Part shown: in pieces, positions 1-64,000 of the stretch
Position numbering within the stretch: position 1 is the stretch's first letter
Layout: every line of letters starts with the position of its first letter
Notes under the pieces: generated by a model
Databases searched by the model: none
Told to the model about the DNA's origin: nothing
The model's input: the letters and a program-made list of their open reading frames with translations, nothing else
Origin: Candidatus Micrarchaeota archaeon
Lineage (GTDB): Archaea > Micrarchaeota > Micrarchaeia > Anstonellales > Anstonellaceae
Direction of reading: 5' to 3'
DNA length: 64,000 nt
NCBI GenBank assembly: GCA_026414185.1
Contig: JAOAJL010000003.1
Span: 2,896-66,895, forward strand
Translations under genes and position numbers: made by a program

Positions 1-2
1 TC

Positions 3-365
3 GGCGTGCTTGCAGACGTCGCCTGCATTTTGGGAAAGGCGCGCATCAACATAGAGTCAATTTCCGCAGTTTCAATGGAAGGCAAGGCGATTATCACCCT
101 CTTTGTCAGCGATGAGAAGAGGGCGGCAGGGCTTCTGAGAAAATACGGCTTTCACATCTTGGAATCCGAAATCATCGTGCTGAAGCTCAAAGACGAGCCA
201 GGCGAGCTTTCCAAGGTTTCCTCCGCGCTTTCAGAGGCGGGGATAAACATAATCAACCTCTACATAATAGCAAAGGAGAGGGGCTTCAGCATAATAGCCG
301 CCAAGGTGGACAAGCCCTCAGCGGCAAAACGGCTCCTAAAGCCCTACCTTGACATTGAAGCCTAA
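3..365 (+). CDS. ACT-domain protein (5' partial, ORF open to window edge)
   Basis: The reading frame is open from the first bases of the window. There are two small ACT-like halves (e.g. VLKLKDEPGELSKVSSALSEAGINIINL). No catalytic domain is visible. Confidence 0.6.
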   Translation, partial: GVLADVACILGKARINIESISAVSMEGKAIITLFVSDEKRAAGLLRKYGFHILESEIIVLKLKDEPGELSKVSSALSEAGINIINLYIIAKERGFSIIAAKVDKPSAAKRLLKPYLDIEA

Positions 366-1234
366 AGCTCAACTTCAACCTCGCCGCCAGAAAGGCGCGC
401 GCCGAACCGCGAAAGCTCCTCGTTTATCTGCTGCTGGCTTTTTCCCTCCTTTTTCATCCTGCGCACCAAAGAAAGTATCTCCTCCACCTTTGCAAAGTTG
501 AGATAAATGGCGTCTGCCGCCTGCTTTGCCTCGCTGCGCTTTCTGGAAATCTCCTCAAGCGCCCGCTGCTGCGATTCCAGGCGCCTTTCAAGCTTCCCAA
601 GAAGCTCAGCGGAAAGGGCTTGGGCTTGGCTTTGCCTGTCCTGGCGCGAATAGTAAAAGTCCGCCATCTCGGAAAACGAGCCGAAAGCCAAATCAGAAGC
701 CTCCGCCTCGGCTGAGTAGGAAACAGGCCTGCCTTCCGCATCGCATTTCACGCCAAAGTTCGGTTTTGCCGGAATCCTTATCTGGAAGGCAGTCGCCTTG
801 GGGTAGCAGTATTTTTCCCCCCGCGCTATTTTCCTTCCCCCTGCCTCGTCCTTGCCCAAAGCCGCCTCTATGGTCCCGTCAGGCGAGAGGGCGATGAGGT
901 TGCCTTTCCTGAAAAGCTCAAATACCAGCCTCTCCCCGCTTTTCGTTTCAATCTCCGCTATGCGGTCGGCGTCATGCTGCGCTATTGACGCAACCGTTTT
1001 GCCCTCAAATCTCTTCCGCAAAAAAGCCACAAAACCGTCTGGGGACTGCTGGGCTTGGAAGGACTGGCGGCTGAGGTGAAGCCGCACGCCGGGCTGGAAA
1101 AGGATTTCCTCGCCTCCTGCTTTGATTAGGAAAATCCCGTCCTCCGTCCTTCTTATCCTGGCGATTCTCTTCCCCTCCAGCCCCTTCATCTCAGAAATGG
1201 CAAAATGAAGGTCTGAAGACGACATCTTTTGCAT
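362..1234 (-). CDS. NFACT-N domain protein (short RqcH/Rqc2/FbpA-like, N-terminal domain plus coiled coil only)
   Basis: Track ORF 362..1576 is trimmed to the ATG at 1234 (MQKMSSSDLHFAISEMKGLEGKRI...), because the upstream 114 codons run antisense through ahcY. The DLHF...L.G.RI...FVAFLRKRFEGKTVASIAQHDADRI pattern is typical of NFACT-N. It is followed by a heptad-rich tail. Confidence 0.6.
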   Translation of the reverse strand: MQKMSSSDLHFAISEMKGLEGKRIARIRRTEDGIFLIKAGGEEILFQPGVRLHLSRQSFQAQQSPDGFVAFLRKRFEGKTVASIAQHDADRIAEIETKSGERLVFELFRKGNLIALSPDGTIEAALGKDEAGGRKIARGEKYCYPKATAFQIRIPAKPNFGVKCDAEGRPVSYSAEAEASDLAFGSFSEMADFYYSRQDRQSQAQALSAELLGKLERRLESQQRALEEISRKRSEAKQAADAIYLNFAKVEEILSLVRRMKKEGKSQQQINEELSRFGARLSGGEVEVEL

Positions 1235-1304
1235 GGCAAGATGCTGGCAGAGCATACTTAATATAATAATGCTAATGGGCAACATTATCTTCCGCGGTGC
1301 TGCC

Positions 1305-2585
1305 ATGCCAAAAGTCAAAGACCCGCTGCTTGCCAAAAAGGGGGAACGCGAGCTTGAGTGGGCGCGAAGCAACATGCCTGTTCTTGCCCAAATCCGCAGA
1401 AGGTTTGGCAGGCAAAAGCCCTTCAAAGGGCTTACAATAGCAGTCGCCTTGCATCTTGAGAAGAAAACAGGCGTGCTTCTTGAAACGCTTGCTGCCGGCG
1501 GGGCGAAGGTCTGGGCGGCATCCTGCAACCCGCTGACAACAGATGACTCCGTGGCAGCCGCGCTTGCAAGGCGCATGGAGGTCTTTGCGTGGTCTGGGCA
1601 AAGCCAGCAAGAGTATTACTCCTGCCTCAATTCAGTGCTTGACTCAAAGCCGGATATCGTGATTGATGACGGGGGGGATTTGATTTCGCTTCTGCACACA
1701 AGCCGCAGGGAGCTTCTCCCGAAAATAAGGGGCGGCTGCGAGGAGACCACAACAGGCGTGCGGAGGCTTCGGGCGATGGAGAGGGCAGGAAGGCTTGCCT
1801 TCCCGGTCTTCGCGGTCAATGACGCCTATTCAAAATTCCTCCTTGACAACCAGATAGGCACCGCGCAATCCACCCTTGATGCAGTCTGCAGAGCCACAAA
1901 TAGCCTCATAGCGGGCAAGACCGTGGTGGTGGCAGGGTATGGCTGGTGCGGAAGGGGGATTGCCTGCCGGATGAAGGGGATGGGCGCAAACGTCATAGTG
2001 GTGGAAGTCGCAGCCGCGCTTGGCGCGCACGAGTCTGGCATGCACCGCGCCCTCTGCGCGCTTTATGAGGGATACCGCGTGATGAGCATGCGGCAGGCGG
2101 CAAGGGAAGGCGACATCTTCATAACCGCAACAGGGGGCAAAAATGTCATTGATGCGCAGCACTTCAAGCTCATGAAAAGCGGCGCGCTTCTTTGCAACGC
2201 CGGCCACTTCAACGTTGAGATAAACGAGCCTGCCTTGCGCAAAATGAGCAAAAGCGTCCGGCAGGTGAAGGAGAACATAGCCTGCTACACTCTCAAAGAC
2301 GGCAGGCGGCTTTATCTTCTCTCCGAGGGCAGGCTTGTGAATCTGGCGCGCCCCTCGGGGCAGGGGCACCCGATTGAAATAATGGACGGAAGCTTCGCGA
2401 TCCAGGCGCTTTGCTGCGAAAGGCTGGCAAAGCCAAAATGCCGGCTTGCGGCAGGGGTGCTGCAGGTTCCAAGGGAGATAGACGAGGAAGTTGCCCTGCT
2501 TCTCCTCAAATCGCGCGGCATAAGGCTTGAAAAGCCGACGCAGCAGCAGATGGAATACGCTGCGAGCTTTGAGGAAGGGACCTGA
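1305..2585 (+). CDS. ahcY: S-adenosyl-L-homocysteine hydrolase
   Basis: Start moved to ATG 1305 (MPKVKDPLLAKKGERELEWA). Family motifs: HLEKKTGVLLETLAAGGAKVWAASCNPLTTDD and the NAD-binding GYGWCGRGIA. Length is about 426 aa. Confidence 0.95.
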   Translation: MPKVKDPLLAKKGERELEWARSNMPVLAQIRRRFGRQKPFKGLTIAVALHLEKKTGVLLETLAAGGAKVWAASCNPLTTDDSVAAALARRMEVFAWSGQSQQEYYSCLNSVLDSKPDIVIDDGGDLISLLHTSRRELLPKIRGGCEETTTGVRRLRAMERAGRLAFPVFAVNDAYSKFLLDNQIGTAQSTLDAVCRATNSLIAGKTVVVAGYGWCGRGIACRMKGMGANVIVVEVAAALGAHESGMHRALCALYEGYRVMSMRQAAREGDIFITATGGKNVIDAQHFKLMKSGALLCNAGHFNVEINEPALRKMSKSVRQVKENIACYTLKDGRRLYLLSEGRLVNLARPSGQGHPIEIMDGSFAIQALCCERLAKPKCRLAAGVLQVPREIDEEVALLLLKSRGIRLEKPTQQQMEYAASFEEGT

Positions 2586-2664
2586 CCCTCCATACTAGTA
2601 AGCTATTTTAACTTATTCCATTTTAACCTTCCTTCGCATCCGGCAGTTGGTGGGAGATGATAAG

Positions 2665-2952
2665 ATGAAAATAAGCGAATTGAGAGCCCGCACAGGAAAC
2701 GTTGATGTGACGGGCGAAATCGTTTCAATTGAGCCTGCCAGGGAAGTGGTAAACAAATTCGGCAAGAAGTTCAAAGTGGCAAACGCCACCCTCAGAGATG
2801 ACAGCGGAGAGATACTGCTTTCGCTTTGGAACGAGGATGCGGAAGCTTTTTCGCAGGGCGACACTGTGAGGATTGAAAAAGGCTGGGTCTCGGAGTTTCA
2901 GGGAAGGCTGCAGCTGTCGGCAGGCAAATACGGCAAGATAACTAAGTTGTAA
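2665..2952 (+). CDS. small OB-fold single-stranded nucleic-acid-binding protein (SSB/NABP-like)
   Basis: ATG at 2665 is preceded by GGTGGGAG. The pattern ...NVDVTGEIVSI...KVANATLRDDSGEILLSLWNEDA..GDTVRIEKGWVSEFQGRLQLS matches the single-OB SSB/SOSS-B type layout. Confidence 0.7.
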   Translation: MKISELRARTGNVDVTGEIVSIEPAREVVNKFGKKFKVANATLRDDSGEILLSLWNEDAEAFSQGDTVRIEKGWVSEFQGRLQLSAGKYGKITKL

Positions 2953-3074
2953 TTGTGTTAGAAAGTGTATAAGTTAATATGGTATTGACAAAAATTTAAA
3001 AAAGTTAATACTGTATTAACAGGTGCTTTCTTGCTTTCCTGCTCAAATCAATGCTTTGTAAAGAGGTGAGTTCT

Positions 3075-4742
3075 ATGGCAAAGAATCTGGAGGGACAGCA
3101 GGTCATGATACTCCCGGAGGGGAGCAACCGCGTGCTTGGGCGGGACGCCCAGCGCATCAACATAGCCGTGGCATACGCCGTGGCAAACATCGTGCGCACA
3201 ACGCTTGGGCCCAAGGGCATGGACAAGATGCTCGTTTCCGAGCTTGGCGACATAGTGATAACAAACGACGGAGCCACCATTCTTGAGGAGATGAACGTTG
3301 AGCACCCGGCTGCGAAGATAATGGTGGAGATTGCAAAGACGCAGGACAAGGAGGTGGGCGACGGCACCACCACCTCGGTGATGCTTGCCGGCATGCTTCT
3401 CAAAAAGGCAGGCGACCTTCTGGACCAGGACATACACGCCTCCACGATAGTCAAGGGCTATGACCTGGCGGCAAAGAAGGCAAACGAGCTTCTCGGAAAA
3501 ATCGGCATCAAGGTGGGCATTGAGGACAAGGACACCCTTCTCAAGATAGCATCAGTTGCGATGGGCTCAAAGTCAATAGGCGTCGGCTCAAGCAAGGACA
3601 ACCTGGCAAAGCTTGTGGTAAGCGCAGTGACGCAGGTTGCCGAAAAGCGCGCCGACGGCAAGTATTTCGTTGATGACGAGCTTATCAAGATTGAGAAGAA
3701 GGCAGGCGGAGAGATAAGCGACACCCAGCTCATTCAGGGAGTTTTGGTGGACAAGGAGATTGTCCATCCGGGCATGCCAAAGAGCATAAAGAACGCAAAG
3801 ATAGCGCTTCTTGACTGCGCCCTTGAGATTGAGAAGACAGAGGTTGATGCGAAGATTGAGATTACTTCGCCTGAGCAGATGCAGGCTTTCTTGGCGCAGG
3901 AGGAGAAGATGCTGCGCGACATGGTTGAGAAAATCGCGGCGACTGGGGCAAACGTCGTTTTCTGCCAGAAGGGCATAGATGATGTTGCCCAGCACTTCCT
4001 GAATAAGAAGGGCATAGCCGCAGTCCGGCGCGTGAAAAAGTCGGACATGGAGAAGCTTGCGCGGGCAACCGGAGCCAAAATCGCCACCACACTTGACGAC
4101 CTGTCCTCAAAGGACCTCGGCTCGGCAGGAGAGGTGAACGAAAAGGTCGTTGCCGGCGAGAAGATGGTGTTTGTAGAGAACTGCAAGGACCCCAAGTCAG
4201 TCACCATCTTCGTGCGCGCCTCCACAGACCACGTGGTTTCTGAAGGCGAGCGGGCGATTGTGGATGCGATTGGAGCCGTTTCCTCTGCAATTGAGGAGGG
4301 GCACTACGTCACGGGCGGAGGCTCAACCGAGCTTGAGCTTTCAGTGCAGCTTGCCAAGTATGCAACGGAGATAGGCGGCAGGGAGCAGCTTGCCATACAG
4401 GCGTTTGCAGAATCCCTTGAAATAGTGCCGCGCACCCTTGCGGAGAATGCCGGCATGGATGCTATTGACGCCTTAGTGTCCCTTCGCGCAAAGCACAAGA
4501 AGGAAGGCGGGGAGCACTTCGGCGTTGACGTGTTCGGCTCGCAGGTTGCCGACATGAAGGCGCTTGGCGTTCTTGAGCCGCTTAAGGTCAAGACGCAGGC
4601 AATAGCCTCTGCCTACGAGGCGGCAAAGATGCTTCTGCGCATTGACGACATGATTGCCTCAAAAGGCAAGAACGGCGGCGCAGCCGGCAAGGGAGGCTCG
4701 CCCGGCGCAGAAGGCGGCTCAGGCGGAATGGGCGACTACTGA
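3075..4742 (+). CDS. ths: thermosome subunit (group II chaperonin)
   Basis: ATG 3075 follows GAGGTGAG. Motifs: [19 protein letters not shown], and a Gly/Met-rich C-terminal tail (GGSGGMGDY). An AT-rich promoter region lies at 2953..3060. Confidence 0.95.
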
Positions 4743-4800
4743 GCCATTTTTTCCAAATATCTTTTCTTTCCTGTTTTTTTCTGTTTTTTTTTCGCAAAGA
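4743..4800 (+). terminator. T-rich terminator region after the thermosome gene
   Basis: Sequence GCCATTTTTTCCAAATATCTTTTCTTTCCTGTTTTTTTCTGTTTTTTTTTCG. It has several oligo-T runs of the archaeal intrinsic terminator type. Confidence 0.6.
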
Positions 4801-4987
4801 TAGTATAAAGAATGCAAAACAGCGCAAACAGACACAAAGCTATTTAAAGGGATAGCTCATAAAATTGAGTGCGTCGCGTGGGAGGCGCGGCTTATCTCTG
4901 GAGGGGGAATTTGCATATACCTTCGGACACACATTCTCCTTTTCGGGTTGCAAGCCAAACAGCAGAGTGTTTATAGGAGGTGTTAGT

Positions 4988-7900
4988 ATGAAAAGTGCAA
5001 CAAGGACATTTGCCGTGCTTGTGATTCTTACCTTCTTGGCTACAAGTGCGTACGCCGCCTCAGTTTCCAAAAACGGAGGAACGTTTCTAAGCTCTTACTT
5101 TTCAGGGGCGGATTACCAATGGTCCAATCCTTCAAGAGCCCAAGCTTCAGATAATCAATATGCGACCACCACGCTTTCCCAATCGTCTGGTGTTTCTTAC
5201 TATCTTAACGCAACCAATTTCAGCTTCAACCTCCCCTCAAACGCCGTCATAACCGGAATTGAGGTGGCAATTGAAAGGCGCCAGGCTTGCGCTTCCGGCA
5301 GTTGCACCTCCAACGTCACTGATGTAGAAGTCAGGCTTCAGAAAAACGGGGCACTGGTCGGGAACAACAAGGCAAAGGCTACTGCATGGCCGACAACCGA
5401 TTCCACTGCGATTTACGGAGGGCCTTCTGATTTGTGGGGAGCAAGCTGGACTGCCGCAGACATAAACAGCATAAAGACTGGGGTTGTGCTTTCCGTAAAC
5501 CGCACACCAGGAGGATCCAGGAACCTGTATGTTGATTATATCAATATGACTGTATATTATGCCCTGTGCGGCAATGGCGTGGTTGAGGAAGGCGAGCAGT
5601 GCGACAGCAATGAGGCGTGCTGCGACCAGGAAAGCTGCCAGTTCAAGACCGCGGCGCAGGTCTGCAGGCAAGCCGCAGGCACATGCGATGTTGCAGAATA
5701 CTGCACAGGCACCTCTGAAACCTGCCCACAAGATTCATTCCAGCCAGAAGGCTTCTCCTGCAGCGACGGGCTTTACTGCAACGGAGCTGAAACATGCGAT
5801 GGCAACGGCAACTGTGTTGGGGGGACTGCTGTTGACTGCTCAGCAAACAACATCGGCGAGATAGGAACCTGCTTTAATGACCCTGACAACAACCCGATGA
5901 CCTATGATTTCCGACAAGCATTCACATCTGCCTGCGTAAATGATGGGCCTGACAGCGGCTATTGCACCAGTGGAGATGAGACAATAACCCACACCTGCAG
6001 CATTGCAATCTGCAACGCAGTATGCGAGGAGGGCGATACGCAATCGTGCACCACCCAAGACGGATATGGCGGAATTGAAAGCTGCAACTCAGGTTGCCTG
6101 TGGGGAGAGTGCGTTACAACTGAGTTCTGCGGGGATAATATAAAAAACGGGCCTGAGGTGTGCGATGGCAGTTCAGAGGAGTGCACCACCCAAGAGGGCT
6201 ATGCCGGCGAGATGGATTGCAACTCAGACTGCTCCGGCTACGGCGCATGCATCAGCGAAGAGTACTGCGGCGACGGAATAACAAACGGTTTGGAAAACTG
6301 CGACGATGGCGAAAACAACGGCATGCCCAACCACTGCAACTCTGAATGCACAGGCATGACCCCCTCTGTCTGCGGCAATGGAGTAGTTGAGCAGGGCGAG
6401 CAGTGCGACGATGGCGAAAACAACGGGATATACGGACACTGCAATGCATTTTGCAGCGGTCCAACCCAAGACACCCAGCCGCCCCAGCTGGAATTGACTT
6501 ACCCCACTAACGGGGCTTACCTCAAGGGCACTGTCACTCTCAGAGCAGAAGCGTCTGACAGCGAATCCGGAATTGACAGAGTTGATTTCCTCTTCGGGAC
6601 TATCGGCTACCCGATAGGAAGTGTAGAAGAGGAGCCATATGAAGTTGAATGGGACACCACCAACGTTGAAGATGGCACCTACAACGTATGGGCTGAGGCG
6701 TATGACAACGAAGCCAACAAGGCATTAAGCGAAACGGTTACAATCACGATTGACAACACAGCGCCTTCCATAGTGGTCAACAACCCAGGCACAGCGCCAG
6801 CGACAAGCAAGACTATAAGCGCTGTGATGAATGAGGCAGGAACGCTTTACATGAAAGTTGACGCCGGGCAAGTCTGCGACGAGTCCCTCTCATTTGAGCC
6901 CTATGCCGAAACAACCTTCACATCTGAAGAGGACAACGGCAAGACAATCTGCTACAAGGCAGAGGACAACGCAGGCAATGTGGCATACAAGCTATCCGAT
7001 CCGATTTCAGGAATTGACACTACTGCCCCGTATGTCTTGCAGGTGACTTCTACCAACCCAGACGGCATATATGGCATAGGAAGTCAGGCATCCATTGAGG
7101 TCAAGTTCAGCGAGCCAGTGATTGTCACGCCCTACTACTGGTATACCTGTGGCTACTGGGGGCGCTGCCGCGACCACTGGGCACACCCAGAAATCAAGCT
7201 TGCGGTTGTTCCTGGCGGAAGATATGCAGTCTACTCCTCCGGCTCGCAAACAGACACTCTCATTTTCCCCTACACAGTTCAAACAGGAGATTTCTCTGAA
7301 GACCTTGACTACTACAACGCATCCTCGCTTGTCTACAATAGACAGGAACCAAACTTTGTTACAATAAGGGATGCGGCAGGCAATGCGGCAGTCCTGACAC
7401 TGCCAAATCCAGGCGGGGAGGGCTCGCTTGGCTACAGCAAGAACATAATGGTGGATGGCATTGCGCCTGAGATATCCGGCAGTATAACCTCTGGCACCCT
7501 TGGCAAAAACGGCTATTACGTTTCGGACGTTGTCGTGGAATTCACATGCCAGGATTCGCAAAGCGGCATCCTTTCCTGCACAGAGCCGCAAACGCTCTCC
7601 AATGACGGAATAGGCTTTTCTGTGACAGGAATTGCCATTGACAATGCAGGCAATAGGCAAACCACCACCATCAGCGGCATCAATATTGACAAGACAGCCC
7701 CAGCGGTGGTTTCTGTCAGCTCCGACGGCAAAACCTACAACAAAGCCACTTCCTCTCCGCAGACCATAACAGTCACATTCAGTGAGGATATCTCCGTGAT
7801 GCCCTCCATCCGGGTTGATTCATCGCAGCAGACGGTAACCGACTGCAATGACGAGGATCAGAAAACATTCTGCTTTGACTACCAAGTGCCTTCCCCAGTT

Positions 7901-9421
7901 GAGGGAACATACACAATCACAATCTCTCAAGCGGAGGATGTCGCAGGCAACAACATGCCTGATGACTCCACCCACAAAATTAGCGTTGACACAATAGCGC
8001 CTTCCGTTTCATTGAATGGCGTGGGGTTTGTGAACATCGCCAATGCCAACGCGCTTTACCTCTCCGGCACATGCACTGAATACAACAAGGACGTTTCCAT
8101 CACCATCTCAGACGAGGATCCGGAAACAGAGGATGTGCAGCTTACCACAAATTGCTTATCTGATAACGAGATGGGCAAATGGGGCGCGTCAGCAGACGTC
8201 TCCTTGCTGTCAGATGGAGAGCTTTCTATCAGGGCGACCCAGACTGACAATGCAGGCAATAGCAAATCAGAGTCAATCAACGCCCTTAAGGACACTCAAG
8301 CCCCGACAATAACTTTGCAAGGGGACAATCCTGTCAAAGTGATGCTGCGTGGCACCTACACGGAAGCTGGCGCAACAGCATCAGATACGCATGATGGCGA
8401 CCTGACACAAAGCATAGTTTACGGCGGCTCCGTCAACACGGAAAGCGTCGGGGAGTATGTCCTGACTTACGATGTGAGCGACCGTGCGGGCAATCCAGCG
8501 CCGCAGGCTACAAGGACGGTGAAGGTGGTCTCAACAATGGGCGACGCAGGCGACATCGGCGGGATTGAGCGCCCTGTGAGAGTAACAATTGACGGAAAGG
8601 ATGCAGTGGAAGGCGGATTTTACACAGGTGTGCTGCCAGTGAAAGTCTATGTGGAGGATGCTCTGCTTTCAAGCTTTGACTATGACTTTAGCAAGGCGGG
8701 CATAGACTTCTCCAAGGTTACGATAACGCAAGGCACAAGCCAAGACGGGGCGGCATATGTGACTGTTGATGGAATAGATTCAAGCGCGCTTTCCGGCACC
8801 AAGACTTTGTATCTGAACAACACCTCCGCTTCATTCAACTATGTCTGCATAAAGGATGTTGCAGGCATAGTCAGTGTTGAGCAGATAAGCGCTGGGTGCG
8901 ATGGCGCAGGCGAATACAAAGTCGCTTGCGATGGCGTTGCTACTGCGGATGGCTACAAGTGCACCAAATCCGACTCACAGCTGACAATAACCGGCTTGAA
9001 GCACAGTGGAGTGAAGCAGATTTATGTTGCTCCCCCGCCAGCAACAACCACACCAAGCTACCGGTCAAGCAGCAACACGGGCGGAGGAGCGGTTTATATA
9101 CCTCCTGCCTCCCCAGCAACACCCGCGGCGCCACAGCCCCAGCCGCAGATAGAGGAAATCGCCGCGCCACTGACGGAAGTGCCTGCTCCCACCCAGCAAA
9201 CCCAGCCCCAACAGCCTTCAACTCAGCCTACTGCGGCTAAGCAGCAGCAGGCAAGCAAGCCGCAGATAACTGCGCCAACAGAAGAAAAGCCGCAGTCTCC
9301 TCCGCTAGCCGGTGCGCTGTTTGGCCTTGATGCAGGCCAGTGGGGAGTGCTTCTGATGTTCGCAGTTGTTGGCGGACTGGCGGCTGCGCTTTATCTCTTC
9401 ATCAAGATGCGCAGGAAGTGA
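4988..9421 (+). CDS. giant secreted, membrane-anchored surface protein: N-terminal beta-rich domain, disintegrin-like module, Myxococcus-type Cys-rich repeats, multiple Ig-like domains, Pro/Thr/Gln linker, C-terminal TM anchor
   Basis: ATG 4988 follows AGGAGGTG. Signal peptide: MKSATRTFAVLVILTFLATSAYA. Region 5567..5761 encodes CGNGVVEEGEQCD...CCD..SCQFK..AQVCRQAAGTCDVAEYCTGTSETCPQDSF..GFSC (disintegrin pattern). Region 6128..6460 has three CGDG/CGNG...CDDGENNG...C repeats. Repeated ...DNAGN/DxAGN...IDxTAP Ig-like units run to about 8550. The linker APPPATTTP...PQPQ is followed by the TM segment VLLMFAVVGGLAAALYLFIKMRRK. Confidence 0.85.
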   Translation: MKSATRTFAVLVILTFLATSAYAASVSKNGGTFLSSYFSGADYQWSNPSRAQASDNQYATTTLSQSSGVSYYLNATNFSFNLPSNAVITGIEVAIERRQACASGSCTSNVTDVEVRLQKNGALVGNNKAKATAWPTTDSTAIYGGPSDLWGASWTAADINSIKTGVVLSVNRTPGGSRNLYVDYINMTVYYALCGNGVVEEGEQCDSNEACCDQESCQFKTAAQVCRQAAGTCDVAEYCTGTSETCPQDSFQPEGFSCSDGLYCNGAETCDGNGNCVGGTAVDCSANNIGEIGTCFNDPDNNPMTYDFRQAFTSACVNDGPDSGYCTSGDETITHTCSIAICNAVCEEGDTQSCTTQDGYGGIESCNSGCLWGECVTTEFCGDNIKNGPEVCDGSSEECTTQEGYAGEMDCNSDCSGYGACISEEYCGDGITNGLENCDDGENNGMPNHCNSECTGMTPSVCGNGVVEQGEQCDDGENNGIYGHCNAFCSGPTQDTQPPQLELTYPTNGAYLKGTVTLRAEASDSESGIDRVDFLFGTIGYPIGSVEEEPYEVEWDTTNVEDGTYNVWAEAYDNEANKALSETVTITIDNTAPSIVVNNPGTAPATSKTISAVMNEAGTLYMKVDAGQVCDESLSFEPYAETTFTSEEDNGKTICYKAEDNAGNVAYKLSDPISGIDTTAPYVLQVTSTNPDGIYGIGSQASIEVKFSEPVIVTPYYWYTCGYWGRCRDHWAHPEIKLAVVPGGRYAVYSSGSQTDTLIFPYTVQTGDFSEDLDYYNASSLVYNRQEPNFVTIRDAAGNAAVLTLPNPGGEGSLGYSKNIMVDGIAPEISGSITSGTLGKNGYYVSDVVVEFTCQDSQSGILSCTEPQTLSNDGIGFSVTGIAIDNAGNRQTTTISGINIDKTAPAVVSVSSDGKTYNKATSSPQTITVTFSEDISVMPSIRVDSSQQTVTDCNDEDQKTFCFDYQVPSPVEGTYTITISQAEDVAGNNMPDDSTHKISVDTIAPSVSLNGVGFVNIANANALYLSGTCTEYNKDVSITISDEDPETEDVQLTTNCLSDNEMGKWGASADVSLLSDGELSIRATQTDNAGNSKSESINALKDTQAPTITLQGDNPVKVMLRGTYTEAGATASDTHDGDLTQSIVYGGSVNTESVGEYVLTYDVSDRAGNPAPQATRTVKVVSTMGDAGDIGGIERPVRVTIDGKDAVEGGFYTGVLPVKVYVEDALLSSFDYDFSKAGIDFSKVTITQGTSQDGAAYVTVDGIDSSALSGTKTLYLNNTSASFNYVCIKDVAGIVSVEQISAGCDGAGEYKVACDGVATADGYKCTKSDSQLTITGLKHSGVKQIYVAPPPATTTPSYRSSSNTGGGAVYIPPASPATPAAPQPQPQIEEIAAPLTEVPAPTQQTQPQQPSTQPTAAKQQQASKPQITAPTEEKPQSPPLAGALFGLDAGQWGVLLMFAVVGGLAAALYLFIKMRRK

Positions 9422-9470
9422 TTCCTATCCTTTTATTTTTTTCTTTTTCCTGTCCTTAGCGTGAGCTTCT

Positions 9471-10526
9471 ATGGGGCTTAGGCTTCTGTTTCTTGCGCTT
9501 CTGCTTTTCACTATGCCCTTTGCTGCCAATTACCCTGCAGGGGTTAAGCTTTACGGCTATTACATGGTCCCAGAAGGGCTCGGCTTCTCAATTGAGAACT
9601 TCACCTACGGGCAGGGGCAGGCATACGCAATCGTTTCTGCAGGCGAGGTATATGCCATCCTTGTTCCGAAATTTCCTCTCTTCATGCCCGAGCCGCTGAC
9701 GCAAAGGGAGGAGATAGAGTCCGCCCTCTATTCCTATTACATCTCAAAGGGTCGCTCCCCCCGCGCAATAGAGGGCTTCTCCCAAATTCACGCCAAAATA
9801 AGGGGCATAAGCGCCTCTTATGATGCCGGCGAGGACAAGTGCCGCATTCTGCTGGGAACGGACCGCCATCCGTGCTTTGACTTTGATTCTTGCCAAAAAG
9901 CATGCTATTCAGTCACCTCGTTCTGCCTCCCGCTTGCGCTTGGCTCAGGAAGAAACTTCATAGGCTACATAAGCGAATTTGAGAACGCAAGCTCCGCGCT
10001 TAACCTCTCCTATGCGGTTGAGCAAGAGGCGTATTCCAATCTAACAGCGAACTCAAGCAGGCAGAACGTCCTCGCCTATATTTCCGCCATTGAGGGGATA
10101 AAAAACGCGTCTTACCGCGCATACGCAAGCCCTTTTTACTGGCAATACCAAATCTGCGCCCTGCCGGACTACTCCATCGCGGCAATAGAACAGCTTCATT
10201 TTGCCGCCCGCAACCAATACAACAACGCCTCGCCATTCTACATCCTGCCCTCTCTTGCCGATGCGGTGAAAAAGCGCACCGAGGCGGGCATCCAAAGAAA
10301 GCGGCAAGCCGAGCTTTCAAGGCAGCAGCCTGGCGCCAGCAAATCATCAAACCAAAGCCATGCAAAGCAGGACGCGTCTGAGAGGCAGAAAAAGCTTGAA
10401 GAGGAAAAAGAGGCTTATCTTTCCCAGGCGCTTCTGCCCCTGGCAGCAGTGACGCTCTCCGTGCTTTTTGCCGGTCTGGCGCTCATCTTTTACGCCTTCT
10501 TTTTGAGGAGGAAGAAAAGCCCTTAG
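9471..10526 (+). CDS. hypothetical exported protein with N-terminal signal peptide and C-terminal TM anchor
   Basis: Starts MGLRLLFLALLLFTMPFAA. C-terminal LLPLAAVTLSVLFAGLALIFYAFFLRRKK. The topology (signal peptide, C-terminal TM, basic tail) is the same as the upstream giant protein. I recognise no family. Confidence 0.6.
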   Translation: MGLRLLFLALLLFTMPFAANYPAGVKLYGYYMVPEGLGFSIENFTYGQGQAYAIVSAGEVYAILVPKFPLFMPEPLTQREEIESALYSYYISKGRSPRAIEGFSQIHAKIRGISASYDAGEDKCRILLGTDRHPCFDFDSCQKACYSVTSFCLPLALGSGRNFIGYISEFENASSALNLSYAVEQEAYSNLTANSSRQNVLAYISAIEGIKNASYRAYASPFYWQYQICALPDYSIAAIEQLHFAARNQYNNASPFYILPSLADAVKKRTEAGIQRKRQAELSRQQPGASKSSNQSHAKQDASERQKKLEEEKEAYLSQALLPLAAVTLSVLFAGLALIFYAFFLRRKKSP

Positions 10527-10531
10527 GCTAA

Positions 10532-10577
10532 TATTTTTATTTTTTTATACTATTATAATTTTATTATAATATTTTGG
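10532..10577 (+). promoter_or_regulatory. about 45-nt almost pure A/T tract upstream of the inositol-phosphate synthase gene (promoter/TATA region)
   Basis: Sequence ATATTTTTATTTTTTTATACTATTATAATTTTATTATAATATTTT. It ends 14 nt before ATG 10591. Confidence 0.5.
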
Positions 10578-10590
10578 CGGGGGTGCCAAC

Positions 10591-11922
10591 ATGGCAAAGG
10601 TTGCGATAAAGCCCGCAAAAGGCAGGCTGGGGGTGCTAACGCCCGGCTTGGGCGCGGTTTCCACCACATTTATTGCAGGCGTGATGCTGGCAAGAAAGCA
10701 CGGCTTTGCGCCAATCGGGAGCATAACCCAGCTCCAAAAGATACGCCTGGGAAAAAGAAGCGAAGGGCGCAACCCGCTCATAAGAGAATTCGTCCCTCTT
10801 GCCTCCCTTTCCCAGCTGGAGTTTGGCGCCTGGGACATCTTCCCCGACAATGCATACGAGGCGGCGATGAAAGCAGGCGTCCTTTCGCAGGAGCACCTTT
10901 CCCTCGTCAGAAGGGAGCTTGAGGGGATAAAGCCGATGAGGGCGGTCTTTGACCCCTCGTTTGTGAAAAACATATCCGGCCCGAATATAAAAAAAGCCAA
11001 AAGCAAGCTGGAGCTTGCCAGCCAGCTCAGGCAGGACATCCGCAATTTCAGAAGAGAGAAAAGGTGCAGCAGGCTTGTCATGATTTGGTGCGCAAGCACA
11101 GAAAGATACCAAGACGAGCAGCCGGTGCACATGTCCCTTGCTGCTTTTGAGAAGGGGCTTGCGGAAAGCCACCCGTCCATCTCGCCATCCATGATTTACG
11201 CCTATGCGGCGCTAATGGAGGGCGTCCCGTTCGCCAACGGCTCACCCCAGCTCACCCATGAGATTCCAGCCCTCGTGGAGCTTGCCCGCAAGAAAGGAGT
11301 GCCGGTGGCAGGCAAGGACTTCAAGACCGGCCAGACGCTTGTGAAAACCGCGGTCGCGCCAATGCTCAAGATGAGGATGCTTGGCTGCAGGGGATGGTTT
11401 TCCACCAACATACTGGGAAACCGAGACGGGCTTGTGCTTGACGATCCGGGCTCTTTTCGCAGCAAGGAGAAAAGCAAAAAAGGGGTTCTTGACTACATCC
11501 TGCAACCCGATGAATACCCCCTTCTTTACAAGAACCTCTTCCACAAGGTGCGCATTGAATACTACCCGCCAAAAAACGACGACAAGGAGGGCTGGGACAA
11601 CATAGACATCTTCGGCTGGCTCGGCTACCCCATGCAGATAAAAATCAACTTCCTATGCAAAGACAGCATCCTCGCCGCGCCTGTTGTCCTTGACCTGGCG
11701 CTCTTTTTGGACCTGGCGCAGCGGGCTGGGATGCGCGGCATACAGGAGTGGCTCTCCTTTTACTTCAAGTCACCCATGCACGCCGAAGGGCTCTACCCTG
11801 AGCACGACCTGTCCATCCAGCACATGAAGCTGAAAAACACCCTGCGCTACCTGATGGGCGAAAGGCTTATCACCCATCTTGGGATTGAGTATTACGATTA
11901 CTGGGGCAAAGGCAAAAAGTAG
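10591..11922 (+). CDS. myo-inositol-1-phosphate synthase family protein
   Basis: N-terminal Rossmann-like KVAIK..GRLGVLTPGLGAVSTTFIAGV. Overall length and layout fit the inositol-3-phosphate synthase family. It is followed directly by a CDP-alcohol phosphatidyltransferase. Confidence 0.8.
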   Translation: MAKVAIKPAKGRLGVLTPGLGAVSTTFIAGVMLARKHGFAPIGSITQLQKIRLGKRSEGRNPLIREFVPLASLSQLEFGAWDIFPDNAYEAAMKAGVLSQEHLSLVRRELEGIKPMRAVFDPSFVKNISGPNIKKAKSKLELASQLRQDIRNFRREKRCSRLVMIWCASTERYQDEQPVHMSLAAFEKGLAESHPSISPSMIYAYAALMEGVPFANGSPQLTHEIPALVELARKKGVPVAGKDFKTGQTLVKTAVAPMLKMRMLGCRGWFSTNILGNRDGLVLDDPGSFRSKEKSKKGVLDYILQPDEYPLLYKNLFHKVRIEYYPPKNDDKEGWDNIDIFGWLGYPMQIKINFLCKDSILAAPVVLDLALFLDLAQRAGMRGIQEWLSFYFKSPMHAEGLYPEHDLSIQHMKLKNTLRYLMGERLITHLGIEYYDYWGKGKK

Positions 11923-11943
11923 CGCAGGCTGGCAGGTGCGTCT

Positions 11944-12543
11944 ATGAGCCTGAAGAAAACCCAACTGGGCGTTGCTTTCCAAAAAAAAGCAGGCAGTCTG
12001 CTTTCCTCCATCCCTCTTTCCCCCAATCAAATATCGTTTCTCGCGCTTTTTTTTGCCCTTGCAGGCTTGCTTGCGGCTTACCTTCTGCTGCCGCTCCATT
12101 CGCTTGCTCTTTTCATTCTCGCCGGGCTTGCCGATGCAATAGACGGCGCAATTGCCCGCTTGCGCAACCAGGCTACTGCGAGAGGGGCTTACATGGACGG
12201 GATTATTGACAGGCTGGTGGAGTTCCTATTCATCCTCTCATTCTTTTTCTTTATTCCAGCCCAGCTTTTGGCTTTTGCTGGAACGTGCCTGCTGGCAATA
12301 CTCTTTTTCGGGACTTGCATGACGTCGTTTGCAACCGCCTATGCGGAGCACCGGGGCGTTGCCGACAAAAAGAAGATAGGTGCGCAGCCAGGGGTTCTTC
12401 CGCGGGCTGAGAGGCTCTTTATTTTGTTTGCCGCGTTCTTCCTGCTCATCTACAGCCCGCTGCTGTCTGCCGTGGTTCTCTTCGCCGCAGCCGCCCTAAG
12501 CTTCATAACCTTCGTCCAGAGGGCGGCTTACTTCCTGAGCTGA
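11944..12543 (+). CDS. CDP-alcohol phosphatidyltransferase (likely archaetidylinositol-phosphate synthase type)
   Basis: Signature D-x2-D-G-x2-A-R...G-x3-D-x3-D is present as DAIDGAIARLRNQATARGAYMDGIIDRLVE. Multiple TM helices. The substrate is inferred from adjacency to the MIPS gene. Confidence 0.85.
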   Translation: MSLKKTQLGVAFQKKAGSLLSSIPLSPNQISFLALFFALAGLLAAYLLLPLHSLALFILAGLADAIDGAIARLRNQATARGAYMDGIIDRLVEFLFILSFFFFIPAQLLAFAGTCLLAILFFGTCMTSFATAYAEHRGVADKKKIGAQPGVLPRAERLFILFAAFFLLIYSPLLSAVVLFAAAALSFITFVQRAAYFLS

Positions 12544-12589
12544 AATGCTTCAAAGCCAGCCTCCGTGTTGCTTTTCCCCTTCTGCCCAA

Positions 12590-13357
12590 TCAGTTTTCTA
12601 TGACGTTTATCTCATCAAAAATTCCGTTCTTCATAAGTATCTCCACTGCCTTCTTGACATTCTTCATTTCAATAACGTATCTGTCGTCGGATTTCTTGCT
12701 GAAAGTCGCATCCCTTACTTCATCTATCCCGAATCTGGTCAAGTCCAAGAATCTGTAGGTACCGTCGGGCTCCAAGTAAAGGAGCCCCTTTGTAGTAAGG
12801 TGTACGGAGTGACCGTTCCTGTCAAAGAGCCTTATGAACGGATAATACATAGAGTTGCCTTTCGGCTCTTGCGGCAGAACTACTCTGTCATATTTAACCT
12901 CATAGGTCCCAGTACTCCCGGAATAAGTTATTACTGGGTCGCTTACGCGGAGGATGCCCTTCCAGCACTCACCGGTTATATAATGCATCCAGCCATTCTG
13001 CGGGTCCTCTACAATGGTGTCGGTCATGTGCCAATCCCTAACATCCAGTTCTTTCGTGTTTATATATATGTTGCCGTACTCATACTTGGTTTTCGTGCCG
13101 TGATCATACGTGGTTTTTCGCACCGCGAAGAGTATATTGACGTTGCCTCCCGTAATCATCAATTCAAACCTGAATGGCTTTTTGCAGTTAAAGCCCCTGC
13201 CATTCGGGCCGTTTCGCGACGTATCAAGCACCACGGGGAGCTTGTCCGTCCATTTCCATCCTGCCTTGGACGTGTTGCCCGTCGCAACTGAAACGGCAAT
13301 TGCCCCGCAGGCAACCAGCGTGGCAATTTTTCCAAGCCCGTATTTTTTCATCCTCAT
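12590..13357 (-). CDS. hypothetical secreted protein with lipobox-like signal (low-GC gene)
   Basis: Likely start MRMKKYGLGKIATLVAC-G (L-V-A-C lipobox-like). I recognise no domain. Hand count gives 37 G+C in 12601..12700, against 57 in 17001..17100. Confidence 0.55.
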   Translation of the reverse strand: MRMKKYGLGKIATLVACGAIAVSVATGNTSKAGWKWTDKLPVVLDTSRNGPNGRGFNCKKPFRFELMITGGNVNILFAVRKTTYDHGTKTKYEYGNIYINTKELDVRDWHMTDTIVEDPQNGWMHYITGECWKGILRVSDPVITYSGSTGTYEVKYDRVVLPQEPKGNSMYYPFIRLFDRNGHSVHLTTKGLLYLEPDGTYRFLDLTRFGIDEVRDATFSKKSDDRYVIEMKNVKKAVEILMKNGIFDEINVIEN

Positions 13358-13524
13358 GAATATGCCCGGGTTGCGTCGGATTTCCACACCTGCCTGCATA
13401 TTTTGAGGCTTGACAAGTTTTTCCATATCCAAGTCACCTCTTTCATTAGTCTTAGTCCGGTTTATGTGGTATTTTTATGTTAAAAAGGTTAAAAACGTTT
13501 CGTCCCTCGCCCTTTGGCGCAAGC

Positions 13525-14427
13525 TTATGAATCTCTCCTCAAAAGCGCCTTCTTTCCCTTCTGGGTCAGGCGGTAGTAGACAAACTTCCTGCCAGGGGTT
13601 TCAAGCTTCTCCACAAAGCCAGCCTGCCTTAGCGTTTCAAGGTGCTCCACTATGGTGGCTTTGCTTTTGCCAAGCTTGTTTGACAGGTCGGTAGGTATCC
13701 TGTCAGCGCCCTCAAGCTCGCTTAGTATGCCTGCCCGCGTTTCATTTGAAAGAAGCCCGATTTCCTGCGGGGCAATCTCCTCCTGCGCCTGCCTTTGCTG
13801 CAAAATCAAAAAGGACAGTATTATTGCCGCAATTACTGCGGCAAAAAGGGCGGCAGGCTGCCAAAAGTCAGCCTTTCCTCCCTGGGCTTGCGCCCCATCT
13901 TGCCATTCCTGCTGGGCTTTGCTTTCTTGGGCAAGCGTCTGCTGGCTTTGCGCGCCTGCTTTCTCTGTGCCGGCTTTCGCAGCCTTGTCCTCCGTGCCAA
14001 AGGCACCGCTTGCCGGCGGCGCAGGCGGGGCTGCGGCTGGCAATGCGCTTTCAGAAAGAAGCGGAGTGCAGCCGTTCGTGTAGTTGCATGAAACCCAAGC
14101 CCCCTTCTCATTGCAGTAATACTCAGCCCCATCCCTTATTCCAAGAAGAGCCGCAGGCTCGCAGCCGCTTTCTATGACTCCTGCCTTCTGCAAGCGGAAT
14201 ATCTCGTGGGCAAGCGCTCCCTGGGATTCCTCCTCGCCCTCCACCAAAACTGAAAGCCTGCCTCCCTCGGTGTAAGCAAGCACGCCGTAATCCCCGATTG
14301 CGCCCTTCAAAAACTCGCTTTCCGATGTTGAATTCAGCTTTCCGGAAGATGGGGCAAAATGCGCAACATAGGCTGCCCCTGCAAGAGAAATGAGCGCAGC
14401 AAGCGCGATGGCAAAGCAAATCCTCAT
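13525..14427 (-). CDS. membrane-tethered winged-helix transcription regulator (signal peptide, Cys-containing ectodomain, TM, C-terminal wHTH)
   Basis: Signal peptide MRICFAIALAALISLAGAAYVA. Ectodomain with 4 Cys. Ala/Gln/Pro linker. TM segment FWQPAALFAAVIAAIILSFLIL. C-terminal ArsR/TrmB-like wHTH: TRAGILSELEG..RIPTDLSNKLGKSKATIVEHLETLRQAGFVEK....KFVYYRLT. Confidence 0.65.
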   Translation of the reverse strand: MRICFAIALAALISLAGAAYVAHFAPSSGKLNSTSESEFLKGAIGDYGVLAYTEGGRLSVLVEGEEESQGALAHEIFRLQKAGVIESGCEPAALLGIRDGAEYYCNEKGAWVSCNYTNGCTPLLSESALPAAAPPAPPASGAFGTEDKAAKAGTEKAGAQSQQTLAQESKAQQEWQDGAQAQGGKADFWQPAALFAAVIAAIILSFLILQQRQAQEEIAPQEIGLLSNETRAGILSELEGADRIPTDLSNKLGKSKATIVEHLETLRQAGFVEKLETPGRKFVYYRLTQKGKKALLRRDS

Positions 14428-14481
14428 GGTCTCACTTTGGTCAGACAGGCGTTATAAATCGTTCGGTTTTTGTTAGGAAGG

Positions 14482-14682
14482 CTAATCCTTTCTCGCGAGC
14501 TTTATGTCAGCGGCAGTCACGGTTTTCCTGCCTGCGTGCTTTGCGAATTTTATCGCCTTTTTGGAAATCTCAATGCCAACTGCCTCAAGCACCTCGGCAA
14601 GTTCCGCCGCCGCGCTTTTTGAGACTCTGCCAGCCCCGGCTTCGCGTATTATCTTTTCAACAGGCGCCTTCGGAAGTATCAT
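14482..14682 (-). CDS. archaeal histone (HMf family histone fold)
   Basis: Start at ATG 14682 ([21 protein letters not shown]...[17 protein letters not shown]). 67 aa, the classic archaeal histone length. A GGTGG motif lies upstream. Confidence 0.9.
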
Positions 14683-14744
14683 CCTACCACCACTGGAAGA
14701 TTGGCTTGGCAATTTAATTAAATTACTCTCCCAAATCCAGCATT

Positions 14745-16316
14745 ATGGAAGGCTTTTCCCTAACAAGCGCAATAGCGCCGCGCGCCTACCAGCTTGCCAT
14801 AGCAAACTCCGCCCTCAGAAACGGCAACACTCTGGTGGTTCTCCCAACAGGCCTTGGTAAGACCCTCATTGCCTTTCTGGTGATGCAGCAATGCGCCAAG
14901 CGCGGCAGGATTTTTTTCCTTGCGCCCACCAAGCCCCTCGTGCGCCAGCACCAGCAAACCTTTCTTTCCCAAACAGACTTTCCAGCGGAAAAAACCGCGC
15001 TGATAACCGGGGAGATTTCCCCAAAAAAGAGGGTTGAGCTTTGGCAGAGGCAGGTTTGCTTCTCAACCCCACAGACCCTCCAAAACGACATCCTTGCCGG
15101 AAGGACAGACGCCTCATCCTCGCTTTGCATCATAGACGAGGCGCACAGGGCGGTCGGCAAGTATGCCTACACATTCGTCGCCCAGCGCTGCTTCCAGGCA
15201 GGCGCCCTGATAGTTGGGCTTACTGCCTCGCCAGGCGGGAACAGGCAGAGAATACAGCAGATAGTAGACGCACTGGGGATACAGAACATAGAGATAAGGA
15301 CGGCAGAGGATTCCGATGTTGCCCCTTACATAAAGCCTCTTGAGATTTCCTACGTGCGCGTGCCTCTGGGGCAGCGCTTTTTGGAGGTGCGCCGCCAGCT
15401 TTCCCTGATGCTTTCGGACAATGTCAGATGGCTCTCCAGCCTCGGTTTCCACGCGCCGACAAAAAGCAAGAAAGGGCTTGTTGAGCTGCGCGCCAAAATC
15501 CTGCGGGCGTCAGAGCGCATAAAGTATCCTGCCCTCTCCTACTACACCACCATCTTCAACCTTGTGCACATGCTTGAGCTTATTGAAACGCAGGGGCTTG
15601 CAACCTTCCTTTCCTATGTTGAGAAGTTGCGCGCAAGGAAGGACACCAAGGCAAAGCGGCGCATATTCAACGACGAGAGGTTCAAAATCGCACTTGAGCT
15701 GTGCGAGTCGGCGGCAGAGCACCCAAAGCTTGAAAAGCTGCTGGAAGTGCTTGCGCAAAGGCGCGGGCAGAAGCTGCTTGTATTCTCGCAATACAGAAAG
15801 CAGGTGGAAACAATCGTGGAGGCGCTCCGCAAAAACGGGTGGAAGGCAGAGCGCTTCCTCGGGAAAAAGGAGGGGGTGACCGCAGAGGAGCAGCGCCATA
15901 CGATAGACCGCTTCAAAAACGGCGAGTTTGACGTCATGGTTGCAACCTCAATAGGAGAGGAGGGGCTTGACATACCCTCTGTTGACACGGTTGTTTTCTT
16001 TGAGCCAATCCCCTCGGAAATCCGCTCAATACAAAGGCGCGGAAGGGCAGGAAGGCTGAAGGCAGGAAGCGTGGTGATACTGATAACTGCCGGCACGCGC
16101 GATGAGGCATCGTTTTACTCTTCACGCAAAAAAGAGGAGAACATGAGGCGCATAGTCGGCAGGATGAAGCAGCAATTCTCGGGCACGGCGGCGGCAAAGC
16201 CAGACTCCAAAGCCTCGCAGGCAGGGGAAAGCCAGCAGCCTTCCAAGCCGCAAAAGCCGCAGCATCCGGGCAGGAAAAAGGGCTCCTTTTCGCAGTCCAG
16301 GCTCACCGACTTCTGA
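14745..16316 (+). CDS. hef: Hef/FANCM-like SF2 helicase (helicase module only, no ERCC4 nuclease domain), C-terminal PIP-like motif
   Basis: Motifs: YQLAIANSAL..NTLVVLPTGLGKT (motif I), DEAH (IIDEAHRAVG), TASPG, SIGEEGLDIP, QRRGRAGR. The disordered tail ends in QSRLTDF-stop. Confidence 0.8.
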   Translation: MEGFSLTSAIAPRAYQLAIANSALRNGNTLVVLPTGLGKTLIAFLVMQQCAKRGRIFFLAPTKPLVRQHQQTFLSQTDFPAEKTALITGEISPKKRVELWQRQVCFSTPQTLQNDILAGRTDASSSLCIIDEAHRAVGKYAYTFVAQRCFQAGALIVGLTASPGGNRQRIQQIVDALGIQNIEIRTAEDSDVAPYIKPLEISYVRVPLGQRFLEVRRQLSLMLSDNVRWLSSLGFHAPTKSKKGLVELRAKILRASERIKYPALSYYTTIFNLVHMLELIETQGLATFLSYVEKLRARKDTKAKRRIFNDERFKIALELCESAAEHPKLEKLLEVLAQRRGQKLLVFSQYRKQVETIVEALRKNGWKAERFLGKKEGVTAEEQRHTIDRFKNGEFDVMVATSIGEEGLDIPSVDTVVFFEPIPSEIRSIQRRGRAGRLKAGSVVILITAGTRDEASFYSSRKKEENMRRIVGRMKQQFSGTAAAKPDSKASQAGESQQPSKPQKPQHPGRKKGSFSQSRLTDF

Positions 16317-16354
16317 CTTTATAATAGTATTCCCCCATCTTTTTCGGGAAGAGG

Positions 16355-19015
16355 ATGGAGCAAAAGTGGCATTCGCTTTCTTACAAGGCGCTTTTTTCGC
16401 ACCTTCGCACTTCCGAGCAGGGGCTTTCGGAGAAGGAAGCGCAAGCAAGGCTTGAGGCTTTCGGGAAAAACGAGCTTGCGCAGATAAAAAAGGACCCATG
16501 GTATTTCAAGCTGCTTTCCCAGTTTAGGTCCCTCCCAATACTTCTTCTCCTTGCCGCTGCCGCCATCTCCCTTGCCCTCGGGCTCACAGTGGACCACGAC
16601 AAGCTCATTGACGCCGCCGCAATCCTGGTTGCGGTGCTTATAGCGGTTCTGTTTTCCTTTTGGCAGGAATACAAGGCGGAGGCGGCGCTTGAGGCTCTAA
16701 AAAAGATGGTGGTGCTGCGCTCAATAGTCATCCGCAACGGCAAGGAGATGGAGATTGATTCTGCCAGCCTTGTCCCAGGCGACATCGTGGTTCTTTCCGA
16801 GGGCGGCAGAGTGCCTGCGGACATCAGGCTGATTGAGGCGGTCAACCTTGCGGCAGAGCAGTCAGCGCTCACAGGCGAGTCCCGCCCATCCTCAAAAGAG
16901 GTCTGCGTCTGCAAGGAAAAGACTCCTCTTCCCGAGCGCCGCAACATGCTTTTTGCCGGCACTTCGGTGGTTCGCGGGCACGGCAAGGGCGTGGTGGTTG
17001 CAACAGGGATGAAGACCGAGTTCGGCAAGATAGTCGGCTTTGTCGTGGAAGAGGAGGAAGGCGAAACCCGCCTCCAGCAGGACATCTCAGACCTTGCCAA
17101 AAAGCTTGGCTATGCAGGCATAGCCCTCGCCGCGCTGTTTTTTGCCATAGGCATCGCGCGCGGAGAAAGCGCCACCTCCATGTTCGTAGTTGCAGTCACC
17201 CTGGCAGTCGCAGTCATACCCGAGGGCTTGCCCACAGTGCTTGCCATAACCCTTGCCCTGGGAGTTCAGAAAATGGCAAAAAAGAACGCCATAGTGCGCA
17301 AGATGCCCGCTGTTGAGACGCTTGGCTCGGCAACCGTGATCTGCACCGACAAGACAGGCACCATAACCCAAAACAGGATGACGGTCCAGGAGCTCGTGTT
17401 CGCCGAAGCCTCGTATGCGATAGGGCAGGGCAGGCTTGACCCTGCCTTTCTTTCCAAGGACCCTGTGCTGCGAAAGGCGGTTGAGGTGATGGCGCTTTGC
17501 AACAACGCCATGCTTCTTTCTTCCGAGGAGGGTGAGACATTAAGCGGCGACCCTACTGAAACCGCCCTTCTTGCCGCAGTGGCATCCTGCGGGGCGGACG
17601 CCCGGAGAATACGCGAAAGCAGGCGGCAGGTCGGCGAGGTTCCCTTTGACTCAGAGCGCAAGATGATGAGCTCAATCCGCCTTGAAGGCAAAAGGAGGAT
17701 TGCCTATGTCAAGGGGGCTCCGGAAAGGGTGCTGTCGCGCTGCAACAGGGTGCTGCTGCGCAACGGGGAGAGGAGGCTGCCGCCTGATTTGCGGCGCAGG
17801 ATGCTTTCGGAGGCGCACGCGCTCGGCGAAGAAGGCATGCGGCTTCTTGCCCTCGCCTACAGGGAAGTCCCCGCCCTTTCAAAATACACCTCTGCAAACA
17901 CGGAGGCAAGGCTTGTCTTTGTTGGGCTCGTGGCGATGGAAGACCCGCCGCGCCCAGAGGTCGCCGAGGCAATCGCCACCTGCCGCTCGGCAGGCATAAG
18001 GGTGGTGATGATAACCGGCGATTCGCCTGCTACTGCAAAAGCGATAGCCGCAAAGGTCGGGCTTTTGGAGAGAGGCAAAAAAATCATGGATGGCGCCGAG
18101 CTTGAGGACATGCCGGATTCCGAGCTTGAAAAGGTGCTTGACCAAGTTTCTGTTTTTGCGCGGGTGACCCCTGAGCAGAAATACCGCATAGTCTCCGCTT
18201 TCGCCCGCAAGGGGGAGGTGGTGGCTGTGACCGGCGACGGCGTGAATGATGCCCCTGCCATGAAAAAAGCCGCAATCGGGGTGGCGATGGGGGTTGCAGG
18301 CACGGACGTGACCAAGGAAGTGGCTGACATAGTGCTCACGGATGACAATTTCTCCTCAATAGTCAAAGCCGTCAAATACGGGCGGACGATATTCAACAAC
18401 ATAAAGTCTTTCGTGCGCTACCAGATTTCCACAAACGTCGCAGCCTTAAGCCTGATGTTTTCTGCCCCTGCCATGGGGCTTCCGCTGCCCCTCCTACCGC
18501 TTCAGCTTCTCTGGATAAACATAATGATAGATGGACCGCCTGCCCTTGCGCTTGGGATGGAGCCATCCTGGCAGCTTGAGATGAAAAAGCCGCCGCGCAA
18601 CCCGAAAGCCTCATTTCTTTCGCGCAACATGGTCTTTTCCATCATCCTGCTTGGCTTGGTGATGGCGTCAATCGCGCTTGCGGTTTTCTCCTATTACCTT
18701 GCTTTTAATCCGCAGAAGGCTTTCACCGCCGTATTCACGCTCTTTGTCTTCCTGCAGCTCTTCAACGCCCTCAACTGCCGCTCGGCTTCAGAATCGGTTT
18801 TCACCCGTTTTGCCGCCAACATCCCGCTTTTTGCGGCAATAGCAGTATCCCTTGGTCTTCAGATGCTCATAATATACTACGAGCCCCTCCAGTCAATCTT
18901 CAAAACCGTGCCGCTTGGCGCAGAGGATTTGGCGGCAATAGCCGCGGCAGGCTTTCTCATAATCGTTTTTGAGGAGATGAAAAAGCGCTTCTTCAAGCAC
19001 ACCACCGCTTACTAA
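16355..19015 (+). CDS. P-type cation-transporting ATPase (P2, Ca2+/cation type)
   Basis: Motifs: TGES, ICTDKTGTITQNRM, MITGDSPATA, TGDGVNDAPAMKKAAIGVAMG. About 10 TM segments. Confidence 0.95.
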   Translation: MEQKWHSLSYKALFSHLRTSEQGLSEKEAQARLEAFGKNELAQIKKDPWYFKLLSQFRSLPILLLLAAAAISLALGLTVDHDKLIDAAAILVAVLIAVLFSFWQEYKAEAALEALKKMVVLRSIVIRNGKEMEIDSASLVPGDIVVLSEGGRVPADIRLIEAVNLAAEQSALTGESRPSSKEVCVCKEKTPLPERRNMLFAGTSVVRGHGKGVVVATGMKTEFGKIVGFVVEEEEGETRLQQDISDLAKKLGYAGIALAALFFAIGIARGESATSMFVVAVTLAVAVIPEGLPTVLAITLALGVQKMAKKNAIVRKMPAVETLGSATVICTDKTGTITQNRMTVQELVFAEASYAIGQGRLDPAFLSKDPVLRKAVEVMALCNNAMLLSSEEGETLSGDPTETALLAAVASCGADARRIRESRRQVGEVPFDSERKMMSSIRLEGKRRIAYVKGAPERVLSRCNRVLLRNGERRLPPDLRRRMLSEAHALGEEGMRLLALAYREVPALSKYTSANTEARLVFVGLVAMEDPPRPEVAEAIATCRSAGIRVVMITGDSPATAKAIAAKVGLLERGKKIMDGAELEDMPDSELEKVLDQVSVFARVTPEQKYRIVSAFARKGEVVAVTGDGVNDAPAMKKAAIGVAMGVAGTDVTKEVADIVLTDDNFSSIVKAVKYGRTIFNNIKSFVRYQISTNVAALSLMFSAPAMGLPLPLLPLQLLWINIMIDGPPALALGMEPSWQLEMKKPPRNPKASFLSRNMVFSIILLGLVMASIALAVFSYYLAFNPQKAFTAVFTLFVFLQLFNALNCRSASESVFTRFAANIPLFAAIAVSLGLQMLIIYYEPLQSIFKTVPLGAEDLAAIAAAGFLIIVFEEMKKRFFKHTTAY

Positions 19016-19031
19016 AGGTCGGGGTCTTCCT

Positions 19032-19775
19032 ATGGACGCAAAAGAGGCGGAAAGGCGCATCGTTTCGTTCATCCGCTCCTACTTCAAGAAAGCAGGGAAA
19101 AGAAAGGCAGTAGTTGGGGTTTCAGGAGGGCTTGACTCCGCAGTCACAGCCGCGCTTTGCGCTAAGGCAGTGGGGAAGGGGAACGTGGTTGGCGCGCTGC
19201 TCCCTTCTGCCGACACGCCCAAAAGGGACTTGGCTGACGCGCAGCAAGTCGTCTCGCTTTTTTGCGGAAGGCGCATATTTTTCGGCATTGAGCCGGCTTT
19301 AAGGGCTCTTAAAGGCAGGCTGAAAAGCAGATTAAGCAGGGCGAATGCCGCAGCCAGAATCAGGATGGCAATCCTATATTCTATTGCGCACGAAGAGCGC
19401 GGGCTTGTGGTCGGCACAGGGGACAAATCCGAGATTTTGCTTGGCTACTTCACAAAATACGGCGACGGGGGCGCAGACCTCTTCCCGATAGGGGGAATCT
19501 ACAAAACGCAGCTAAGAGAGCTTGCGCAGCATCTTGGCATACCCAAGCAGATAATCGCAAAGCCGCCTTCCCCCGCCTTGTGGAAAGGGCAGACGGCGGA
19601 GGGGGAAATGGGATTCTCCTACGAGGTAGCCGACGCCATACTTGAAGGGGTTGAGAAGAAGAAAAGCCGCAGCTGGCTTGAGAAAAAATTCGGCAGGAAA
19701 ACCGTCCTGGCGGTCCTCAAAAGAATCCGGCAAAACGCGCACAAGAGGCTTGCGCCCCCCATATGCGAAGTTTAG
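19032..19775 (+). CDS. nadE: NAD+ synthetase
   Basis: PP-loop VVGVSGGLDSAV, and GTGDKSEILLGYFTKYGDG. Confidence 0.9.
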   Translation: MDAKEAERRIVSFIRSYFKKAGKRKAVVGVSGGLDSAVTAALCAKAVGKGNVVGALLPSADTPKRDLADAQQVVSLFCGRRIFFGIEPALRALKGRLKSRLSRANAAARIRMAILYSIAHEERGLVVGTGDKSEILLGYFTKYGDGGADLFPIGGIYKTQLRELAQHLGIPKQIIAKPPSPALWKGQTAEGEMGFSYEVADAILEGVEKKKSRSWLEKKFGRKTVLAVLKRIRQNAHKRLAPPICEV

Positions 19776-20275
19776 CCCTTCCTCTCCATCTTTGCAAGCA
19801 GGGCGCTTGCCTTCCGGCTGGTTTTCTTCCCGAGGGGGACAATTACCGCCCCCTCGTCCGGCTGGCCATAGACAAGCGTGCCGCCTGCCGCGCGAGCCAT
19901 GAACAAAAGGGCTGACAAGTCATCCTCCCCCACCACAAAAATCGCCCCCTTGCCTTCCGCAAGCACCTTCGCAACCGCCTCCTCCAGCTCCTCCGTTATT
20001 GCGCCAGGCGGAGAGAGCACCACATACGCATTCTTCGCATGGGGCGCAAGCGCCTTTTTCATCTCCCCGCTTATCTCAACCCGCTTTATCTTGAAGTCAA
20101 AAACAATCACGTCAGGCTCAACCCCGCCGGTTATCAGGTCATAGGAGCACTGGTCCCCTACTGTTATAAGCGGGCGGCTTGCCTTCCTGCACTCTTCAAT
20201 AAGCAGCCTACCTGTAAATATCCTGCCAAAGGGCTTGCGCACCTTTTCTCGGAGGTTTTGGGGCAAGACAAGCAT
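19772..20275 (-). CDS. DUF359/COG1909 protein, GTP-dependent dephospho-CoA kinase type
   Basis: About 167 aa. The pattern LR..V.KPFG......LITVGD.CSYDLI..GV.PDV.VFDFK.KR is typical of the archaeal DPCK family. The family assignment is from memory of its pattern. Confidence 0.65.
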   Translation of the reverse strand: MLVLPQNLREKVRKPFGRIFTGRLLIEECRKASRPLITVGDQCSYDLITGGVEPDVIVFDFKIKRVEISGEMKKALAPHAKNAYVVLSPPGAITEELEEAVAKVLAEGKGAIFVVGEDDLSALLFMARAAGGTLVYGQPDEGAVIVPLGKKTSRKASALLAKMERKG

Positions 20276-20284
20276 GCTTCTCCC

Positions 20285-20956
20285 TCATCGGATTATCCGC
20301 GCGGTGCCGTCAGGATGCCCGACCACCACTATCGGCTTTTTTTTGCTGAATATGCCGTTGTCCACAACCCCGGCTATGCCGTTGAGCCTGTCCTCAAGCC
20401 TTCTTGGGTTTGCTATCTGTCCAAACTCCGCATGGAGGATGAGGTTGGAGTTGTCCGAGACGAACTTGCGCCTGCCGTCCATCCTCGTTTCAAATCCCCG
20501 CGCCCCCAGCCTCACCAAATCCTGCTTTACCGCATCCTCAGCCATCGGTATCACTTCAACAGGGACAACCCCGTAAAGCCTCCTGACAAGCTTGTTTTGC
20601 CCAACCATGACAACGAATCTGTCGGCGCGGTAGTCCACTATCTTCTCCCGCACGAGTGCGCCGCCAAGCCCCTTGAGCAGATTTAGGTCCGAGTCAACCT
20701 GGTCAGCGCCGTCAAAGGCAATATCCAGCCTGCTGATGCGGGAAAAATCCGAAAGCCGCAGGCCAAGCCGCTTTGCCTTGTATGCCGAGGCGTTTGATGT
20801 CGCTATGCAGGTGAGGTTGAGCCGCTGGCGCCTGTTTTTTTGCCCAAGCAGCTCAATGAATATCTCGGATGTGCTTCCTGTGCCCAGCCCCACATTCATG
20901 CCGGGCTTTACAAACTCAAGGGCTTTTTTCGCAGCCGCAAGCTTTGATGCGTCCAT
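20285..20956 (-). CDS. rpiA: ribose-5-phosphate isomerase A
   Basis: Motifs: VGLGTGSTS, FDGADQVD, KGLGGALVREKIV. Confidence 0.9.
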   Translation of the reverse strand: MDASKLAAAKKALEFVKPGMNVGLGTGSTSEIFIELLGQKNRRQRLNLTCIATSNASAYKAKRLGLRLSDFSRISRLDIAFDGADQVDSDLNLLKGLGGALVREKIVDYRADRFVVMVGQNKLVRRLYGVVPVEVIPMAEDAVKQDLVRLGARGFETRMDGRRKFVSDNSNLILHAEFGQIANPRRLEDRLNGIAGVVDNGIFSKKKPIVVVGHPDGTARIIR

Positions 20957-20985
20957 GCCTTTCTCTCCAAGCGCAACGTTAAAAT

Positions 20986-21531
20986 TCAGATGGTTTTCAG
21001 CAGGTCCGCCTTGGTTATTATCCCGGCAAGCCTGCCCTTTTCCATCACAAGAACAGCCGGATGATAGCGAAGGAGGGAAACCACTGCGGGCAGCGGGGTT
21101 GAGGGGCTGGCGGCTGGCAAGCAGTCTCCCATGACCTCCGAAACGCGCAGGGAGGACATCTTCCTTGGGTTGGAGGAATAAAGCCCGACAATCTGCTCCT
21201 CGCAGATAGAGCCGACAAGCTTGCCGTTCTGCTCAACGGGCAACTGGGATATGCCCAACCTTCTCATCTTCGCCGCCGCCGAGTGCAGTGTTTCTGAGGC
21301 GGAGGCAGTCTCCACCCCGCGGTGCATTATTTCACCCGCCTTCTTCTCATTTCTCATCTGCGCCTTTTCAAGCGCCCCTATTATCGCCATGACCTTTGAA
21401 TAGGATGCATCCACCCTCCCACTTTCAATTTTCGCAATTAGGGACTGGCTGGTTCCTGACATCCGGGCAAGCTGCTGCTGGGTAATCCCAAGGCGCCTCC
21501 TGAGTTTTCTTATCTGCCCAAGGTCTTCCAT
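20986..21531 (-). CDS. XRE-type HTH regulator fused to a CBS domain pair
   Basis: N-terminal IRKLRRRLGITQQQLARMSGTSQSLIAKIESG, followed by two CBS repeats (..LGISQLPVEQNGKLVGSI.. / ..PAVLVMEKGRLAGIITKADLL). Confidence 0.8.
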   Translation of the reverse strand: MEDLGQIRKLRRRLGITQQQLARMSGTSQSLIAKIESGRVDASYSKVMAIIGALEKAQMRNEKKAGEIMHRGVETASASETLHSAAAKMRRLGISQLPVEQNGKLVGSICEEQIVGLYSSNPRKMSSLRVSEVMGDCLPAASPSTPLPAVVSLLRYHPAVLVMEKGRLAGIITKADLLKTI

Positions 21532-21562
21532 AAGCAGGATTTTGGAAGCTCAAATTATATTC

Positions 21563-21862
21563 TTAATGGAATATTCCCTCCTCCTTGCATTTCTGCGCGA
21601 AGCCCTGCGGAAAGCCCTTCACCCCTGCCTTTTCCAAGTCTTCTGCAAGATAGCGCCGGTAGTGCGGGTTTTGCTCCTTCCGCAAAACCTCCCGCGCGCC
21701 CAGCCGTATTAGCCACTCCGCCACCCTCTCATCAACCCGGGTTCTTCCCACGTAAAAGCTGCCCATCCTCCCAAGCTTCACCTCTATTGCCTGGCGGACA
21801 AGGACCTTGCCATCCTGTTGCTCAGAAAGAAGCCTTTGAGCTTTTTTTCTTGCCCCAAGCAT
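21563..21862 (-). CDS. hypothetical protein (99 aa)
   Basis: Clean ATG ORF with typical composition. I recognise no motif. Confidence 0.4.
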   Translation of the reverse strand: MLGARKKAQRLLSEQQDGKVLVRQAIEVKLGRMGSFYVGRTRVDERVAEWLIRLGAREVLRKEQNPHYRRYLAEDLEKAGVKGFPQGFAQKCKEEGIFH

Positions 21863-21943
21863 AGCCCCACCCGCTTTTTTTTGGCTTGCTTCATTTTTTA
21901 TCCATTGCGCATAAAGCAGGCAACGCTTTCAAAAAAAAGAAAG

Positions 21944-22159
21944 TGCCAAGGGCGAGATTTGCCCCCCATCCCTTCTGTTTTTTGGGTTTGAACTCGCGGC
22001 TTCCAGATTTCTCTGGCTTTTGAAGCGGCAATCCGCTTCCGAATGCCTCGCATATCATAGTTCCGCAGCGGCGGAACTCATCACTCACATCCTTCGCCTC
22101 GGCAATGCCTTGTGGCGACATATGAGTCTGGCACTCTAACCAGGCTGAGTTACCTTGGC
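21944..22159 (-). tRNA. tRNA-Met/Ile2 (anticodon CAU) with two introns (112 nt after position 37; 29 nt in the T-loop near 59/60)
   Basis: Hand fold: GCCAAGG UA ACUC AGCCUGGUUA GAGU G CCAGA CUCAUA [22120..22009] A UCUGG AAGCC GCGAG UUCAAA [21986..21958] U CUCGC CCUUGGC A. A CUUUCUUUUUUUU run follows. All stems are Watson-Crick after in-silico splicing. It is not initiator-like. Confidence 0.8.
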
Positions 22160-22211
22160 ACGATTTCATGTTATAAAAGAAAGGTTTTTATTGTGCTGTC
22201 AGTCTATTTTC
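22160..22211. promoter_or_regulatory. AT-rich divergent promoter region between tRNA-Met and RNase P RNA
   Basis: Sequence GTTATAAAAGAAAGGTTTTTATTG. TATA-like elements are readable on both strands about 25-35 nt from the two RNA 5' ends. Confidence 0.5.
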
Positions 22212-22534
22212 AGCGGAGCGGCGGGAGGACGGCTCACCGCGCCTGACATAGGCGGGGAGGAAGTTCTGCCCACCGGAATGAATGCCTGAGCCGCTTAAGG
22301 CGGCATCGGGAACAGAAACGACAACTCCTTTGCGCAGATGAATATGACGAAAGGAGATGCGCACTGAGAAGCTGAAACGGCCCGTGCGCAGGCAGTTGAA
22401 GGTGCAAGGCCTTACGGCCGCTTTGCCCACTCCGCAAGGACGGGCAGCCGGGGCAACCCCGGTTTAGTCCAATGCCGTCTAAGGGCGCGCAAGCGCCCCC
22501 AAACAGAAGGCAGACTACCACCCGCCGCTCCGAT
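22212..22534 (+). ncRNA. rnpB: RNase P RNA (archaeal type A-like)
   Basis: P1 is a perfect 12-bp helix: CGGAGCGGCGGG (22214..22225) with CCCGCCGCUCCG (22521..22532). CR-I-like GGGGAGGAAGUUCUGCCC pairs with CR-V-like ACAGAAGGCAGACUA to give P4 with the conserved bulged U. An AGAUGAAU element and an ACAGAAAC element are also present. Length is about 320 nt. Confidence 0.8.
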
Positions 22535-22552
22535 ACGAATCGCCGTGGTCAG

Positions 22553-23560
22553 ATGGATTTTTCAAAAGCCAAGCTGGAAGCCGAGACAGACAGGCTGCAG
22601 CTGAAGCTTTCCGCCCTGGGCTGGAGCAGGGAAGCGTGCCTCATGATAGCCCCGCTTACCCTCCAAATAAACCTTCTCAAGAAAGAAAAGAACGCAATCA
22701 TCCTTGCCCACTCCTACCAAACGCCGGACATAATATACGGGGTTGCCGACTTCACAGGCGACTCCTACGCGCTTTCCTTGCAGGCGTCAAAGACATCCGC
22801 AGACACAATAATCTTTGCAGGGGTAAGGTTCATGGCTCAGACCGCCAAGATTCTCAACCCGCACAAAAGGGTGTTCCTGCCCTCTCTTGACGCCGGCTGC
22901 TCGCTTGCAGACGGAATAACTGCAGATGACGTGCGGATGCTCAAAAGAAAGCACCCCGGCGTTCCGACTGTCTGCTACATAAACACAAGCGCAGAGGTGA
23001 AGGCGGAATGCGACGTTTGCTGCACAAGCGCCAACGCGGAAAGGATAATACGAGCCCTGCCTGAAAGGGAAATCATATTCGTTCCTGACGCCTTCATGGC
23101 TAAGAATCTGGAGGCTAAGACGGGCAAAAGGCTCATCTCGTGGAACGCCACCTGCATCGTCCACAGCGGATTTGACAGGAGGAAAATCCAGCAGCTGCGC
23201 CGCTTCTTTCCGAGCCTGGCTGTGCTTGCGCACTCCGAATGCCCGCCGGAAGTTGCGCAGGAGGCGGATATGGTGGGGGGAACCGCCGATATGGAAAAAT
23301 ACGTCTCCTCCTCCAACTCAGAATCCTTCCTTCTTCTTACTGAATGCGGGCTTTCAGACAGGCTGAGAGCAGAATTTCCCTCCAAGCGCTTTGTCGGCTC
23401 CTGCTCCCTCTGCCCATATATGAAGAGGAATTCCCTCCCGCTGATTCTGCGCCTGCTGGAAGACGAACCTGCGAAGAATGAAATCTCAATTGATGCCGAT
23501 GTGGCACGCCGCGCTCGGCTTTGCCTTGAGCGGATGTTTGAGCTTTCGCAGGACGGCTAA
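22553..23560 (+). CDS. nadA: quinolinate synthase
   Basis: Start moved to ATG 22553 (MDFSKAKLEAE), because the track N-terminus overlaps the RNase P RNA. Motifs: ILAHSYQTPDI, ADFTGDSYALS, CYINTSAEVKAECDVCCTSANA, HSECPPEV. Confidence 0.9.
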   Translation: MDFSKAKLEAETDRLQLKLSALGWSREACLMIAPLTLQINLLKKEKNAIILAHSYQTPDIIYGVADFTGDSYALSLQASKTSADTIIFAGVRFMAQTAKILNPHKRVFLPSLDAGCSLADGITADDVRMLKRKHPGVPTVCYINTSAEVKAECDVCCTSANAERIIRALPEREIIFVPDAFMAKNLEAKTGKRLISWNATCIVHSGFDRRKIQQLRRFFPSLAVLAHSECPPEVAQEADMVGGTADMEKYVSSSNSESFLLLTECGLSDRLRAEFPSKRFVGSCSLCPYMKRNSLPLILRLLEDEPAKNEISIDADVARRARLCLERMFELSQDG

Positions 23561-23805
23561 TCCGCCCCCTTGTTGAGCTTGGAAAGCAGCACAAACACCA
23601 TCAATGCCGCCACAAGCCCTGCAAGATAGGGGACGAACCACTCATCTATCCCTTCCCTTGCCTCCGCCCAAACATAGGCAATCCCATAGCCTGCGGCAAG
23701 CGAAACTGCTATCTTCGCAAACGCTATAAGGGCGCGCGTCTTATCCGATGCCATGAGGACAGATTCTGCTCCAAGAATTAAAAATACATAAGAAGGAAGG
23801 CGCAT
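23557..23805 (-). CDS. small hypothetical membrane protein (2 predicted TM helices)
   Basis: Hydrophobic segments ALIAFAKIAVSLAAGYGIAYVW and YLAGLVAALMVFVLL. The start is uncertain. Confidence 0.4.
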   Translation of the reverse strand: MRLPSYVFLILGAESVLMASDKTRALIAFAKIAVSLAAGYGIAYVWAEAREGIDEWFVPYLAGLVAALMVFVLLSKLNKGAD

Positions 23806-23874
23806 GAGGCGTCTGGTTTAAAACGTTTCGCCGCTGTTAATCTCCGCCCGTATTTTTTTGGGCGGGGTTTTTGT

Positions 23875-24099
23875 ATGGCAGAAAAAAGGCCCTTTGACAT
23901 ACTCAACGGAGCGCTGAACAACACAGTGGTCGTTGGGCTCAAAGGTGGCAGGGAACTTCGCGGCACGATGGTTTCCTATGACGTGCACATGAACATCGTG
24001 CTTGAGAAGGCAGAGCATCTTGAAAACGGCGAAGTGAAGCGCGGGCTTGGCACCGTGCTTGTGCGAGGAGACTCCGTCGTTTATATCTCCCCGTCCTGA
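23875..24099 (+). CDS. Sm-like archaeal protein (SmAP/LSm)
   Basis: Sm1 motif: VVVGLKGGRELRGTMVSYDVHMNIVL. Sm2 motif: VLVRGDSVVYI. 74 aa. Confidence 0.9.
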   Translation: MAEKRPFDILNGALNNTVVVGLKGGRELRGTMVSYDVHMNIVLEKAEHLENGEVKRGLGTVLVRGDSVVYISPS

Positions 24100-24112
24100 A
24101 GCGTGGCTGGTT

Positions 24113-24237
24113 GGGCTTGTGGCGCAACGGTAGCGCGCCTGCATGGCACAACCCCTCACGGAAAAAGAGGGGTTACGGAATGCAGGAGGCTGGGGGTTCG
24201 AAAGAAACACGCGTTTCCGGCAATCCCCCCGAGTCCA
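24113..24237 (+). tRNA. tRNA-Ala (anticodon GGC) with two introns (32 nt after position 37; 21 nt in the T-loop near 59/60)
   Basis: Hand fold: GGGCUUG UG GCGC AACGGUA GCGC G CCUGC AUGGCA [24149..24180] U GCAGG AGGCU GGGGG UUCGAA [24203..24223] U CCCCC CGAGUCC A. A U-run follows. The G3:U70 Ala identity pair is present. Confidence 0.8.
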
Positions 24238-24280
24238 TTTTTTCCAAATCACGCCGTTATTTTAAATTTTCTCATCGTTT

Positions 24281-25294
24281 ATGGCTTGGTCTTATCCGGA
24301 TGTTCTGGGTGAAGTTTTGGCTGGCGCAGGACCTATAACACAGTTCATAAAGAGGCATTTCAGGCACTTCAACGCCGCTACCCTGAGGGATGCGGCAGAA
24401 GAATACAAAAAGCTGGTTGAAAGCGGCGGAAAGATGATGGTTACGCTTGCGGGGGCGATGAGCACTGCCGAGCTTGGGATTTCCCTTGCAGAGATGATAA
24501 GGCAGGACAAGGTCCACGCGATAACTTGCACAGGAGCCAATCTGGAGGAGGACATATTCAACCTCGTCGCAAACAAGCACTACAAGCGCATACCGCACTA
24601 CAGGCATCTGACGCCAGATGAGGAAGAGGAGCTTTGCAGGCAGGGGTTCAACCGGGTCACGGACACCTGCATTCCCGAGGAGGAGGCGATGCGCCGCGTT
24701 GAGCGCGAGGTGCTTGAAATATGGAAGTCGCACGAGAAGAAGGGCACAAGGCGGCTTCCGCACGAGGACATGTACGAGCTTCTGAATTCAGGAAGGCTCA
24801 GGCAGCACTATGAGATAGACCCTGCTGACAGCTGGCTTGTGGCTGCCGCAGAAAAAAACCTGCCGATGTTCGTTCCAGGCTGGGAGGACTCAACCCTCGG
24901 CAACATGTTTGTCTCCCAGCACTTTAAGGGAAACCTCAAGGACCTAAACACCGTAAAGTCCGGCCTGCACTACATGGAAGAGCTGATTAAGTGGTACCGC
25001 AAAGAGTCAAAAAACAGCAAGATAGGCTTTTTCCAGATAGGCGGTGGTATAGCAGGCGACTTCCCGATATGCGTCGTTCCGCTCATCAACCAAGACCTGA
25101 AGGAAAAGGCGCCCTTCTGGTCCTATTTCTGCCAGATTTCCGACTCCACAACAAGCTATGGGAGCTACTCCGGCGCGGTGCCAAACGAGAAAATCACATG
25201 GGGCAAGCTGTCCAAGGAAACGCCGCGCTTCATAATTGAGTCCGATGCCACCATAGTCGCCCCGCTCATTTTCGCCTACGTGCTTGGCTGGTAG
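24281..25294 (+). CDS. dys: deoxyhypusine synthase family protein
   Basis: Motifs: MMVTLAGAMSTAELG, AITCTGANLEEDIFNLV, NRVTDTCIPEEEA, GGGIAGDFP. About 337 aa. Confidence 0.8.
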   Translation: MAWSYPDVLGEVLAGAGPITQFIKRHFRHFNAATLRDAAEEYKKLVESGGKMMVTLAGAMSTAELGISLAEMIRQDKVHAITCTGANLEEDIFNLVANKHYKRIPHYRHLTPDEEEELCRQGFNRVTDTCIPEEEAMRRVEREVLEIWKSHEKKGTRRLPHEDMYELLNSGRLRQHYEIDPADSWLVAAAEKNLPMFVPGWEDSTLGNMFVSQHFKGNLKDLNTVKSGLHYMEELIKWYRKESKNSKIGFFQIGGGIAGDFPICVVPLINQDLKEKAPFWSYFCQISDSTTSYGSYSGAVPNEKITWGKLSKETPRFIIESDATIVAPLIFAYVLGW

Positions 25295-25355
25295 CAGAAG
25301 AATTTTGAATCGTCCCTTCCTCACCCTCACGCCAAGCGGCGATGGAGGAAGCAAA

Positions 25356-26978
25356 ATGGAGAGCTTCACCGAGAAGGAAAAAGCCGTCCTGTCGCGGTTT
25401 TGCACCAGCACAGAAAGCGACTGCTTTGTCCTTATCAACCTGCCCGAAGTGGTGAAAGGCGCACTCTTTTCTCGCTACAGCCGCTCGCCAAAGTCTCTCC
25501 GCAGGCTTCTGCTTGACGAATTCATACTCAACCCGGAGTCGGGCTTTGCCGACATGGTGGGTGGAGAGCCAAGCGGGCAAAGCCTAGCCGCCGCCACACA
25601 GAAGGCAGAGGAGTTCTACGAGCGCGTCCTTGTGGGCTACGGCGATGACTCGGTCGCAGAATTGGGCGGGGCGCACCTTGCCTGCGAAAACATCTCCAAC
25701 CTCCTTACAAAGCTCATGCAGGACTCGCGGATAGGGATTTCCCCCCTTGAAAAATCCACCCGCTACGTTTATTTTGACCAGAAGGACGAAAAAGGGCAAT
25801 ACCGCTACCTCCGCGAGCAGAAAATAATGCAGTCCAGGTTTTCAGACGAATACTTGAGGGTCTGCGACTTTCTTTTTGAAACCTATTCCTCGCTCATTCC
25901 GCAGGTTGCCAAGATGCAGCAGGAGAAATTCCCGCGCCCGGATGGGCTTTCTGAGAGGGCGTATCTGGCTACCATACGCGCAAAAGTCTGTGACATCCTG
26001 CGCGGGATACTGCCAGCCTCAACGCTTACCAACGCCGGCTTTTTTGGCAACGGCAGGGCTTTTGAATACCTGCTTGCCAAGCTTTACGCCTCCCCGCTTT
26101 CAGAGGCGCAGTCGCTTGCACGGCTGGCGCAGCAGGAGCTTTCAAAGACAATCCCATCATTTGTGAAGAGGGCGGACGACAGATATGGCAGACAGCTCCA
26201 GCAATACATCCGCGAAAACAGGGAGGCGGTTTCGCGCCTTGCCGCAAAATACGGCAAGCTGCAAGAGGCAAAGGAAGAGCCGCCAAGCGTCGTTCTTGTT
26301 GATTATGACAGCGAGGCAGAGGAAAAAATCCTTGCCGCCATCCTCTTTGCCAATTCCCATGCCTCAATGGAAGAGGCAAAAAAGCAGGCAGCAGCCCTCC
26401 TGCCGCAGGAGCGGCAGCAGCTTCTTTCCGCCTATATAGGAAACAGGCAGAACAGGCGCCAAAAGCCAGGCAGGGCATTTGAGATGCCCTACTACACATT
26501 CTGCATAACCGCCAACTTCGGCATTTACCGCGACTTGCACCGCCATCGCATCCTGACGCAGGAGCGCCAGCTTCTCACCACCAGACACGGCTTTGACATG
26601 CCAAAAGAGCTGGTTGAGGCGGGCTTGGACGGGAAGGTGCGCGAAGCCGTTGCCGCTGCGGACGAGCTGTTCGGGCGGCTGTCCGCCTCAATGCCCTACG
26701 AGGCGCAGTATGTCGTGCCCCTTGGCTGCCGCATGCGCTGGTATGTAAGGATGAACCTGCGCCAGTGCTATCACTTCTGCGAGCTTCGCTCCATGCGGCA
26801 GGGACATCCTGACTACCGCAAGGTCGCGCAGGAAATCCACAGGCGCATCTCATCAGTCCATCCGTCCTTGGCGGCAGGGATGAAGTTCGTGGATTATGAA
26901 AGCTACGAGCTTGAGAGGCTTGAGGCTGAGAAAAAAACAGACAGGAAGCTTGAGGAGATGGAAAGGAAGAAAGGCTAA
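25356..26978 (+). CDS. thyX: flavin-dependent thymidylate synthase ThyX, double-length (about 540 aa) form
   Basis: ATG 25356 follows GGAGGAAG. The ThyX RHR motif (YRDLHRHRILTQERQ) and ELRS..QGHPDYR lie in the C-terminal half. The N-terminal half (GALFSRYSRSPKSLRRL) looks like a degenerate ThyX-like module. Confidence 0.75.
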   Translation: MESFTEKEKAVLSRFCTSTESDCFVLINLPEVVKGALFSRYSRSPKSLRRLLLDEFILNPESGFADMVGGEPSGQSLAAATQKAEEFYERVLVGYGDDSVAELGGAHLACENISNLLTKLMQDSRIGISPLEKSTRYVYFDQKDEKGQYRYLREQKIMQSRFSDEYLRVCDFLFETYSSLIPQVAKMQQEKFPRPDGLSERAYLATIRAKVCDILRGILPASTLTNAGFFGNGRAFEYLLAKLYASPLSEAQSLARLAQQELSKTIPSFVKRADDRYGRQLQQYIRENREAVSRLAAKYGKLQEAKEEPPSVVLVDYDSEAEEKILAAILFANSHASMEEAKKQAAALLPQERQQLLSAYIGNRQNRRQKPGRAFEMPYYTFCITANFGIYRDLHRHRILTQERQLLTTRHGFDMPKELVEAGLDGKVREAVAAADELFGRLSASMPYEAQYVVPLGCRMRWYVRMNLRQCYHFCELRSMRQGHPDYRKVAQEIHRRISSVHPSLAAGMKFVDYESYELERLEAEKKTDRKLEEMERKKG

Positions 26979-27020
26979 GCAAAATGCCCCCATTTCCTTT
27001 AGCCCCAAGCGCGCCCGGGT

Positions 27021-28211
27021 TTATTTCTTTCCAAGCCCAAGCTTTTTGCCGACTTTCTCAAATGCGGCAAGGGCTTCGTTCAAGTCCTCTTTCCTGTGCG
27101 CCGCGGTTACCATGGTTCGGATGCGGGCTTTGCCCTGCGCAACCATCGGATACACGATCGGAATCGTGAAGACCCCCTCCTCAAAAAGCTCAGCGGCGAA
27201 CTGCTGCGCAAGCTTTGAATCCCCAAGCATGACCGGCGTTATGGGGGTTTCAGACTCCCCTATGTCAAAGCCCAAGCAGCGCAGGCTCTTCTTCCAGTAA
27301 CGTGTGTTTCTCCAAAGCTTCCTGACAAGCCGGTCGTCCTTTTCCAGAAGCTCAATGGCGGCTTTGCACGCAGCCACGGTTGCCGGCGGAGCAGAGCCGG
27401 AAAGCAAAAACGAGCGCGCCTTGTTTTGCAGAAAGTCATAAAGCGCCTGCGAGCCTGCGACATAGCCGCCAACCACTCCAAACCCCTTTGAGAATGTTCC
27501 CATCTCCACTTCTACCTTGCCTTCAAGCCCGAAGTGCGACACAATCCCGCGCCCATGCTCGCCAAGCACGCCGTCCCCGTGCGCATCATCCACATAGACA
27601 TACGCTCCGTACTGGTTTGCAAGCTCGCATATCCTTTTCAGGGGGGCGATGTCCCCGTCCATTGAGAAGACCCCGTCGGTTATCACCCATATCTTCTTGT
27701 ATGTGCCTTTTGCTTTTGCCTCGCGGAGAATGCGCTCAAGCTCTTCCATGTTTTTGTGCTTGAAAATCGCCCTCTCTGCCTTTGAAAGCCGCACGCCGTC
27801 TATTATGCTGCCGTGGTTCAGTTCGTCTGAAACAAGCAAATCCCCCTCGCCGGACAATTGGGGGATTGAACCCTGGTTTGCCGCAAAGCCGGTCTGGAAG
27901 TAAAGCGCCGCCTGCGTGTGCTTGAATCTGGCAATCGCCTTTTCAAGCTCCAGATGCAAATCCATGGTGCCTGCTATGGTTCTTACTGAGCCTGAGCCTG
28001 CTCCATGGGACTTGACCGCTGCTATTGCCGCCCTTTTCAGCGCCTTGTGCTCGGACAGCCCAAGGTAGTTGTTTGAGCAAAGCATTATCACATCTTTGCC
28101 ATCCACCTTGCAGCGGGGTTTGCTTCCACCCTCAAGCCTGCGAAGCTGCCAGTTGAGCCCCTTCTCCCTAAGCGCATCCACCTCTGCCTTGAGGAATTCA
28201 TCAAGTGCCAT
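27021..28211 (-). CDS. PLP-dependent alpha-oxoamine synthase (glycine C-acetyltransferase / 8-amino-7-oxononanoate synthase family)
   Basis: Motifs: NNYLGLSEH, HGAGSGSVRTIAGT, DDAHG, and the PLP-lysine region GTFSKGFG. The Kbl versus BioF choice cannot be decided by eye. Confidence 0.85.
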   Translation of the reverse strand: MALDEFLKAEVDALREKGLNWQLRRLEGGSKPRCKVDGKDVIMLCSNNYLGLSEHKALKRAAIAAVKSHGAGSGSVRTIAGTMDLHLELEKAIARFKHTQAALYFQTGFAANQGSIPQLSGEGDLLVSDELNHGSIIDGVRLSKAERAIFKHKNMEELERILREAKAKGTYKKIWVITDGVFSMDGDIAPLKRICELANQYGAYVYVDDAHGDGVLGEHGRGIVSHFGLEGKVEVEMGTFSKGFGVVGGYVAGSQALYDFLQNKARSFLLSGSAPPATVAACKAAIELLEKDDRLVRKLWRNTRYWKKSLRCLGFDIGESETPITPVMLGDSKLAQQFAAELFEEGVFTIPIVYPMVAQGKARIRTMVTAAHRKEDLNEALAAFEKVGKKLGLGKK

Positions 28212-28264
28212 ATGCCCACCTTTTTTTGGCTTTCAAAAGCAACAATTAAAAAACGGCGCCAAAT

Positions 28265-28927
28265 TCAGGAGTAAGAAAGCTGCTTTTGCGCCAATTCCGG
28301 CCCCATTTTTGTCGGGATGGTTTTCAGCAAGCTGGCAACCACGCTGCTGAACTGCTTCTTAATCTCCTTGAGTATCTTTTTGCGGACGCCGGAATAGCTT
28401 TCGGGGTGAAGAGGGCCGGAATATTCCGCTGCGATGTCTATTATGTGCACTGTGCCAGTTTCCTGCTTTTTCAGCCACCTGTTCAAGTCCGCAAGCTTCT
28501 GATTTTGCTCTTTTGTCGCCTTGTCATATTGCGGGACATTGCAGATATAGACATGCCTGCCGTGCTTTTTTGCCTCATCTATTATCTTGCTGAACTTGTC
28601 TTTCAGCGTTTTAAGGTCAGATTCGTAGTCGTTTATGCCAAGCAGTATGACAACAGCATCATAGCCTTCTCCCTTTTTTTTCAAGGCAGAAAGCCCATCG
28701 CTTAGTTTCCGCCCGTCTTTGCAGTCAGAATCCATATCTATCTTGTGCTTGCCGAACTTGTATTTTCCATAGTCTGTGATTCCGTTTCCCCAAGAGTGCC
28801 CAATCAGCAAAACCTTGACTTTCTTTTCAGCCTTTTCATCCCCTTCCATCTTCGCACCAGCGGTACCTATCTCAATCAACATATTTAAAGAGCCGCCTCC
28901 GTAATCTACCCCATGCAATTTTCGCAC
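28265..28927 (-). CDS. SGNH/GDSL-like hydrolase (low-GC gene)
   Basis: Block I-like VLLIGHSWGNG. Block III-like ILLGINDY. A His-containing C-terminal block. Hand count gives 41 G+C in 28561..28660. The start is uncertain (28927 or 28882). Confidence 0.5.
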   Translation of the reverse strand: MRKLHGVDYGGGSLNMLIEIGTAGAKMEGDEKAEKKVKVLLIGHSWGNGITDYGKYKFGKHKIDMDSDCKDGRKLSDGLSALKKKGEGYDAVVILLGINDYESDLKTLKDKFSKIIDEAKKHGRHVYICNVPQYDKATKEQNQKLADLNRWLKKQETGTVHIIDIAAEYSGPLHPESYSGVRKKILKEIKKQFSSVVASLLKTIPTKMGPELAQKQLSYS

Positions 28928-29698
28928 CTTCTGCGCTTTTATTCAGGGGACGGGAGCCTGACTTTCCTCAGCAGGCTGACTGACGGGTCTGTCCAGGAGA
29001 TTAAGCTTTGCAAGCAAAGCAGCGAGAGCATAACCTTCGGGGAGAGGACCGCCTGCATCGGCTACCGCACACCTGATGGCTACTTCCCCTGCCCCACCAA
29101 GGCGGCAAACGTGCGCCAGTGCCACGCCTGCCTATCCCGAGACGTTTCCAAGGTATACACAGAAGGGGACTTCTCCGCCTATCCGCAGCTTTACGAGGAG
29201 GCGAAAAAAGAGGAATACTGCCTTTACCTGGCGCAGTTTGGGCAGAGCATCACAAAGTGCGGCGTGACAAGAAAGGAGAGGTTTGAGGAGCGCATGCGGG
29301 AGCAGGGCGCGGACTTCGGCTGCATAGTGGCGGTCTTTCTTGGTCCGGACGAAGTATATCAGGCTGAAAAGATGCTCCAGGCGCGCTTTGGCTTTGCAAA
29401 TGCCGTCTGGATGGTGCAGAAGATGCAGAACCTCGCATTTGACAAATCAGCGGCAAGAGAGAACTTCTCTTCCTTGGTGGAGACAGTGCGCGCATCAGGC
29501 ATCCTGCCGGACTTCAAGCCGCAGGTGGCTGACTTCTCAGGCTTCTACCCGCAAGTGCGCAACCCGCGCCAGGCTTCTGACATAGCAGGCAGGCTGCTTG
29601 GGGCGAAAGGCGAGCTTCTGTTCTTCCGCTCGCCCGTAGGGGAAGACTTCTGCGTGAATATGCGCCGGAAGGCAGGAAGCTTCTATGCGCGAAGCTGA
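28913..29698 (+). CDS. hypothetical protein with Cys-rich N-terminal half (possibly DUF2797-like)
   Basis: C..CP......C..C cluster (CIGYRTPDGYFPCPTKAANVRQCHAC), followed by YCLYLAQFGQSITKCGVTRKERFEERMREQGA. The family name is recalled from pattern only. Confidence 0.4.
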   Translation: MQFSHLLRFYSGDGSLTFLSRLTDGSVQEIKLCKQSSESITFGERTACIGYRTPDGYFPCPTKAANVRQCHACLSRDVSKVYTEGDFSAYPQLYEEAKKEEYCLYLAQFGQSITKCGVTRKERFEERMREQGADFGCIVAVFLGPDEVYQAEKMLQARFGFANAVWMVQKMQNLAFDKSAARENFSSLVETVRASGILPDFKPQVADFSGFYPQVRNPRQASDIAGRLLGAKGELLFFRSPVGEDFCVNMRRKAGSFYARS

Positions 29699-30424
29699 TT
29701 ACCTGACCGGCTCATATCTTCTTGAAGGCGCGTCAAAAAAGTGCGAGCGGATGAAATTTCCGATGTGAAAGAGGGCGTAGCGAACGTAGCCCCAGCTTCT
29801 TGGTCTTCTCATGGAAACTTTGACAGTCGCATTCCACACAAAGACGAATTTGCCTGCCTTGGCAAGCCTCATGGCAAAGTCCGTGTCCTCTCCCGTGACG
29901 AGCTTGGGGTTGAAGCCTCCGGTTTTTCGGTATGTTTCCGCAGTGCATGCCATGCTCTCCCCGTAGGCATAGACAAGCCCAATCCCGTTCATTATTACTG
30001 CCAAGGGGCGAAGCCACCAGACAAGGAATTCCTCAAGAAGCGTCCCTTCAAGCGGGGCGACGCTTCCAAGCGCCCCTGAAACGCCCCTCTTTTTGAGGGC
30101 GTCCACCATGAGCCGCATCCAGTCAGGCGACACCTCCACATCCGCCCCTGTGAAAAGCAGGTACTTGCCCCGCGCAACCATGGCGGCGGCATGCCTTCCG
30201 CCAGCCGGCGTGCCGTAGTTTTCCACAACTACTCTTGCCCCGTAGCTTTTGGCAATCTCGCGCGTGCGGTCGGTGGAGTTCCCGTCCCCCACTATTATCT
30301 CATACTTTCCTTCAAAGCGCTGCCTTTCAAGCGATGCCAGCGCCGCCCCGATGTATTTCTCCTCGTTGAGGGCGGGTATTATGACAGAAACTTCCGGCTT
30401 TCTTGCGCCTCTGCCTCTCATCAC
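29699..30424 (-). CDS. family 2 glycosyltransferase
   Basis: VSVIIPALNEEKYIGAALASLERQ...YEIIVGDGNSTDRT, with a DxD-type region. The start (GTG 30424 or ATG 30421) overlaps the stop of the upstream kinase gene. Confidence 0.85.
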   Translation of the reverse strand: MMRGRGARKPEVSVIIPALNEEKYIGAALASLERQRFEGKYEIIVGDGNSTDRTREIAKSYGARVVVENYGTPAGGRHAAAMVARGKYLLFTGADVEVSPDWMRLMVDALKKRGVSGALGSVAPLEGTLLEEFLVWWLRPLAVIMNGIGLVYAYGESMACTAETYRKTGGFNPKLVTGEDTDFAMRLAKAGKFVFVWNATVKVSMRRPRSWGYVRYALFHIGNFIRSHFFDAPSRRYEPVR

Positions 30425-31233
30425 AAGACCTCCGCCCCCTTCCCATAAGTCCTTGCCTTTACAAGAGCAACCGGCGTGCGCGAAAGCCGGAGGGGCTGTG
30501 GCGAAAATATCGTCTGCCCAAGCATCGCCATGCTTCCCTTGGGGTTTGCCTCAAGCTCCTGCGCCGCCCAGTTCCCCAAGCCGGATTCAACGGTGAAGTA
30601 GCGGCTTGCCTCCAAAAAGCCATCCCAGCTTTTTTTGGCAAAAAACATCGCAAGCGCCCGCTCGCCTGCCTCATTGACCTTCTCTTTCCACTCCTCAGAG
30701 TGGACTATGCTTGCCGTGCGGATGGGCGAGAAGAAAGCAACATGGATTTCCCTCTCTTCAAGCTCAAGCCTTAGGGGCTTTTGTCCTATTTTTTTCTTTG
30801 CCAAAAATCCTCCCACTGCCGCGGCATCCACGCCGGAAAGGCCCGTGCCGCATTCCACTTCCGCATCATGCGCAATCTTCACGCACCTGCTGTGCGAAAA
30901 GCCGCACCCGAGGTATTCGTTGAGGGCAAGGGAAAGCGAAAGCGCGCCTGCCGCGGACTGCCCAAGCCCGTATCCTATCGGTATCTGCGTCTCATGGCGG
31001 ATTTCAACAAGCCCTATGCCTCCGCAGACGGATGTGTAGCGCCTCAGCACTGCGCGGGAAACAGGCGCAGGCGACTCCGTGCCGTTTATGAGTATCCTGC
31101 TTCTCCCCTGCCTGAGCCGGACAAGCGTCGTTTTGAGCATCTTGTCTATGGCAAAGCCCGCCCCGGCCGCGTCGTTTTCCCCTATTGTGAAGATGCCTGT
31201 TATGTAGGCAGGGCACTGCGCGCATACCGCCAT
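30421..31233 (-). CDS. GHMP-family kinase, pantoate kinase type (COG1829)
   Basis: N-terminal CPAYITGIF, and GHMP motif IGYGLGQSAAGALSLSLAL. About 270 aa. The substrate is inferred from family resemblance. Confidence 0.65.
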   Translation of the reverse strand: MAVCAQCPAYITGIFTIGENDAAGAGFAIDKMLKTTLVRLRQGRSRILINGTESPAPVSRAVLRRYTSVCGGIGLVEIRHETQIPIGYGLGQSAAGALSLSLALNEYLGCGFSHSRCVKIAHDAEVECGTGLSGVDAAAVGGFLAKKKIGQKPLRLELEEREIHVAFFSPIRTASIVHSEEWKEKVNEAGERALAMFFAKKSWDGFLEASRYFTVESGLGNWAAQELEANPKGSMAMLGQTIFSPQPLRLSRTPVALVKARTYGKGAEVL

Positions 31234-31292
31234 GGGGGAAATTGCTTTGCTAACCCATAAAAAGATTGATTTTCAGAAATGCTGTGCAAGGT

Positions 31293-31408
31293 GGGCCCAT
31301 AGTCGAATGCCTCTGCCCTGCGCGTCCCCAAACGCAGGCAGAGCCGACAATGGTTAAGACGTCTGCTTGACGTGCAGAAGACTCGGGGTTCGATTCCTCG
31401 TGGGCCCA
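31293..31408 (+). tRNA. tRNA-Val (anticodon GAC) with a 43-nt intron in the D-loop
   Basis: Hand fold: GGGCCCA UA GUCG [31306..31348, boundary ambiguous within AAUG] AAUGGUUA AGAC G UCUGC UUGACGU GCAGA AGACU CGGGG UUCGAUU CCUCG UGGGCCC A. The intron forms a long hairpin, CUCUGCC(C)UGCG...CGCAGGCAGAG. Confidence 0.75.
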
Positions 31409-31498
31409 CTTGCAAATGAAGTTTTTGGCATACGCATAGCATACATTTAAATACACTATTATACACAAAAAACACACAACAATATGAGAGGTGCTGCC

Positions 31499-32146
31499 AT
31501 GGTTCTGAGGGAAAGGAGCAATGAAGACAAAAAAGACCCGCTGCGCAGAATAGGGCGGGGCGGGGCATTTGACAGCCGCGGTCTTAGCGGAAAAGAGTTT
31601 GAAAGAATGCTTGAGAAGGCAAACGAAATCATGCGGATAGAGACCAAAAACGTAATCTACGACGAAAAGCGCCTCTCTGCGCTTATTGAGGGGCTCTCTG
31701 ACATAGCGCTTTCAAAAGAACGCGTTAGGATTGACCGCAAGCTTGCAAAGAAAGTAGGCGAGGCGCTCTACAGCCTGGAGAAAGGCGACAAAGCAACTGC
31801 GGAGGGCTGCGAAGCAATCTACGAGGCCCTTTGCGCCGCCTATTATGCCTTTGAGTTCGGGGCATACGAGGCAGGCGTGCACAAGAAAGACGCAAGCCAG
31901 CTTATCAAGAAGATTGAGAGCGTGCGCCCGAAGCTTGTTGAGTTCATCCACGAATCGCTTGGCGGGGTGGGCAAGCGCGCCTTGCCGCTCAGCATAGAAG
32001 AGGCGGAAGAGCTCGTAAAAAAGAATGCCAAAAAATTGGGGGAAAAGAAAAGCAAGGCAACCACTGCTGCCCTTGATGCGCTTGAGCTTCTGGCTGATTG
32101 CCTGCGCAACATCTGCGACGAGGAAGCAACTTCCCTCCTGCTGTGA
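31499..32146 (+). CDS. hypothetical alpha-helical protein
   Basis: ATG 31499 follows GAGAGGTG (an alternative ATG is at 31484). I recognise no motif. Confidence 0.45.
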   Translation: MVLRERSNEDKKDPLRRIGRGGAFDSRGLSGKEFERMLEKANEIMRIETKNVIYDEKRLSALIEGLSDIALSKERVRIDRKLAKKVGEALYSLEKGDKATAEGCEAIYEALCAAYYAFEFGAYEAGVHKKDASQLIKKIESVRPKLVEFIHESLGGVGKRALPLSIEEAEELVKKNAKKLGEKKSKATTAALDALELLADCLRNICDEEATSLLL

Positions 32147-32223
32147 GGGTTCAAAAGCGGCAGTCTGCTTTCGCAGCAGGGGACGATAGGCTCTTTTAAG
32201 GGATAGCTTTCTTAGCCCTAAGC

Positions 32224-33366
32224 ATGATAAGAAGGCTTTTCGCAATCAACTTCTTTGATGCCTTCATCGCAGGCATAATGATTGTCGCAGTCCCTCTTTT
32301 GATGCTTGAGAGGGGCATAGACATAGCCGAAATAGGAATCGTCTTCTCCCTCGCGCCTTTTGCAAAGCTTGCCATAAGGACTCTCTCTGCCTTTGCGGCT
32401 GATGCGGTCGGGGAGAGAATCTTTTACGCCCTCGCCTCGCTTTCAAATCTCGCGCAGGCGGTCGCGTATTCGCTTTCGCAGAATGCCGCCGCTTTCAGCG
32501 TGGGGAAGGCGGCAGAAGGCGCAAAGGAATCTTTCATATGGGCGGTCAATAGAAGCAGCATAATAGCCACCAACCCAAAAAGCGGGCACTATGCCCTCGG
32601 AAACATGGTCGGCGGCAGGCTCCTTTATGCCTCTTTTGGCTGCGCGGCAGTCGCCCTGCTTTATCCTGCAGGCGGCTTTGAGCTGGTTTTTCTGCTTGCC
32701 GCCATCCTCTCCATCGCCATGCTTGCCGAAAGCATCAGGACAGCCGACATAGTCCGGCAGGCGAGAATGCGGCTTTCAGACCTCATAAAATTTGAGAGAA
32801 GCAAAAGCTTCTGGGAAACTGCCGCTGCAATGGCAGTCGGAGGCTCGCCTTACTCCGTGGTGCTCTATGTCCTTCTTCCCCTCTACTTCGGGCTTGCGGG
32901 CTTTTCTCTTATGCAAATCGGGCTGCTTTACGCCGCCTATTTCTTCGTGTTCGGGGCAACGATGCATGTGATTTCGCATCTTGGCTATAAAAGCGCAAAC
33001 GCGGCATTCTTCGGAACGGCGCTGTTTGTATTCTGCCTCTTTGGGCTTGGCTTTGCCCCGGTAAAATTCGCCCCCTTCCTCTTCATCATCATGGCGGTTG
33101 GGGACGCCCAGCTTGCCCTGCTTTGGGAGCAGATAATATACCTGGAAGTAAGCTCAAGCCGGAAAATCGCCACAGACGTTGCACTTTTGCATGTCCCCTC
33201 CACCCTCGGCATCGCCATAGCAAGCTGGGCTGGGGGATTTGCCGTGGAGCTTGCCGGCTTTGCCCCTGCCTTCGCCTTTTGCGCCCTGACGCTTGCCGTC
33301 TATGCGGCTTGGGCGTTGCGCCTTTCCTCCGCCAAAACGCGCCCCAAAAGCCATCAATCCTTATAA
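32224..33366 (+). CDS. major facilitator superfamily transporter
   Basis: About 12 hydrophobic segments in two halves, with a short basic loop after TM2. 380 aa. Confidence 0.7.
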   Translation: MIRRLFAINFFDAFIAGIMIVAVPLLMLERGIDIAEIGIVFSLAPFAKLAIRTLSAFAADAVGERIFYALASLSNLAQAVAYSLSQNAAAFSVGKAAEGAKESFIWAVNRSSIIATNPKSGHYALGNMVGGRLLYASFGCAAVALLYPAGGFELVFLLAAILSIAMLAESIRTADIVRQARMRLSDLIKFERSKSFWETAAAMAVGGSPYSVVLYVLLPLYFGLAGFSLMQIGLLYAAYFFVFGATMHVISHLGYKSANAAFFGTALFVFCLFGLGFAPVKFAPFLFIIMAVGDAQLALLWEQIIYLEVSSSRKIATDVALLHVPSTLGIAIASWAGGFAVELAGFAPAFAFCALTLAVYAAWALRLSSAKTRPKSHQSL

Positions 33367-33447
33367 ACATATTTGTCCATAACACAAAACTGCGCCTTTT
33401 TGGAGCCAAAAGCTCAGCACAGAGGCTGTATTGCTTAAGGTGAAAAG

Positions 33448-33657
33448 ATGAGCGATGAGGTGAAAAACGAAATCATCATGGCGTGGAATCGCTACCTTTC
33501 CACCCAGCGCCAGCGCCAGGCGAAAAACGAGTGGTCCACTGCCCAGCACGAGGAAACGCTGAAGATGTTCCGCAAGGGCATTGCCAACCACCCGAAGCTT
33601 TCAAAGAAGGAGCGCCAGGAGCTTCTTGTAAAGATGGGGCTTGCGCCCCACGCATAA
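33448..33657 (+). CDS. small hypothetical protein (69 aa)
   Basis: The ATG is preceded by AAGGTGAAAAG. The product is charged and helical, with no motif. Confidence 0.4.
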   Translation: MSDEVKNEIIMAWNRYLSTQRQRQAKNEWSTAQHEETLKMFRKGIANHPKLSKKERQELLVKMGLAPHA

Positions 33658-33785
33658 GGCGGGCATGCTCTGCCAGCCGGCACTGTCTTTTTGATAGCGT
33701 AAGCCACAAAGAGCATCGCCGGCGTCAGAGTCAAGTCTTCTCCTCATGGTTTCAGGAGTCGTACCTCATCATCCGCCGGCATTGC

Positions 33786-34178
33786 TTATTGCCGCACAAG
33801 CTCTTCAAGCTTTCTTCCTGCAAGCCGCGCCTTGCCCAGGGTGATTGTGAAGCTCCTTTCCTGCTCTTCAAGAAGGTGGATTGGGAAAAAAAGCCAGCCC
33901 TCACGAGAAATGCGCCAGCCGACAAGGTAGGTTATGCCCGTCAGTTCCTCCCATCTTTTCATCGCCTCAACCCGCCGCTTCTCAAAAGAAAGCGAAGCCT
34001 TGTCCCAAGATTTGCACTCTATGGCATACTGCACCCCGCGCCTGAAAGCAAGGATGTCTGGCGAAAGCGAATTTACCCCTGAGCCAGCCGCGCGTATGAC
34101 CGCAAATCCGTTCTTTGAGAAGTAGGCGATAAGCTCGCGTTCTGCCTTTGCCCCCTTTGCGTAGGTCCGAAATGCCAT
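33786..34178 (-). CDS. hjc: Holliday junction resolvase Hjc
   Basis: Trimmed to ATG 34178 (MAFRTYAKGAKAERELIAYFSKNGFAVIRAAGSG...SPDILAF....YAIECKS). E...D...E-x-K nuclease motif. 130 aa. Confidence 0.85.
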   Translation of the reverse strand: MAFRTYAKGAKAERELIAYFSKNGFAVIRAAGSGVNSLSPDILAFRRGVQYAIECKSWDKASLSFEKRRVEAMKRWEELTGITYLVGWRISREGWLFFPIHLLEEQERSFTITLGKARLAGRKLEELVRQ

Positions 34179-34206
34179 ACTAAAAGATGGCAGGCAAGGA
34201 ATAATA

Positions 34207-34977
34207 ATGGCTGCGACTGCTATTGTGCGCATGGCTGGTTTGCCTGACGTCCTGCTTGGAGCTCTTGCCATCCTTGCGGCAACTGCGGCAGGCTCGCTTT
34301 GCCTGCTTGCCCTGAAAAAGATAAGCAACAGCCAGCACCGCGCAATAGTCTCGTTCTCCTCTGGGGTGATGCTTTACGCCTCCTATGAAATGCTTGCGCG
34401 CTCGCTTGCCACCTCAGCCCAGGCAGCCGCCATCGGCTTTTCGGCGGGCGCAGCTTGCATGCTTGCGCTTGAGCGCATCATCCCCCATGCCCACGCAGCC
34501 GTCAGAGGCAGGAAAGCAGGGGGATTGTCCCAAAGGCAGAGGAAGGCTGCGATGATTGCCGGGGCGATAACCCTGCACAACATACCGGAAGGGTTTGCGG
34601 TTGCCTCTGCCTTCGCCTCCTCGCCATCACTTGGCTGGCTTGTCGCCTCATCCATAGCAGTCCAGGATATCCCCGAAGGGCTCATAGTTTCCGCGCCTCT
34701 TGTGGCATACGGGATAAGTAGAAAAAACTCGCTTTTCTGGGGCATTTTCTCAGGTGCGGTTGAGGCGGCGGCTGCGCTTGCAGGTTTTGTTTTCCTGTCC
34801 CTGGCATCCTCCCTGGCTTCAGCAGCGCTTTCCTTCTCCGCAGGGGCGATGGGGTTTGTCGTAGCATCTGAGCTTTTGCCCGAGGCTTTCTCCGCAGGGG
34901 AAAAGAAAGCTGCTGCCTTTTGGCTTGCCTGCGGCATCCTCGCCTCCGTTTTCCTCGCAGCAATTTTTGCCTTGTAA
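34207..34977 (+). CDS. ZIP-family metal (zinc) transporter
   Basis: Motifs: ITLHNIPEGFAV and VQDIPEGLIV. About 8 TM helices. Confidence 0.85.
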   Translation: MAATAIVRMAGLPDVLLGALAILAATAAGSLCLLALKKISNSQHRAIVSFSSGVMLYASYEMLARSLATSAQAAAIGFSAGAACMLALERIIPHAHAAVRGRKAGGLSQRQRKAAMIAGAITLHNIPEGFAVASAFASSPSLGWLVASSIAVQDIPEGLIVSAPLVAYGISRKNSLFWGIFSGAVEAAAALAGFVFLSLASSLASAALSFSAGAMGFVVASELLPEAFSAGEKKAAAFWLACGILASVFLAAIFAL

Positions 34978-34993
34978 GAAGTGCTGGCAAGCC

Positions 34994-35545
34994 CTATACT
35001 TCCTCCTCCTCTATGCACTCCTCGCACTTGAGCTTGCCCTCGTCGCGCTTGAGACCTTCGGAGTAGGTGCCGCAAACCTCGCAAACGCCGGTGAAATACT
35101 CGTTCGGCTTGCCTTTGCGTATCTCCTGCATCTCTAATATGACATCAACAATGCCCGGATAAACGCGCAGCAAGTCGCCCTCGGTTATTATCCCCACAAG
35201 CCTGCCTGTCTTGTCAACCACGGGAAGCCTCTTTATCCTGTTGCTTCGCAGGGCGACTGCCGCGTCCTCCACAGTGTCGCTTGCCCTTATCACTTTTAGA
35301 GGCCGGCTCATTATTGAGCGGAGCTTCACTTTTTTGGCATCCTTTCCCTGCGCGATGACCTTGTGCACTATGTCCCTCTCGGTTATTATGCCGCGCGCCT
35401 TGCCTTTCTGGGTGACTATCACAGAGCCCACATTCGTCTTTCGCAAAAGCCTTGCGGCGTCATAAACAGTCTTGTCTGCCGGAAGGGTGAACACGCCTGC
35501 CGTCATGCACTCCCCGACCTTGATGTTCATGCCCATCGCAATCAC
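34994..35545 (-). CDS. CBS domain pair protein with C-terminal zinc ribbon
   Basis: Two CBS repeats (GSVIVTQKGKARGIITERDI / RLPVVDKTGRLVGIITEGDLL), followed by CEVCG...LKCEEC. Confidence 0.8.
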   Translation of the reverse strand: MIAMGMNIKVGECMTAGVFTLPADKTVYDAARLLRKTNVGSVIVTQKGKARGIITERDIVHKVIAQGKDAKKVKLRSIMSRPLKVIRASDTVEDAAVALRSNRIKRLPVVDKTGRLVGIITEGDLLRVYPGIVDVILEMQEIRKGKPNEYFTGVCEVCGTYSEGLKRDEGKLKCEECIEEEEV

Positions 35546-35612
35546 CCCCGAATGCAGGCTTCTCGCTCAAACTTTTTAAAATGAGGCGGCAAATACTTAT
35601 CAGGATGGTCTT

Positions 35613-35783
35613 ATGGAATTCAAAAGCTTCATCTCAGGCATGCTCTTTTTGACAGGACTGCAGATGCTTCTTCCCTTTGTGGGGGTGAAGATAGAAGTGG
35701 TGCTGCCCTACGCGCCGTTTTCCCAGATTGTCCTTGCCTTCGTGGCAATACTGCTTTCCTACTATCTTTTCAAGACAAACTAA
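35613..35783 (+). CDS. possible small membrane protein (56 aa, below the ORF-track cutoff)
   Basis: My translation: MEFKSFISGMLFLTGLQMLLPFVGVKIEVVLPYAPFSQIVLAFVAILLSYYLFKTN. It has two hydrophobic helices and fills an otherwise empty 260-bp gap. Confidence 0.3.
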   Translation: MEFKSFISGMLFLTGLQMLLPFVGVKIEVVLPYAPFSQIVLAFVAILLSYYLFKTN

Positions 35784-35808
35784 GTTCGCAAAGATGCGCA
35801 AAGAGCCG

Positions 35809-36141
35809 CTATCCTTGCCGCACCACAATGCAGTAGTCGGCTTGCTTGTGGAGGAGGAAAAACTCGTTTTTCCCAAGCTGAAGCGCATCCTCTCCTATCT
35901 TCTGCGGAGGGCTTGCCGGCTTGCCGATGCGTATCCTTTTTTCCTTTTCATTCTCGCAGACAAGAACTGCGAGGGCAGGCCCTCCCCTGCTTACATAGTT
36001 TAGCAGCGCATCGCGCTTTGACCTGCCTGCGAACCTGACGGTTTTTTCATCCACCTTCACCAGCCTTCCGCGGCTTAAGGTTTCTATCCTCTCATTTACA
36101 GTCCCGCCTTTCCCAAGGACGCTTATCGCAGAAGTTGCCAC
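35809..36141 (-). CDS. hypothetical protein (110 aa)
   Basis: Clean ORF. There is weak resemblance of ISVLGKGGTVNERIETLSRGRLVKV to CRM/YhbY-type RNA-binding motifs. This is not a secure call. Confidence 0.4.
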   Translation of the reverse strand: MATSAISVLGKGGTVNERIETLSRGRLVKVDEKTVRFAGRSKRDALLNYVSRGGPALAVLVCENEKEKRIRIGKPASPPQKIGEDALQLGKNEFFLLHKQADYCIVVRQG

Positions 36142-36239
36142 TTTCCCACCCGTCCTTGTTTCTGTGCAGAAGCTATTTTAAGCCAAGCGCAGTGCGCAAG
36201 CGCAGGTTTATATACCACTTGCCTCCCTAACAAAGAAAG

Positions 36240-36587
36240 CTGTGCGCGGATGGCAGCAGGAGCCTTCAGGCAATGAGTCCCCTGTCAACAGCGCACCGCA
36301 CAAATGCGAAACATTTTGCGTGGTGGGGTCGGCAGGTCCGGAGCACCGCGCATTATGGCAAGAATATATTTCAAACGCGAAGAAAGCATCAAAGAATCAC
36401 AAAAGAAGGCGAAAGGCAGTTCACAGAAAGATTTTCACGCTCATTTCCGCCCTTCCTGAAAGGGCGGGGCAACCCGAGGTTGCTGAAAAGCCCGGCTTGG
36501 ATGCCGCGGCGAGCGCAAAATCTCAAATGAGCCGTCAAGGCAAAAGCAGTTGCCCTCTGAAGTAGGCGGCTGGAGAGGGATTTTTTC
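36240..36587 (+). ncRNA. candidate structured non-coding RNA(s), family unknown
   Basis: TATA-like TTTATATA at 36207..36214, about 25 nt upstream. Hairpins at 36294..36325, 36447..36467 and 36469..36483. An 8-bp closing helix pairs 36439..36446 with 36525..36532. A T6 run lies at 36581..36586. No credible ORF is present. Confidence 0.35.
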
Positions 36588-36726
36588 ATTCCCGCCATGC
36601 AGCCTGCCTTGAGGTGCGGCGAGAATGCGGCGAAGCCTCTTTGCGAGGCAAAGCCGGCAAGATGCTTTTTTCGTGTCTTGAAAACAAGGCAAAAGCCACA
36701 ATAGGAAAAAACCAAGGGTGAAAGCA

Positions 36727-38004
36727 ATGGGAAAGACTTACATTGACACTGTAAAATACCTTGTCTATGCGAACGTGGAGATAGACGGGCTTGTGGAAAA
36801 GCCCGACGTCGTAGGCGCGGTTTTTGGGCAGACCGAAGGGCTGCTTGGCGACGAGCTTGACCTGCGCGAGCTTCAAAAGAACGGCAGGATAGGCAGGATA
36901 GAGGTTGACTTGCAGCCCCGCGGCGGCCGCTCAGTCGGAAAAATAAAGCTACCCTCCTCGCTTGACATGGTGGAAACTTGCATACTTGCGGCGGCGCTTG
37001 AAACGGTGGACAGGGTCGGTCCATGCGAGGCGAAAATAGCGATTGAGAAGGTTGAGGACACCCGAAACGCCAAGCGCAAGGTGCTTGTGGAGAGGGCAAA
37101 GTCCCTCCTCAAAAGCCTGCTGACAAACGAGATACCCGAAAGCAAGGAGATATCTGAGATGGTCCGGCAGGAAGTCAAGATAGCCGAGATAGAGGAATAC
37201 GGACCGGAAAAGCTGCCCTGCGGACCTGGCATTGAAAAGGCGGACTCCATAATAATCGTGGAGGGCAGGGCGGACGTGCTCAACCTGCTGAAAAATGACA
37301 TCAACAACGTGATTGCAGTCGGCGGGGCAAACGTCACCGGCGCAATAGCAAAGCTGGCGCGCGAAAAGGAGGTGACCGTCTTCCTTGACGGCGACAGGGG
37401 AGGGGACATCATCCTGAATGAGCTGGCGCGGGTTGCTGACATTGATTTTGTGGCGCGCGCGCCGCCCGGCAAGGAGGTGGAGGAGCTTTCCAGAAAGGAG
37501 CTTATCAAGTGCCTGCGCGCCAAAGTGCCCTTTGAGCAGGGAAGCCAAAACGGAGAAAGGGACGAAAGAAGGGAGAGGGCAAGGCGCGAGCGCTTTGAGG
37601 AGCGGCAGAGGGAGAGAAGACGCGAGGAAGCAGAAGCCCAGCCTGCCTCTTTCCAGGAGCCTGCTTTGCAGGAGGTTCCTCTGCCGCCAAAAGAGGAGCA
37701 GCCTCAGCCGCAAAAGCCATCCGAAATCCCGCCAGCCCTCCTGTCCTCCCTTGATGAGCTTGAAAATACCCTTCGGGCGCGCTTTTACAATTCCGAGCTT
37801 GCGCTGCTCAAGGAGATGCCTGTGAGGGACATGATAAAGTCCCTTGACGAGCCAAACGAAGTCCACGCAATAGTGTTTGACGGGATAATAACCCAGAGGC
37901 TTGCCGACCTGGCGGAGGCAAAGCACGTCAGCATGCTTGTCGCAGTCAAGCTTGGCAACGTCTTTCGCAAGCCCGCAAACGTCCTGATATACACCAAGAC
38001 ATAA
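36727..38004 (+). CDS. dnaG: archaeal DnaG-type primase (TOPRIM; exosome-associated family)
   Basis: Starts at ATG 36727 (MGKTYIDTVKYLVYANVEIDG). TOPRIM motifs IIVEGRADV and FLDGDRGGD. There is a charged low-complexity insert at about 37540..37740. Confidence 0.9.
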   Translation: MGKTYIDTVKYLVYANVEIDGLVEKPDVVGAVFGQTEGLLGDELDLRELQKNGRIGRIEVDLQPRGGRSVGKIKLPSSLDMVETCILAAALETVDRVGPCEAKIAIEKVEDTRNAKRKVLVERAKSLLKSLLTNEIPESKEISEMVRQEVKIAEIEEYGPEKLPCGPGIEKADSIIIVEGRADVLNLLKNDINNVIAVGGANVTGAIAKLAREKEVTVFLDGDRGGDIILNELARVADIDFVARAPPGKEVEELSRKELIKCLRAKVPFEQGSQNGERDERRERARRERFEERQRERRREEAEAQPASFQEPALQEVPLPPKEEQPQPQKPSEIPPALLSSLDELENTLRARFYNSELALLKEMPVRDMIKSLDEPNEVHAIVFDGIITQRLADLAEAKHVSMLVAVKLGNVFRKPANVLIYTKT

Positions 38005-38015
38005 GGCTGGTTGGA

Positions 38016-38645
38016 GTGCACAAGACATCCCAAAAGCCCCAAGCAGAGCAAGGAAAAAACCAGCAGCGGCTGTGCCTGAGGGAGTTTGAAAAGCGGCTCA
38101 ACGAGGACCGAAGCCTTGCCGAATATGGAAAAGAAGGCAGGGTTCAGCCGAAGGCAAAGAGAGTGTCTCTCAGCAAGGACCCTGCCAGCCGCGCCATTAG
38201 GGTAAGGCTGAAAAGGACCGAGCTTGCCCCGCTCAAAAAGACTGTCATGGGGGAAAAGTTCATCAGGACATACAGGCGCGCTAGAACCGACCATATTGAG
38301 CGGCTTGTGAGGGTAAACTTTGAGGAGCTTGTAAGGCAGGGCGTCAAGGTTCTCGTTTCCGTCTTGAAAGAGCGCTATGGGGAGAGGGGGGACGCAAGCG
38401 CCCTCCTTGACTACAACACCAGCCGAGATTTTGCCTCATTCTGCCTCAACCCGGAAAGCGGTCATGGGTTTGACCGGAGCCGGTTCATCACCACTGAGGG
38501 CAAAAAGATGAAGACGGGCGAAGGCGCAATTGACTACATGGTCCGGCAGTTTTTTGAGGACGAGGCAACCGCCAAAAAGGTGTGGGCAATCGCGTGCTTC
38601 AAGTTTTTCAGGAGCCGCCAGAAAGGCGGGAAGGGGCGGCAATAG
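38016..38645 (+). CDS. hypothetical basic protein
   Basis: GTG start at 38016, 12 nt after dnaG. I recognise no motif. Confidence 0.45.
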   Translation: MHKTSQKPQAEQGKNQQRLCLREFEKRLNEDRSLAEYGKEGRVQPKAKRVSLSKDPASRAIRVRLKRTELAPLKKTVMGEKFIRTYRRARTDHIERLVRVNFEELVRQGVKVLVSVLKERYGERGDASALLDYNTSRDFASFCLNPESGHGFDRSRFITTEGKKMKTGEGAIDYMVRQFFEDEATAKKVWAIACFKFFRSRQKGGKGRQ

Positions 38646-38718
38646 CCGCCAAAGCCAATCCTTCCTCCAGAAGCCCCCAATCCTCCGAAGGCAGATTGCC
38701 GGCTTTGCCGGTGGGAAG

Positions 38719-38792
38719 GGCCACAGCCGAGATTTGAACTCGGGCTAAGAGATCCACAGTCTCCCGTGCTACCGGACTACACCACCGTGGCC
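38719..38792 (-). tRNA. tRNA-His (anticodon GUG), intron-less, with encoded G-1
   Basis: Hand fold: G GCCACGG UG GUGU AGUCCGGUA GCAC G GGAGA CUGUGGA UCUCU UAGC CCGAG UUCAAAU CUCGG CUGUGGC C. Confidence 0.9.
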
Positions 38793-38851
38793 AAAGCTCC
38801 TGAAGACTATAAATACAAACTAAATTAAACCTCACCTGCGAAAAGCGTCTC

Positions 38852-39433
38852 ATGAGGACTGCAGTTCTCCTGGTTGCCCTCGGCATGCTCGCAGTTGCAA
38901 TCGCCTATCTCATATTTTCCAAACCGCACTACCCGCTGTCCGAGGAGGACGCAAGGAAATACTTCCTTGAGGACTTGAAGGAGAAGTATCCGAACGCAGA
39001 TGTGCGCGAAATAATGGAAATCCTGGCGCTCTCTTCAAGCGACGGCACCCCCTACTACCAGCTAAAGGCGCGGGTGACCTTCGGCATGTCAACACCCTGT
39101 CCGGAGAGGCTGCACGTCTATTACGAATATCCGCCGAAGAACTTCGTGGCGCAACCGCCAGAATACATAACAAAAGGGTGCAAAATCTGCATAAACGAGC
39201 CCACCTGCATAATCGCATTTCCTGAGGAGGCGACAATAGCGTCCCACACCTATCCGGGCACAGAGGCGGTGGCGCAGTTTGTCAAAAGCAACTCCGATGC
39301 CGCCGCATCGGTTTCTTTTGATGCAACAAGCGGGAATTGGCTTGTCAGGTGGCAGTCTGCCTCCGCTGGCTTTGGCTACAACGTCCGGATTTCAAAATCC
39401 GAAAACAGGGTGCTTTCGGTAGAGAAATCCTGA
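38852..39433 (+). CDS. hypothetical exported or membrane-anchored Cys-containing protein
   Basis: N-terminal anchor MRTAVLLVALGMLAVAIAYLIF. Five Cys in the ectodomain. Confidence 0.5.
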   Translation: MRTAVLLVALGMLAVAIAYLIFSKPHYPLSEEDARKYFLEDLKEKYPNADVREIMEILALSSSDGTPYYQLKARVTFGMSTPCPERLHVYYEYPPKNFVAQPPEYITKGCKICINEPTCIIAFPEEATIASHTYPGTEAVAQFVKSNSDAAASVSFDATSGNWLVRWQSASAGFGYNVRISKSENRVLSVEKS

Positions 39434-39451
39434 AGGAGAGCGCAAGCCTTG

Positions 39452-41227
39452 TCAGCTTTCGTAATAGTAGTACTCGCCTGCCTCTTTTTGCTCCCTGTCA
39501 AGGGCGGAATCGGGCTTGTTTATCCTGGGGCGCATGGAGTCCTTGTCGCGCCTGAGGGTTATGCCCATCTTTTTGAGGAAGCGGTTCATGCCCTCCCTCT
39601 TCCCCATCGGCGCAGACGCATGGCCGCGCCTGCCGGATTCCCCGTCAAATATCACCATTCTGGAGGAAATCGCGTCAAGAAGCACAAGGTCGTGGTCAAT
39701 CACGAACGCCGCCTTGTTTGAGCCGGATATGGTCTGCTGCAGAAGCGAGGCGAATTCAAGCCTCTGCTCTATGTCCAAAAATGCGGAAGGCTCGTCAAAA
39801 AGGTAAAGGTCCGCCTCTTTTGAGAGGGCAAGGGCAATCGCAACCCTCTGCAGCTCCCCGCCCGAGAGGGATTGGACGCTTTTTTCCATAAGGTGATTCA
39901 GCGAAAGCCTGCGGCAGGCGGCAAGCGCGGTTTGCGAATCAGCCTGCGATTGCGCAAAGAGCTCCCGCACCTCTGTATCGCCCTCAGCCTTCACGTACTG
40001 CGGCTTGTAGGAGATTCGAAGCGATGAGCCCACCTGCCCCTCATCGGGCTTTTCCACCCCAGCAATCATCTTTATGAAAACGGTCTTTCCTATGGCATTT
40101 TCCCCAAGAAGCCCGACAACCTCGCCTTCCATTATGTTGCCTGCCTCGGATGAGAATTCAAAAAGCTCAAAGCGCTTCCTGAGCTCCGGGTAGGAGAACT
40201 TCTCCTTTTTCGCCTTGCTTTCCTGGCAGGATGCGACAGAAAAGCTTATGGAGTGGTCGCGGAAGCGCACATTCTCGTCTTTGAGAAAGCCGTCAAGGTA
40301 TTCATTTATCCCGCTTCGCGCAGACTTCACTTTGGAAACCACCCCGTATGCGTTTTCCTGCCCGTAGAATACATGGACATAGTCCGACAGGTAGTCAAAA
40401 ACCGCCAGGTCGTGCTCAATGACAAGCACCCTCTTTTTCTCCGCCAGCCTCTTTAGCGCGCGCGCAACGGAAAGCCTCTGCTTTATGTCAAGATAGGCAC
40501 CCGGCTCATCAAAGCAGTATATGTCGGCATCCCTGCAGTAGGCGGCGGCGATGGCAAGCCGCTGCAACTCGCCGCCAGAAAGCGACTGGACGTTTTTTTC
40601 AAGAAGGCTTTCAAGGGAAAACTCCATGACCGCCTCGCCCATCGCCCCCCTCTGGTCGCTTTTTTCAAGAAGCTGCCTGGCTTTGCCGGAAAAAATCTCC
40701 GCAATCCTGTTGACGTTCTGCGGCTTGAAGGAAACGGAGAGCTTCCTTTCCCCCAAAAGCCGGTAGTAGTTCTGCATTTCCGGCGCCAGCCTGGCAACAA
40801 TCTCCTCGTGCGAAAGGCGCCTGCCGAAGATGGCGAAGTTGGGCTGAAGCTGGTTTGCCAGCAGCCTTACCGCCGTGCTTTTTCCTATGCCGTTTTTCCC
40901 AATCAGCCCGACAACCCCGTCCTGCGGCAGGGGCAAGCCGTAGAGGCGGAAGGCGTTCTCGCCATACTGGTAAATCGGGTTTTGCATCTCTGAGGCAAGG
41001 TTGATTATGACTATGCATTCCGCAGGGCATTTTTTCGGGCAGATTCCGCAGCCGGTGCAGAGCTCTTCGGAGATTACCGGATAGCCTTCGCCATCCACCA
41101 CCACGGTTTCCTCGCCCATCCTCACGCCAGGGCAGACCTTCGCGCACTGATAGCCGCACCTTTCCCTTATGCACCTTTCCCTGTCTATTATCGCAACACG
41201 CGTCTGCCCGAATTTTTTTCCAGCCAT
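39452..41227 (-). CDS. ABCE1 / RNase L inhibitor-type ribosome recycling ATPase
   Basis: Trimmed to ATG 41227 (MAGKKFGQTRVAIIDRERC). Two 4Fe-4S motifs (CGYQCAKVCP, CTGCGICPKKCP). Two ABC cassettes (GKNGIGKST / GENAIGKT, with LSGGELQR twice). Confidence 0.95.
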   Translation of the reverse strand: MAGKKFGQTRVAIIDRERCIRERCGYQCAKVCPGVRMGEETVVVDGEGYPVISEELCTGCGICPKKCPAECIVIINLASEMQNPIYQYGENAFRLYGLPLPQDGVVGLIGKNGIGKSTAVRLLANQLQPNFAIFGRRLSHEEIVARLAPEMQNYYRLLGERKLSVSFKPQNVNRIAEIFSGKARQLLEKSDQRGAMGEAVMEFSLESLLEKNVQSLSGGELQRLAIAAAYCRDADIYCFDEPGAYLDIKQRLSVARALKRLAEKKRVLVIEHDLAVFDYLSDYVHVFYGQENAYGVVSKVKSARSGINEYLDGFLKDENVRFRDHSISFSVASCQESKAKKEKFSYPELRKRFELFEFSSEAGNIMEGEVVGLLGENAIGKTVFIKMIAGVEKPDEGQVGSSLRISYKPQYVKAEGDTEVRELFAQSQADSQTALAACRRLSLNHLMEKSVQSLSGGELQRVAIALALSKEADLYLFDEPSAFLDIEQRLEFASLLQQTISGSNKAAFVIDHDLVLLDAISSRMVIFDGESGRRGHASAPMGKREGMNRFLKKMGITLRRDKDSMRPRINKPDSALDREQKEAGEYYYYES

Positions 41228-41410
41228 AGTTTTGAGGTTCTTGAGCGCTTGCTTTATATTCCATCTGCCTTTTTTGCGGGTTATAAACATTCCTTTGGAC
41301 AGCTGTCCAACAGCAGTTGGACTTCCGTTAAAGGTCAAATCGCTAGCTATTTATTGCATTCCAGAGAATCAAAAGCCGGGAATGCAGTAGCGCGGAGTGG
41401 GGCGGGCAGT

Positions 41411-42475
41411 ATGTGGTGGGAGGCTCGCGTTCCGCACACTGCAAAGCAAGGCAATGATGCGGGACGCACAGGCGCAAAGGGGGTTTCCACAAGCCCAGTC
41501 CGCCTGCTGCGCGGAAGGGAGCTGGCTGAAAAAGCATTCTCAGCCGCGAATGTCTCAATGCCCCATGCCGCCCCAGACAAAAAAGGATTCTTCTCCAAGG
41601 CGTTTGGGGCTGCGAAGAAAAAAGGCAACCGACAAAACAGCAACAGCTGCTCGGATTTCTCCGAAGAGCTTCTTGACCTGAACATAAAAGCCCCGCTTCA
41701 GTGGTATGAGCTTGCCGACATGGCAAAGGCGCACTACCTGAAGTGGCTTGCAAAGCGCAAGCCTGATGACGAGGAAGTGAAGATTAGGCTTGAAGGATGC
41801 AAGGAGATATATGCCCCTCGCATGAGGCTGATTCGCCAGCAAGGCGGGCTGGAAGCCGAGCGCGCCCTGATGTTTCTTAAGGAGGCAAAGCGCTTCGCAA
41901 GGCGGATGGGGGAGGTCTTGATTGCGGAGCGAAAAAGGGCAGACAAGCAAATCAGCATTCTTGAAAAGCAGGCGCAAGAGGAGATTGCGGAGATTTGCAA
42001 GGCAGAGGAGCTTGAGAAAGAAGCGGCAAAAAAATTCTACCGCAAGAAAGACGCGATGCTTGCCGGCTTTTTAAGCAGGGAATTTGAAGGGGCGGACTCT
42101 CTTGTGAAGGTGGTGAAATGCCTGGCAAGATACGCAGAATACCTCGCCCCTCTTCTTGGCGGGACTGCGGCTTTTTTGGCAGGGGCTTCGCCCGAAGCAA
42201 TCGGAGCGATAGCCGCCGCGGTGGGCATAAGCCTCAAGGCGCTCAAGTGGCATCTTTCGGTTGTCAGGACCCACATCCCGCGCAGGGAGGCAAAGAGGCT
42301 GGAGTGCATCATGCGGCAAAGAAGGCTTCAAAAAGAGGAGGTGCAAGAGAGGCTTGAGAAGCGGCGGGAGGAGGTGGAGGCTGGCTTTTCGCAAGCCGAG
42401 GCGAAGGTCACGGAGAGCATAAAAAAGGCGCATGCTCGGCTCTGCCAGCACTTTGAATACGTGCTTGCCGGATGA
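41411..42475 (+). CDS. hypothetical coiled-coil protein with Gly/Ala-rich hydrophobic segment
   Basis: The start is uncertain (41249, 41411 or 41558). Long heptad-rich charged regions. Hydrophobic segment LLGGTAAFLAGASPEAIGAIAAAVGISL. It ends 35 nt before pelota. Confidence 0.45.
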   Translation: MWWEARVPHTAKQGNDAGRTGAKGVSTSPVRLLRGRELAEKAFSAANVSMPHAAPDKKGFFSKAFGAAKKKGNRQNSNSCSDFSEELLDLNIKAPLQWYELADMAKAHYLKWLAKRKPDDEEVKIRLEGCKEIYAPRMRLIRQQGGLEAERALMFLKEAKRFARRMGEVLIAERKRADKQISILEKQAQEEIAEICKAEELEKEAAKKFYRKKDAMLAGFLSREFEGADSLVKVVKCLARYAEYLAPLLGGTAAFLAGASPEAIGAIAAAVGISLKALKWHLSVVRTHIPRREAKRLECIMRQRRLQKEEVQERLEKRREEVEAGFSQAEAKVTESIKKAHARLCQHFEYVLAG

Positions 42476-42509
42476 ATGGATTAAACTTCTTTTCTTCCTT
42501 TTTTAGCCC

Positions 42510-43550
42510 ATGAAGCTGGGAAAGCAGGATGTGAAGGAGGGCGAAATCCGGCTCACGCCTGAAAACACAGAGGACCTGTGGCACATTGAGAGGATTTTGG
42601 AGCCAGGCGACCGCATAGCCGCAAAAAGCTGGCGGCGCTTCAAGGCGGCAGAGGGCGACGCAGGAGAAAAAAAGCCAGTCAATCTCAAGCTGCTGGTGGA
42701 AAAGGCAGAATTTTCTCCGTTTGCCAACAGGCTGCGCGTTACCGGCAAGATAATTGAAGGCACGCCCGCGGAGTTTGTGCAGATTGGGGCATACCACACC
42801 ATTGACGTAGAGGAGGGGTTTCCAGTTTCAATATTCAAGGACCGCTGGCTGTCCCACCACCTGGCTCGGATAAGGCAGGCGATTGAGGAGACAAGGCGCC
42901 CCCGGCTTGCCATGCTGGTTCTTGACGAATCAAAGGCGCTGTTTGCCACTCTGCGCGGCTACGGCGTGCAATATGAGCTTGAGCTGGAAAACCGGGCGTC
43001 AAAGCGGGACTCTGGCTTTGAGGAAAAGACCCAGGAATTCTTCAGCCAGATTCTAAAAAAGCTGCAGGGCATGCCGGCAGGGAAGATAATCGTGGCAGGG
43101 CCTGGCTTTGCCAAGGAGAACCTGCTGAAATTCATAAGGCACAAGGACGCCAACCTTGCCTCGCGCATCATACTGGAGCACTGCTCATACGCGGAGAGGG
43201 CGGGGATAAACGAGCTCCTCAAGCGCGGGGCTGTCTCCAAGGCTGCCCAGCAGGAGCGGGCAGAAAACGAGCTTGTGCTTATGGAAAAATTCAAAGCAGA
43301 GCTGGCAAGGGAGTCCGGGCTTGCCGCCTATGGGATGGAAGAGGTGAAAAACGCGGTTCTTGCCTCTGCAGTGGAGCAGCTTCTTGTTCTTGACGAACTG
43401 CTCAGGACGAACAAGGAAGTGGAAGCGGTTGTGGAGGAAGCGGAAAAGCGCAAAGTGAAGCTTGTGGTTTTTTCGCACGCCTCCGACGGCGGCCGAGAGC
43501 TTGCCGGCTACGGCGGATTTGCGGCTCTCCTTCGCTTCAGGATAAGGTAG
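42510..43550 (+). CDS. pelA: Pelota (Dom34 homologue, ribosome rescue)
   Basis: Starts MKLGKQDVKEGEIRLTPENTEDLWHIERILEPGD. eRF1-like domains 2 and 3. 346 aa. Confidence 0.9.
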   Translation: MKLGKQDVKEGEIRLTPENTEDLWHIERILEPGDRIAAKSWRRFKAAEGDAGEKKPVNLKLLVEKAEFSPFANRLRVTGKIIEGTPAEFVQIGAYHTIDVEEGFPVSIFKDRWLSHHLARIRQAIEETRRPRLAMLVLDESKALFATLRGYGVQYELELENRASKRDSGFEEKTQEFFSQILKKLQGMPAGKIIVAGPGFAKENLLKFIRHKDANLASRIILEHCSYAERAGINELLKRGAVSKAAQQERAENELVLMEKFKAELARESGLAAYGMEEVKNAVLASAVEQLLVLDELLRTNKEVEAVVEEAEKRKVKLVVFSHASDGGRELAGYGGFAALLRFRIR

Positions 43551-44501
43551 CTACTTTATCAGCAAAAGCTGCGCCAGCAGAGCCTCAACCTGGAGCATCT
43601 CGTTTGCGCCCTCAACAAGGCGGAAATTGTACTCCCCAATCTTGTCCATTATCATCACTTTCTCCCGCTCCGAGACATCCAGCTTGTCAATAGTGCGGTA
43701 CATCTGCAAAAGGACGTCCTCCCCACTCATCCCGTATTCTATCATGAGCTGATGAAGCTTCTTTCGCGCCTCGGAAAACTTCCTATTGAGGGCAAGCTCC
43801 ATCATCTGGCGGACCTCCTCGGGCTCAGCCCTGCCAGCGCTTCTGTAGACTGCCTCTGCGCCTATGTGAGAGGAGTGCAGCGCAGCGCCCTGCAGGGCGT
43901 TTATCGCGCGGCGCATGTCCCCCTCGCAAACATACAAAATCGCCTCCATCCCTTCCTTGTCAATCTTCAGCCCCTCCCCATGCGCCACCCTCTCTATCAT
44001 CTCCTTGCACTCCTCTGCCGAGAGGGGGCGGAAGCGGAAGACCGAGCATCGGCTTTGCAGTGGCTCTATTATCTTTGAGGAGTAGTTTGCGGAGAGGATG
44101 AAGCGCGTGACATTCACATAAAGCTCCATCGTCCTGCGCAGCGCATTTTGCGCATCCGCAGTCAGCGAGTCCGCCTCGTCAAGAAATATTATCTTGAAAG
44201 GGACGTCCTCAAGGCTGACTGTCCGCGCAAAGTCCTTTATCTTGCCCCTCACAACGTCTATGCCGCGCTCGTCAGAAGCGTTCAGCTCCAGTATGCACTC
44301 GCGGAATTTCTCCCCGTACAAGTCGCGGGCAAGCGCAAGGGCGGCAGTGGTCTTGCCTATGCCGGGCGGTCCTGCGAAAAGCAGGTTGGGCATGTTCTTT
44401 TCCCGCACATAGGCTTTCAGTATTGAAACTATCTCCTTCTGCCCGACAACCTCGGAAAGCTTTTTTGGCCTGTATTTTTCAGTCCAAGGGATGTAGTCCA
44501 T
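43551..44501 (-). CDS. rfcS: replication factor C small subunit
   Basis: Trimmed to ATG 44501 (MDYIPWTEKYRPKKLSEVVGQ). Motifs: GPPGIGKTT, DEADSLT, SRC motif (QSRCSVFRF). Confidence 0.95.
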   Translation of the reverse strand: MDYIPWTEKYRPKKLSEVVGQKEIVSILKAYVREKNMPNLLFAGPPGIGKTTAALALARDLYGEKFRECILELNASDERGIDVVRGKIKDFARTVSLEDVPFKIIFLDEADSLTADAQNALRRTMELYVNVTRFILSANYSSKIIEPLQSRCSVFRFRPLSAEECKEMIERVAHGEGLKIDKEGMEAILYVCEGDMRRAINALQGAALHSSHIGAEAVYRSAGRAEPEEVRQMMELALNRKFSEARKKLHQLMIEYGMSGEDVLLQMYRTIDKLDVSEREKVMIMDKIGEYNFRLVEGANEMLQVEALLAQLLLIK

Positions 44502-44579
44502 CGCCTCCCACCGCCTTGCTCTCCTTTTGCTCCAAATACTTAAATAGTTTCGTCCTGCCAAATTAGCAAAGCTGATTGC

Positions 44580-44918
44580 ATGAATTTGGACGATTTCCAG
44601 TTTTCAGCCGCATTCTCATTTCTGGCGGTGCTTGCGGCGTTTTTTGGCGGCGCCGCCCCGGGCGCAGGCGCGCTTTTTTTCGCTTCCCTCTTTGCCGCCT
44701 GCGGGGTGGGCTACCTCTTCCTCTCAGAGCTCCAAAAGTCAGGAACAAGCGGGAAAAAAGCCGCCTACCTGTATGCCGCATCCTGCCTCCTCTCCTTTTT
44801 CGCAGCCATGCTCTTCTCAGGCTCGCTCAATCCGCTTTCTTCCTTTCTTTTCCTCCCGGCACTGCTTTGCGCCCCAGCAGCTGCCTGCCTAATCAAGCCA
44901 TTGCTTTTCGGAGCGTGA
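44580..44918 (+). CDS. small hypothetical membrane protein
   Basis: Three to four hydrophobic Ala/Phe/Leu-rich segments. It sits between rfcS and ileS. Confidence 0.4.
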   Translation: MNLDDFQFSAAFSFLAVLAAFFGGAAPGAGALFFASLFAACGVGYLFLSELQKSGTSGKKAAYLYAASCLLSFFAAMLFSGSLNPLSSFLFLPALLCAPAAACLIKPLLFGA

Positions 44919-44924
44919 TGCGGA

Positions 44925-47900
44925 ATGCATGACCAGGTGGAGATTGAGCGGCAGATAGCCAAGCTTTGGGAAAAGGAAGGCATCTACGAAAAGGTGAAGG
45001 CGGCAACTGCCGGCGGCAAGCTCTTCTACTTCTGCGACGGCCCGCCGTATGCGACAGGCGCGATTCACCCCGGCACCGCCTGGAACAAATGCATAAAAGA
45101 CAGCATCTGCCGCTACAAGCGCGCCTGCGGCTACAACGTGCGAAGCCAGCCGGGCTTTGACACCCACGGTCTGCCGATAGAGGTGAAGGTGGAGCAGGAG
45201 CTCAAATTCTCAAGCAAGCGGGACATAGAAAAATACGGTGTTGATAAGTTCGTGGAAAAATGCAAGGCATTCGCGACGCAGTATATCGGAATAAACACCG
45301 AGCAGTTCAAGCGCTGCGGAGTGTGGATGGACTGGGACAGCCCATACATAACTTACAGGGACTCTTACATAGAGGCTTCCTGGGGGACGATTGCTGCCGC
45401 AAAAGAGAAGGGGCTTTTGCACGAAGGCGTGTATGTTGTGCCTTACTGCAGCCGATGCGAGACCACGCTTGCAAACTACGAGCTTGAGTATGGGGAGGAG
45501 ACAGACCCGTCAATATATGTGAAGTTCAGGCTGAAGGACCTGCCCGACGAGTATTTTGTAGTCTGGACGACAACCCCTTGGACGCTTGTCTCCAACGTCG
45601 CGATAATGGCGCACCCGATTTATTCCTATGTGAAGGCGCGGGTGGGAAGCGAGACCTGGATAGTGGCAAAGGAGAGGCTGGATAGCCTGATGGGCTTGGT
45701 GGGGCAGTCCGCCACCATTCTCGGCGAGCTTTCTGGAAAGAAGCTTGAAAAAATCCAATACGTCCATCCGCTTGCTGACAAGATTGGAAAGAAGATTGAG
45801 CGCAGGGTGGTGCTCTCAGACGAATTCGTGACGCTTGAGGATGGGAGCGGGCTTGTGCACTGCGCGCCGGGCCACGGGCCAGAGGACTTCATAAACGGAA
45901 AGCGCTTTTCCCTTGCCATCTTCCCACCTGTGGACTCAAGCGGGCGTTTCACCAAAGAGGCAGGGGAATACCGACTCCTTCCTGTCCGCGAGGCTTCGCA
46001 GAAGGTTATTGGGGATTTGGAAGCCTGCGGCGCGCTTGTGCACAAGGGCAGCCTGACGCACCGCTATCCGCACTGCTGGCGCTGCAAGACCCCGCTCATA
46101 TTCATTGCGACCAACCAGTGGTTCATTTCAGTCTCCAAGCTCAAGCAGCAGATGCTCTCCGAGATAGAAAAGTGCGACTGGCACCCGGATTTTGCCAAGA
46201 AATACTTTTCCGACTTCGTGCAGTCCGCCCCGGACTGGTGCATCAGCCGCCAGCGCTACTGGGGAATCCCCCTTCCAATCTGGAGATGCGGGCACTGCGG
46301 GCACATAAAGGTAGTCTCTTCCCGCTCCGAGCTACCCAAAATCCCGGAGCTGCACAGGCCCTTCATAGACGCGGTGAAGTTCAAGTGCGAAAAATGCGGC
46401 TCTACTGCGCATCGCATCCCGGACATACTTGACGTGTGGTTTGACTCCGGCAATGCAGTGTGGGCTTCGCTTTCTGATGATGAGCGCAAGAGGCTTTCCG
46501 CCGCGGATTTCATAGTGGAGGGCAAGGACCAGACGCGCGGCTGGTTCTACTCTCTCCTCGGCTCGGGAGTGGTGCTCAACGGGGAGATTCCCTACAAGGC
46601 GCTTTTGATGCACGGCTTTTTCGTGGATGAGAAAGGCGAGAAGATGTCAAAGTCGCTTGGCAATTTCGTGCCTCTTGAGGAGACGGTTGAAAAATACGGC
46701 GCAGACTCCTTCCGCCTCTGGTCGCTTTCAAACCCCGTGTGGGACGACCTCCGCTTCAACTGGAGCGAATTGAAGGAGGCGCACCGCGCCGTCGGCACCA
46801 TCTACAACCTGGGAGTTTTCCTCTCCCGCTTCTATCCAGAAGCAAGAAAGCCGACCCTTGAAGGCGCCGAACTTGCAGTTGAGGACCGCTGGATTCTTTC
46901 CCGCCTTTGCGCCACCATTGAAACCTGCACCGAGGGCTATGAGGGCTACAAGCCGCATATTGCCGCAAAGGCTGTGCGGGAGTTCCTCATAGAAGACATA
47001 AGCCGCTTTTATATGAAGCTTGCCAAGAAAAGAATAGATGAGCAGGGCGCCTCATGCAGCGCCATGGCGGTGCTTTATCACGCCATCTTTGAAGCGCTCC
47101 GCCTCCTCACGCCTGTTGCGCCATTCATATCCGAGTACATCTACCAATCATTTTACCGCAAATACGAGGGCAGGCAGTCCATCTCGCTTTTCCCCTGGCC
47201 CTCTGCTGATAAGAAAGCCCGCGACACCCTCCTTGAATCGCGCTTTGCGATTGCCCGAAGCACAGTCGCCGCAATTGCCTCCTGCCGCCAGAAAGCCGCC
47301 ATCCCCCTCCGCTGGCCTCTTGAGGAAGCGCGCGTAGGCTCGGACTCCACAGAAGTGCTTTCCGCACTTGAGCACCTCTCCTCTATAGTGGAAGAGCTCT
47401 CAAATGTGCGCAAGGTGAGGATAGGCAACCTGCCAAGAAGCTCAATCAAGGTCTCCATCAACAAGTCAAAGGTTGGTGCAGCCTTCAAGGGCGACTCGCC
47501 GCAAGCCATAGCCGCAATTGAAGCAGTGCCAGCCGAGGAGATAGAAAAATGGCTTTCAGGCAAAAAGGCGGATTTCCTTGCAGGCGGAAAATACCTCATA
47601 CGGCAAGAGATGGTCTCTGTTGAGGAGAAGGCAGAGGGTTTTGCGGTGGAAAGATTTGAAGGCGGAAAAGTCTACCTAAAAACAGAGATAAAGCGCGAGC
47701 TTTACGAGGAGGCAATGGTCCGCGAGGTGGCGCGGAGGGTCCAGCTCATGAGAAAGGAGAAGCGGCTTGTTGAGTCCGACAAAATAGCTCTACATATAGA
47801 AACATCCGACAAGGAGCTTTCTGGGATTCTAAAAAGGCACCAGCAGTCCCTTGCCTCCCAGGTGAATGCCTCCGCCGTAGCATTCACACCGCACCGCGCC

Positions 47901-47963
47901 TCATTTGCGAAAGAGTGGGAGATAGGCGACTCAAAGGTGCTCTTGTCAATTGAGAAAAGATAG
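44925..47963 (+). CDS. ileS: isoleucyl-tRNA synthetase
   Basis: HIGH-type motif (PYATGAIHPGTAWN), KMSKS (EKMSKSLGN), and an editing-domain insertion. 1012 aa. Confidence 0.97.
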   Translation: MHDQVEIERQIAKLWEKEGIYEKVKAATAGGKLFYFCDGPPYATGAIHPGTAWNKCIKDSICRYKRACGYNVRSQPGFDTHGLPIEVKVEQELKFSSKRDIEKYGVDKFVEKCKAFATQYIGINTEQFKRCGVWMDWDSPYITYRDSYIEASWGTIAAAKEKGLLHEGVYVVPYCSRCETTLANYELEYGEETDPSIYVKFRLKDLPDEYFVVWTTTPWTLVSNVAIMAHPIYSYVKARVGSETWIVAKERLDSLMGLVGQSATILGELSGKKLEKIQYVHPLADKIGKKIERRVVLSDEFVTLEDGSGLVHCAPGHGPEDFINGKRFSLAIFPPVDSSGRFTKEAGEYRLLPVREASQKVIGDLEACGALVHKGSLTHRYPHCWRCKTPLIFIATNQWFISVSKLKQQMLSEIEKCDWHPDFAKKYFSDFVQSAPDWCISRQRYWGIPLPIWRCGHCGHIKVVSSRSELPKIPELHRPFIDAVKFKCEKCGSTAHRIPDILDVWFDSGNAVWASLSDDERKRLSAADFIVEGKDQTRGWFYSLLGSGVVLNGEIPYKALLMHGFFVDEKGEKMSKSLGNFVPLEETVEKYGADSFRLWSLSNPVWDDLRFNWSELKEAHRAVGTIYNLGVFLSRFYPEARKPTLEGAELAVEDRWILSRLCATIETCTEGYEGYKPHIAAKAVREFLIEDISRFYMKLAKKRIDEQGASCSAMAVLYHAIFEALRLLTPVAPFISEYIYQSFYRKYEGRQSISLFPWPSADKKARDTLLESRFAIARSTVAAIASCRQKAAIPLRWPLEEARVGSDSTEVLSALEHLSSIVEELSNVRKVRIGNLPRSSIKVSINKSKVGAAFKGDSPQAIAAIEAVPAEEIEKWLSGKKADFLAGGKYLIRQEMVSVEEKAEGFAVERFEGGKVYLKTEIKRELYEEAMVREVARRVQLMRKEKRLVESDKIALHIETSDKELSGILKRHQQSLASQVNASAVAFTPHRASFAKEWEIGDSKVLLSIEKR

Positions 47964-48037
47964 CCCCCGCAGGCACGGCACCCTTTTATTTCTTTTGTCA
48001 TATATCCGTCGCAGAATGGTTTAGTGTCGGTGATGGG

Positions 48038-48217
48038 TTGATTTGCGACAGGTGCTCAAATCAGGTTTATGCCCTGGAAAAGTGCAACTACTGCGAAAAG
48101 CATGTCTGCGAAGCATGCAAAAAATCCGCCAAGCGAGTAAAAAAGGTGGACCGCTACGTCATCTGCAAGGACTGCTGGGGCAACCTCAAGCACCGCGCGG
48201 ACTTCAAGGCGCTCTAA
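48038..48217 (+). CDS. small zinc-binding protein (59 aa, four CxxC pairs; below the ORF-track cutoff)
   Basis: My translation from TTG 48038, preceded by GGTGAT: (M)ICDRCSNQVYALEKCNYCEKHVCEACKKSAKRVKKVDRYVICKDCWGNLKHRADFKAL. The track ORF 48043..48288 is in another frame. Confidence 0.45.
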   Translation: MICDRCSNQVYALEKCNYCEKHVCEACKKSAKRVKKVDRYVICKDCWGNLKHRADFKAL

Positions 48218-48260
48218 CCGCTCCCCATCTGGTTTTTAACCTTCCTCTTCCTTTTGGGAT

Positions 48261-49532
48261 TTGGTGCTTTTCTTGGGCAAGATTGTAGGGGTGAAAGCCC
48301 GCCAGGTCCTTGACTCGCGGGGCAACCCGACCGTGCAGGCAGAGGTGCTTTCTGAGCACGGCTTTGGCAGGGCATCCTCTCCCTCGGGTGCATCCACCGG
48401 CAGGCACGAGGCGCTTGAGCTTCGCGACGGGGGCAAAAAATACGGCGGCAAGGGAGTGCAGAAAGCAGTTGCAAATGTCAACGGAAAGATAGCAAAAGCG
48501 CTTGTGGGGAAAGAAGTATGCAGGCAGTCCGAGATAGATTCCCTTCTTTGCCTGCTTGACTCCAGCCGAAACAAAGCCGGGCTTGGGGCAAATGCCACCA
48601 CCGCAGTTTCAATCGCAGCTGCGCAGTGCGCCGCCTCGGAAAAGGGCTGCGGGCTTTATGAGCTTCTGGGGCAAAAGCCTCTCCTGCCTGCGCCCATGAT
48701 GAACGTGCTGAATGGGGGCAAGCACGCGCAGGGCGCCCTTGCCATCCAGGAGCTTATGATTTTCCCGCTTTACTTCCGCACTTTCTCCGACGCCCTGCGA
48801 GCCGGCGTAGAGATATATCACGAGCTTGGAAGGCTCATTTCCAAAAAATACGGCAAGAGCGCAACGCTAATAGGGGACGAAGGCGGCTTTGCACCACCCT
48901 GCCAGTCAACAGCCGAAGCCCTTGACCTGCTTGAGAAGGCAATAGAAAACTGCGGCTATCAAAAGAGGGTAAGGCTCGCCGTTGATGCCGCCGCCTCCTC
49001 CTTTTACGGCAAATCGGGCAGGTACCTGCTTGACAAAAAGAGCCTTTCAGCGCAGCAGCTTTCCGATTTCTACTGTTCCCTTTGCAAATCCTATCCAATC
49101 GTGTCATTGGAAGACCCGTTTGAGGAGGACTCTTTTGAGCAGTTTTCGGAGCTTCGCCGCAGGCTTTCCGGCAGAGTGCAGATTGTGGGCGACGACCTGC
49201 TTGTAACAAACACCTTCCGCATCCAAGAGGCAATCAGGCGCGAATCCGTCTCAGCCCTCCTTCTCAAAGTCAATCAGGTCGGCACTCTTTCAGAGGCGCT
49301 TTTGGCAGCCGCCCTCTGCCGCAAAAGCAGGCTTGGGGTGGTAGTTTCGCACCGCTCGGGCGAAACTGAGGACAGCGCAATTGCAGACATCGCGGTGGGG
49401 ATAGGCTGCGGGCAGATAAAGGCCGGGGCGCCTGCGCGGGGCGAGAGGACTGTAAAATACAACCGCCTGCTGCAGATTGAGGAAGAGCTTCCTTGCGGCT
49501 CTTTTGCTCGCGACTGCGGGCTGGCAAGGTGA
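48261..49532 (+). CDS. eno: enolase
   Basis: Motifs: ARQVLDSRGNPTVQAEV, SGASTG.HEA.ELRD, SHRSGETED. There is no in-frame ATG near the N-terminus, so a TTG/GTG start (48261-48273) is implied. Confidence 0.95.
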   Translation: MVLFLGKIVGVKARQVLDSRGNPTVQAEVLSEHGFGRASSPSGASTGRHEALELRDGGKKYGGKGVQKAVANVNGKIAKALVGKEVCRQSEIDSLLCLLDSSRNKAGLGANATTAVSIAAAQCAASEKGCGLYELLGQKPLLPAPMMNVLNGGKHAQGALAIQELMIFPLYFRTFSDALRAGVEIYHELGRLISKKYGKSATLIGDEGGFAPPCQSTAEALDLLEKAIENCGYQKRVRLAVDAAASSFYGKSGRYLLDKKSLSAQQLSDFYCSLCKSYPIVSLEDPFEEDSFEQFSELRRRLSGRVQIVGDDLLVTNTFRIQEAIRRESVSALLLKVNQVGTLSEALLAAALCRKSRLGVVVSHRSGETEDSAIADIAVGIGCGQIKAGAPARGERTVKYNRLLQIEEELPCGSFARDCGLAR

Positions 49533-49541
49533 GGTGCTGGC

Positions 49542-49943
49542 TTGGGGCTTTTTGGGGAAACTGAGGCGCAAAAGGCATCGGCAATATCCATCCTGTATAC
49601 GCTTTCCTTTGCTTCCCTTTTTGCCATAGGCACACTGCTTATGGCATTTGCAAACTTCTTGCTGGGTGTGATTCTTTTTTCGCTGGGGCTTCTGCTAATG
49701 GTTGCCAATGAATACATGCTCTTGCGGCGCCAGCCGCCAGCCGCTTTTTCCTCCCCGTCCGAAGCCCTCTCCAGCCTCCTTTCATTCGCAGTCGCGTCCT
49801 ATCTTTTTCCAGCCACGATCGCGCTTTTTCTCTATTTCGGCTACGGCTTTTCCGAGCGGGTGCTCGTGGTGGTGGCGGCAGGCTTCATCATTACTTCGGT
49901 GAAAATAGCCGCAAAAACAGCCGAATTTTATGCTGGCAGATAG
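49542..49943 (+). CDS. hypothetical membrane protein (about 4 TM)
   Basis: TTG start 6 nt after GGTGAGGTG. Hydrophobic segments throughout. Confidence 0.45.
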   Translation: MGLFGETEAQKASAISILYTLSFASLFAIGTLLMAFANFLLGVILFSLGLLLMVANEYMLLRRQPPAAFSSPSEALSSLLSFAVASYLFPATIALFLYFGYGFSERVLVVVAAGFIITSVKIAAKTAEFYAGR

Positions 49944-50306
49944 CTATTGTATTCCATATTTTTTCTTGCTTCCGCTTTCAGGGTCGCCAGCTGCCCTTTC
50001 AAGCTGGTCTGCCAGGAACTTGGCAAGTCTCCTGCTTGCCTCCACCTCGGCAGGATGTCTTCCGCTTGTTCGGGGGTCTATATTGCAGCGCCAGTTCAGC
50101 TGCGCGGCAAGCCTGCTTTCCGCCCCCACTCTGTCTATCTCATGCAGGCAGGCAAGGACGAATAGATAGGGGCGCCCATCCATCGCCTCGTCAATCTCGC
50201 CGTGTATTTTTGCGACAAGCTCGTTTATCTTCTTCTCGTCCTTTTCCACCCTTTCACGGTATTTCTGATTCACCGCTGCATTTTCCGCCCCCTTATCCTC
50301 AGCCAT
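49944..50306 (-). CDS. hypothetical protein
   Basis: Trimmed to ATG 50306 (MAEDKGAENAAVNQKYRE...). No motif. It is divergent from the 50453 gene. Confidence 0.4.
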   Translation of the reverse strand: MAEDKGAENAAVNQKYRERVEKDEKKINELVAKIHGEIDEAMDGRPYLFVLACLHEIDRVGAESRLAAQLNWRCNIDPRTSGRHPAEVEASRRLAKFLADQLERAAGDPESGSKKKYGIQ

Positions 50307-50452
50307 GAAAACCCCCTCTTTGCTTGCCGCATAAAAGAGATAAAATACCGGCGGGTTGGAAGTCTGTGGTATTTTGTAAATGAAAGTGCATATGTTTTTA
50401 AACACTTCGCATAAGAACTAATGCGAAAGTGTGTTGTTTAGAGGTGATATGC

Positions 50453-52429
50453 GTGGTAGATCCTGAAAATCAGCCGTCGGTAGGCGGAAGGAGCGTCTAT
50501 GACTATCTTACTCAGCGGGAGCTTCTCTCCGAGCGCGAGGCAGAGGAGGCGCGCGAGGCAGTTTCACCCACCAAGCCTGCCTCAGGCGGTCGCGTCCTTG
50601 CCGCAACACTCCAGCGCCAAATAGAGGAGCTACAGGCGAAGATTGCGGAGAATGAAAAGAAGATTTCTGCTCTCAGGGAAAAGATAGCAGCTGCCGAGGA
50701 GAAGCTTTCAGAGCCAAAAATGGCGCGCCTTCACCAGGCATATCTTCTTCAGGCCGGGTTTTTGGAATACGCCAAGCTCAACCCGTACAATCTTTCAGAA
50801 TACCAGCTCGAGGTAGTGGCTTCAAATACGAACAAGGAGATAATGCAGCTCACCAAGGGGATGAGCAAAGAAGAAATAGAGCAAGGCATGGTTTTCATAG
50901 AGCAGACCGAAAGCCAGCTTTCCCTCTGGCGCCACCAGCTTGAAAGGCGTGAGGGGACATACCAAAAGCTACTTTTGCAGCACCTTGAGGCAAAGCAGAA
51001 AGCAATCGGAGGCGGCTCCAAGCAAAAGCAAGAAAAAGAGGGGGTTGAATACGGGCAGAAAGCCCCTGAAAAAGAAGAGCCCGTACCCATAGAAGTTAAA
51101 AAGGAATCAGCGCAGCCAAGCCCTGAACAAAAAGAGGAGGACAGGGCGGCTATGCAGAAGAAAAAGCCGATTGCAGAAGAAGAGCTTAATGCGGCAATAG
51201 GGGAATATGCAGAGCTTCTGCGCGCAAAGGAGAAATGGCGCAATCTTTCCGTCCTTTCGCGCTATTCCGAAAAACAGGGCAAAATCAAGAAGGCAATGCG
51301 CTTTTTGTTCGGAGTCCGCCATGACAATGACATTCTTGCGCGCGAGGCGGAGATACGCGAGAATTTCAAATCAACAGTTTCGCAGTTTCTTAATCAGTCC
51401 GCAAACCGCTCCCACGACCTTGACTTGGTTTACCGCAAGATTCGCGACGGGCTTAACGCAGAGGGCAGGGAGAGCGGATTTGCGCGCTTCCTAAGAAAGC
51501 TTCGCAAGCCCGCAGTTGCGTTTGCCAGGTTCCTGGCTGGCGCAGCCTTGGCGGTAGGCGCATTTCTCACAGGCGGGCTGCCGGGCGCAATAATGCTTGG
51601 CGCCGCTGGCGTGCTTGGCGCTGTTGGAAGGTTCGTTGCAGTGGACGGCATATGGGACTTTCTGCACAGCAAAATATCCACGCGCGAAAAGAAAGGCGCC
51701 TATGGCATGGCAGGCAACGTTTTCTACAACGCCTCAGACAGAAAGATGTCTGAAAAGGTGCACAAGGTCTTTTCGGGCATAGAGCAAAAGAATGCCGACG
51801 AAGTGGCAGAGGAAATAGACGGCTCATTCATGAAATACGCAAACAGGATAGGCCGCAACCGCTTCTGGAAGAGGCTTGCAGGGCTTGCCGCAATCGCAGC
51901 GCCATTCGTCTACAAATACTTTGCAGCACCGGGCAAGGAGACTGCTGCCCCTGACTCTACAAAGCCGCAGACAGTCCAGCCAAAGCCTGTTGAGCCAGAG
52001 CCAAAGCCGCCGGAGCAGGTTCCCCAGATTGAGGGAAGCGACATATACACCGTCAAGCCGGGCGGAAGCTTCTGGTCAATGAGCAAGGAGATACTCCATG
52101 ACAAGCTTGGCGAGCATTTTGACAAGCTGCCGACTGCTGAGAAGAACGCGATGATAAATGCGCTGTCAAAGCACCTGCAGGCAGACATGGCAGGCCATGA
52201 CATAACCCCCGGCGAGCTCCACCCCTACAACGGGCCGGGCAAGCCATGGCTCAACCTCTATGACAAGTTTGACGGGCACCAGACAGACATCAAATTCACC
52301 AAAGTCCACATGCAGGAATTCCTGAAAGAATACTTCCAGAACGGCAAGAAACTTCCGAAGGGAATCAGCCCTGAGACAGCCAACAAGATCCTAAGCAACC
52401 TGCCTGGCAAGACGCCGCTGAAGTCCTAA
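50453..52429 (+). CDS. large hypothetical coiled-coil membrane protein with Gly-zipper TM region, Pro-rich linker and LysM-like C-terminal segment
   Basis: GTG 50453 lies 5 nt after GAGGTGA (the track start is 50429). About 330 aa of heptad-rich charged sequence. TM region FLAGAALAVGAFLTGGLPGAIMLGAAGVLGAVG. Linker PKPVEPEPKPPEQVP. Then YTVKPGGSFWSMSKEIL. Confidence 0.55.
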   Translation: MVDPENQPSVGGRSVYDYLTQRELLSEREAEEAREAVSPTKPASGGRVLAATLQRQIEELQAKIAENEKKISALREKIAAAEEKLSEPKMARLHQAYLLQAGFLEYAKLNPYNLSEYQLEVVASNTNKEIMQLTKGMSKEEIEQGMVFIEQTESQLSLWRHQLERREGTYQKLLLQHLEAKQKAIGGGSKQKQEKEGVEYGQKAPEKEEPVPIEVKKESAQPSPEQKEEDRAAMQKKKPIAEEELNAAIGEYAELLRAKEKWRNLSVLSRYSEKQGKIKKAMRFLFGVRHDNDILAREAEIRENFKSTVSQFLNQSANRSHDLDLVYRKIRDGLNAEGRESGFARFLRKLRKPAVAFARFLAGAALAVGAFLTGGLPGAIMLGAAGVLGAVGRFVAVDGIWDFLHSKISTREKKGAYGMAGNVFYNASDRKMSEKVHKVFSGIEQKNADEVAEEIDGSFMKYANRIGRNRFWKRLAGLAAIAAPFVYKYFAAPGKETAAPDSTKPQTVQPKPVEPEPKPPEQVPQIEGSDIYTVKPGGSFWSMSKEILHDKLGEHFDKLPTAEKNAMINALSKHLQADMAGHDITPGELHPYNGPGKPWLNLYDKFDGHQTDIKFTKVHMQEFLKEYFQNGKKLPKGISPETANKILSNLPGKTPLKS

Positions 52430-52548
52430 GCCCACTCCGTTTTACCTTTCTTCTTTTTTGTTTTTCCTAACCCCAGCGCAAGCCACACAAAGCTCGTTGG
52501 GCATTGAGTGGAATTGCGTTTCCACTGCTGCCCTGTGCTCCTGCCGAG

Positions 52549-52621
52549 CGCCCCGGGCAGGGCTCGAACCTGCGACCTGTGGATTAACAGTCCACCGCTC
52601 TACCAACTGAGCTACCGAGGC
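52549..52621 (-). tRNA. tRNA-Asn (anticodon GUU), intron-less
   Basis: Hand fold: GCCUCGG UA GCUC AGUUGGUA GAGC G GUGGA CUGUUAA UCCAC AGGUC GCAGG UUCGAGC CCUGC CCGGGGC G. Confidence 0.92.
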
Positions 52622-52647
52622 ATGCGGACTTGGCTTATGCCCCAAGG

Positions 52648-52753
52648 TGCCACAGGCCGGATTTGAACCAGCAACACATCGGTGCCAAAACCTCCGCGGC
52701 TTTTCCGCAGCGGTGCTTCAGCCGATTGCTCTCCCAGGTTGAGCTACTGTGGC
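52648..52753 (-). tRNA. tRNA-Phe (anticodon GAA) with a canonical 32-nt intron after position 37
   Basis: Hand fold: GCCACAG UA GCUC AACCUGGGA GAGC A AUCGG CUGAAG [52715..52684] A CCGAU GUGUU GCUGG UUCAAAU CCGGC CUGUGGC A. Confidence 0.85.
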
Positions 52754-52793
52754 GCTGCGATGAGTTCTGCGAAAAAATGTTAATAAATGCCCC

Positions 52794-53195
52794 CTATGCC
52801 TTCCTCTTTTTGTGCTCCTTCATAAGGCATCTGTCCATCACAACAAGCAGCCCCGCCTTTCTTGCCACCCCTGCCGCCTCCTCATTCACAACACCCTCCT
52901 GCATCCACACCGCCTTCGCCCCGATTGCAATAGCCGATTTGACGGCAGGCAGCGCCTCCTCGCCTTTTCGGAAGATGCCAACAACCTCCACAGGAAACGG
53001 GATGTCCTCAAGCCGCGGGTAGGATTTTCTGCCCATCCACTCGGAAATCATCGGATTTACCGGCACGATTTCATAGCCCTGTCCGCTAAGGTAGGAAGCC
53101 ACGAGGAAAGAGGGCCTGTCCTGCTTGTCCGAAAGCCCAACAATCGCAATTCTTTTCATCGCAAGTATCCTCGCGATGGTTTCAGGCTCGTTCAT
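52794..53195 (-). CDS. CoA-binding domain protein (YccU/YneT-like)
   Basis: Trimmed to ATG 53195, which forms an ATGA overlap with the trm1 stop. Motifs: IAIVGLSDKQDRPSF, GYEIVPVNP, VWMQEG. Confidence 0.8.
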   Translation of the reverse strand: MNEPETIARILAMKRIAIVGLSDKQDRPSFLVASYLSGQGYEIVPVNPMISEWMGRKSYPRLEDIPFPVEVVGIFRKGEEALPAVKSAIAIGAKAVWMQEGVVNEEAAGVARKAGLLVVMDRCLMKEHKKRKA

Positions 53196-54289
53196 CCAAG
53201 CACCTCCAATACCGTTTCGTGGGGCGCATCCGTCCTTACCGCAGTTGGGCAGAAGTGCGTCCGGCTTGCGCAAAAGCCAGACTGGCGCAGCTTTGCCAGC
53301 GCCTCATCAATGCTGCTGACAGGCACCTTCCGCCTCTTTGCAATCTCGTGCAGGTCGTAATAGCCTTGCGCGCCAACCCCGCTTTCCGCAAGCATAAGCG
53401 AAAGCACCTTTTCAATTTCCTTCTTAAGCCGGTAGTTCCTTGCGGCGTTCAGCTTTGCCATCCTTCCAAGCAGCCTCTCGTCCCACAGCTTTCCGAGATA
53501 AAGCGGTCCTCCCCACTCAATGCGGCTTGCGCAGTGCGGACAGCCGCCCTCAAGCGCCACTCTTGCGAATCTGCGCCAGCAGCAGTTTCGGCAGTAAGAG
53601 ACAAAGCCGATGGACTTTGCTGTTTTCACAGCATCCGCCGCGCCTTTCTTCATCTCAAATATGATTTTGACATAGTGCCGTCGGGAGAGGGAAAAAATCG
53701 GGATTGCGGCGAGGCTGGATGGGGCTGATGCCAAAATCGCCTTGCCCGCAAGTATCCTAACGGCGTTCTCATGGCAAAACTCGTTGTTCAGCGGGACTGC
53801 GCCGTAATTCCTTATGCAGGCATCCCTCTCCGCCCCGCAAAGCACAGCGGTATCGGTCGCGGTTATGGAAAGCCAGCCCCTCTTTTTTCTTTCAAAGCAC
53901 CGCACTGCGTCGCACAGGAAAGGAACGGGCGAGCCGAAAGGGTCAAGCTCCACAAAGTCAAACTCTGTTTCGCGCAAAAGCTCGCAGGCGTCCGCCCGCA
54001 TAGCCTTGCATGCCCTGCCGCAGCCGTTCAGGGCTGCGTTTTTCCGCGCGCAGAGTATCGCCTTTTTGCTCCTGTCTGCCAGCACCACTTCTTTTACATT
54101 GCCGTTCTCTTTTAGGTAGCGTATGCCGCGCACTCCGGTTGCGCACATGGCATCAAGGGCTGAAAGCCCCTCTGCCTCGATAGCCCCAACTGCGAGGCTG
54201 CACAGGTCCCTGCAAAGCTCCATCTGGGGATTGTAAAAAACGCCCCTTTCCGTGCGGAATTTCAATCCGCCCTCCTCAGCAAAACGCAT
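53192..54289 (-). CDS. trm1: tRNA (guanine26-N2)-dimethyltransferase Trm1
   Basis: Trimmed to ATG 54289 (MRFAEEGGLKF...VFYNPQMELCRDL). SAM-binding LDAMCATGVRGIRY. Cys cluster CRNC....C.HC. Confidence 0.9.
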   Translation of the reverse strand: MRFAEEGGLKFRTERGVFYNPQMELCRDLCSLAVGAIEAEGLSALDAMCATGVRGIRYLKENGNVKEVVLADRSKKAILCARKNAALNGCGRACKAMRADACELLRETEFDFVELDPFGSPVPFLCDAVRCFERKKRGWLSITATDTAVLCGAERDACIRNYGAVPLNNEFCHENAVRILAGKAILASAPSSLAAIPIFSLSRRHYVKIIFEMKKGAADAVKTAKSIGFVSYCRNCCWRRFARVALEGGCPHCASRIEWGGPLYLGKLWDERLLGRMAKLNAARNYRLKKEIEKVLSLMLAESGVGAQGYYDLHEIAKRRKVPVSSIDEALAKLRQSGFCASRTHFCPTAVRTDAPHETVLEVLG

Positions 54290-54343
54290 GAAAGCATCTT
54301 TTCCCCAAGCTAATAAAAAGCATAGCTGAGCCTCACTTATCAT

Positions 54344-55582
54344 ATGGAGAAAGTAATCCGCCGTTCCATAATCGCAGGCTCTGCCAGGGCGCCACCTTCA
54401 ATCCCAGCTGCCCACCGCGCTCTTGTCGCCGCCCTGCTTTCAAGAGGCCAGTCTGTGATAGGGAATCTGCCCTCTCACCCGGCAATCTCCGCGACCATCG
54501 CCGCCTGCAGAGCCCTTGGGGCAGACATCGTGGTGGAAAACGGCACTGCCGACGTATTCGGCACATTTTTCATCCCAGCCCGAGTTTCGCTTGACTGCGC
54601 AGGCTCAAATGCAACCTTCAAGCTCTTCATGCCGCTTGCCGCCATTTTTGAAGGCGAGGTCAAGTTCTCAGGCTTGGATGGCATTGAGCCGGAATGCATC
54701 ATCCCGCACGTCGCCTATCTTGAGCGGCTTGGCGCTTCTGTGGAAGCAGAATCGGAGCAGCCGCCTCTCACCGTTCGGGGTCCAATTTCGGAGAGAGAGC
54801 TTGTCTTTCGCGCAAGCTTGGGCACGCCCTTCTTTTCCGGCTTTCTTTTTGCCCTCCCCCTTCTGGAAGACGATTCCAGCATCGCAATAGACGGAAGTTT
54901 CTATTCGCAGGAGCACATTGAAGAAACCTTCAGAATCCTTGATTTGTGCCAGATAGTCTACCAACACCCCTCAGAGGAGATTGTCCTTCTGCAAGGCGGG
55001 CAGGAGTTCATTCCGTTCAGATACGAGCTTCCTTCAAGCGAGTCTCATGCAGGGTTCCTCGCACTGGCAGGGGCGATAGGCGGCAGCGCGAGGATAGAGG
55101 GGAAGGGCAGCTACGCGCGCCTTGTAAAACTCCTCTCCTCCTTCGGCGCGGAGGCAAAGGAGTCCGAGGGCTCAATTGAAGCATCCGCGCTTTTTCTCAA
55201 AGGCAGAGACATCTCCGCCCAGCAGGTTGGAAGTCTCCTTCCGCACGCGATTGTGCTTGCCTGCCTTGCCGAGGGGCGCACTAACATAGAAGGCACAAAC
55301 ATGCTTTTGCCGAGGGCGAAAAGGCGCATGTGGAACCTGGTGCAGGAGCTTTCAAAAATGGGCGCAAGGATAGAAAACACGCCATCCGGTCTTTCAATAG
55401 AGGGCGGAAAGCTTTCAGGTGCGCAGATAGAGCCAAAAGGCGACCCAATGGTGGCGATGGCTTGCTCGGTTGCGGCGATTGCCTGCCAGGGCCAGACGCG
55501 CATAATGGGTGCAGAATGCGTTGAGAAAACCTACCCGGCCTTTTTTTCAGACCTCGCCTCACTGGGAGCGCTTGTCAGATGA
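54344..55582 (+). CDS. aroA: 3-phosphoshikimate 1-carboxyvinyltransferase (EPSP synthase)
   Basis: 412 aa. N-terminal PPSIPAAHRALVAALLSRGQSVIGNLP, repeated beta-alpha-beta-alpha-beta-beta units, and C-terminal GDPMVAMACSVAAI. Confidence 0.85.
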   Translation: MEKVIRRSIIAGSARAPPSIPAAHRALVAALLSRGQSVIGNLPSHPAISATIAACRALGADIVVENGTADVFGTFFIPARVSLDCAGSNATFKLFMPLAAIFEGEVKFSGLDGIEPECIIPHVAYLERLGASVEAESEQPPLTVRGPISERELVFRASLGTPFFSGFLFALPLLEDDSSIAIDGSFYSQEHIEETFRILDLCQIVYQHPSEEIVLLQGGQEFIPFRYELPSSESHAGFLALAGAIGGSARIEGKGSYARLVKLLSSFGAEAKESEGSIEASALFLKGRDISAQQVGSLLPHAIVLACLAEGRTNIEGTNMLLPRAKRRMWNLVQELSKMGARIENTPSGLSIEGGKLSGAQIEPKGDPMVAMACSVAAIACQGQTRIMGAECVEKTYPAFFSDLASLGALVR

Positions 55583-55798
55583 AATTTGGCGCTGCTTCGC
55601 CTCAGCAGGCTTGCCTTCTTCTGCCTTCTCAAAGCTCGCCTACTCTGCGCTTGAGCTTGCGCTTGAGGCGCTTGCGGCGCTTTTTCAGCCATTTCCAGCG
55701 CATTCTCCCTTTTTTCTTCCACTTCCTTGGCCTTGAACTCAAACAAGTCACCTTGCCTTTTTTATCGCGTATAGCTATAAAAATCCAAGCCTTAATCC

Positions 55799-56041
55799 TC
55801 ACTGGCGCCATTTTTTCCTCAGGGCGTCAATGAGCCCGTGCGCGTAGTTTATGCAGCCAAATGCAGTCATGTAGTCGCCTTTTTCGCAGAAGTAGCGCGC
55901 ATCCTCGCAGTAGCGGCAGGCAATATCCACAACATCGGCATTTTCGCCAGCCTTCTGCACCTGCTTTACGTTTTCGTAAAACTGCTTTATATCCGAGATT
56001 ATGCGCTGCCTTTGCGCTTCTGACTTTTTTATCCCTGCCAT
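55799..56041 (-). CDS. DUF357-like small archaeal protein
   Basis: 80 aa. The pattern ...[33 protein letters not shown] resembles DUF357. The family is recalled from pattern only. Confidence 0.55.
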
Positions 56042-56044
56042 GCC

Positions 56045-56746
56045 TTAGCCCCTTTCCATATACCTTGCCCTCGCCTCAATCTTGGAAACCATTTCGGCAA
56101 CCTTTTTTTTCCCGCCAAATTTTAGATATTCCGCAACAAAACGCCCCCCTTCCTTGCCAAGCGCCTTTTTCATGGTCAGCACATCCACGCCCCTGTCTTC
56201 ATCATCGCAAGAAAAAAACCCCAAGCCAAAGTCAATGACCGCCATCCCGTCTTTCGTGAGCATGAGGTTCGCAGGCGTGAAATCCCCGTGTATCACACCT
56301 ACGGAATGCAGCCTGGCAAGGATTGATGCTGCCGCCGAGATTTCTTCCCCCGTTATCTTCCGCCTTTGGAGCTCCTCGTGAAGCATCTTTCCCCTCAGAA
56401 ACTTCATCAGGATTGAAAAGCCGGCAACCTCGTAGACCACTGGGCAGAGCACCCCTGCTTTTTTGGCAGCTGACAAAAGACGCGCCTCTCGCCTTGTCCT
56501 GCCCTGCCGGATTTCCCTGTCAAGCGCCCTTGCGCGGTATTTTTTTTCCACTCTGAATTTTTCCACCGCAGGCATTCCAAGGAAGGAGGTCCTGAAAAGG
56601 ACCGCCTCCGCTCCCCTGCCAAAACCCCCACGCTTTCCTGAAAGCGGGTTTTGGCTCAATCCTCCGTACGCCAACCTATTCTTTTTATTGCCAAAACCCC
56701 CACGCTTTCCTGAAAGCGGGTTTTCCTTGCGGATGGCAAAAAGCAT
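56045..56746 (-). CDS. bud32: Bud32/PRPK-type Kae1-associated kinase, with an in-frame 24-codon repeat insertion near the N-terminus
   Basis: Trimmed to ATG 56746, preceded by GGGGGGAG. Motifs: RGAEAVLF, KKYRARALD..IR..RTRREARLL, HGDFTPANLML, IDFGL. Confidence 0.85.
   Translation of the reverse strand: MLFAIRKENPLSGKRGGFGNKKNRLAYGGLSQNPLSGKRGGFGRGAEAVLFRTSFLGMPAVEKFRVEKKYRARALDREIRQGRTRREARLLSAAKKAGVLCPVVYEVAGFSILMKFLRGKMLHEELQRRKITGEEISAAASILARLHSVGVIHGDFTPANLMLTKDGMAVIDFGLGFFSCDDEDRGVDVLTMKKALGKEGGRFVAEYLKFGGKKKVAEMVSKIEARARYMERG
56617..56724. repeat. two exact 36-nt copies (56617..56652 and 56689..56724) of an internally palindromic element, 72 nt apart, inside bud32
   Basis: Both copies read TGCCAAAACCCCCACGCTTTCCTGAAAGCGGGTTTT. 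AAAACCC pairs with GGGTTTT and GCTTTC with GAAAGC. On the coding strand each copy encodes NPLSGKRGGFG. Confidence 0.9.
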
Positions 56747-56769
56747 GCTCCCCCCTTCATAAGCCTGAC

Positions 56770-57402
56770 TCAAAGCCCAAAAATCCCAGGGATGCCCATC
56801 CCAAAGAAGGAAACCAGGACTGCGCCAAGCCAAACCCTCCAGTCCCACGCCACCACCTTGCTTCCGTCAAGGGGCGGGATGGGTATGAGATTGAAAAGCG
56901 CAAGCATAAGGTTTACGCGAAAGCCGAACAGAAGCACGGTGGAAAGAAGGATGCTTTGGCTGAAAATAACGGCAAGGGCAAGAAAAACCGCGGCAACAGC
57001 CCAGTTCATCGCAGGTCCCGCAAGGGAGATTATGCCGTTTTGCCTTATTGAAATCCCCCGAAGCGCATATATGTAGACTGCGCCAGGGGCTATGAAGAAT
57101 ATCGCAGCGGCAGGTCCCCAGATTATCTGGGGGACAACAACAAGGGCAAGGGCAAGCGCAAGCCCGGCAGGCCAAGCCTTGAACCTTGCGCGCGCACCAT
57201 AGCGGATTGCGAAATACTTGTGCGCAAGCTCGTGCATCACAAAGCCGCTTCCGAGGGTTATCACTCCTGCTGCCATATAGAAGATGAATGCCGACGGCTC
57301 AACAGAAAGTCCCCGGTCGTAAAAGGTGAAGACAAGGGCAATCGCCAGGATGGAAACTGCCATCTCAAATGCCTCGTCCTTGTCCACATGCATTTCCACC
57401 AA
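56770..57402 (-). CDS. M50 family (site-2 protease-like) membrane metalloprotease
   Basis: HELAH zinc motif, LFNLIPIPPLDGSKV, and multiple TM helices. Confidence 0.85.
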   Translation of the reverse strand: MVEMHVDKDEAFEMAVSILAIALVFTFYDRGLSVEPSAFIFYMAAGVITLGSGFVMHELAHKYFAIRYGARARFKAWPAGLALALALVVVPQIIWGPAAAIFFIAPGAVYIYALRGISIRQNGIISLAGPAMNWAVAAVFLALAVIFSQSILLSTVLLFGFRVNLMLALFNLIPIPPLDGSKVVAWDWRVWLGAVLVSFFGMGIPGIFGL

Positions 57403-57414
57403 GCCAATCCCCCC

Positions 57415-59571
57415 TCATCTGTACATGCTGTTTGGCTCGCCTTTTGCGAATTTCCTTATCCGCTCAACATAGGATTTTGTGACAGAGGGCTTGACAACGG
57501 ACAACGCAGCCTCAAAGTCCTGCTCCTCAACCTTGTCGGCATCCGGTCCGCGCCTGATGGCTGCCATGCCCGCCTCCCTGCAGACGTTTTCTATGTCCGC
57601 CCCAGTGTAGCCTTCCGTCTTTTTGGCAAGCTCAGCCAAGTCAATCTTCTTGTCAAGAGGCATGGACCTTGTGTGGACCTTGAATATCTCAAGGCGCGTC
57701 TTCTCGTCGGGCACTGGTATCTCAATTATCCTGTCAAACCTGCCTCCGCGCATCAGCGCAGGGTCAAGAAGCTCGGGCCTGTTGGTTGCGGCAATCACCA
57801 CCACGTTTTTCAGGGCGACCAGGCCGTCCATCTCAGTAAGCAGGGTGTCCACCACCCTCTCCGTCACGCGCGAGTTGCCATCCTCCATCACCCTGTAAGG
57901 CGCAATCGCGTCTATCTCGTCTATGAAAATGACGCAGGGTGTTGCCATGCGCGCCTTTCGGAAAGTTTCGCGCACAGCCTTCTCGCTCTCCCCAACCCAC
58001 TTGGATAGCACCTCAGGCCCCTTGATGGAGATGAAGTTCGCCTCCGTTTCCGTTGCCACCGCCTTCGCAAACATCGTCTTGCCGGTGCCGGGCAGCCCAA
58101 CAAGCAATATTCCTTTCACAGGGCGTATTCCGAACTTGGCGAACACCTCCGGGTTTTTGAGCGGAAGCTCAACCGCTTCTTTGAGCTCCTTTTTCACACT
58201 TTCCAGCCCGCCGATGTCGCTCCATCGCACGTTTGGCTTCTCCAAAAACACCTCGCGCAACGCAGAGGGGCGAACCTCGCGCAGCGCATTGAAGAAGTCC
58301 TCCCTCGTCACTTTGAGGTTGTCAAGTATCTCCTGCGGTATGAACTCCTGCTCCAGGTCTATGCTTGGGAGAATGCGCCTCAGGACCTTCATCGCCGCCT
58401 CCTTGGTAAGCGACGAGATGTCAGCCCCCGTGTAGCCGTGCGTTATGCTGGCAAGCTCGTCAATATTCACGTCCTCGGCAAGTGGCATGCTCCTGGTGTG
58501 TATCTGGAGGATTTCCTTTCTTCCCTGCCTGTCAGGCACGCCAAGCTCCACTTCCCTGTCAAACCTGCCGGGTCTGCGCAGGGCTGGGTCAATGGAGTTG
58601 GGCCTGTTGGTGGCGCCGATGACTATCACTTGGCCGCGCGCCTTCAGCCCGTCCATAAGCGTGAGAAGCTGGCTGACCATCCTCCTTTCAACCTCTCCCG
58701 TAACCTCCTCCCTGTTGGGGGCAATGGCGTCTATTTCGTCCATGAAGATGATTGACGGGGCGTTCTCCTGCGCCTCCTTGAAAATCTGCCTCAGCCTCTC
58801 CTCTGATTCGCCGACAAACTTGCTGACAAGCTCGGGGCCGCCTATGTGAATGAAGTTTGCCTCGCTTTCAGATGCAACCGCGCGCGCAAGCAGCGTCTTG
58901 CCGGTGCCGGGCGGCCCGTAGATGAGGACTCCTTTGGGCGCCTCAATGCCCAGCCTCTCGAAAAGCTCCGGGTGGCGCATGGGCAACTCCACCATCTCGC
59001 GTATTTTTTGCACCTCTTCCTTCAGCCCGCCGATGTCCTCATAGGAGATTGCCTGCGCCTGCAGGCTTTCCTTCTCAGGAGCCTCTTTCAGGATAAGCTC
59101 GGTGTTCTCGTTGATAAGCACGATTCCTGAAGGCTGGACCTGAATCGCAATGAGGGGAAAGCTCGTTCCGAAAACCCCTATGAATATGGTGTCCCCCCTG
59201 TTTATCGCCCTGCCAATCATCTTTTTCTTTACAAACTGGTCAAAGCCGGGGGAGTATTTCATGGGCTGGGTGGGCGCAAGCACCACCTTTTTTGCCTCCT
59301 TAAGCTCGGCCTTCATCACCAGGATTTTGTCGCCAAGCCCAACTCCCGTATTCTGGCGCAGATAGCCATCCATCCTTATTATGTTCAGCCCCTCGTCTTG
59401 CGGGTGAGCCTGCCAGACAAGAGCCGCAGTGCTTCTCTTGCCCTTCAGCTCCACTATGTCTCCTGTGGAGACATCAAGCGCCTTTCGCGCCTTGGAGTCT
59501 ATCCTGACAAGCCCGCGCCCCACGTCATTTTGGAGCGCCTCTGCAACCTTAAGCTCAATTCCCTTAGGCAT
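57415..59571 (-). CDS. cdc48: Cdc48/VCP-like AAA+ ATPase (two ATPase domains)
   Basis: ATG 59571 follows GGTGAT. N-domain MPKGIELKVAEALQNDVGRGLVRID. Walker A twice (GPPGTGKT, GLPGTGKT), with Walker B and SRH in both domains. Confidence 0.95.
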   Translation of the reverse strand: MPKGIELKVAEALQNDVGRGLVRIDSKARKALDVSTGDIVELKGKRSTAALVWQAHPQDEGLNIIRMDGYLRQNTGVGLGDKILVMKAELKEAKKVVLAPTQPMKYSPGFDQFVKKKMIGRAINRGDTIFIGVFGTSFPLIAIQVQPSGIVLINENTELILKEAPEKESLQAQAISYEDIGGLKEEVQKIREMVELPMRHPELFERLGIEAPKGVLIYGPPGTGKTLLARAVASESEANFIHIGGPELVSKFVGESEERLRQIFKEAQENAPSIIFMDEIDAIAPNREEVTGEVERRMVSQLLTLMDGLKARGQVIVIGATNRPNSIDPALRRPGRFDREVELGVPDRQGRKEILQIHTRSMPLAEDVNIDELASITHGYTGADISSLTKEAAMKVLRRILPSIDLEQEFIPQEILDNLKVTREDFFNALREVRPSALREVFLEKPNVRWSDIGGLESVKKELKEAVELPLKNPEVFAKFGIRPVKGILLVGLPGTGKTMFAKAVATETEANFISIKGPEVLSKWVGESEKAVRETFRKARMATPCVIFIDEIDAIAPYRVMEDGNSRVTERVVDTLLTEMDGLVALKNVVVIAATNRPELLDPALMRGGRFDRIIEIPVPDEKTRLEIFKVHTRSMPLDKKIDLAELAKKTEGYTGADIENVCREAGMAAIRRGPDADKVEEQDFEAALSVVKPSVTKSYVERIRKFAKGEPNSMYR

Positions 59572-59745
59572 AACCATCACCGATGAAAAAGGCGGCAACT
59601 TGCAGCAAAGCCGCCCTCCTGCCGCCTCCCCGCCTTCTCCCTTCTCTAAAAGTGCCTCAAAGCTTTAAAAAGCAGGCGCAACCCGCCTCCTCCCCCCAAG
59701 GCGGCTGCGGTTAGGTATAAAAAACGTTTGCCACAGAAGGCTGGC

Positions 59746-60558
59746 ATGGCGCCAACCAAAAAGCTGTCTGTTTGCTTTGTCTTCAACATGCACGCCTCAA
59801 AAAAGGATGCGGTTCCTGTAAAAAAGGCGATAGAAAAGTTCAAGCCGCACCTTCTTGCCCCGGAAGCCTACGGCATGACAAAAAGAAGGAGAGCAAAGAG
59901 AATAGGCTCTGTTGAGGCGCCCATATTCAACGCCATTCTTGGCGGGGGGCTGGACTCCCTTGGAAAGAGCAAAGAGAAGCTGATGAATGAATTTTACAAA
60001 ACCTCCTTTGGCAAGCCGGTGGATGAGTACGGCAGGGAGCTGCGGCGGCTTGCAATAAGATACAAGGTCCCAATCTTCCCTCTTGAAGCAGGCTCGTCTT
60101 CTTCCTATGACAAAATCTACCTCAATGCAGTAGCCCTTGAGAACGAAGCTATCAAGATGGGCTTTTTTTGCCAGGAGGGCTATGTGGAAAAGATGGTTGA
60201 GGCTTACCGGCTCTACACCAAAGCCCGCCAGATTCGCGAGCTTATGATAGTTTCAAACCTGCTTTCCTATGCCGACGAGGCAGCAAAGTTTTACCCGCAC
60301 CTGCAAAGGCTTGGCGAAATAAGGCTTGTGGCTGTGTTTGGCTCAAACCACTATTCGCTTTACCGGCTTTCAGCCCAGATTGCCAAGAATACCGCGGGGC
60401 TTTTCGTTCTTCCCGCGCAAAAGCCAAAACCGCAGCCGCCCGCATCCTTCCATGGCGCAAGGCAAGCCCTCATTGAAGCCGTTGCCAGCGGGCTTGATGC
60501 CACAAACCAGCAAGTCAGAGAGCTTGTAAGAAAGCTTCTTGCCTGGCAGGTCGGCTGA
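59746..60558 (+). CDS. hypothetical protein (possibly TraB/PrgY/TIKI-like fold)
   Basis: ATG 59746 lies about 20 nt after TATA-like GGTATAAAAAACG, so the transcript is possibly leaderless. Sparse motifs FNMH...PEA...FGSNH resemble the GxxH...E...GxxH pattern. This is weak. Confidence 0.4.
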   Translation: MAPTKKLSVCFVFNMHASKKDAVPVKKAIEKFKPHLLAPEAYGMTKRRRAKRIGSVEAPIFNAILGGGLDSLGKSKEKLMNEFYKTSFGKPVDEYGRELRRLAIRYKVPIFPLEAGSSSSYDKIYLNAVALENEAIKMGFFCQEGYVEKMVEAYRLYTKARQIRELMIVSNLLSYADEAAKFYPHLQRLGEIRLVAVFGSNHYSLYRLSAQIAKNTAGLFVLPAQKPKPQPPASFHGARQALIEAVASGLDATNQQVRELVRKLLAWQVG

Positions 60559-60568
60559 CAAGCCAAGC

Positions 60569-61834
60569 TCAAAATTCGCCAAGCGTGCTCTGCCCGACCG
60601 CCCGCCCTTTCTCCCCCTCATCAAATATGATGATCCTGCCATACTCCCCGTCGTATCCCGCCACCTTTTTCACCTTCCCCCTTTCCACACGCCTTATGGC
60701 TTCCGCAAGGCGCTCCCCGCCGGTTTGTTTCAGCTTCTCATAAGGGGCGTGAAGGACGGCAAATTCGTTTCCGAATGCCTTCACAAGCCTGAAGTATTCC
60801 GCCTCAACCTTCTTTGAGCCCGCCTGCGAGCCCATCGCCTCCGAAAGGACTTCCTTGAGGGGAACAAGGCTCTCGTAGGGAACGGCGTTTTTCGGCACAA
60901 AGCCCTCGGGCCTGTCTGCAAGCTCCTCCACCCGCGAGAGAACGCCGACAGTGAGGGGCTTTTTGCACACAGGGCAGATTCCGCCGCAGCTTTTTCTCTG
61001 CTGGGGCGACATGCTGACTTTGCAGGCGCGGTGCCCGTCAAAGTGGTATTTGCCTTCCTCAGGATAAAACTCATAGGTGCATTTCAGCCTGCCCTTCTCC
61101 TTATAGCGTATTGCCTCATAAAGCTCGCCGTAAGTCAGCCTGTCAAGCTCAAAGACGTTTGCTTCCCTGCCAATCTTTTCAGGCGAGTGCGAGTCAGAGT
61201 TGGAAACAAGCTGCAGCCTGTCAAGTTGCGAAAGCCGCCAGTTCATCGCAGGGTCGGAAGAAAGCCCGGTTTCAATCGCATAAATATCTTTCTCATATTC
61301 GCCGAACGCCTCTTTGAGCGAGTCAAACCCGCTTTGCGAGCCGAAAAGCGAAAACCAAGGAGTCCAGGCGTGCGCCGGGATGATGAGGTTCTTTTCAGAC
61401 ACTCCAAGCACAAGCTCGCACAGCTCAATGGCTGAGATGCCGAAAGTCGGCCTGCCGTCAGCCAAAAGGCTTCCTTTCCTTGCCAGCCTCTCGTTTATCT
61501 GCTGGGCAATTTCAAGCGAAGGCGAAAGCAGCAGAAGGTGGATTCGCCTCAGCCTGCCGCCCTGCGGATAAACGCAGGACACCTCGCAGGATAGGACAAA
61601 ATTCACGCCACCATACTGCAAAAAGCCGGAGTCGGACTCAATCGCCTTTTCCTGAAGCTCGGAAAACCACCGCGGATGCGAAAAGTCGCCCGTGCCAAGC
61701 AGGTCTATGCCCTTTATCCTCGCCCACCTGGAAAGCGTTTCAAGCTCCATGCCGCTTGAAGTGGCGCGAGAGGATTTGGAATGGATGTGCAGGTCTGCAA
61801 CTATCTTTGCCACAAACCAAACCCCCCCAAGCAT
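60569..61834 (-). CDS. PHP-domain endonuclease Q (EndoQ/TIGR00375-like), C-terminal PIP-like motif
   Basis: Motifs: ADLHIHSKSS (PHP), GTGDFSHP, IIPAHAWTPWFS, NSDSHS, and zinc finger C...CPVCKKPLTVGV. The C-terminus is QSTLGEF-stop. Confidence 0.7.
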   Translation of the reverse strand: MLGGVWFVAKIVADLHIHSKSSRATSSGMELETLSRWARIKGIDLLGTGDFSHPRWFSELQEKAIESDSGFLQYGGVNFVLSCEVSCVYPQGGRLRRIHLLLLSPSLEIAQQINERLARKGSLLADGRPTFGISAIELCELVLGVSEKNLIIPAHAWTPWFSLFGSQSGFDSLKEAFGEYEKDIYAIETGLSSDPAMNWRLSQLDRLQLVSNSDSHSPEKIGREANVFELDRLTYGELYEAIRYKEKGRLKCTYEFYPEEGKYHFDGHRACKVSMSPQQRKSCGGICPVCKKPLTVGVLSRVEELADRPEGFVPKNAVPYESLVPLKEVLSEAMGSQAGSKKVEAEYFRLVKAFGNEFAVLHAPYEKLKQTGGERLAEAIRRVERGKVKKVAGYDGEYGRIIIFDEGEKGRAVGQSTLGEF

Positions 61835-61876
61835 TTCCCCTTCATGATTAAAAATACCCCCTCCAACATTTTACAT

Positions 61877-62974
61877 ATGGCGCAAAACATATTCCGCCGC
61901 TCGGCATCCCCAGAAAACCAGATATTCAAAAATGAGGAGGCGCTGCTTCCTGACTTTCTGCCGCAGCAGCTGCCTGGGCGCGAGCGCGAAATACAGGAGC
62001 TTGTCTTCTGCCTCAAGCCCGCCGCAGAAGGAAAGCAGCCGCAGCACGCGCTTTTATTCGGACCATCCGGCACAGGCAAGACCACTGTGGCGCGCTTTGT
62101 CCTAAAGGAGCTTTCGGAATATTCCCAGCACCCCCTCCCTGTCTATGTAAACTGCTGGGAGCGCTCAAGCCGCTTTTCGGTTTTCAGTGCAATCTGCGAC
62201 GCCTTGGGCGAATTCATGCCCCGCCGTGGGATAGCCGCTGACGAGATATTCGGGCGCATAGTTGAGATTGCCAAAAAAGAGGGGCGCGTGCCGGTGGTGG
62301 TGCTTGATGAAGCCGACCGCCTCTGCGCTTCGCAGGACGGGCTGCAGGTTTTGTATGACCTGTGCCGCGCAGGCGAGGTGCATTCCCTGAAAATAGGGGC
62401 AATTGCAATAACAAACGACGAGCAGTTCCACATCAGGCTGGACCCACGCGTGCGCTCCTCGTTCATCCAGAACAGCCTTGCCTTTTCGCCCTACAGCGCT
62501 TTGCAGCTTCGCGAAATACTGCGGCAGAGGTCAGAGCTTGCATTCATGCCGGGGGCGCTTGAAGCCGATGTTGTGCCCCTGTGCGCGGCAGTGGCATTCA
62601 AAAACGGCGGGGATGCGCGTGTGGCGCTGCATCTTTTGCTTTCAGCCGGCAAGGAGGCTGAGCGCCAGAACGCAAGCAGGGTCTGCGTGGAGCACGTCCG
62701 CCAGGTTCAAAGCCAGTCTCTTGAGGCATCCTCTGTGAAAGCCGAAAGGAAGCTGCCTCAGATGGACGAGGTGGACCAGAAGATAGTGGCGCTGATAAAA
62801 GAGGCTGGAAAAAGCGGGATAGAAAGCGGCAAGCTTTATGAGAAACTCAGGCGCACAATAGGCGAGCGAGCCTTGCGCAACAGGATTGAGGCGCTTGAGA
62901 AATCAGGCATAATCTCAACAGAGGAGCTCCAGCTCCGCCAAGGCAGGACAAGGCTAATCAGGATAAAGGAGTAG
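61877..62974 (+). CDS. orc1: Orc1/Cdc6 replication initiator
   Basis: Trimmed to ATG 61877 (MAQNIFRR...LLPDFLPQQLPGREREIQEL). Walker A GPSGTGKTT, Walker B VVVLDEADRL, and a C-terminal winged helix. Confidence 0.92.
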   Translation: MAQNIFRRSASPENQIFKNEEALLPDFLPQQLPGREREIQELVFCLKPAAEGKQPQHALLFGPSGTGKTTVARFVLKELSEYSQHPLPVYVNCWERSSRFSVFSAICDALGEFMPRRGIAADEIFGRIVEIAKKEGRVPVVVLDEADRLCASQDGLQVLYDLCRAGEVHSLKIGAIAITNDEQFHIRLDPRVRSSFIQNSLAFSPYSALQLREILRQRSELAFMPGALEADVVPLCAAVAFKNGGDARVALHLLLSAGKEAERQNASRVCVEHVRQVQSQSLEASSVKAERKLPQMDEVDQKIVALIKEAGKSGIESGKLYEKLRRTIGERALRNRIEALEKSGIISTEELQLRQGRTRLIRIKE

Positions 62975-64000
62975 CTACTGCCTGATTTTCACAGCCGCTT
63001 GCTCAAAGGAAACCAGCTCCTCCTTTCCGCTCTCAAGGTCGCGCAGGGTTATCTTGCCCTCCTTTTTCTCCCTTTCACCGACCACGGCAAGCCACCTGCA
63101 GACCAAAGAGGCGTATTCCACCTGTTTTTTCAGATTCCGCATGTTCAGGTCGGTCTGGGCGGCTATGCCCCTGTTCCGCAGGAAAGCGGCGACTTCCAAT
63201 GCGTAAGGGTAAAGCTCATCCTTGACTGCGGCGACAAAAACACCTCTCTTGCCCGCCTTGCGCCCCTTCAAAAGCGCCATCAGCCTTTCAATCCCAAGGG
63301 AGATGCCCACAGCAAAGTCGCCCTGCCCGTAAAGAGAAAGCAGCCCGTCATAGCGCCCCCCGCCGCCGACAGAGCCTATCTCGTCGCTTAGCCGGATTTC
63401 AAAAATCGGGCCTGTGTAATAGTCCAGCCCCCGCACAAGAGAAAAGTCAATCACTATCCCGCTCACCTTGTATTCCCGCGCCAGCTCAATTATTTTTTTC
63501 AAGTCCTCTGCCGCTTCCTTGGAATAAGATGCGGCAATTTTCAGCTTTTCCTCATTTGAGCCCCCGCCAGTCAGCTCCAAGATGAGCCTTTGGGCATCCT
63601 CCTTTTTCGCCCCCAGTTCGGCAAGCATGGAAACCACTGCGTCATTTCCGATTTTCTCCCGCTTGTCAAGTATGCGGAGGACCTGGCTTTCCTTTCCCGG
63701 CAAAAGCCTGGAGGCAACTGCGGAAATTATGCGCCGGTCGTTGAGGCGGACCGTTGCCCCCGAAAACCCAAGCCTTTCAATCGCGCTTGTGGCACAGGCT
63801 ATAAGCTCAGCCTCAGCGCGCATGGTCGGGCAGCCGATTATGTCTATGTCCGCCTGCAAAAACTCGCGCAGCCTGCCCTTTTGCGGCTCCTCCCGCCTCC
63901 AGACAGGCGCTATGCAGTAGCGCTTGAAGGGCTTCGGGAAAGCGTTTGAGGAAGCAACGCGCGAAAGTGGCACCGTCAGGTCAAAGCGCAGGGCAAGCCT
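62975..64000 (-). CDS. hisS: histidyl-tRNA synthetase (5' end beyond the window)
   Basis: Class II motif 2 region (YCIAPVWRREEPQKGRLREFLQADIDIIG), motif 3 (GGGGRYDGL), and a C-terminal anticodon-binding domain. The ORF is open to the window end. Confidence 0.9.
   Translation of the reverse strand, partial: RLALRFDLTVPLSRVASSNAFPKPFKRYCIAPVWRREEPQKGRLREFLQADIDIIGCPTMRAEAELIACATSAIERLGFSGATVRLNDRRIISAVASRLLPGKESQVLRILDKREKIGNDAVVSMLAELGAKKEDAQRLILELTGGGSNEEKLKIAASYSKEAAEDLKKIIELAREYKVSGIVIDFSLVRGLDYYTGPIFEIRLSDEIGSVGGGGRYDGLLSLYGQGDFAVGISLGIERLMALLKGRKAGKRGVFVAAVKDELYPYALEVAAFLRNRGIAAQTDLNMRNLKKQVEYASLVCRWLAVVGEREKKEGKITLRDLESGKEELVSFEQAAVKIRQ

Follow-up and report, generated by a model that had tools for sequence, protein, structure and literature searches.

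The gene at 4988..9421 on the forward strand of the window (the whole 64,000-nucleotide stretch analyzed) encodes what appears to be a type I, membrane-anchored surface protein, and residues 192 to 284 of this protein are, as judged by sequence comparison and predicted fold, truly homologous to the D domain found in ADAMs and in P-III snake venom metalloproteinases (SVMPs). We consider it probable (about 0.7) that the product is a Sec-exported, C-terminally anchored, adhesin-like contact protein in which a stiff disintegrin-like spacer presents an N-terminal head. The source, a metagenome-assembled genome, is archaeal (DPANN, Candidatus Micrarchaeota), as the initial annotation had proposed; the NCBI name and the gene content of the contig, which includes thermosome, CDC48, RLI/ABCE1, and Ile/Val-tRNA synthetase genes, confirm this.

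Gene structure and domain architecture

The open reading frame spans 4865..9421 and yields the 1,477 residues originally reported when read from the ATG at 4988; its product is identical in sequence to MCX8174877.1, named at NCBI as [quoted passage not shown]. The features are as follows.

4840..4849, forward: TATA-like CTATTTAAAG, one of three candidates (sequence reading)
~4914, forward: TATA-like hexamer GCATATAC, closer to the ATG than CTATTTAAAG (sequence reading)
~4969, forward: TATA-like hexamer GTTTATAG, also closer to the ATG than CTATTTAAAG (sequence reading)
4977..4983, forward: Shine-Dalgarno-like GGAGGTG, ending 4 nt 5' of ATG 4988 (sequence reading)
4988..9421, forward: complete coding sequence, 1,477 aa plus stop
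4988..5056, forward: putative Sec-type signal peptide, aa 1-23 (...TSAYA/AS; hydropathy peak at aa 7-27, cleavage site placed by the A-x-A motif)
5057..5560, forward: beta-sandwich "head", aa 24-191, predicted jelly-roll resembling carbohydrate-binding modules (CBMs) (AF2 pLDDT >93 over the region)
5561..5761, forward: core disintegrin-like domain, aa 192-258, equivalent to Ds and Da of the short K-like type (Pfam, phmmer, profile alignment, motifs, AF2)
aa 194-206, forward: Ca2+-site II motif CGNGVVEEGEQCD, exact match to the ADAM consensus
aa 233-249, forward: Ca2+-site III motif CDVAEYCTGTSETCPQD, exact match to the ADAM consensus
5762..5839, forward: Cw-like extension, aa 259-284, SDGLYCNGAETCDGNGNCVGGTAVDC, doubling as the opening of the Cys-rich module that follows (P-III SVMP and structural alignments)
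5840..6127, forward: rest of the ~100-aa Cys-rich module, aa 285-380 (consensus DCSxNNIxxIxTCxNxPDNNPxTWDxRxxFTSxCxExxDxCTxGDxTITHTC)
6128..6460, forward: three Myxococcus-type Cys-rich acidic repeats, aa 381-491 (TIGR02232 and motif reading)
6476..8536, forward: Ig-like array, aa 497-1183, about seven domains marked off from one another by D-x-T/I-A-P junctions (Pfam/NCBIfam matches and sequence)
aa 499-567, forward: Big_7 within the Ig array (Pfam)
8309..8527, forward: DUF5011 (Bact_surface_Ig-like, PF16403), aa 1108-1180 (Pfam, E 1.4e-18)
8537..9007, forward: membrane-proximal C-terminal domain, aa 1184-1340, four Cys (one homologue retrieved, P0164)
9008..9322, forward: Pro/Ala/Gln/Thr-rich linker, aa 1341-1445 (P 22, A 16, Q 15, T 12 of 105 residues)
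9332..9418, forward: putative C-terminal transmembrane helix, aa 1449-1472, plus basic tail KMRRK (hydropathy)

Because two TATA-like hexamers lie nearer the ATG, the leader length is not fixed by the sequence, and the long leader first suggested is only a candidate. The leader (4865-4995) folds no better than its shuffles (z -0.62), and an Rfam search of it gave nothing above chance level.

Hydropathy analysis revealed only two hydrophobic segments, the signal peptide and aa 1449-1472, the latter in agreement with the C-terminal anchor first described; the Pro/Thr/Gln stalk and the Ig-like series with its DUF5011-type member (8291..8535) were likewise recovered as the linker and the PF16403 match. 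Pfam matches to Big_7, Big_13, and Big_3_3 are also present in the protein, while those to FlgD_ig and DUF4073 in aa 1184-1340 are weak and below threshold. No HExxH motif occurs anywhere in the 1,477 residues. We found no full-length orthologue (best coverage, ≤30%); the architecture may therefore be lineage specific, and no studied protein offers a function that could be carried over to it.

A Pro/Thr-rich segment followed by a C-terminal anchor is also the arrangement of haloarchaeal S-layer glycoproteins, so that the protein could be seen as an S-layer or other envelope lattice protein of this Micrarchaeota archaeon. S-layers do exist in Micrarchaeota (bioRxiv 10.1101/2021.04.28.441871), but the S-layer protein described there is nearly free of sulfur-containing residues and carries S-layer domains of the TIGR01564/TIGR01567 type, whereas the present protein has 54 Cys and matched no S-layer family in NCBIfam and Pfam searches, which makes a lattice role improbable.

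A disintegrin-like domain of the short form

The translation of 5567..5761 is identical to that quoted in the initial annotation, and the disintegrin cysteine framework recognized there is borne out by profile, motifs, and predicted fold together. Pfam Disintegrin (PF00200; gathering cut-off, 35.1 bits) matches the whole protein with 41.1 bits and aa 190-290 alone with 46.2 bits. In a phmmer search of the PDB, the only matches were SVMPs and ADAMs (best solved metazoan chain, 35 bits), and the P-III SVMP alignments continue beyond the Pfam model into aa 259-284, a segment that is also covered by structural alignments of 88 to 90 columns to 3K7N and ADAM22. A profile built from 14 prokaryotic modules aligned with the 3K7N D domain at all 69 positions (E 1.3e-14). 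The AF2 model of the domain is confident (pLDDT, 88.4), and all of the top 50 PDB matches in the fold search that followed were ADAM, SVMP, or disintegrin structures, with best TM scores of 0.63 to 0.67 (3K7N, TM 0.63, rmsd 2.8 A over 90 columns, 41% identity; ADAM22, TM 0.67, rmsd 2.5 A).

Spurious profile matches are frequent for short Cys-rich motifs, and the PF00200 match spans only profile positions 27-75, as might be expected if the likeness were a chance product of Cys-rich composition. However, the alignment is collinear over the whole module, non-Cys residues included, both Ca2+-site motifs agree exactly with the consensus (PMC4885070), either of them was recreated in only 4 of 20,000 shuffles of aa 191-495, and no other family entered the top 50 of the fold search. 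We thus regard chance as a highly implausible explanation of the homology.

Among the closest known counterparts of the domain is the D domain of the K-like (kaouthiagin-like) P-III SVMP of Naja atra (3K7N), whose length and cysteine framework are collinear with those of the archaeal module over 69 profile positions. Both lack the ~17-residue Ds/Da junction segment of canonical ADAMs (PMC4885070 for 3K7N), and both carry the motifs of Ca2+ sites II and III and the "xCD" loop; two additional cysteines in the Ds part (CDCG...AC) are confined to 3K7N. The settings differ, in that the D domain of 3K7N follows an M12B metalloproteinase and precedes the ADAM_CR "hand", while the archaeal module follows the beta-sandwich head. 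Canonical ADAM and P-III SVMP D domains (ADAM22, VAP1, catrocollastatin, RVV-X), which sit in animal membrane sheddases or toxins, share with it the Pfam family, the Ca2+-site motifs, and the extra-Cys loop, with similarity running on into the Cw segment, but only they possess the junction segment whose disulfides give a C-shaped arm.

The integrin-binding loop segment, originally thought to be missing, is in fact present as CRQAAGTCDVAEYC, which aligns without gaps to the P-III SVMP disintegrin loop; what is missing is the Ds/Da junction. The loop has the ADAM-type "xCD" form with the extra Cys, and a motif scan detected in it neither RGD nor KGD nor anything similar. The Da hairpin superposes on RGD-type disintegrins (rhodostomin, trimestatin, acostatin) with an rmsd of 1.1 to 1.7 A over 48 to 51 columns at 37 to 42% identity. 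True disintegrins, however, have neither the structural Ca2+ sites nor the loop Cys, and they expose RGD/KGD on a flexible loop (PMC4885070), the opposite of the archaeal module. The domain would be expected to bind Ca2+ and to form disulfide pairs.

Prokaryotic relatives and origin

By its sequence relationships, the module is a member of a very large family of putatively Ca2+-binding cysteine-rich repeats in prokaryotes, and it is therefore no metazoan oddity. Matches were found in 25,799 cluster representatives and, among the genomes of GTDB species, in 445 stretches. Its nearest sequence relatives are prokaryotic "DUF4215 / Myxococcus cysteine-rich repeat" proteins (for example, P0004, P0019, P0066, P0136, and P0157), secreted or surface proteins that share the CGNG..E.GE.CD start and a Da-like unit; they carry CRxAAGxCDxAExCxGxSxxCPxD in tandem arrays of as many as dozens of copies, but the archaeal protein has a single unit. 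Such proteins are mostly bacterial (Myxococcota, Binatia, Acidobacteriota, and Planctomycetota among the best 80 of 445 GTDB matches), and their function is given as unknown in the literature (bioRxiv 10.1101/2023.03.06.531300). The supposed rarity of the module in archaea holds in part: all of the best 80 of the 445 GTDB genome matches are bacterial and none is archaeal, but the module also occurs, above the Pfam threshold, in no fewer than three further named proteins from archaea (Woesearchaeota, Nitrososphaeria, and unclassified).

The module is 41% identical to the D domain of a cobra metalloproteinase (90 aligned columns), which could suggest that it was recently acquired from an animal or another eukaryote and acts like a venom disintegrin in blocking an integrin-type receptor. 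Against this, prokaryotic modules score 52 to 69 bits and solved metazoan chains at most 35 bits, and in the prokaryotic set the 17-residue junction is as a rule absent, giving the short form. The G+C content of the gene (0.529) is close to that of the window (0.544), only the short Cys-rich module being higher (0.595), and the neighborhood is one of housekeeping genes, so that neither composition nor context shows any sign of recent transfer. A venom-like action is further disfavored by the RGD-free loop with its ADAM-type Cys, since such a loop is buried in ADAMs (PMC4885070). Recent eukaryotic acquisition is accordingly very unlikely, and the domain acquisition suggested in the initial annotation is borne out only in part, the module being abundant in bacteria.

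Cysteine-rich modules downstream

The ~100-aa Cys-rich module has dozens of copies among the retrieved proteins, but aa 285-380 matched nothing in Pfam, had no relative in a PDB sequence search, and were poorly modeled (AF2 confidence, <50); no relation to ADAM_CR was found by Pfam or PDB sequence search. Three repeats of the proposed CGDG/CGNG...CDDGENNG...C type do lie at 6128..6460, each opened by a site-II-like CG[DN]xxx[EN]x[GPL]ExCD, although the first lacks CDDGENNG. Profile support for them is divided: TIGR02232 (cut-off, 20.8 bits) matches three stretches of the isolated segment with 28.1 bits but reaches only 16.4 bits in the whole protein, and the score of Pfam DUF4215 (22.5) falls short of the cut-off for that family (27).

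Head domain and proposed function

In a Foldseek search, the head came closest in structure to lectins and to CBMs that bind xylan, glucan, or galactan (CBM4, CBM22, CBM11, and CBM61; TM 0.5 to 0.56 normalized to the target, 7 to 14% identity), a weak likeness that hints at a lectin/CBM-like fold. None of 22 head homologues had a Pfam match in this domain, a family without a Pfam model. About 16 of the 22 extend beyond the head, and in these a CGNG repeat is fused directly to it.

These matches would also suit a substrate-capturing protein, in which the CBM-like head seizes environmental polysaccharide or particulates on a stalk reaching past the S-layer and no host is involved; head homologues also occur in SLH- or VWA-containing proteins of bacteria, which need no host. 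But the head resembles CBMs only weakly, neither the protein itself nor an adjoining gene includes a glycoside hydrolase, and cultivated Micrarchaeota are host dependent (PMC8975820). We consider capture of this kind possible but unlikely.

An adhesive function is the most likely, although the protein has only seven N-glycosylation sequons, which count against it. For small-celled CPR bacteria, a role in rigidity or attachment has been suggested for large Cys-rich extracellular proteins (PMC4736985). From the membrane outward, the adhesin-like protein would consist of the transmembrane helix, the Pro/Ala/Gln/Thr-rich spacer, the membrane-proximal domain, about seven Ig-like domains, the three Myxococcus-type repeats, the ~100-aa Cys-rich module, the disintegrin-like domain, and, at the tip, the beta-sandwich head. 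As the D domain of ADAMs is rigid with a buried loop, we infer that the archaeal module is a stiff spacer and not an integrin-type ligand, a rigid arm that disulfides and Ca2+ may hold together. The head, carried on its Ig-domain stalk, may then bind a surface component of a host cell or substrate, possibly a glycan.

Disintegrin-like module of the surface protein

The 1,477-residue surface protein MCX8174877.1 (positions 4988 to 9421, + strand) is a new member of the known Disintegrin domain family. The initial annotation had proposed this relationship from the residues encoded by 5567 to 5761, which are identical in our translation, and the proposal proves stronger than could be judged at that stage: the score of the Pfam Disintegrin model is above its cutoff, the motifs are exact, and the fold search agrees. 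PF00200 (gathering cutoff, 35.1 bits) scored 41.1 bits on the whole protein, 43.5 bits on aa 24 to 400, and 46.2 bits on aa 190 to 290, with the match spanning profile positions 27 to 75. The resemblance is real on four independent lines, namely, PDB sequence comparison, PDB profile comparison, Ca2+-site motifs, and predicted fold.

When aa 185 to 381 were compared with all PDB sequences by phmmer, the only matches were P-III snake venom metalloproteinases (SVMPs) and ADAM22/ADAM17, headed by RVV-X (E = 1.2e-7). A profile built from alignment A3 (the window module plus 13 prokaryotic relatives) matched the D domain of the kaouthiagin-like (K-like) P-III SVMP of Naja atra (PDB 3K7N) over all 69 positions (E = 1.3e-14), with profile positions 1 to 69 corresponding to residues 214 to 285 and each profile Cys falling on a chain Cys. 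The next PDB matches of this profile were ecarin, RVV-X, and catrocollastatin (E = 1e-12 to 1e-13), and the similarity to P-III SVMPs continues beyond the Pfam model into a Cw-like stretch, SDGLYCNGAETC...C.

In ADAM D domains, structural Ca2+ ions lie buried at sites II and III, whose consensus sequences are XCGN(X)3EXGEXCD and CD(X)2(E/D)XCXG(X)4C(X)2(D/N), respectively (PMC4885070). Both predicted sites match exactly in the archaeal module, site II as LCGNGVVEEGEQCD (aa 193 to 206) and site III as CDVAEYCTGTSETCPQD (aa 233 to 249); when the Cys-rich region is shuffled, either motif arises in 4 of 20,000 trials. For aa 190 to 290, AlphaFold2 gave a model with a mean pLDDT of 88.4 from a clean 36-sequence alignment (A5), and the best 50 Foldseek matches of this model in the PDB were all ADAM, SVMP, or disintegrin structures. 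The predicted fold superimposes on 3K7N with a query-normalized TM score of 0.63 (rmsd 2.8 A, 90 columns, 41% identity), on ADAM22 with a query-normalized TM score of 0.67 (rmsd 2.5 A), and on small disintegrins with an rmsd of 1.1 to 1.7 A over ~50 columns. Lack of a profile match and an incompatible fold had been named beforehand as grounds against homology; what was found is a PF00200 match of 41.1 to 46.2 bits and an ADAM-like predicted fold. That Cys-rich composition produced the resemblance by chance can be excluded, since the alignment is collinear, the motifs match, and the fold search agrees.

Loop, junction, and resemblance to the short ADAM arm

The integrin-binding loop had been described as missing, which is wrong. 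Its sequence is RQAAGTCDVAEY, and because CRQAAGTCDVAEYCTGTSETCPQD aligns gap-free with CRRARDECDVPEHCTGQSAECPRD of RVV-X, the loop is present in the ADAM and P-III SVMP "xCD" form, with an extra Cys and without RGD. No RGD, KGD, or MLD-type tripeptide occurs in the module loop; the protein has just one tripeptide of this kind, MGD at aa 1184, outside the module. In true integrin-blocking disintegrins, a flexible loop that has no Cys bears the tripeptide at its tip, whereas the archaeal loop has the Cys and no tripeptide.

Canonical ADAMs and most P-III SVMPs have a junction of ~17 residues, including cysteines, between Ds and Da, successive parts of the D (disintegrin-like) arm, but this junction is absent from the archaeal module, as it is from the K-like proteinase, which the same deletion makes I-shaped (PMC4885070). 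The cysteine framework matched is thus the short K-like one and not the canonical one, and K-like aligns in one piece whereas RVV-X and atragin align in two because the archaeal module does not have the junction segment. ADAM/reprolysin (M12B) proteinases have an M12B domain with HExxH upstream of the D domain and ADAM_CR downstream of it; the archaeal protein has neither, as no HExxH was found anywhere in it and neither Reprolysin nor ADAM_CR gave a Pfam match, leaving it with no protease domain.

Gene setting

The open reading frame extends from 4865 to 9421 (+). A GGAGGTG motif precedes the ATG at 4988, and the protein then begins with a signal peptide of typical type (MKSATRTFAVLVILTFLATSAYA followed by AS), so the 1,477-aa reading is the sensible one. 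The identical protein MCX8174877.1, encoded on a 99-kb contig, is labeled at NCBI [quoted passage not shown] and automated annotation has already given it a PF00200 tag. A thermosome gene lies directly upstream, and the window also codes for S-adenosylhomocysteine hydrolase, myo-inositol-1-phosphate synthase, CDP-alcohol phosphatidyltransferase, a P-type ATPase, NAD synthase, a class-I tRNA synthetase, RLI/ABCE1, and CDC48. Given the Micrarchaeota name and these neighbors, the setting is a housekeeping one, and the archaeal origin of the gene is secure. The G+C content of the gene (0.529) is close to that of the window (0.544). Within the gene, the disintegrin-like segment (5567 to 5761) has a G+C content of 0.595 versus 0.529 for the whole, which we do not take as a sign of foreign origin because the stretch is short and has many Cys, Gly, and Ala codons.

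In the leader, CTATTTAAAG at 4840 to 4849, lying 147 nt from the ATG, could plausibly serve as a TATA box, and two more TATA-like candidates are present, GCATATAC at ~4914 and GTTTATAG at ~4969. An Rfam search of the leader region gave no match above chance level, and its folding was no better than that of shuffled sequences (z = -0.62), indicating no unusual stability. Just past the thermosome stop codon (4740 to 4742), a long T-rich tract at 4760 to 4795 looks like a putative archaeal oligo-T terminator of the thermosome gene, which speaks for a separate promoter in front of the surface-protein gene.

On the other side, an open reading frame at 9471 to 10526 (+; 351 aa) begins 49 nt 3' of the gene. 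Its hypothetical product, MCX8174878.1, has hydrophobic segments at both termini, several Cys residues, and no Pfam family; the gene may be cotranscribed with that of the surface protein, and the product could be a partner membrane protein. The adjoining myo-inositol-1-phosphate synthase and CDP-alcohol phosphatidyltransferase genes (10591 to 12543, +) form the pair expected for synthesis of an archaetidylinositol-type lipid head group; for a DPANN genome, with its reduced lipid metabolism, this is noteworthy.

Domain organization outside the disintegrin-like module

Besides the disintegrin-like domain (aa 192 to 284), further regions include the following.

Regions of the surface protein other than the disintegrin-like domain
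5057 to 5560 (aa 24 to 191), + strand: N-terminal head, a predicted beta-sandwich (AlphaFold2 pLDDT >93)
5762 to 6127 (aa 259 to 380), + strand: Cys-rich module of ~100 residues, with a consensus that recurs in relatives
aa 497 to 1183, + strand: Ig-like array of ~7 domains, with D-x-T-A-P junctions between domains
8537 to 9007 (aa 1184 to 1340), + strand: membrane-proximal domain with four Cys; one homologue retrieved (P0164)

The predicted fold of the head weakly resembles the jelly-rolls of CBM4, CBM22, and CBM11; its nearest structures are these three, CBM61, and lectins, at TM scores of 0.5 to 0.56 and 7 to 14% identity. At least 22 homologues of the head were retrieved, none with a Pfam assignment for this domain. 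In the ~16 homologues that extend past the head, its last strand (..VDxIxItVyY) passes straight into a CGNG/CGDG Cys-rich repeat, and because of this direct connection the head and first repeat look like a conserved two-part unit.

The ~100-residue Cys-rich module has the consensus C.DGLYCNG.ETC...DCS.NNI..I.TC.N.PDNNP.TWD.R..FTS.C.E..D.CT.GD.TITHTC and occurs in many retrieved proteins (among them P0134, P0166, P0190, and P0099), often in tandem (at least 12 copies in the relative P0128), and it is found in named DPANN and CPR proteins, namely, those of Woesearchaeota, Aenigmatarchaeota, and Patescibacteria. It has no Pfam match, and its profile found none in the PDB (best E = 0.23, to scytovirin). 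An AlphaFold2 model of aa 280 to 400 had a pLDDT of <50. An identification of this module with the ADAM_CR "hand," the domain after the D domain in ADAMs, was rejected for lack of evidence, since it has neither a Pfam match nor a PDB sequence relative. MAFFT wrongly placed fragments of the module onto CGNG columns, and three misaligned rows stayed in alignment A2.

The remaining architecture was largely described correctly by the initial annotation. Three Cys-rich repeats are present at 6128 to 6460: TIGR02232 (cutoff, 20.8) scored 28.1 bits in three stretches on isolated aa 377 to 500 but reached only 16.4 bits when applied to the full-length protein, and DUF4215 (PF13948) scored 22.5 bits against a cutoff of 27. 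By phmmer, the repeat segment was matched by 84 of the 120 first-search homologues, most of which carry PF13948. The DUF5011-type Ig-like domain is a full-length match to PF16403 at aa 1108 to 1180 (67.1 bits; cutoff, 27; E = 1.4e-18), and Big_7, Big_13, and Big_3_3 match other parts of the array, bearing out the further Ig-like modules. The membrane-proximal domain has only weak, subthreshold similarities to FlgD_ig and DUF4073. It is followed by the expected stalk, a linker rich in P, A, Q, and T (aa 1341 to 1445), and by the C-terminal membrane anchor: the only hydrophobic segments of the protein are the signal peptide and aa 1449 to 1472, the latter followed by KMRRK. No full-length orthologue of the 1,477-aa protein was found, the best coverage being 30%. 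These homologue searches were informative with 500-aa and 1,477-aa queries; a 188-aa query of the Cys-rich segment returned four proteins of 270 to 330 aa and missed its own match.

Relatives and distribution of the module

Judged by alignment scores, the nearest relatives of the module are prokaryotic, not animal: it scores 52 to 69 bits against metagenomic proteins versus at most 35 bits against any solved metazoan chain. The best relative, P0001, is 58% identical across the disintegrin-like module and the module that follows, and because its gene adjoins a GGGP-synthase-family and Fe-ADH_2-family gene pair on its contig, the context suggests that P0001 comes from an archaeon. Named archaeal proteins above the PF00200 threshold are P0166 (Woesearchaeota), P0190 (unclassified archaeon), and P0243 (Nitrososphaeria), and P0134 (Patescibacteria) likewise exceeds it.

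A scan of GTDB species-representative genomes with a 4-sequence alignment and the patterns ..CDVAE and CTGTS..CP confirmed at least 445 stretches, a lower bound whose taxonomic spread is biased toward close variants because both patterns are narrow. The best 80 of the 445 are all bacterial and include Myxococcota/Polyangia, Binatia, Acidobacteriota, and Planctomycetota. With the A3 profile, HMMER was run exhaustively against 1.84 billion cluster representatives and returned 25,799 proteins at E <=1e-3, a count that takes in DUF4215-only proteins and eukaryotic ADAMs, and 2,671 proteins at E <=1e-30, with up to 47 matched stretches per protein.

In many bacterial proteins, one CGNG..E.GE.CD..CC..C unit precedes 3 to 24 tandem 32-residue "CRxAAGxCDxAExCxGxSxxCPxD" units; the opening unit is recognized by TIGR02232/DUF4215, and each of those in tandem matches PF00200 positions 45 to 75. 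This tandem unit, which is Da-like, is the ADAM Ca2+ site III motif. Six of the retrieved relatives (P0004, P0019, P0066, P0136, P0157, and P0106) array it up to dozens of times. In the myxobacterial protein P0106, the units are joined with a metalloprotease-like domain and a MYXO-CTERM anchor in a layout that superficially parallels an ADAM.

The initial annotation had called a disintegrin-type module in an archaeon unusual and suggestive of domain acquisition. The module is indeed uncommon in archaea, but it is not unique, given the carriers in Woesearchaeota, Nitrososphaeria, and an unclassified archaeon and its abundance in bacteria. Nothing points to an animal source or a recent transfer, and a metazoan-derived, integrin-blocking role is practically excluded by the loop sequence, the closer prokaryotic relatives, and the genomic context. 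No description of disintegrin-like modules in bacteria or archaea was found in the literature covered, which includes few subscription journals.

Possible prokaryotic origin of the ADAM arm

A joint reading of these observations, to which we tentatively assign a probability of about 0.3, is that the ADAM/snake venom disintegrin-like domain may have branched off, in eukaryotes, from a large prokaryotic system of mini-modules that bind Ca2+ and are locked by disulfides. Ds would then correspond to one Myxococcus-type (TIGR02232/DUF4215) repeat and Da to one "CR..CD..E.C.G....CP.D" repeat, arrayed up to dozens of times in prokaryotes, and the short K-like form would represent the ancestral layout. 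Small-celled episymbionts (DPANN archaea and CPR bacteria) would have joined the arm with two hitherto undescribed modules, a beta-sandwich head and the ~100-aa Cys-rich repeat, to give host-contact fibers. The K-like D domain matches neither the TIGR02232 nor the DUF4215 model, so the link between Ds and DUF4215 depends only on prokaryotic intermediates, such as the relative P0003, residues 194 to 228 of which reach 47 bits on TIGR02232 and fall within the columns of A3 that correspond to Ds; the A3 profile in turn matches the K-like D domain.

Probable role of the protein

Disulfides and permanently bound Ca2+ hold the Ds/Da/Cw arm of ADAMs as a rigid scaffold, whose loop is buried rather than offered to integrins (PMC4885070). 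Since the archaeal module has features of this structural-arm type and none of those of RGD disintegrins, it may act by analogy as a stiff spacer that, along with the Ig array and the remaining Cys-rich modules, would hold the head tens of nanometers away from the membrane, reaching through the S-layer, a structure present in Micrarchaeota (bioRxiv 10.1101/2021.04.28.441871). The head would be the leading candidate for binding a ligand, which may be a glycan.

Cultivated Micrarchaeota depend on Thermoplasmatales hosts (PMC8975820), and small-celled CPR bacteria have large Cys-rich extracellular proteins, proposed to serve rigidity or attachment (PMC4736985). Taken with the candidate ligand-binding head, this host dependence and precedent make an adhesin-like role in host or substrate contact the most likely function. 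Capture of a substrate in place of adhesion to a host would fit the present data as well, and we consider it the less likely of the two. The protein is also unlikely to be an S-layer component: the S-layer protein described for Micrarchaeota carries TIGR01564/TIGR01567 domains and is nearly free of Cys (bioRxiv 10.1101/2021.04.28.441871), whereas the surface protein has 54 Cys residues and gave no S-layer family match in NCBIfam or Pfam at E values up to 1. For the contact itself, the disintegrin-like part is a weaker candidate than the two modules beside it, the N-terminal head and the ~100-aa Cys-rich repeat.

Implications

For the gene itself the result is modest, as automated Pfam annotation had already flagged the domain. 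The more interesting by-products are the size and repeat organization of the prokaryotic disintegrin-like family, the exact conservation of the ADAM Ca2+-site motifs, and the two flanking modules that have no family assignment; none of these was found described in the same literature, with its limited share of subscription journals. To our knowledge, reviews on ADAMs and venom metalloproteinases regard the disintegrin-like domain as having arisen in animals. One structural overview of ADAMs and SVMPs makes no mention of bacteria or prokaryotes (PMC4885070). A DPANN archaeon carries a well-preserved disintegrin-like copy in which both predicted Ca2+ sites are kept, and the tens of thousands of prokaryotic relatives give a concrete basis from which to search for the origin of the ADAM arm. 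The finding is also relevant to the way in which very small archaeal symbionts may construct long, rigid surface fibers.

Follow-up and report, generated by a model that had tools for sequence, protein, structure and literature searches.

The window, a stretch of 64,000 nucleotides, carries on its minus strand a pre-tRNA-Met(CAU) gene that runs from 22159 to 21944. Once two inserts are taken out, the sequence, both as read directly and as folded by ARAGORN, gives a perfect cloverleaf of 75 nt. The initial annotation had proposed such a cloverleaf on this strand, and all five of the segments that it named can be read. The joined exons have the sequence GCCAAGGTAACTCAGCCTGGTTAGAGTGCCAGACTCATAATCTGGAAGCCGCGAGTTCAAATCTCGCCCTTGGCA, which ARAGORN calls as tRNA-Met(cat) with acceptor, D, anticodon and T stems that are all Watson-Crick. 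In the ARAGORN fold the acceptor stem is GCCAAGG/CCUUGGC, with the pair G1-C72, the anticodon stem is CCAGA/UCUGG, the anticodon loop and the T-loop read CUCAUAA and UUCAAAU, respectively, and the discriminator is A73. The run CTTTCTTTTTTTT stands directly 3' of the gene, where an oligo-U run had been noted. The parts of the locus are the following.

21944..22159, minus strand: whole pre-tRNA-Met(CAU) gene; G1 is at 22159 and the discriminator A73 at 21944, and CCA is not encoded.
22121..22159, minus strand: exon 1, tRNA nucleotides 1-37, with the 5' strands of the acceptor and anticodon stems, the D arm and the loop part CUCAUA; near-invariant among relatives.
22009..22120, minus strand: intron 1, 112 nt, at the canonical position 37/38; its length and sequence vary among relatives outside a conserved core.
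21988..22008, minus strand: exon 2, A38-A58 by the bulge-helix-bulge (BHB) rule; the initial annotation had ended it at 21987.
21959..21987, minus strand: intron 2, 29 nt, in the T-loop at 58/59, placed by BHB geometry and by the relatives; its limits had earlier been given as 21958..21986.
21944..21957, or 21944..21958 with the intron at 58/59, minus strand: exon 3, A59-A73, from the last part of the T-loop through the 3' strands of the T and acceptor stems to the discriminator; its T-stem strand covaries with that of exon 2 on the other side of intron 2.
21931..21942, minus strand: T-rich run directly after the gene, probably an archaeal terminator.
21891..22169, minus strand: 92-aa ORF over the tRNA gene, spurious; the invariant exons and the introns with indels of any length form a non-coding pattern.

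Immediately upstream of the tRNA gene, on the opposite strand, lies the archaeal RNase P RNA (22217..22529, Rfam).

The unspliced locus receives no ARAGORN call, and no Rfam tRNA match is found there at either the gathering threshold or a permissive E-value threshold, as was to be expected from the earlier remark that standard finders miss genes of this kind. When intron 2 was removed, ARAGORN returned a tRNA-Ser(AGA) with a shifted intron; this is an impossible tRNA and was rejected on BHB and cloverleaf grounds. The genome (0.96 Mb in 35 contigs, 87% complete) gives 24 Rfam tRNA matches, many of them intron-bearing, a count that agrees with the apparent gaps in the tRNA set that had been foreseen.

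The 92-aa ORF on which the initial annotation had remarked is indeed present on the minus strand and spans the region. This, together with the silence of the tRNA finders, could be taken to mean that the cloverleaf arises by chance or belongs to a decaying pseudogene, with the ORF as the genuine feature, if there is any. The relatives speak against such a reading. A search with the locus found matches to the exons of the split gene in 56 of 61 related genomes, and a single copy in its own genome. In the alignment of these relatives the exons are nearly invariant over an order-level set of genomes, and the inserts differ in sequence, in presence and, through indels of arbitrary length, in size. 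Intron 2 is absent in four relatives (G008, G011, G047, G031), and the T-loop of two of them (G008, G011) reads GUUCAAAUCAC... without the insert. T-loop inserts of more than 100 nt are found in two others (G009, G005), and a third insert, of about 33 nt, occupies the D-loop of G008 and of several other relatives. Across intron 2 the T stem shows compensatory changes (GCGAG/CUCGC, GCGUG/CACGC, GUGUG/CACAC), and such changes are also found in the P2 hairpin and in the guide helix of intron 1 described below. Against the Rfam tRNA model RF00005, orthologues in which the canonical intron is the only one reach 50.2 and 55.5 bits and pass its threshold, and an intronless copy with the same anticodon arm from Woesearchaeota reaches 73.6 bits. 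Furthermore, the locus is the only elongator-Met-like gene in the genome. Because the alignment of the relatives and the Rfam scores of the less-split orthologues exclude a chance fold, a pseudogene and an ORF, we regard this alternative as vanishingly improbable and, on such comparisons, as already refuted for practical purposes. An exact 17-mer taken from exon 1 matches mostly Micrarchaeota MAGs.

The anticodon CAU is common to three archaeal tRNAs (PMC2584109), and the split gene could accordingly be a tRNA-Ile2(CAU), in which C34 is converted to agmatidine, rather than an elongator tRNA-Met. It is also true that elsewhere in the genome only the initiator was identified (C11:80148-80222, with A1-U72 and GGG/CCC in the anticodon stem), and that a similarity search starting from tRNA-Ile(GAU) found no tRNA-Ile2(CAU) in the 87%-complete genome. 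The sole extra match in that search lies at C32:29876 and belongs to another tRNA, which has an intron and discriminator G. On the other hand, the split gene combines CAU with the lack of both A1-U72 and the three G-C pairs of the anticodon stem, and its acceptor stem GCCAAGG/CCUUGGC with A73 is unlike the GGGCCGG of the genome's tRNA-Ile(GAU). It resembles instead the pattern GCC...GGCA of elongator-Met acceptor stems in archaea. Near-identical exons make up an intronless tRNA in other DPANN lineages, and a box C/D-type guide aimed at C34, for which we argue below, would suit Met (Cm34) and not Ile2. Since the initiator lies elsewhere and the acceptor stem of tRNA-Ile(GAU) is different, we call the gene an elongator tRNA-Met. 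With the Ile2 gene unfound, this assignment is an exclusion by comparison, made through the acceptor stems and through the general patterns of archaeal tRNAs; on that footing it is highly probable, and the tRNA-Ile2 reading improbable.

The precise position of intron 2 is obscured by a CAAA/CAAA repeat at the exon and intron ends, so that every placement between 55/56 and 59/60 yields the same product. We have applied the canonical BHB geometry, in which each cut falls 2 nt 3' of a central helix of 4 bp, one per strand, with two 3-nt bulges. The central helix H is then formed by G53U54U55C56 (21993..21990) paired with GGGC (21964..21961), with AA|A bulges on both strands, and on the intron side helix h' pairs CCC (21986..21984) with GGG (21967..21965). 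In six relatives the intron tetramer that faces G53-C56 reads GAGC, GAGC, GAAC, GAAC, GAAU and GAAU, and it always pairs with the fixed exon bases. In an alignment of 7 genomes assembled by hand, H is 100% paired and the whole motif 96.1%, compared with 37-60% when the partner is slid. Cuts at 58/59 restore UUCAAAU, the T-loop of the intronless orthologues. A 59/60 register would give the same product here, but with only two of the four helix pairs; the true 59/60 register is seen in L080 and G054, which are more distant relatives and pair UUCA with UGAA or UGGA. Given the BHB geometry and the relatives, we place intron 2 at 58/59 (21987..21959). The T-loop intron of 29 nt described in the initial annotation thus stands as to loop and length, and its position of about 59/60 shifts by one base without any change in the product.

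For intron 1 the boundary is ambiguous by 1 nt (36/37 vs 37/38), and its 3' side carries the better part of the splice motif.

22009..22014, minus strand: 3' BHB strand of intron 1; AGAG pairs with C32-C34 (A35 mismatched), and AA together with A38 forms the 3-nt bulge with the 3' splice site.

Among the relatives the 3' motif consists of the anticodon stem, a 3-nt bulge N N|A38, and then G-N-G pairing with C32-C34. G(n-2) is found in all 46 sequences and G(n-4) in 45 of them, and the base between the two is a purine in 30. The fourth pair of H, with A35, forms in about a third of the sequences (about 14 of 46), and the inner helix h' is weak and poorly defined. Intron 1 thus combines a good 3' half-motif with a relaxed 5' half, a type that the epsilon2 enzyme accepts. 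A BHB-like motif can be drawn at both junctions, near-canonical for intron 2 and relaxed for intron 1.

The genome encodes an EndA of 397 aa, with matches to PF01974 (80.9 bits) and PF02778. Its best solved relative is PDB 4fz2 (E=2.3e-112, residues 51-394), the three-unit epsilon2 splicing endonuclease of ARMAN-2, and through this match the EndA here is assigned to the three-unit epsilon2 type. The ARMAN-2 enzyme cuts strict as well as relaxed BHB motifs, including those of 59/60 introns, according to Fujishima et al. 2011 (PMC3239211). The suggestion in the initial annotation that multi-intron tRNAs of ARMAN and other DPANN lineages go together with a relaxed endonuclease fits this genome well, as its host belongs to Micrarchaeota and its EndA matches the epsilon2 enzyme. 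From the sequence we predict that the gene is transcribed and spliced: a precursor of about 216 nt would be transcribed from the minus strand, an epsilon2-type endonuclease would cut both introns at the BHB-like motifs, and the exons would be joined by an RtcB-type ligation. Taken as a whole, the explanation of the locus as a real elongator tRNA-Met gene with two introns and epsilon2-type splicing is very likely correct.

Compared with the Rfam sRNA families, intron 1 gives no significant match (best E=0.78) and only weak C/D sRNA-like ones, with E from 0.78 to 8.7. Its elements, in 5' to 3' order, are these.

22094..22118, minus strand: P1 hairpin UCGCC...GGCGA; variable, and absent from short-intron relatives.
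22082..22090, minus strand: antisense (guide) element AUGUGAGUG; its pairing partners are A31-A37 plus the base that opens the intron, and C34 faces the fifth base 5' of AUGA.
22078..22081, minus strand: box D'-type AUGA, the non-bulged strand of the predicted kink-turn; xxGA is invariant, and the preceding base varies between G, A and U.
22060..22077, minus strand: P2 hairpin, the canonical stem of the predicted kink-turn; 98.9-100% of cells are paired, with many compensatory changes.
22052..22059, minus strand: bulge UAU (3 nt) and GAUAU, the box C'-type (RUGAUGA-like) bulged strand; RAU-GA is invariant.
22040..22051, minus strand: 12-nt block GCGAGGCAUUCG, whose distance from the C' box is constant; its GGCAUUC (22047..22041) has its complement in exon G22-C28, and the role of the block is uncertain.
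22022..22039, minus strand: P3 hairpin GAAGCGG-AUUG-CCGCUUC; close relatives show covariation in it, and short introns lack it.

A model of the conserved module (R1) has a single match in the window, at 22039..22094. In 44 of the 61 relatives it likewise matches once per genome, always inside intron 1 of tRNA-Met. Over 45 sequences the pattern is UGAG-U-N-AUGA-G[P2]C-RAU-GA-U, and the part AUGA-G[P2]C-RAU-GA-U is invariant in all 45, from which the fold of a kink-turn and binding of L7Ae are predicted. In the alignment of the R1 matches P2 is 98.9% paired, with 48 double-change cells. The core of intron 1 is, judged by this conservation, a box C'/D'-type kink-turn in which P2 provides the canonical stem, followed by the RAU bulge, the tandem sheared G.A pairs and a U.U pair. 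AUGA would act as box D' and RAUGAU(A/G) as box C'. Reading GUGAUGA as a box C was rejected, as the base equivalent to the essential G3 varies between G, A and U and only the final AUGA is conserved. We also discarded an H/ACA-like pocket made of two arms flanking the kink-turn hairpin; its unpaired target bases are A29 and G30, not U, and it has no ACA box.

A second conserved kink-turn was found neither near the 5' end of intron 1, nor after the 12-nt block, nor across the circularisation junction. Among the aligned relatives neither a box C upstream of the guide nor a box D after the 12-nt block is conserved; a CNGA occurs 3 nt before the 3' splice site of intron 1 in part of the clade only. 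A symmetric assembly of Nop5 and fibrillarin is built on two motifs, C/D and C'/D', about 12 nt apart, and intron 1 offers one. As the second box motif is missing, we do not class intron 1 among the canonical box C/D sRNAs. Within the 12-nt block, where complementarity was counted by hand, the variants of GGCAYUC are mostly transitions that keep the pairing with G22-C28; one clade breaks this pairing, and another is without the block.

The antisense element upstream of AUGA is conserved in its pairing with the anticodon loop. The guide helix runs from A31 to the first intron base, with 92.3% pairing, and in all of the 42 sequences G(-5) is paired with C34. Variation is free only at the first intron base, which covaries with guide position -9 (AU 24, UA 9, GC 6, GU 1, other 2). 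Both the guide helix and P2 were recovered by RNAalifold from 18 short-intron relatives. The invariant internal UGAG had also been considered as a BHB central helix; this was rejected, as the covariation of the first intron base with position -9 supports a continuous helix and not a BHB register. Of 45 matches of the model, 44 preserve the +5 register onto C34. A single genus (L076 and L031) has one more nucleotide between guide and box, and there +5 would fall on U33. The duplex has only 5-6 contiguous pairs in some relatives, and about one sequence in four has mismatches at U36 and A37. The genome itself encodes fibrillarin (283 bits), Nop5 (196 bits) and L7Ae (101 bits).

We lean towards the view that the module in intron 1 would guide Cm34 formation in elongator tRNA-Met by way of these C/D proteins. 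L7Ae, Nop5 and fibrillarin would assemble on the kink-turn of intron 1, and the assembled RNP, acting in cis or in trans, would 2'-O-methylate C34 while the precursor is still unspliced. The 5' splice site is buried in the guide helix, which shares C32-C34 with the BHB helix. The two conformers, which both use C32-C34, are mutually exclusive, and both are conserved, as would be expected if modification comes before splicing. After methylation the RNA would refold into the competing BHB conformer and would then be spliced. That the module is present in single copy and conserved across a Micrarchaeota order suggests that the intron is kept for its guide function. For the more specific proposal, that intron 1 acts in nature as a half-mer box C/D guide, built of one C'/D'-type kink-turn and one antisense element, located in its own target pre-tRNA and directing Cm34 before splicing, we judge the chances to be even. 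Archaeal box C/D RNPs normally need two motifs, and the single kink-turn evident here counts against the guide reading. A half-mer RNA does assemble with L7Ae, Nop5 and fibrillarin in vitro (PMC3608112), and a natural half-mer guide would be new.

The main rival to a methylation guide is that the kink-turn of intron 1 is an L7Ae-binding element for folding or quality control. Such an element might clamp the anticodon loop and the 5' junction until the intron is folded, offer the splice sites to the epsilon2 endonuclease, or keep the excised (circular) intron stable for another role. There being one kink-turn only, with no second C/D motif, is what such an element would lead one to expect, and the burial of the 5' splice site by the guide helix, in competition with the BHB helix, could reflect a pure conformational switch. 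The variant with +1 spacing in one genus and the second conserved block, GGCAYUC, with no box D after it, also favor this rival. However, a mere clamp would not need a register, and the register here is exactly +5 onto C34 in 44 of 45 matches. C34 is, moreover, the only nucleotide of archaeal elongator tRNA-Met with a known box C/D methylation (PMC2584109), the signature is of the C/D type (U.U next to tandem G.A) rather than that of a generic kink-turn, and the full set of C/D proteins is encoded. We consider a folding or quality-control element possible, though rather unlikely, and continue with the guide as the preferred reading.

In archaea, Cm34 of elongator tRNA-Met is the product of box C/D RNPs (PMC2584109, PMC6601510, PMC4033218). 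In the survey of Grosjean et al. [quoted passage not shown] The intron of euryarchaeal pre-tRNA-Trp (Haloferax, Pyrococcus) is a box C/D guide (Clouet-d'Orval 2001 and Singh 2004, as cited in PMC3326292, PMC4090602 and PMC2584109). As far as these citing papers describe it, that intron resembles intron 1 in being about 100 nt long and located at 37/38, and in having C/D-type boxes, an antisense to its own anticodon loop and C34 as the target. On the same accounts guide pairing excludes the BHB there too, so that modification must precede splicing. The tRNA-Trp intron, as it is there summarised, has the full C/D and C'/D' set and two guides (for C34 and U39), whereas here there are one kink-turn and one clear guide, and the host tRNA is Met instead of the Trp of Euryarchaeota. 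The genome's own tRNA-Trp gene has an intron of about 36 nt without boxes. With its tRNA-Trp intron devoid of boxes and its tRNA-Met intron carrying a guide-like module, the arrangement is reversed relative to the published pattern.

Joardar, in 2011, reportedly dealt with trans-acting box C/D sRNAs for Cm34 of elongator pre-tRNA-Met. Intron 1 is like the trans-acting sR49 of Pyrococcus and sR-tMet of Haloferax in having the same tRNA and the same target nucleotide, C34. Those guides, too, pair with the exon and with the first intron bases and act on the precursor (PMC2584109), and here the first intron base covaries with guide position -9. sR49 and sR-tMet are separate genes, whereas the putative guide described here lies inside the intron of its own target.

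With respect to the splitting of the gene, the closest known system is of the same phylum. In ARMAN-2 (Candidatus Micrarchaeum) T-loop introns at 53/54 and 59/60 occur in tRNA-Pro and tRNA-Cys, as described by Fujishima et al. 2011 (PMC3239211). The EndA architecture is the same as that of the 397-aa enzyme found here, and T-loop introns, two-intron tRNAs and genes missed by finders are common to both (PMC3239211). Here, unlike in ARMAN-2 tRNA-Pro and tRNA-Cys, the T-loop intron interrupts tRNA-Met and lies at 58/59 by BHB geometry. A kink-turn module in a long intron is not described in the main text of the ARMAN-2 paper (PMC3239211). The Thermoproteales offer a further comparison, as they also have several BHB introns per gene and non-canonical sites that include the T-loop, in another phylum and with another EndA architecture. 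Their multi-intron tRNAs were reported by Sugahara in 2008 (as cited in PMC3326292); the EndA there is of the (alpha-beta)2 type, and the introns are mostly short, at 12-30 nt. A doubly split tRNA in Micrarchaeota is thus of a known type, and the kink-turn and antisense module in the tRNA-Met intron would be a variant of the tRNA-Trp intron guide.

The sole elongator tRNA-Met found here is invisible to the standard finders, and the gene closes an apparent gap in a reduced DPANN tRNA set; annotation pipelines undercount tRNAs in Micrarchaeota. The relatives also provide a comparative data set on epsilon2-endonuclease substrates, with introns present or absent at three sites and two T-loop BHB registers. 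If the guide reading is true, it would reverse the generalisation that the guide for tRNA-Met is a separate sRNA and only that for tRNA-Trp is intronic, and it would mean that an RNA with one kink-turn is able to serve as a methylation guide in vivo. A natural C/D-type RNP as small as this, with one kink-turn, would offer a means to test how Nop5 and fibrillarin measure their target. The guide reading, if true, would also give a functional reason for the persistence of a long intron in an essential, single-copy gene of a streamlined genome.

The tRNA-Met gene of some relatives has its D-loop interrupted by a third intron, about 33 nt long, in the sequence context AG|AUGCGGAAAUGCUAGCGCAUUUCCACAGAGGAA|CUUGGUUA.

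L052 (genome G008), around 2780-2830: D-loop intron of tRNA-Met; also in genomes G006, G007, G015, G017 and G021 and at locus L057

The intron number of the tRNA-Met gene therefore ranges from 0 to 3 across DPANN lineages.

Rfam overlooked other apparently intron-bearing tRNA genes of this genome.

Window 24113-24237, plus strand: gene resembling tRNA-Ala(GGC), interrupted by two inserts and carrying a G3:U70 pair, read by eye
Contig C32, 29740-29910 (L145, about 1365-1535): intron-bearing tRNA with acceptor stem GGGCCCG/CGGGCCC and discriminator G

By eye, one insert of the tRNA-Ala(GGC)-like gene lies 3' of position 37 and the other in the T-loop (UUCGAA...AUCCCCC); neither ARAGORN nor Rfam called this gene. 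The C32 tRNA, which Rfam did not detect, has the loop CUCCUAA and a long insert beyond the anticodon region, and is possibly Arg-CCU. The tRNA-Trp gene was also inspected.

Contig C22, 47175-47282 (L136): tRNA-Trp(CCA) with only a canonical intron of about 36 nt

While the tRNA-Trp introns of many Euryarchaeota bear box C/D, no C/D boxes are present in this one.

This genome also contains a second EndA-like ORF, about 12 kb from the gene for the epsilon2 EndA, its three-unit splicing endonuclease.

Contig C11, 85977-86474 (L002, 1270..1767, plus strand): 165-aa EndA-like ORF

Its catalytic-domain match scores 25.2 bits, slightly below the Pfam cut-off of 27 bits.

The tRNA-Met gene is divergent from a neighboring RNA gene, with an AT-rich spacer of about 57 bp that contains TATA-like runs on both strands.

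Window 22217-22529, plus strand: archaeal RNase P RNA (Rfam RF00373, 84.1 bits, barely at the gathering score)

In this genome the 3' end of intron 1, the anticodon-loop intron, reads CCAGA-GAAA, where CCAGA duplicates the anticodon stem's 5' strand. This end can pair with exon UCUGG to form a tetraloop hairpin (window 22009-22022 with 22003-22007, minus strand), which is present in the minimum-free-energy fold and is not conserved in the relatives.

The kink-turn module, the conserved core of intron 1, is absent from the tRNA-Met introns of L049, L060, L093 and L040 (Altiarchaeota, Undinarchaeota, Burarchaeum). These introns terminate in UGAG-NN|A, an end that gives a perfect 4-bp CUCA/UGAG helix in the bulge-helix-bulge (BHB) splice motif. 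The UGAG inside the proposed guide of Micrarchaeota, the antisense element of the module, may be derived from the 3' UGAG strand of this BHB helix.

Follow-up and report, generated by a model that had tools for sequence, protein, structure and literature searches.

A predicted box H/ACA guide RNA, a four-way-junction RNA and a decayed DUF167 gene in the gap upstream of dnaG of a Micrarchaeota archaeon

What is encoded in the ORF-free gap that precedes dnaG in a 64,000-nucleotide stretch of DNA from a Candidatus Micrarchaeota archaeon (the whole stretch analysed, hereafter the window)? The gap (36142-36717) is bounded by a 110-aa minus-strand ORF (35809-36141) and by dnaG (ATG at 36727), for which 208 relatives were confirmed in GTDB genomes, the best of them in Candidatus Micrarchaeota / Anstonellaceae. 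An initial annotation had described it as the largest ORF-free gap, lying upstream of dnaG, rich in hairpins and a candidate source of novel structured RNAs. The gap is real, the ORFs inside it being low-complexity or antisense only, and the local hairpins were confirmed. Folding of its plus strand beats 100/100 dinucleotide shuffles (z = -4.97). A scan against the Rfam covariance models, which the annotation had called for, brought no family to its gathering score and at E <= 10 returned only chance-level matches to P9 (0.017) and SNORA11 (0.49). SRP, 5S, C/D and other Rfam classes were rejected for the gap RNAs, as no Rfam match was found; the SRP RNA lies on a different contig (C29) and the RNase P RNA at 22217-22529.

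We conclude that the 580-base gap is composed of three parts: a predicted box H/ACA sRNA, a four-way-junction RNA and the remnant of a DUF167 gene. The features of the region are as follows.

36204-36214, plus strand: archaeal BRE/TATA promoter AGGTTTATATA of the sRNA, assigned from sequence and constant spacing
36239-36302, plus strand: single-hairpin box H/ACA guide sRNA of 64 nt, assigned from a covariance model, covariation and synteny
36294-36352, plus strand: hairpins that follow the sRNA and are confined to one clade, made up of the window and its nearest relatives G018 and G015
36360-36371, plus strand: AT-rich, TATA-like box AAGAATATATTT, assigned from sequence only
36425-36526, plus strand: four-way-junction RNA of about 100 nt, unclassified, assigned from model R2 (71.1 bits) and covariation
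36537-36721, plus strand: remnant of a decayed DUF167 (YggU, PF02594) gene, assigned from DNA-level alignment to the relatives' gene
36727-38004, plus strand: dnaG, archaeal Toprim primase / exosome subunit, assigned from Pfam Toprim matches

Covariation in related genomes, which the initial annotation had also asked for, was found for both RNAs. The proposal of novel structured RNAs is therefore backed in so far as there are two, but the first is a box H/ACA RNA and hence of a known class. Novelty attaches to the second RNA, the four-way junction of about 100 nt, which is unclassified and restricted to one genus, but not to the 3' third of the gap, which is the DUF167 remnant.

Anatomy and conservation of the first RNA

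Does the first RNA have the make-up of a guide? Its elements, all within a single hairpin and its 3' tail, can be laid out as follows.

36239-36247, plus strand: lower stem 5' strand GCUGUGCGC, pairing with GCGCACCGC at 36291-36299
36248-36252, plus strand: pocket 5' guide GGAUG, with G36253 either closing the pocket or extending the guide
36253-36285, plus strand: upper ('GA') stem with K-turn, assigned from the GA...UGA that is invariant in the genus and from covariation
36286-36290, plus strand: pocket 3' guide CAACA, with U36285 either closing the pocket or extending the guide
36300-36302, plus strand: ACA box, directly 3' of the lower stem and 14-15 nt from the pocket top

The lower stem has nine layers, in keeping with the 7-9 bp of archaeal box H/ACA sRNAs, and its third layer, a U.C mismatch in the genus, is fully paired in other lineages. 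The pocket, GGAUG(G) opposite (U)CAACA, offers 5-6 nt per side, as is expected of H/ACA pockets (5-8 / 5-6), and the 14-15 nt between the pocket-closing pair and the ACA box likewise correspond to H/ACA spacing. By sequence, the apical part has the parts of a K-turn, and is thus a candidate L7Ae site: tandem sheared pairs G36260.A36276 and A36261.G36275, a 3-nt bulge AAU (36272-36274), and above them a C-stem, GCC/GGC, with a UUCA loop. The upper stem is built from a 5' strand at 36253-36259 and a 3' strand at 36277-36285, and its length is ambiguous because the 3' strand carries a conserved 2-nt bulge. Between the pair that closes the pocket and the second G.A pair, the 5' strand counts 8-9 nt and the 3' strand 10-11 nt, and the stem reaches about 10 layers only if bulged bases stack in, as has been proposed for Pa105.1 and Pa19 (PMC4652768). 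If one or two of them do so, the sRNA fits the '10/5/9' or '10/6/9' fold types (Toffano-Nioche et al., 2015, PMC4652768) under the geometry rules for archaeal H/ACA RNAs (PMC2377435; PMC4652768). One feature counts against the reading as a guide: the pocket strands can pair with each other through UGG/UCA, extended in the genus to UGGCAG/CUGUCA.

This anatomy departs from what had been drawn before. The initial annotation closed the first RNA by UGCGCGG/CCGCGCA, a helix whose 3' arm lies at 36346-36352, one base off the position given for it, and which finds no support in relatives; the conserved closure is GCUGUGCGC (36239-36247) with GCGCACCGC (36291-36299). The element CCCCUGUCAAC, which had been likened to the SRP Alu turn, is the 3' side of the upper stem together with the pocket 3' guide, and the statement that the region matched no H/ACA pattern gives way to an RNA with the defining box H/ACA features. 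The long hairpin that had been noted at 36294-36325 (CGAAA loop) overlaps the ACA box. It is one of the clade-specific hairpins at 36294-36352, which covariance model R1 does not detect; another, at 36317-36352, has strands that resemble those of the sRNA lower stem. We considered the latter as a second H/ACA unit and rejected it, as it has no pocket, K-turn or ANA and is not conserved.

How widely is this RNA kept? Model R1, which scores the window sRNA at 81.9 bits (E = 1e-18), detects the RNA at full length and in single copy in 116 of 151 genomes from the order, spread over 36 of 45 genera, and in 65/80 Micrarchaeota dnaG loci the sRNA lies upstream of dnaG on the same strand, 82-1170 nt away. 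In the genus alignment 98.8% of cells pair, with 3 compensatory pairs. The family alignment (66 members) retains 93.9% paired cells with 11/14 pairs compensatory, a level reached by 0/500 shuffles, and slid controls of the same alignment show 15-42% pairing. Within the genus all 8 modelled pairs of the lower stem form, pair 5-60 exchanging U-A for C-G, and family-wide (66 sequences) 6 of these 8 pairs have undergone compensatory change. Upper-stem pair 20-43 occurs as A-U, U-A, C-G and G-C, and the second pair of the C-stem covaries too. The stems vary, and the pocket strands stay fixed: GGAUGGC is found in 64/64 and GUCAACA in 63/64 family members. The K-turn signature GA...UGA (GA / NRU-GA) is invariant in the genus, and its GA is present in 57/64 members of the family. 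ACA or AUA follows the lower stem in 18/18 genus members; across the wider family ANA stands at the aligned position in 37/64 members and is missing in 27/64.

The region upstream is also conserved. The TATA-like TTTATATA (36207-36214) that had been pointed out before is conserved in the genus, and in the alignment the BRE/TATA box keeps a constant distance of about 24 nt from the sRNA 5' end in 17/18 genus members with upstream sequence. This box (36204-36214) possibly serves as promoter of the whole sRNA-(DUF167)-dnaG unit. Taking these features together, we assign the first RNA to a previously undescribed family of ordinary box H/ACA pseudouridylation guide RNAs. Because it would be a box H/ACA guide sRNA, it does not represent a novel kind of RNA.

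The four-way-junction RNA and the DUF167 remnant

The second RNA is organised around two closing helices, P1 (AGAUUUU/AAAAUCU, 36429-36435 with 36517-36523) and P2 (CGCUC/GAGCG, 36438-36442 with 36511-36515), which enclose hairpins A (36447-36467), B (36468-36484) and C (36490-36510). It had been depicted as a three-way junction, a fold that missed the third hairpin. The helix then proposed to close it, GCTCATTT/AAATGAGC, does exist as sequence at 36439-36446 and 36525-36532, but it is not a conserved closure: GCUCAUUU and AAAUGAGC are complementary in this genome only, and the closures conserved among relatives are P1 and P2. R2 finds the RNA in 14/23 genomes of the genus, as a single copy just downstream of the sRNA; outside the genus, one weak match was obtained among 151 genomes, and none beside the sRNA in other genera. 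In the R2 alignment 95.4% of cells are paired and 13/29 pairs are compensatory, which 0/500 shuffles reach. The second AT-rich box, placed earlier at about 36361, is present as AAGAATATATTT at 36360-36371 and is a possible candidate for a secondary promoter of this RNA, but it is not conserved; in G013 the spacer between sRNA and second RNA measures 24 nt and has no TATA.

What might such a junction do? It most likely would be part of the same transcript as the sRNA, where it could form a folded leader to the (DUF167-)dnaG message, or else serve in processing or as a boundary. We also envision, as a rather improbable extension, that the sRNA is cut from the 5' end of the dnaG operon transcript and that the four-way junction represents a new cis riboregulator or processing boundary. 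Under that scheme the junction might sense a ligand or a protein and switch via GCUCAUUUCC, an invariant strand with two possible pairing partners, one within the junction and the other a GAGC-type ribosome-binding region downstream. If this held true, a reduced DPANN genome would couple the production of an rRNA-modification guide to the expression of its RNA-decay machinery.

The 3' third of the gap has a different origin. In G006 and G011 an intact DUF167 gene lies between the second RNA and dnaG, and the ORFs at this position in the relatives match PF02594 with E = 3e-11 and 1e-9. In the window no intact frame is present at 36537-36721: AAG stands in place of the start codon, the frame is interrupted by a stop and shifts once, and the 3' third of the gene has been lost. 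A 35-aa ORF (36614-36721) preserves the core 'GKAN' region as GKAGKMLFSCLEN, with 'GKA..L..LE' as the surviving core, and a tblastn comparison of DUF167 with the remnant gave no significant match. Because it has neither an intact frame nor a significant tblastn match, we classify this segment as a pseudogene remnant and not as a member of the family; elsewhere in this genome no DUF167 gene was found. The initial annotation had named a conserved small protein gene as a finding that would speak against its proposal, and such a gene is partly there, intact in relatives and degraded here. The T6 runs that it put forward as terminators do occur at 36581-36586 and 36666-36671, but this role was not confirmed: they sit inside the decayed gene, and an equivalent T run is found within the relatives' intact DUF167 coding sequences. 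Part of what had appeared as an ORF-free structured region is thus a dead gene.

Predicted rRNA target and rival explanations

Which uridine might the guide select? The best-fitting predicted target is the A-loop of 23S rRNA (helix 92), 5'-GUUG-UU-CAUCC-3', where in silico the guide forms 4+5 Watson-Crick pairs around an unpaired UU: GGAUG is complementary to CAUCC of the A-loop stem and CAAC to GUUG of the A-loop. Modification falls on the most 5' of the unpaired U residues (PMC7075261), and the uridine predicted to be modified corresponds to E. coli U2554 and yeast 25S U2923; in yeast, snR10 guides pseudouridine 2923 in the A-loop (PMC2879522). The 23S rRNA gene was not found in this 87%-complete assembly, and the target was therefore read from the 23S of congeners; GTTGTTCATCC occurs exactly once, on the rRNA strand and in the context of helix 92, in 7/7 relatives' 23S loci that cover domain V. 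Nine contiguous Watson-Crick pairs were matched by 12 of 1500 composition-matched shuffled guides. The significance of the target is modest, at about 1-3% with no correction for the trial of two registers. On the A-loop the 3' guide forms just 4 bp, and it is the 3' guide side that matters most in H/ACA targeting (PMC2377435, PMC7075261). The pseudouridine maps of P. abyssi and S. islandicus list no A-loop pseudouridine (PMC2377435, PMC11077068).

Several other targets were considered and set aside. Scanned for a canonical 6+6 pocket, the whole genome yielded chance-level matches within coding genes only; tRNAs, RNase P RNA and SRP RNA hold no good site; pocket matches on small contigs were dropped when the contigs proved not to be rRNA fragments; and a site in 16S helix 23, UGUUGA-UC-CUGC, exists in this genome only, without counterpart in congeners. 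Our first target idea had UGGCAG and GUCAAC pair with CUGC(U/C)G and GUUGA at the 5' end of 16S; we ranked it lower since the CAG/CUG complementarity is conserved only in the genus and is part of the covarying upper stem family-wide.

A reduced form of that idea, whose geometry is acceptable, is kept as a second candidate. The same H/ACA RNP might have its real or main target in the 16S 5'-end loop, GUUGA-UC-CUG, at the U equal to E. coli U17, acting either by pseudouridylation or as an snR30/U3-like folding chaperone on the central-pseudoknot strand during 30S assembly. UCAAC/GUUGA would provide 5 Watson-Crick bp and hence a stronger 3'-guide duplex than the A-loop, and GTTGRTNCTGC is present at the 16S 5' end in all 15 genus genomes that hold that end. 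With a C-G pocket-closing pair the site would give '10/6/9' on the 3' strand and an ACA 15 nt away (PMC4652768), and it would explain why U50 and G15 are invariant and do not covary. There are precedents as well: functional Pyrococcus guides with weak 5'-guide pairing (PMC2377435), S. islandicus sR109 guiding 16S-U8 (PMC11077068) and pseudouridine 27 of P. abyssi near the central pseudoknot (PMC2377435). The 5'-guide side, however, would form 3 pairs only, two of them G.U; under the shuffled-guide rule the site would score 7, and scores of at least 7 are common among shuffled guides; and the CAG/CUG complementarity is not conserved in the order. A 16S target also leaves the invariance of G10-G11-A12 (64/64) unexplained, whereas pairing with the A-loop explains it. 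We therefore regard the 16S site as the unlikely one of the two.

The hairpin may also be read without any guide function, as a K-turn acting in cis within the dnaG operon's 5' UTR, where L7Ae or some other protein would bind it and so control dnaG expression. Its same-strand position upstream of dnaG in 65/80 loci, at times at about 82 nt, its K-turn signature and the absence of ANA from 27/64 members would all agree with this. A regulatory K-turn, however, needs neither a 9-bp lower stem and an ACA at 14-15 nt nor two invariant loop segments that match rRNA around an unpaired UN, and the ACA box is dispensable in typical single-hairpin guides (PMC7075261), so that we hold regulation in cis to be highly unlikely. 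Even less credence, indeed very little, is due to the original notion that all 580 nt are given over to RNAs, one or several, of wholly new classes: no Rfam match reaches threshold, the predicted folding is strong and the RNA at 36425-36526 is truly unclassified and covaries, but the first RNA has the defining box H/ACA features, the long-range helices invoked lack conservation and a DUF167 pseudogene makes up the 3' third. We thus favour, with a probability of roughly 0.8, the joint reading of an A-loop-targeting H/ACA sRNA behind its promoter, an unclassified four-way-junction RNA and a degraded DUF167 gene.

How might the favoured guide work? Expression of the sRNA, its assembly into an RNP, the modified site and co-transcription are what we infer from sequence. 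The BRE/TATA promoter would drive the 64-nt sRNA, and L7Ae would bind its K-turn. Cbf5, together with Nop10 (and Gar1 if present), would engage the lower stem and the ACA box. The invariant strands of the internal loop would then base-pair with the two rRNA segments that flank an unpaired UN dinucleotide, the U of which Cbf5 would convert to pseudouridine. L7Ae and Nop10 are encoded in this genome. Cbf5 was not found in this 87%-complete assembly and scores above cut-off in 19/23 congeners; Gar1 was not detected here, by a model that also misses Sulfolobus in the control set.

A literature search found neither a description of H/ACA guide RNAs in Micrarchaeota or any other DPANN archaeon nor pseudouridine maps for the Micrarchaeota lineage. 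The predicted family would supply such a guide; it is single-copy, widespread in the order and endowed with an invariant guide sequence, and model R1 can be used to annotate it across metagenome-assembled genomes by the hundred. Should the A-loop target prove true, these reduced archaea devote an RNP to the same uridine of the peptidyl-transferase centre that eukaryotes modify via snR10, which bears on the age of individual rRNA pseudouridines and on whether they can be dispensed with. The fixed linkage of sRNA and dnaG and the covarying four-way junction are leads on RNA processing and regulation in organisms that are not yet genetically tractable.

Comparison with known systems

The predicted sRNA is most readily compared with the single-hairpin H/ACA RNAs of Pyrococcus, such as Pab91/Pf9. 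It resembles them in its 9-bp lower stem, pocket strands of 5-6 nt and K-turn-capped upper stem, in the ACA that immediately follows the lower stem, 14-15 nt from the pocket, and in its own TATA promoter, its length of about 65 nt and an rRNA target with an unpaired UN. Unlike these RNAs, with which it has no detectable similarity in sequence or to Rfam models, the Micrarchaeota sRNA has a conserved 2-nt bulge in the 3' strand of its upper stem and has lost the ANA in about 40% of the wider family. Both its lineage (Micrarchaeota, DPANN) and its predicted target differ from those of the guides reported for P. abyssi, H. volcanii and S. islandicus.

With the 3' hairpin of yeast snR10 (PMC2879522) it would share the target, the U that directly follows G2553 in the helix 92 loop, UGUUC; snR10, unlike the sRNA here, has two hairpins, an H box, no K-turn and a second role in 18S processing. 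We claim no homology between the two, and the shared site may be ancestral or convergent. H. volcanii sR-h45 and S. islandicus sR109 are, like the predicted sRNA, archaeal Cbf5 guides for rRNA sites in functional centres, and the sR109 site, 16S-U8, is close to the alternative 16S target discussed above. The H. volcanii targets differ, namely U2605 between helices 90 and 93, and U1940 and U1942 in H69; sR-h45 consists of two hairpins, and sR109 is an 'atypical' H/ACA RNA.

The second RNA is reminiscent of structured 5' leaders and four-way junctions, being a compact multi-helix junction that closely precedes a ribosome-binding site, its joining strands conserved and its hairpin loops free to vary. 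It is unlike known leaders in that it has no Rfam match at E <= 10 except the chance-level P9 and in that it occurs in one genus only, where it persists even if the downstream DUF167 gene has decayed.

Conserved elements in the gap upstream of dnaG

The interval upstream of dnaG (36142-36717) had been described in the initial annotation as ORF-free and rich in hairpins. Consistently, the ORFs within it are only low-complexity or antisense, and its plus strand folds better than all 100 shuffled sequences (z = -4.97). The scan of all Rfam models that had been proposed as a check found no family in the gap, with chance-level matches only at E <= 10; elsewhere in the window Rfam matches RNase P RNA and three tRNAs, and SRP RNA sits on a different contig of the same genome (0.96 Mb, 35 contigs, 87% complete). 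Comparison of the gap's 576 nt with 40 relatives showed just two short stretches to be kept, and within the genus only: 36239-36302 (about 64 nt, 78-91% identity in 18 genomes) and, more weakly, a piece around 36427-36471. Relatives of dnaG carry the labels Candidatus Micrarchaeota or Anstonellaceae. The comparison and covariation test suggested earlier thus point to two RNAs, both of which covary.

Features of the gap and its borders
35809-36141, minus: 110-aa ORF without Pfam match (left border)
36204-36214, plus: BRE/TATA box AGGTTTATATA
36239-36302, plus: first RNA, a probable box H/ACA sRNA
36425-36526, plus: second RNA, a four-way junction, as located by its covariance model R2
36727: likely ATG of dnaG, with Toprim domain (right border)

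The first RNA as a probable box H/ACA guide

An oriented alignment of the genus gives the consensus GCUGYGCGU-GGAUGGCAG-nnn-GA-GC(loop)GC-NRU-GA-nnnnn-CUGUCAACA-RCGCRCCGC-ACA. Nine layers, showing Y-R covariation, make up the lower stem. Beyond the internal loop, the upper stem terminates in a K-turn, in which an invariant GA faces NRU-GA below a short covarying C-stem; ACA follows directly 3' of the lower stem (AUA in one genome). The consensus thereby contains all elements of the archaeal H/ACA hairpin, and we put the probability of a box H/ACA identity at roughly 0.85. The region had initially defied matching to H/ACA patterns, a view that the hairpin parts, the K-turn and the ACA overturn; the TATA-like box noticed ahead of a structured segment lies at a fixed distance of about 24 nt before the sRNA consensus in the alignment. 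TGTGCGGTGCG is the reverse complement of the sRNA 3' end.

Pairing is kept in 98.8% of cells within the genus (18 sequences, double compensatory changes at three pairs) and in 93.9% across 66 sequences aligned from dnaG loci, where compensatory changes occur at 11 of 14 pairs (128 cells); 0 of 500 shuffles reach the observed level, and slid controls are 15-42% paired. The strands of the pocket, the internal loop holding the 5' and 3' guides, are constant (GGAUGGC in 64/64 members, GUCAACA in 63/64) and the stems vary freely, a pattern that would be expected of guide sequences. CAG/CUG beside the loop covaries as upper stem in the wider alignment, which corrects our first reading; the 3' strand of that stem carries a conserved 2-nt bulge, owing to which upper-stem length is ambiguous. 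Since C replaces U50 in two members and the pairing with G15 persists, G15.U50 may close the pocket. Counted from G15.U50 the distance to the ACA is 14 nt, and counted from C16-G49 it is 15 nt; with its 9-layer lower stem, the sRNA thus agrees with the published spacing rule of 14-15 nt and with the archaeal H/ACA fold types '10/5/9' or '10/6/9' (PMC2377435, PMC4652768).

The covariance model R1 detected the sRNA as a single full-length copy in 116 of the order's 151 genomes (36/45 genera). Of 80 dnaG loci taken independently from GTDB genomes, 65 had it 82-1170 nt upstream of dnaG and on the same strand.

Several variants accompany this distribution. Some family members, among them L019 (genome G015, 1419-1533), L213, L221, L196, L225 and L235, have an insert of 35-50 nt in the H/ACA apical loop, beyond the K-turn C-stem; these members measure about 98-115 nt with an unchanged pocket. 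Weaker second R1 matches in L116 (G111:C3:78070-78130, minus), L117 (G147:C126:1199-1261) and L241 (2883-2950) share the scaffold and differ in their pockets (e.g., UAAUGG / UUGAACA and GGAUGG / UUAACA); they probably represent H/ACA paralogs that guide to other targets. In the window (36294-36352) and its closest relatives, a hairpin CCGCACAAAUG-CGAAA-CAUUUUGCG after the sRNA sequesters the ACA box, and the strands of a second stem behind it resemble the sRNA lower stem; the corresponding region of L005 lies at about 1555-1640, and its genome, G018, repeats the motif CCGCACAAAUGCGAAAG. These hairpins may represent a degenerate duplicate, or else act as a 3'-end or terminator structure.

Candidate rRNA targets and partner proteins

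What might the pocket recognize? Since no 23S rRNA gene was found in the window's own 87%-complete assembly, the 23S sequence was taken from congeners, which carry one. Read as 5' GGAUG and 3' CAACA, the pocket matches one congener 23S site, 5'-GUUG-UU-CAUCC-3', in which nine contiguous Watson-Crick pairs flank an unpaired UU. Each of the seven relatives' 23S loci covering domain V has GTTGTTCATCC a single time, on the rRNA strand, and its context (..CAAAGGUUGGGUUGUUCAUCCAUUAAAG..GAGCUGGGUU..) is that of helix 92 (the A-loop, with UGUUC as loop sequence). Of the two unpaired residues, the first is E. coli U2554, the counterpart of yeast U2923. In yeast, U2923 of the A-loop is converted to pseudouridine by snR10 (PMC2879522). 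With H/ACA guides it is the most 5' unpaired U that is modified (PMC7075261); an A-loop pseudouridine is not among the sites given for P. abyssi or S. islandicus (PMC2377435, PMC11077068). Against 23S and 16S together, the target score was reached by 12/1500 composition-matched shuffled and 37/1500 random guides. We regard the 23S A-loop as a reasonably probable target.

Alternatively, the target or a co-target might be a loop at the 16S 5' end (GUUGA-UC-CUG), which is kept in 15/15 congeners that hold it; we regard this as doubtful. The 3'-guide duplex would be 5 bp, stronger than that of the A-loop, whereas the 5'-guide side offers three pairs only, two of them wobble, and the score would fall in the range commonly reached by shuffled guides. 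A 16S target would account for the invariance of U50 and G15 but leave that of G10-A12 unexplained, which A-loop pairing explains; both targets together would account for all pocket positions except one.

Of the partner proteins, the window's own genome encodes L7Ae (PF01248, E = 6e-29) as well as Nop10; Gar1 was not detected in it. A search for the Cbf5/TruB family gave no Cbf5 match in this 87%-complete assembly; Cbf5 scores above the curated cut-off in 19/23 congeners. Congeners possess both, and the missing Cbf5 and 23S are most likely assembly gaps.

The 16S rRNA gene of this genome (L022; contig C2, minus, about 1-1912) runs off the contig end and is interrupted by roughly 600 inserted nt, which contain a 209-aa ORF lacking a significant Pfam match. 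It also holds three small hairpin inserts (C2:1183, 1044 and 63) with the core CCAGTTTTTNGNAGGATGG(G/T)TGGC, which has no occurrence elsewhere in the genome.

The second RNA, the DUF167 remnant and known families

In the genus loci, GCTCATTTCC occurs once, on the same strand and downstream of the sRNA, and when the surrounding 100 nt or so are folded as single sequences, almost all genomes yield the same four-way junction:

Closing helix P1: GAUUU/AAAUC
Closing helix P2: GCUC/GAGC
Three hairpins: sequences vary between genomes
Joining strands: AUUUCC, GGGGC and UGAACA, conserved

R2 finds it in 14/23 genus genomes, single-copy and always just after the sRNA, with one weak match only outside the genus among the order's 151 genomes. 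Across the 14 aligned sequences, 95.4% of cells are paired and 13/29 pairs are compensatory; 0/500 shuffles reach this level, and slid controls give 33-54%. It matches no Rfam family and is an unclassified structured RNA restricted to one genus. The helix GCUCAUUU/AAAUGAGC of the initial annotation is complementary in the window's own genome only, is mutually exclusive with P1, and is abandoned here. Co-transcription from the sRNA promoter is likely, because in genome G013 the spacer between the two RNAs is only 24 nt and contains no TATA box. We infer, as a best guess, that the second RNA would serve the (DUF167-)dnaG transcript as a structured leader or a processing boundary.

The ORF of 88-91 aa found between the second RNA and dnaG in G006 and G011 matches DUF167/YggU (PF02594, E = 3e-11 and 1e-9), and the conserved bases after the second RNA in relatives (AUGGCAACGGUAUUU...) are the start of this gene. 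The window aligns to it at the DNA level, with AAG where ATG is expected, an in-frame stop, a change of frame and an absent 3' third; the GKAN core persists as GKAGKMLFSCLEN in a 35-aa ORF (36614-36721). A tblastn search of the window for DUF167 was not significant on its own, no copy was found elsewhere in the 87%-complete assembly, and a DNA alignment reveals a similar truncation in the close relative G018. The 3' third of the gap is a dead DUF167 gene, inside which both T6 runs noted earlier fall.

Of the novel structured RNAs originally proposed, the four-way junction stands as unclassified, whereas the first RNA is assigned to H/ACA by anatomy and covariation. None of the papers returned by literature searches dealt with H/ACA RNAs of Micrarchaeota or DPANN, and the first RNA has no sequence relationship to described families. 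Except for its ambiguous upper-stem length and for Cbf5 and Gar1, which were not found in its own assembly, it has the features that define box H/ACA guides in archaea and probably works alike.
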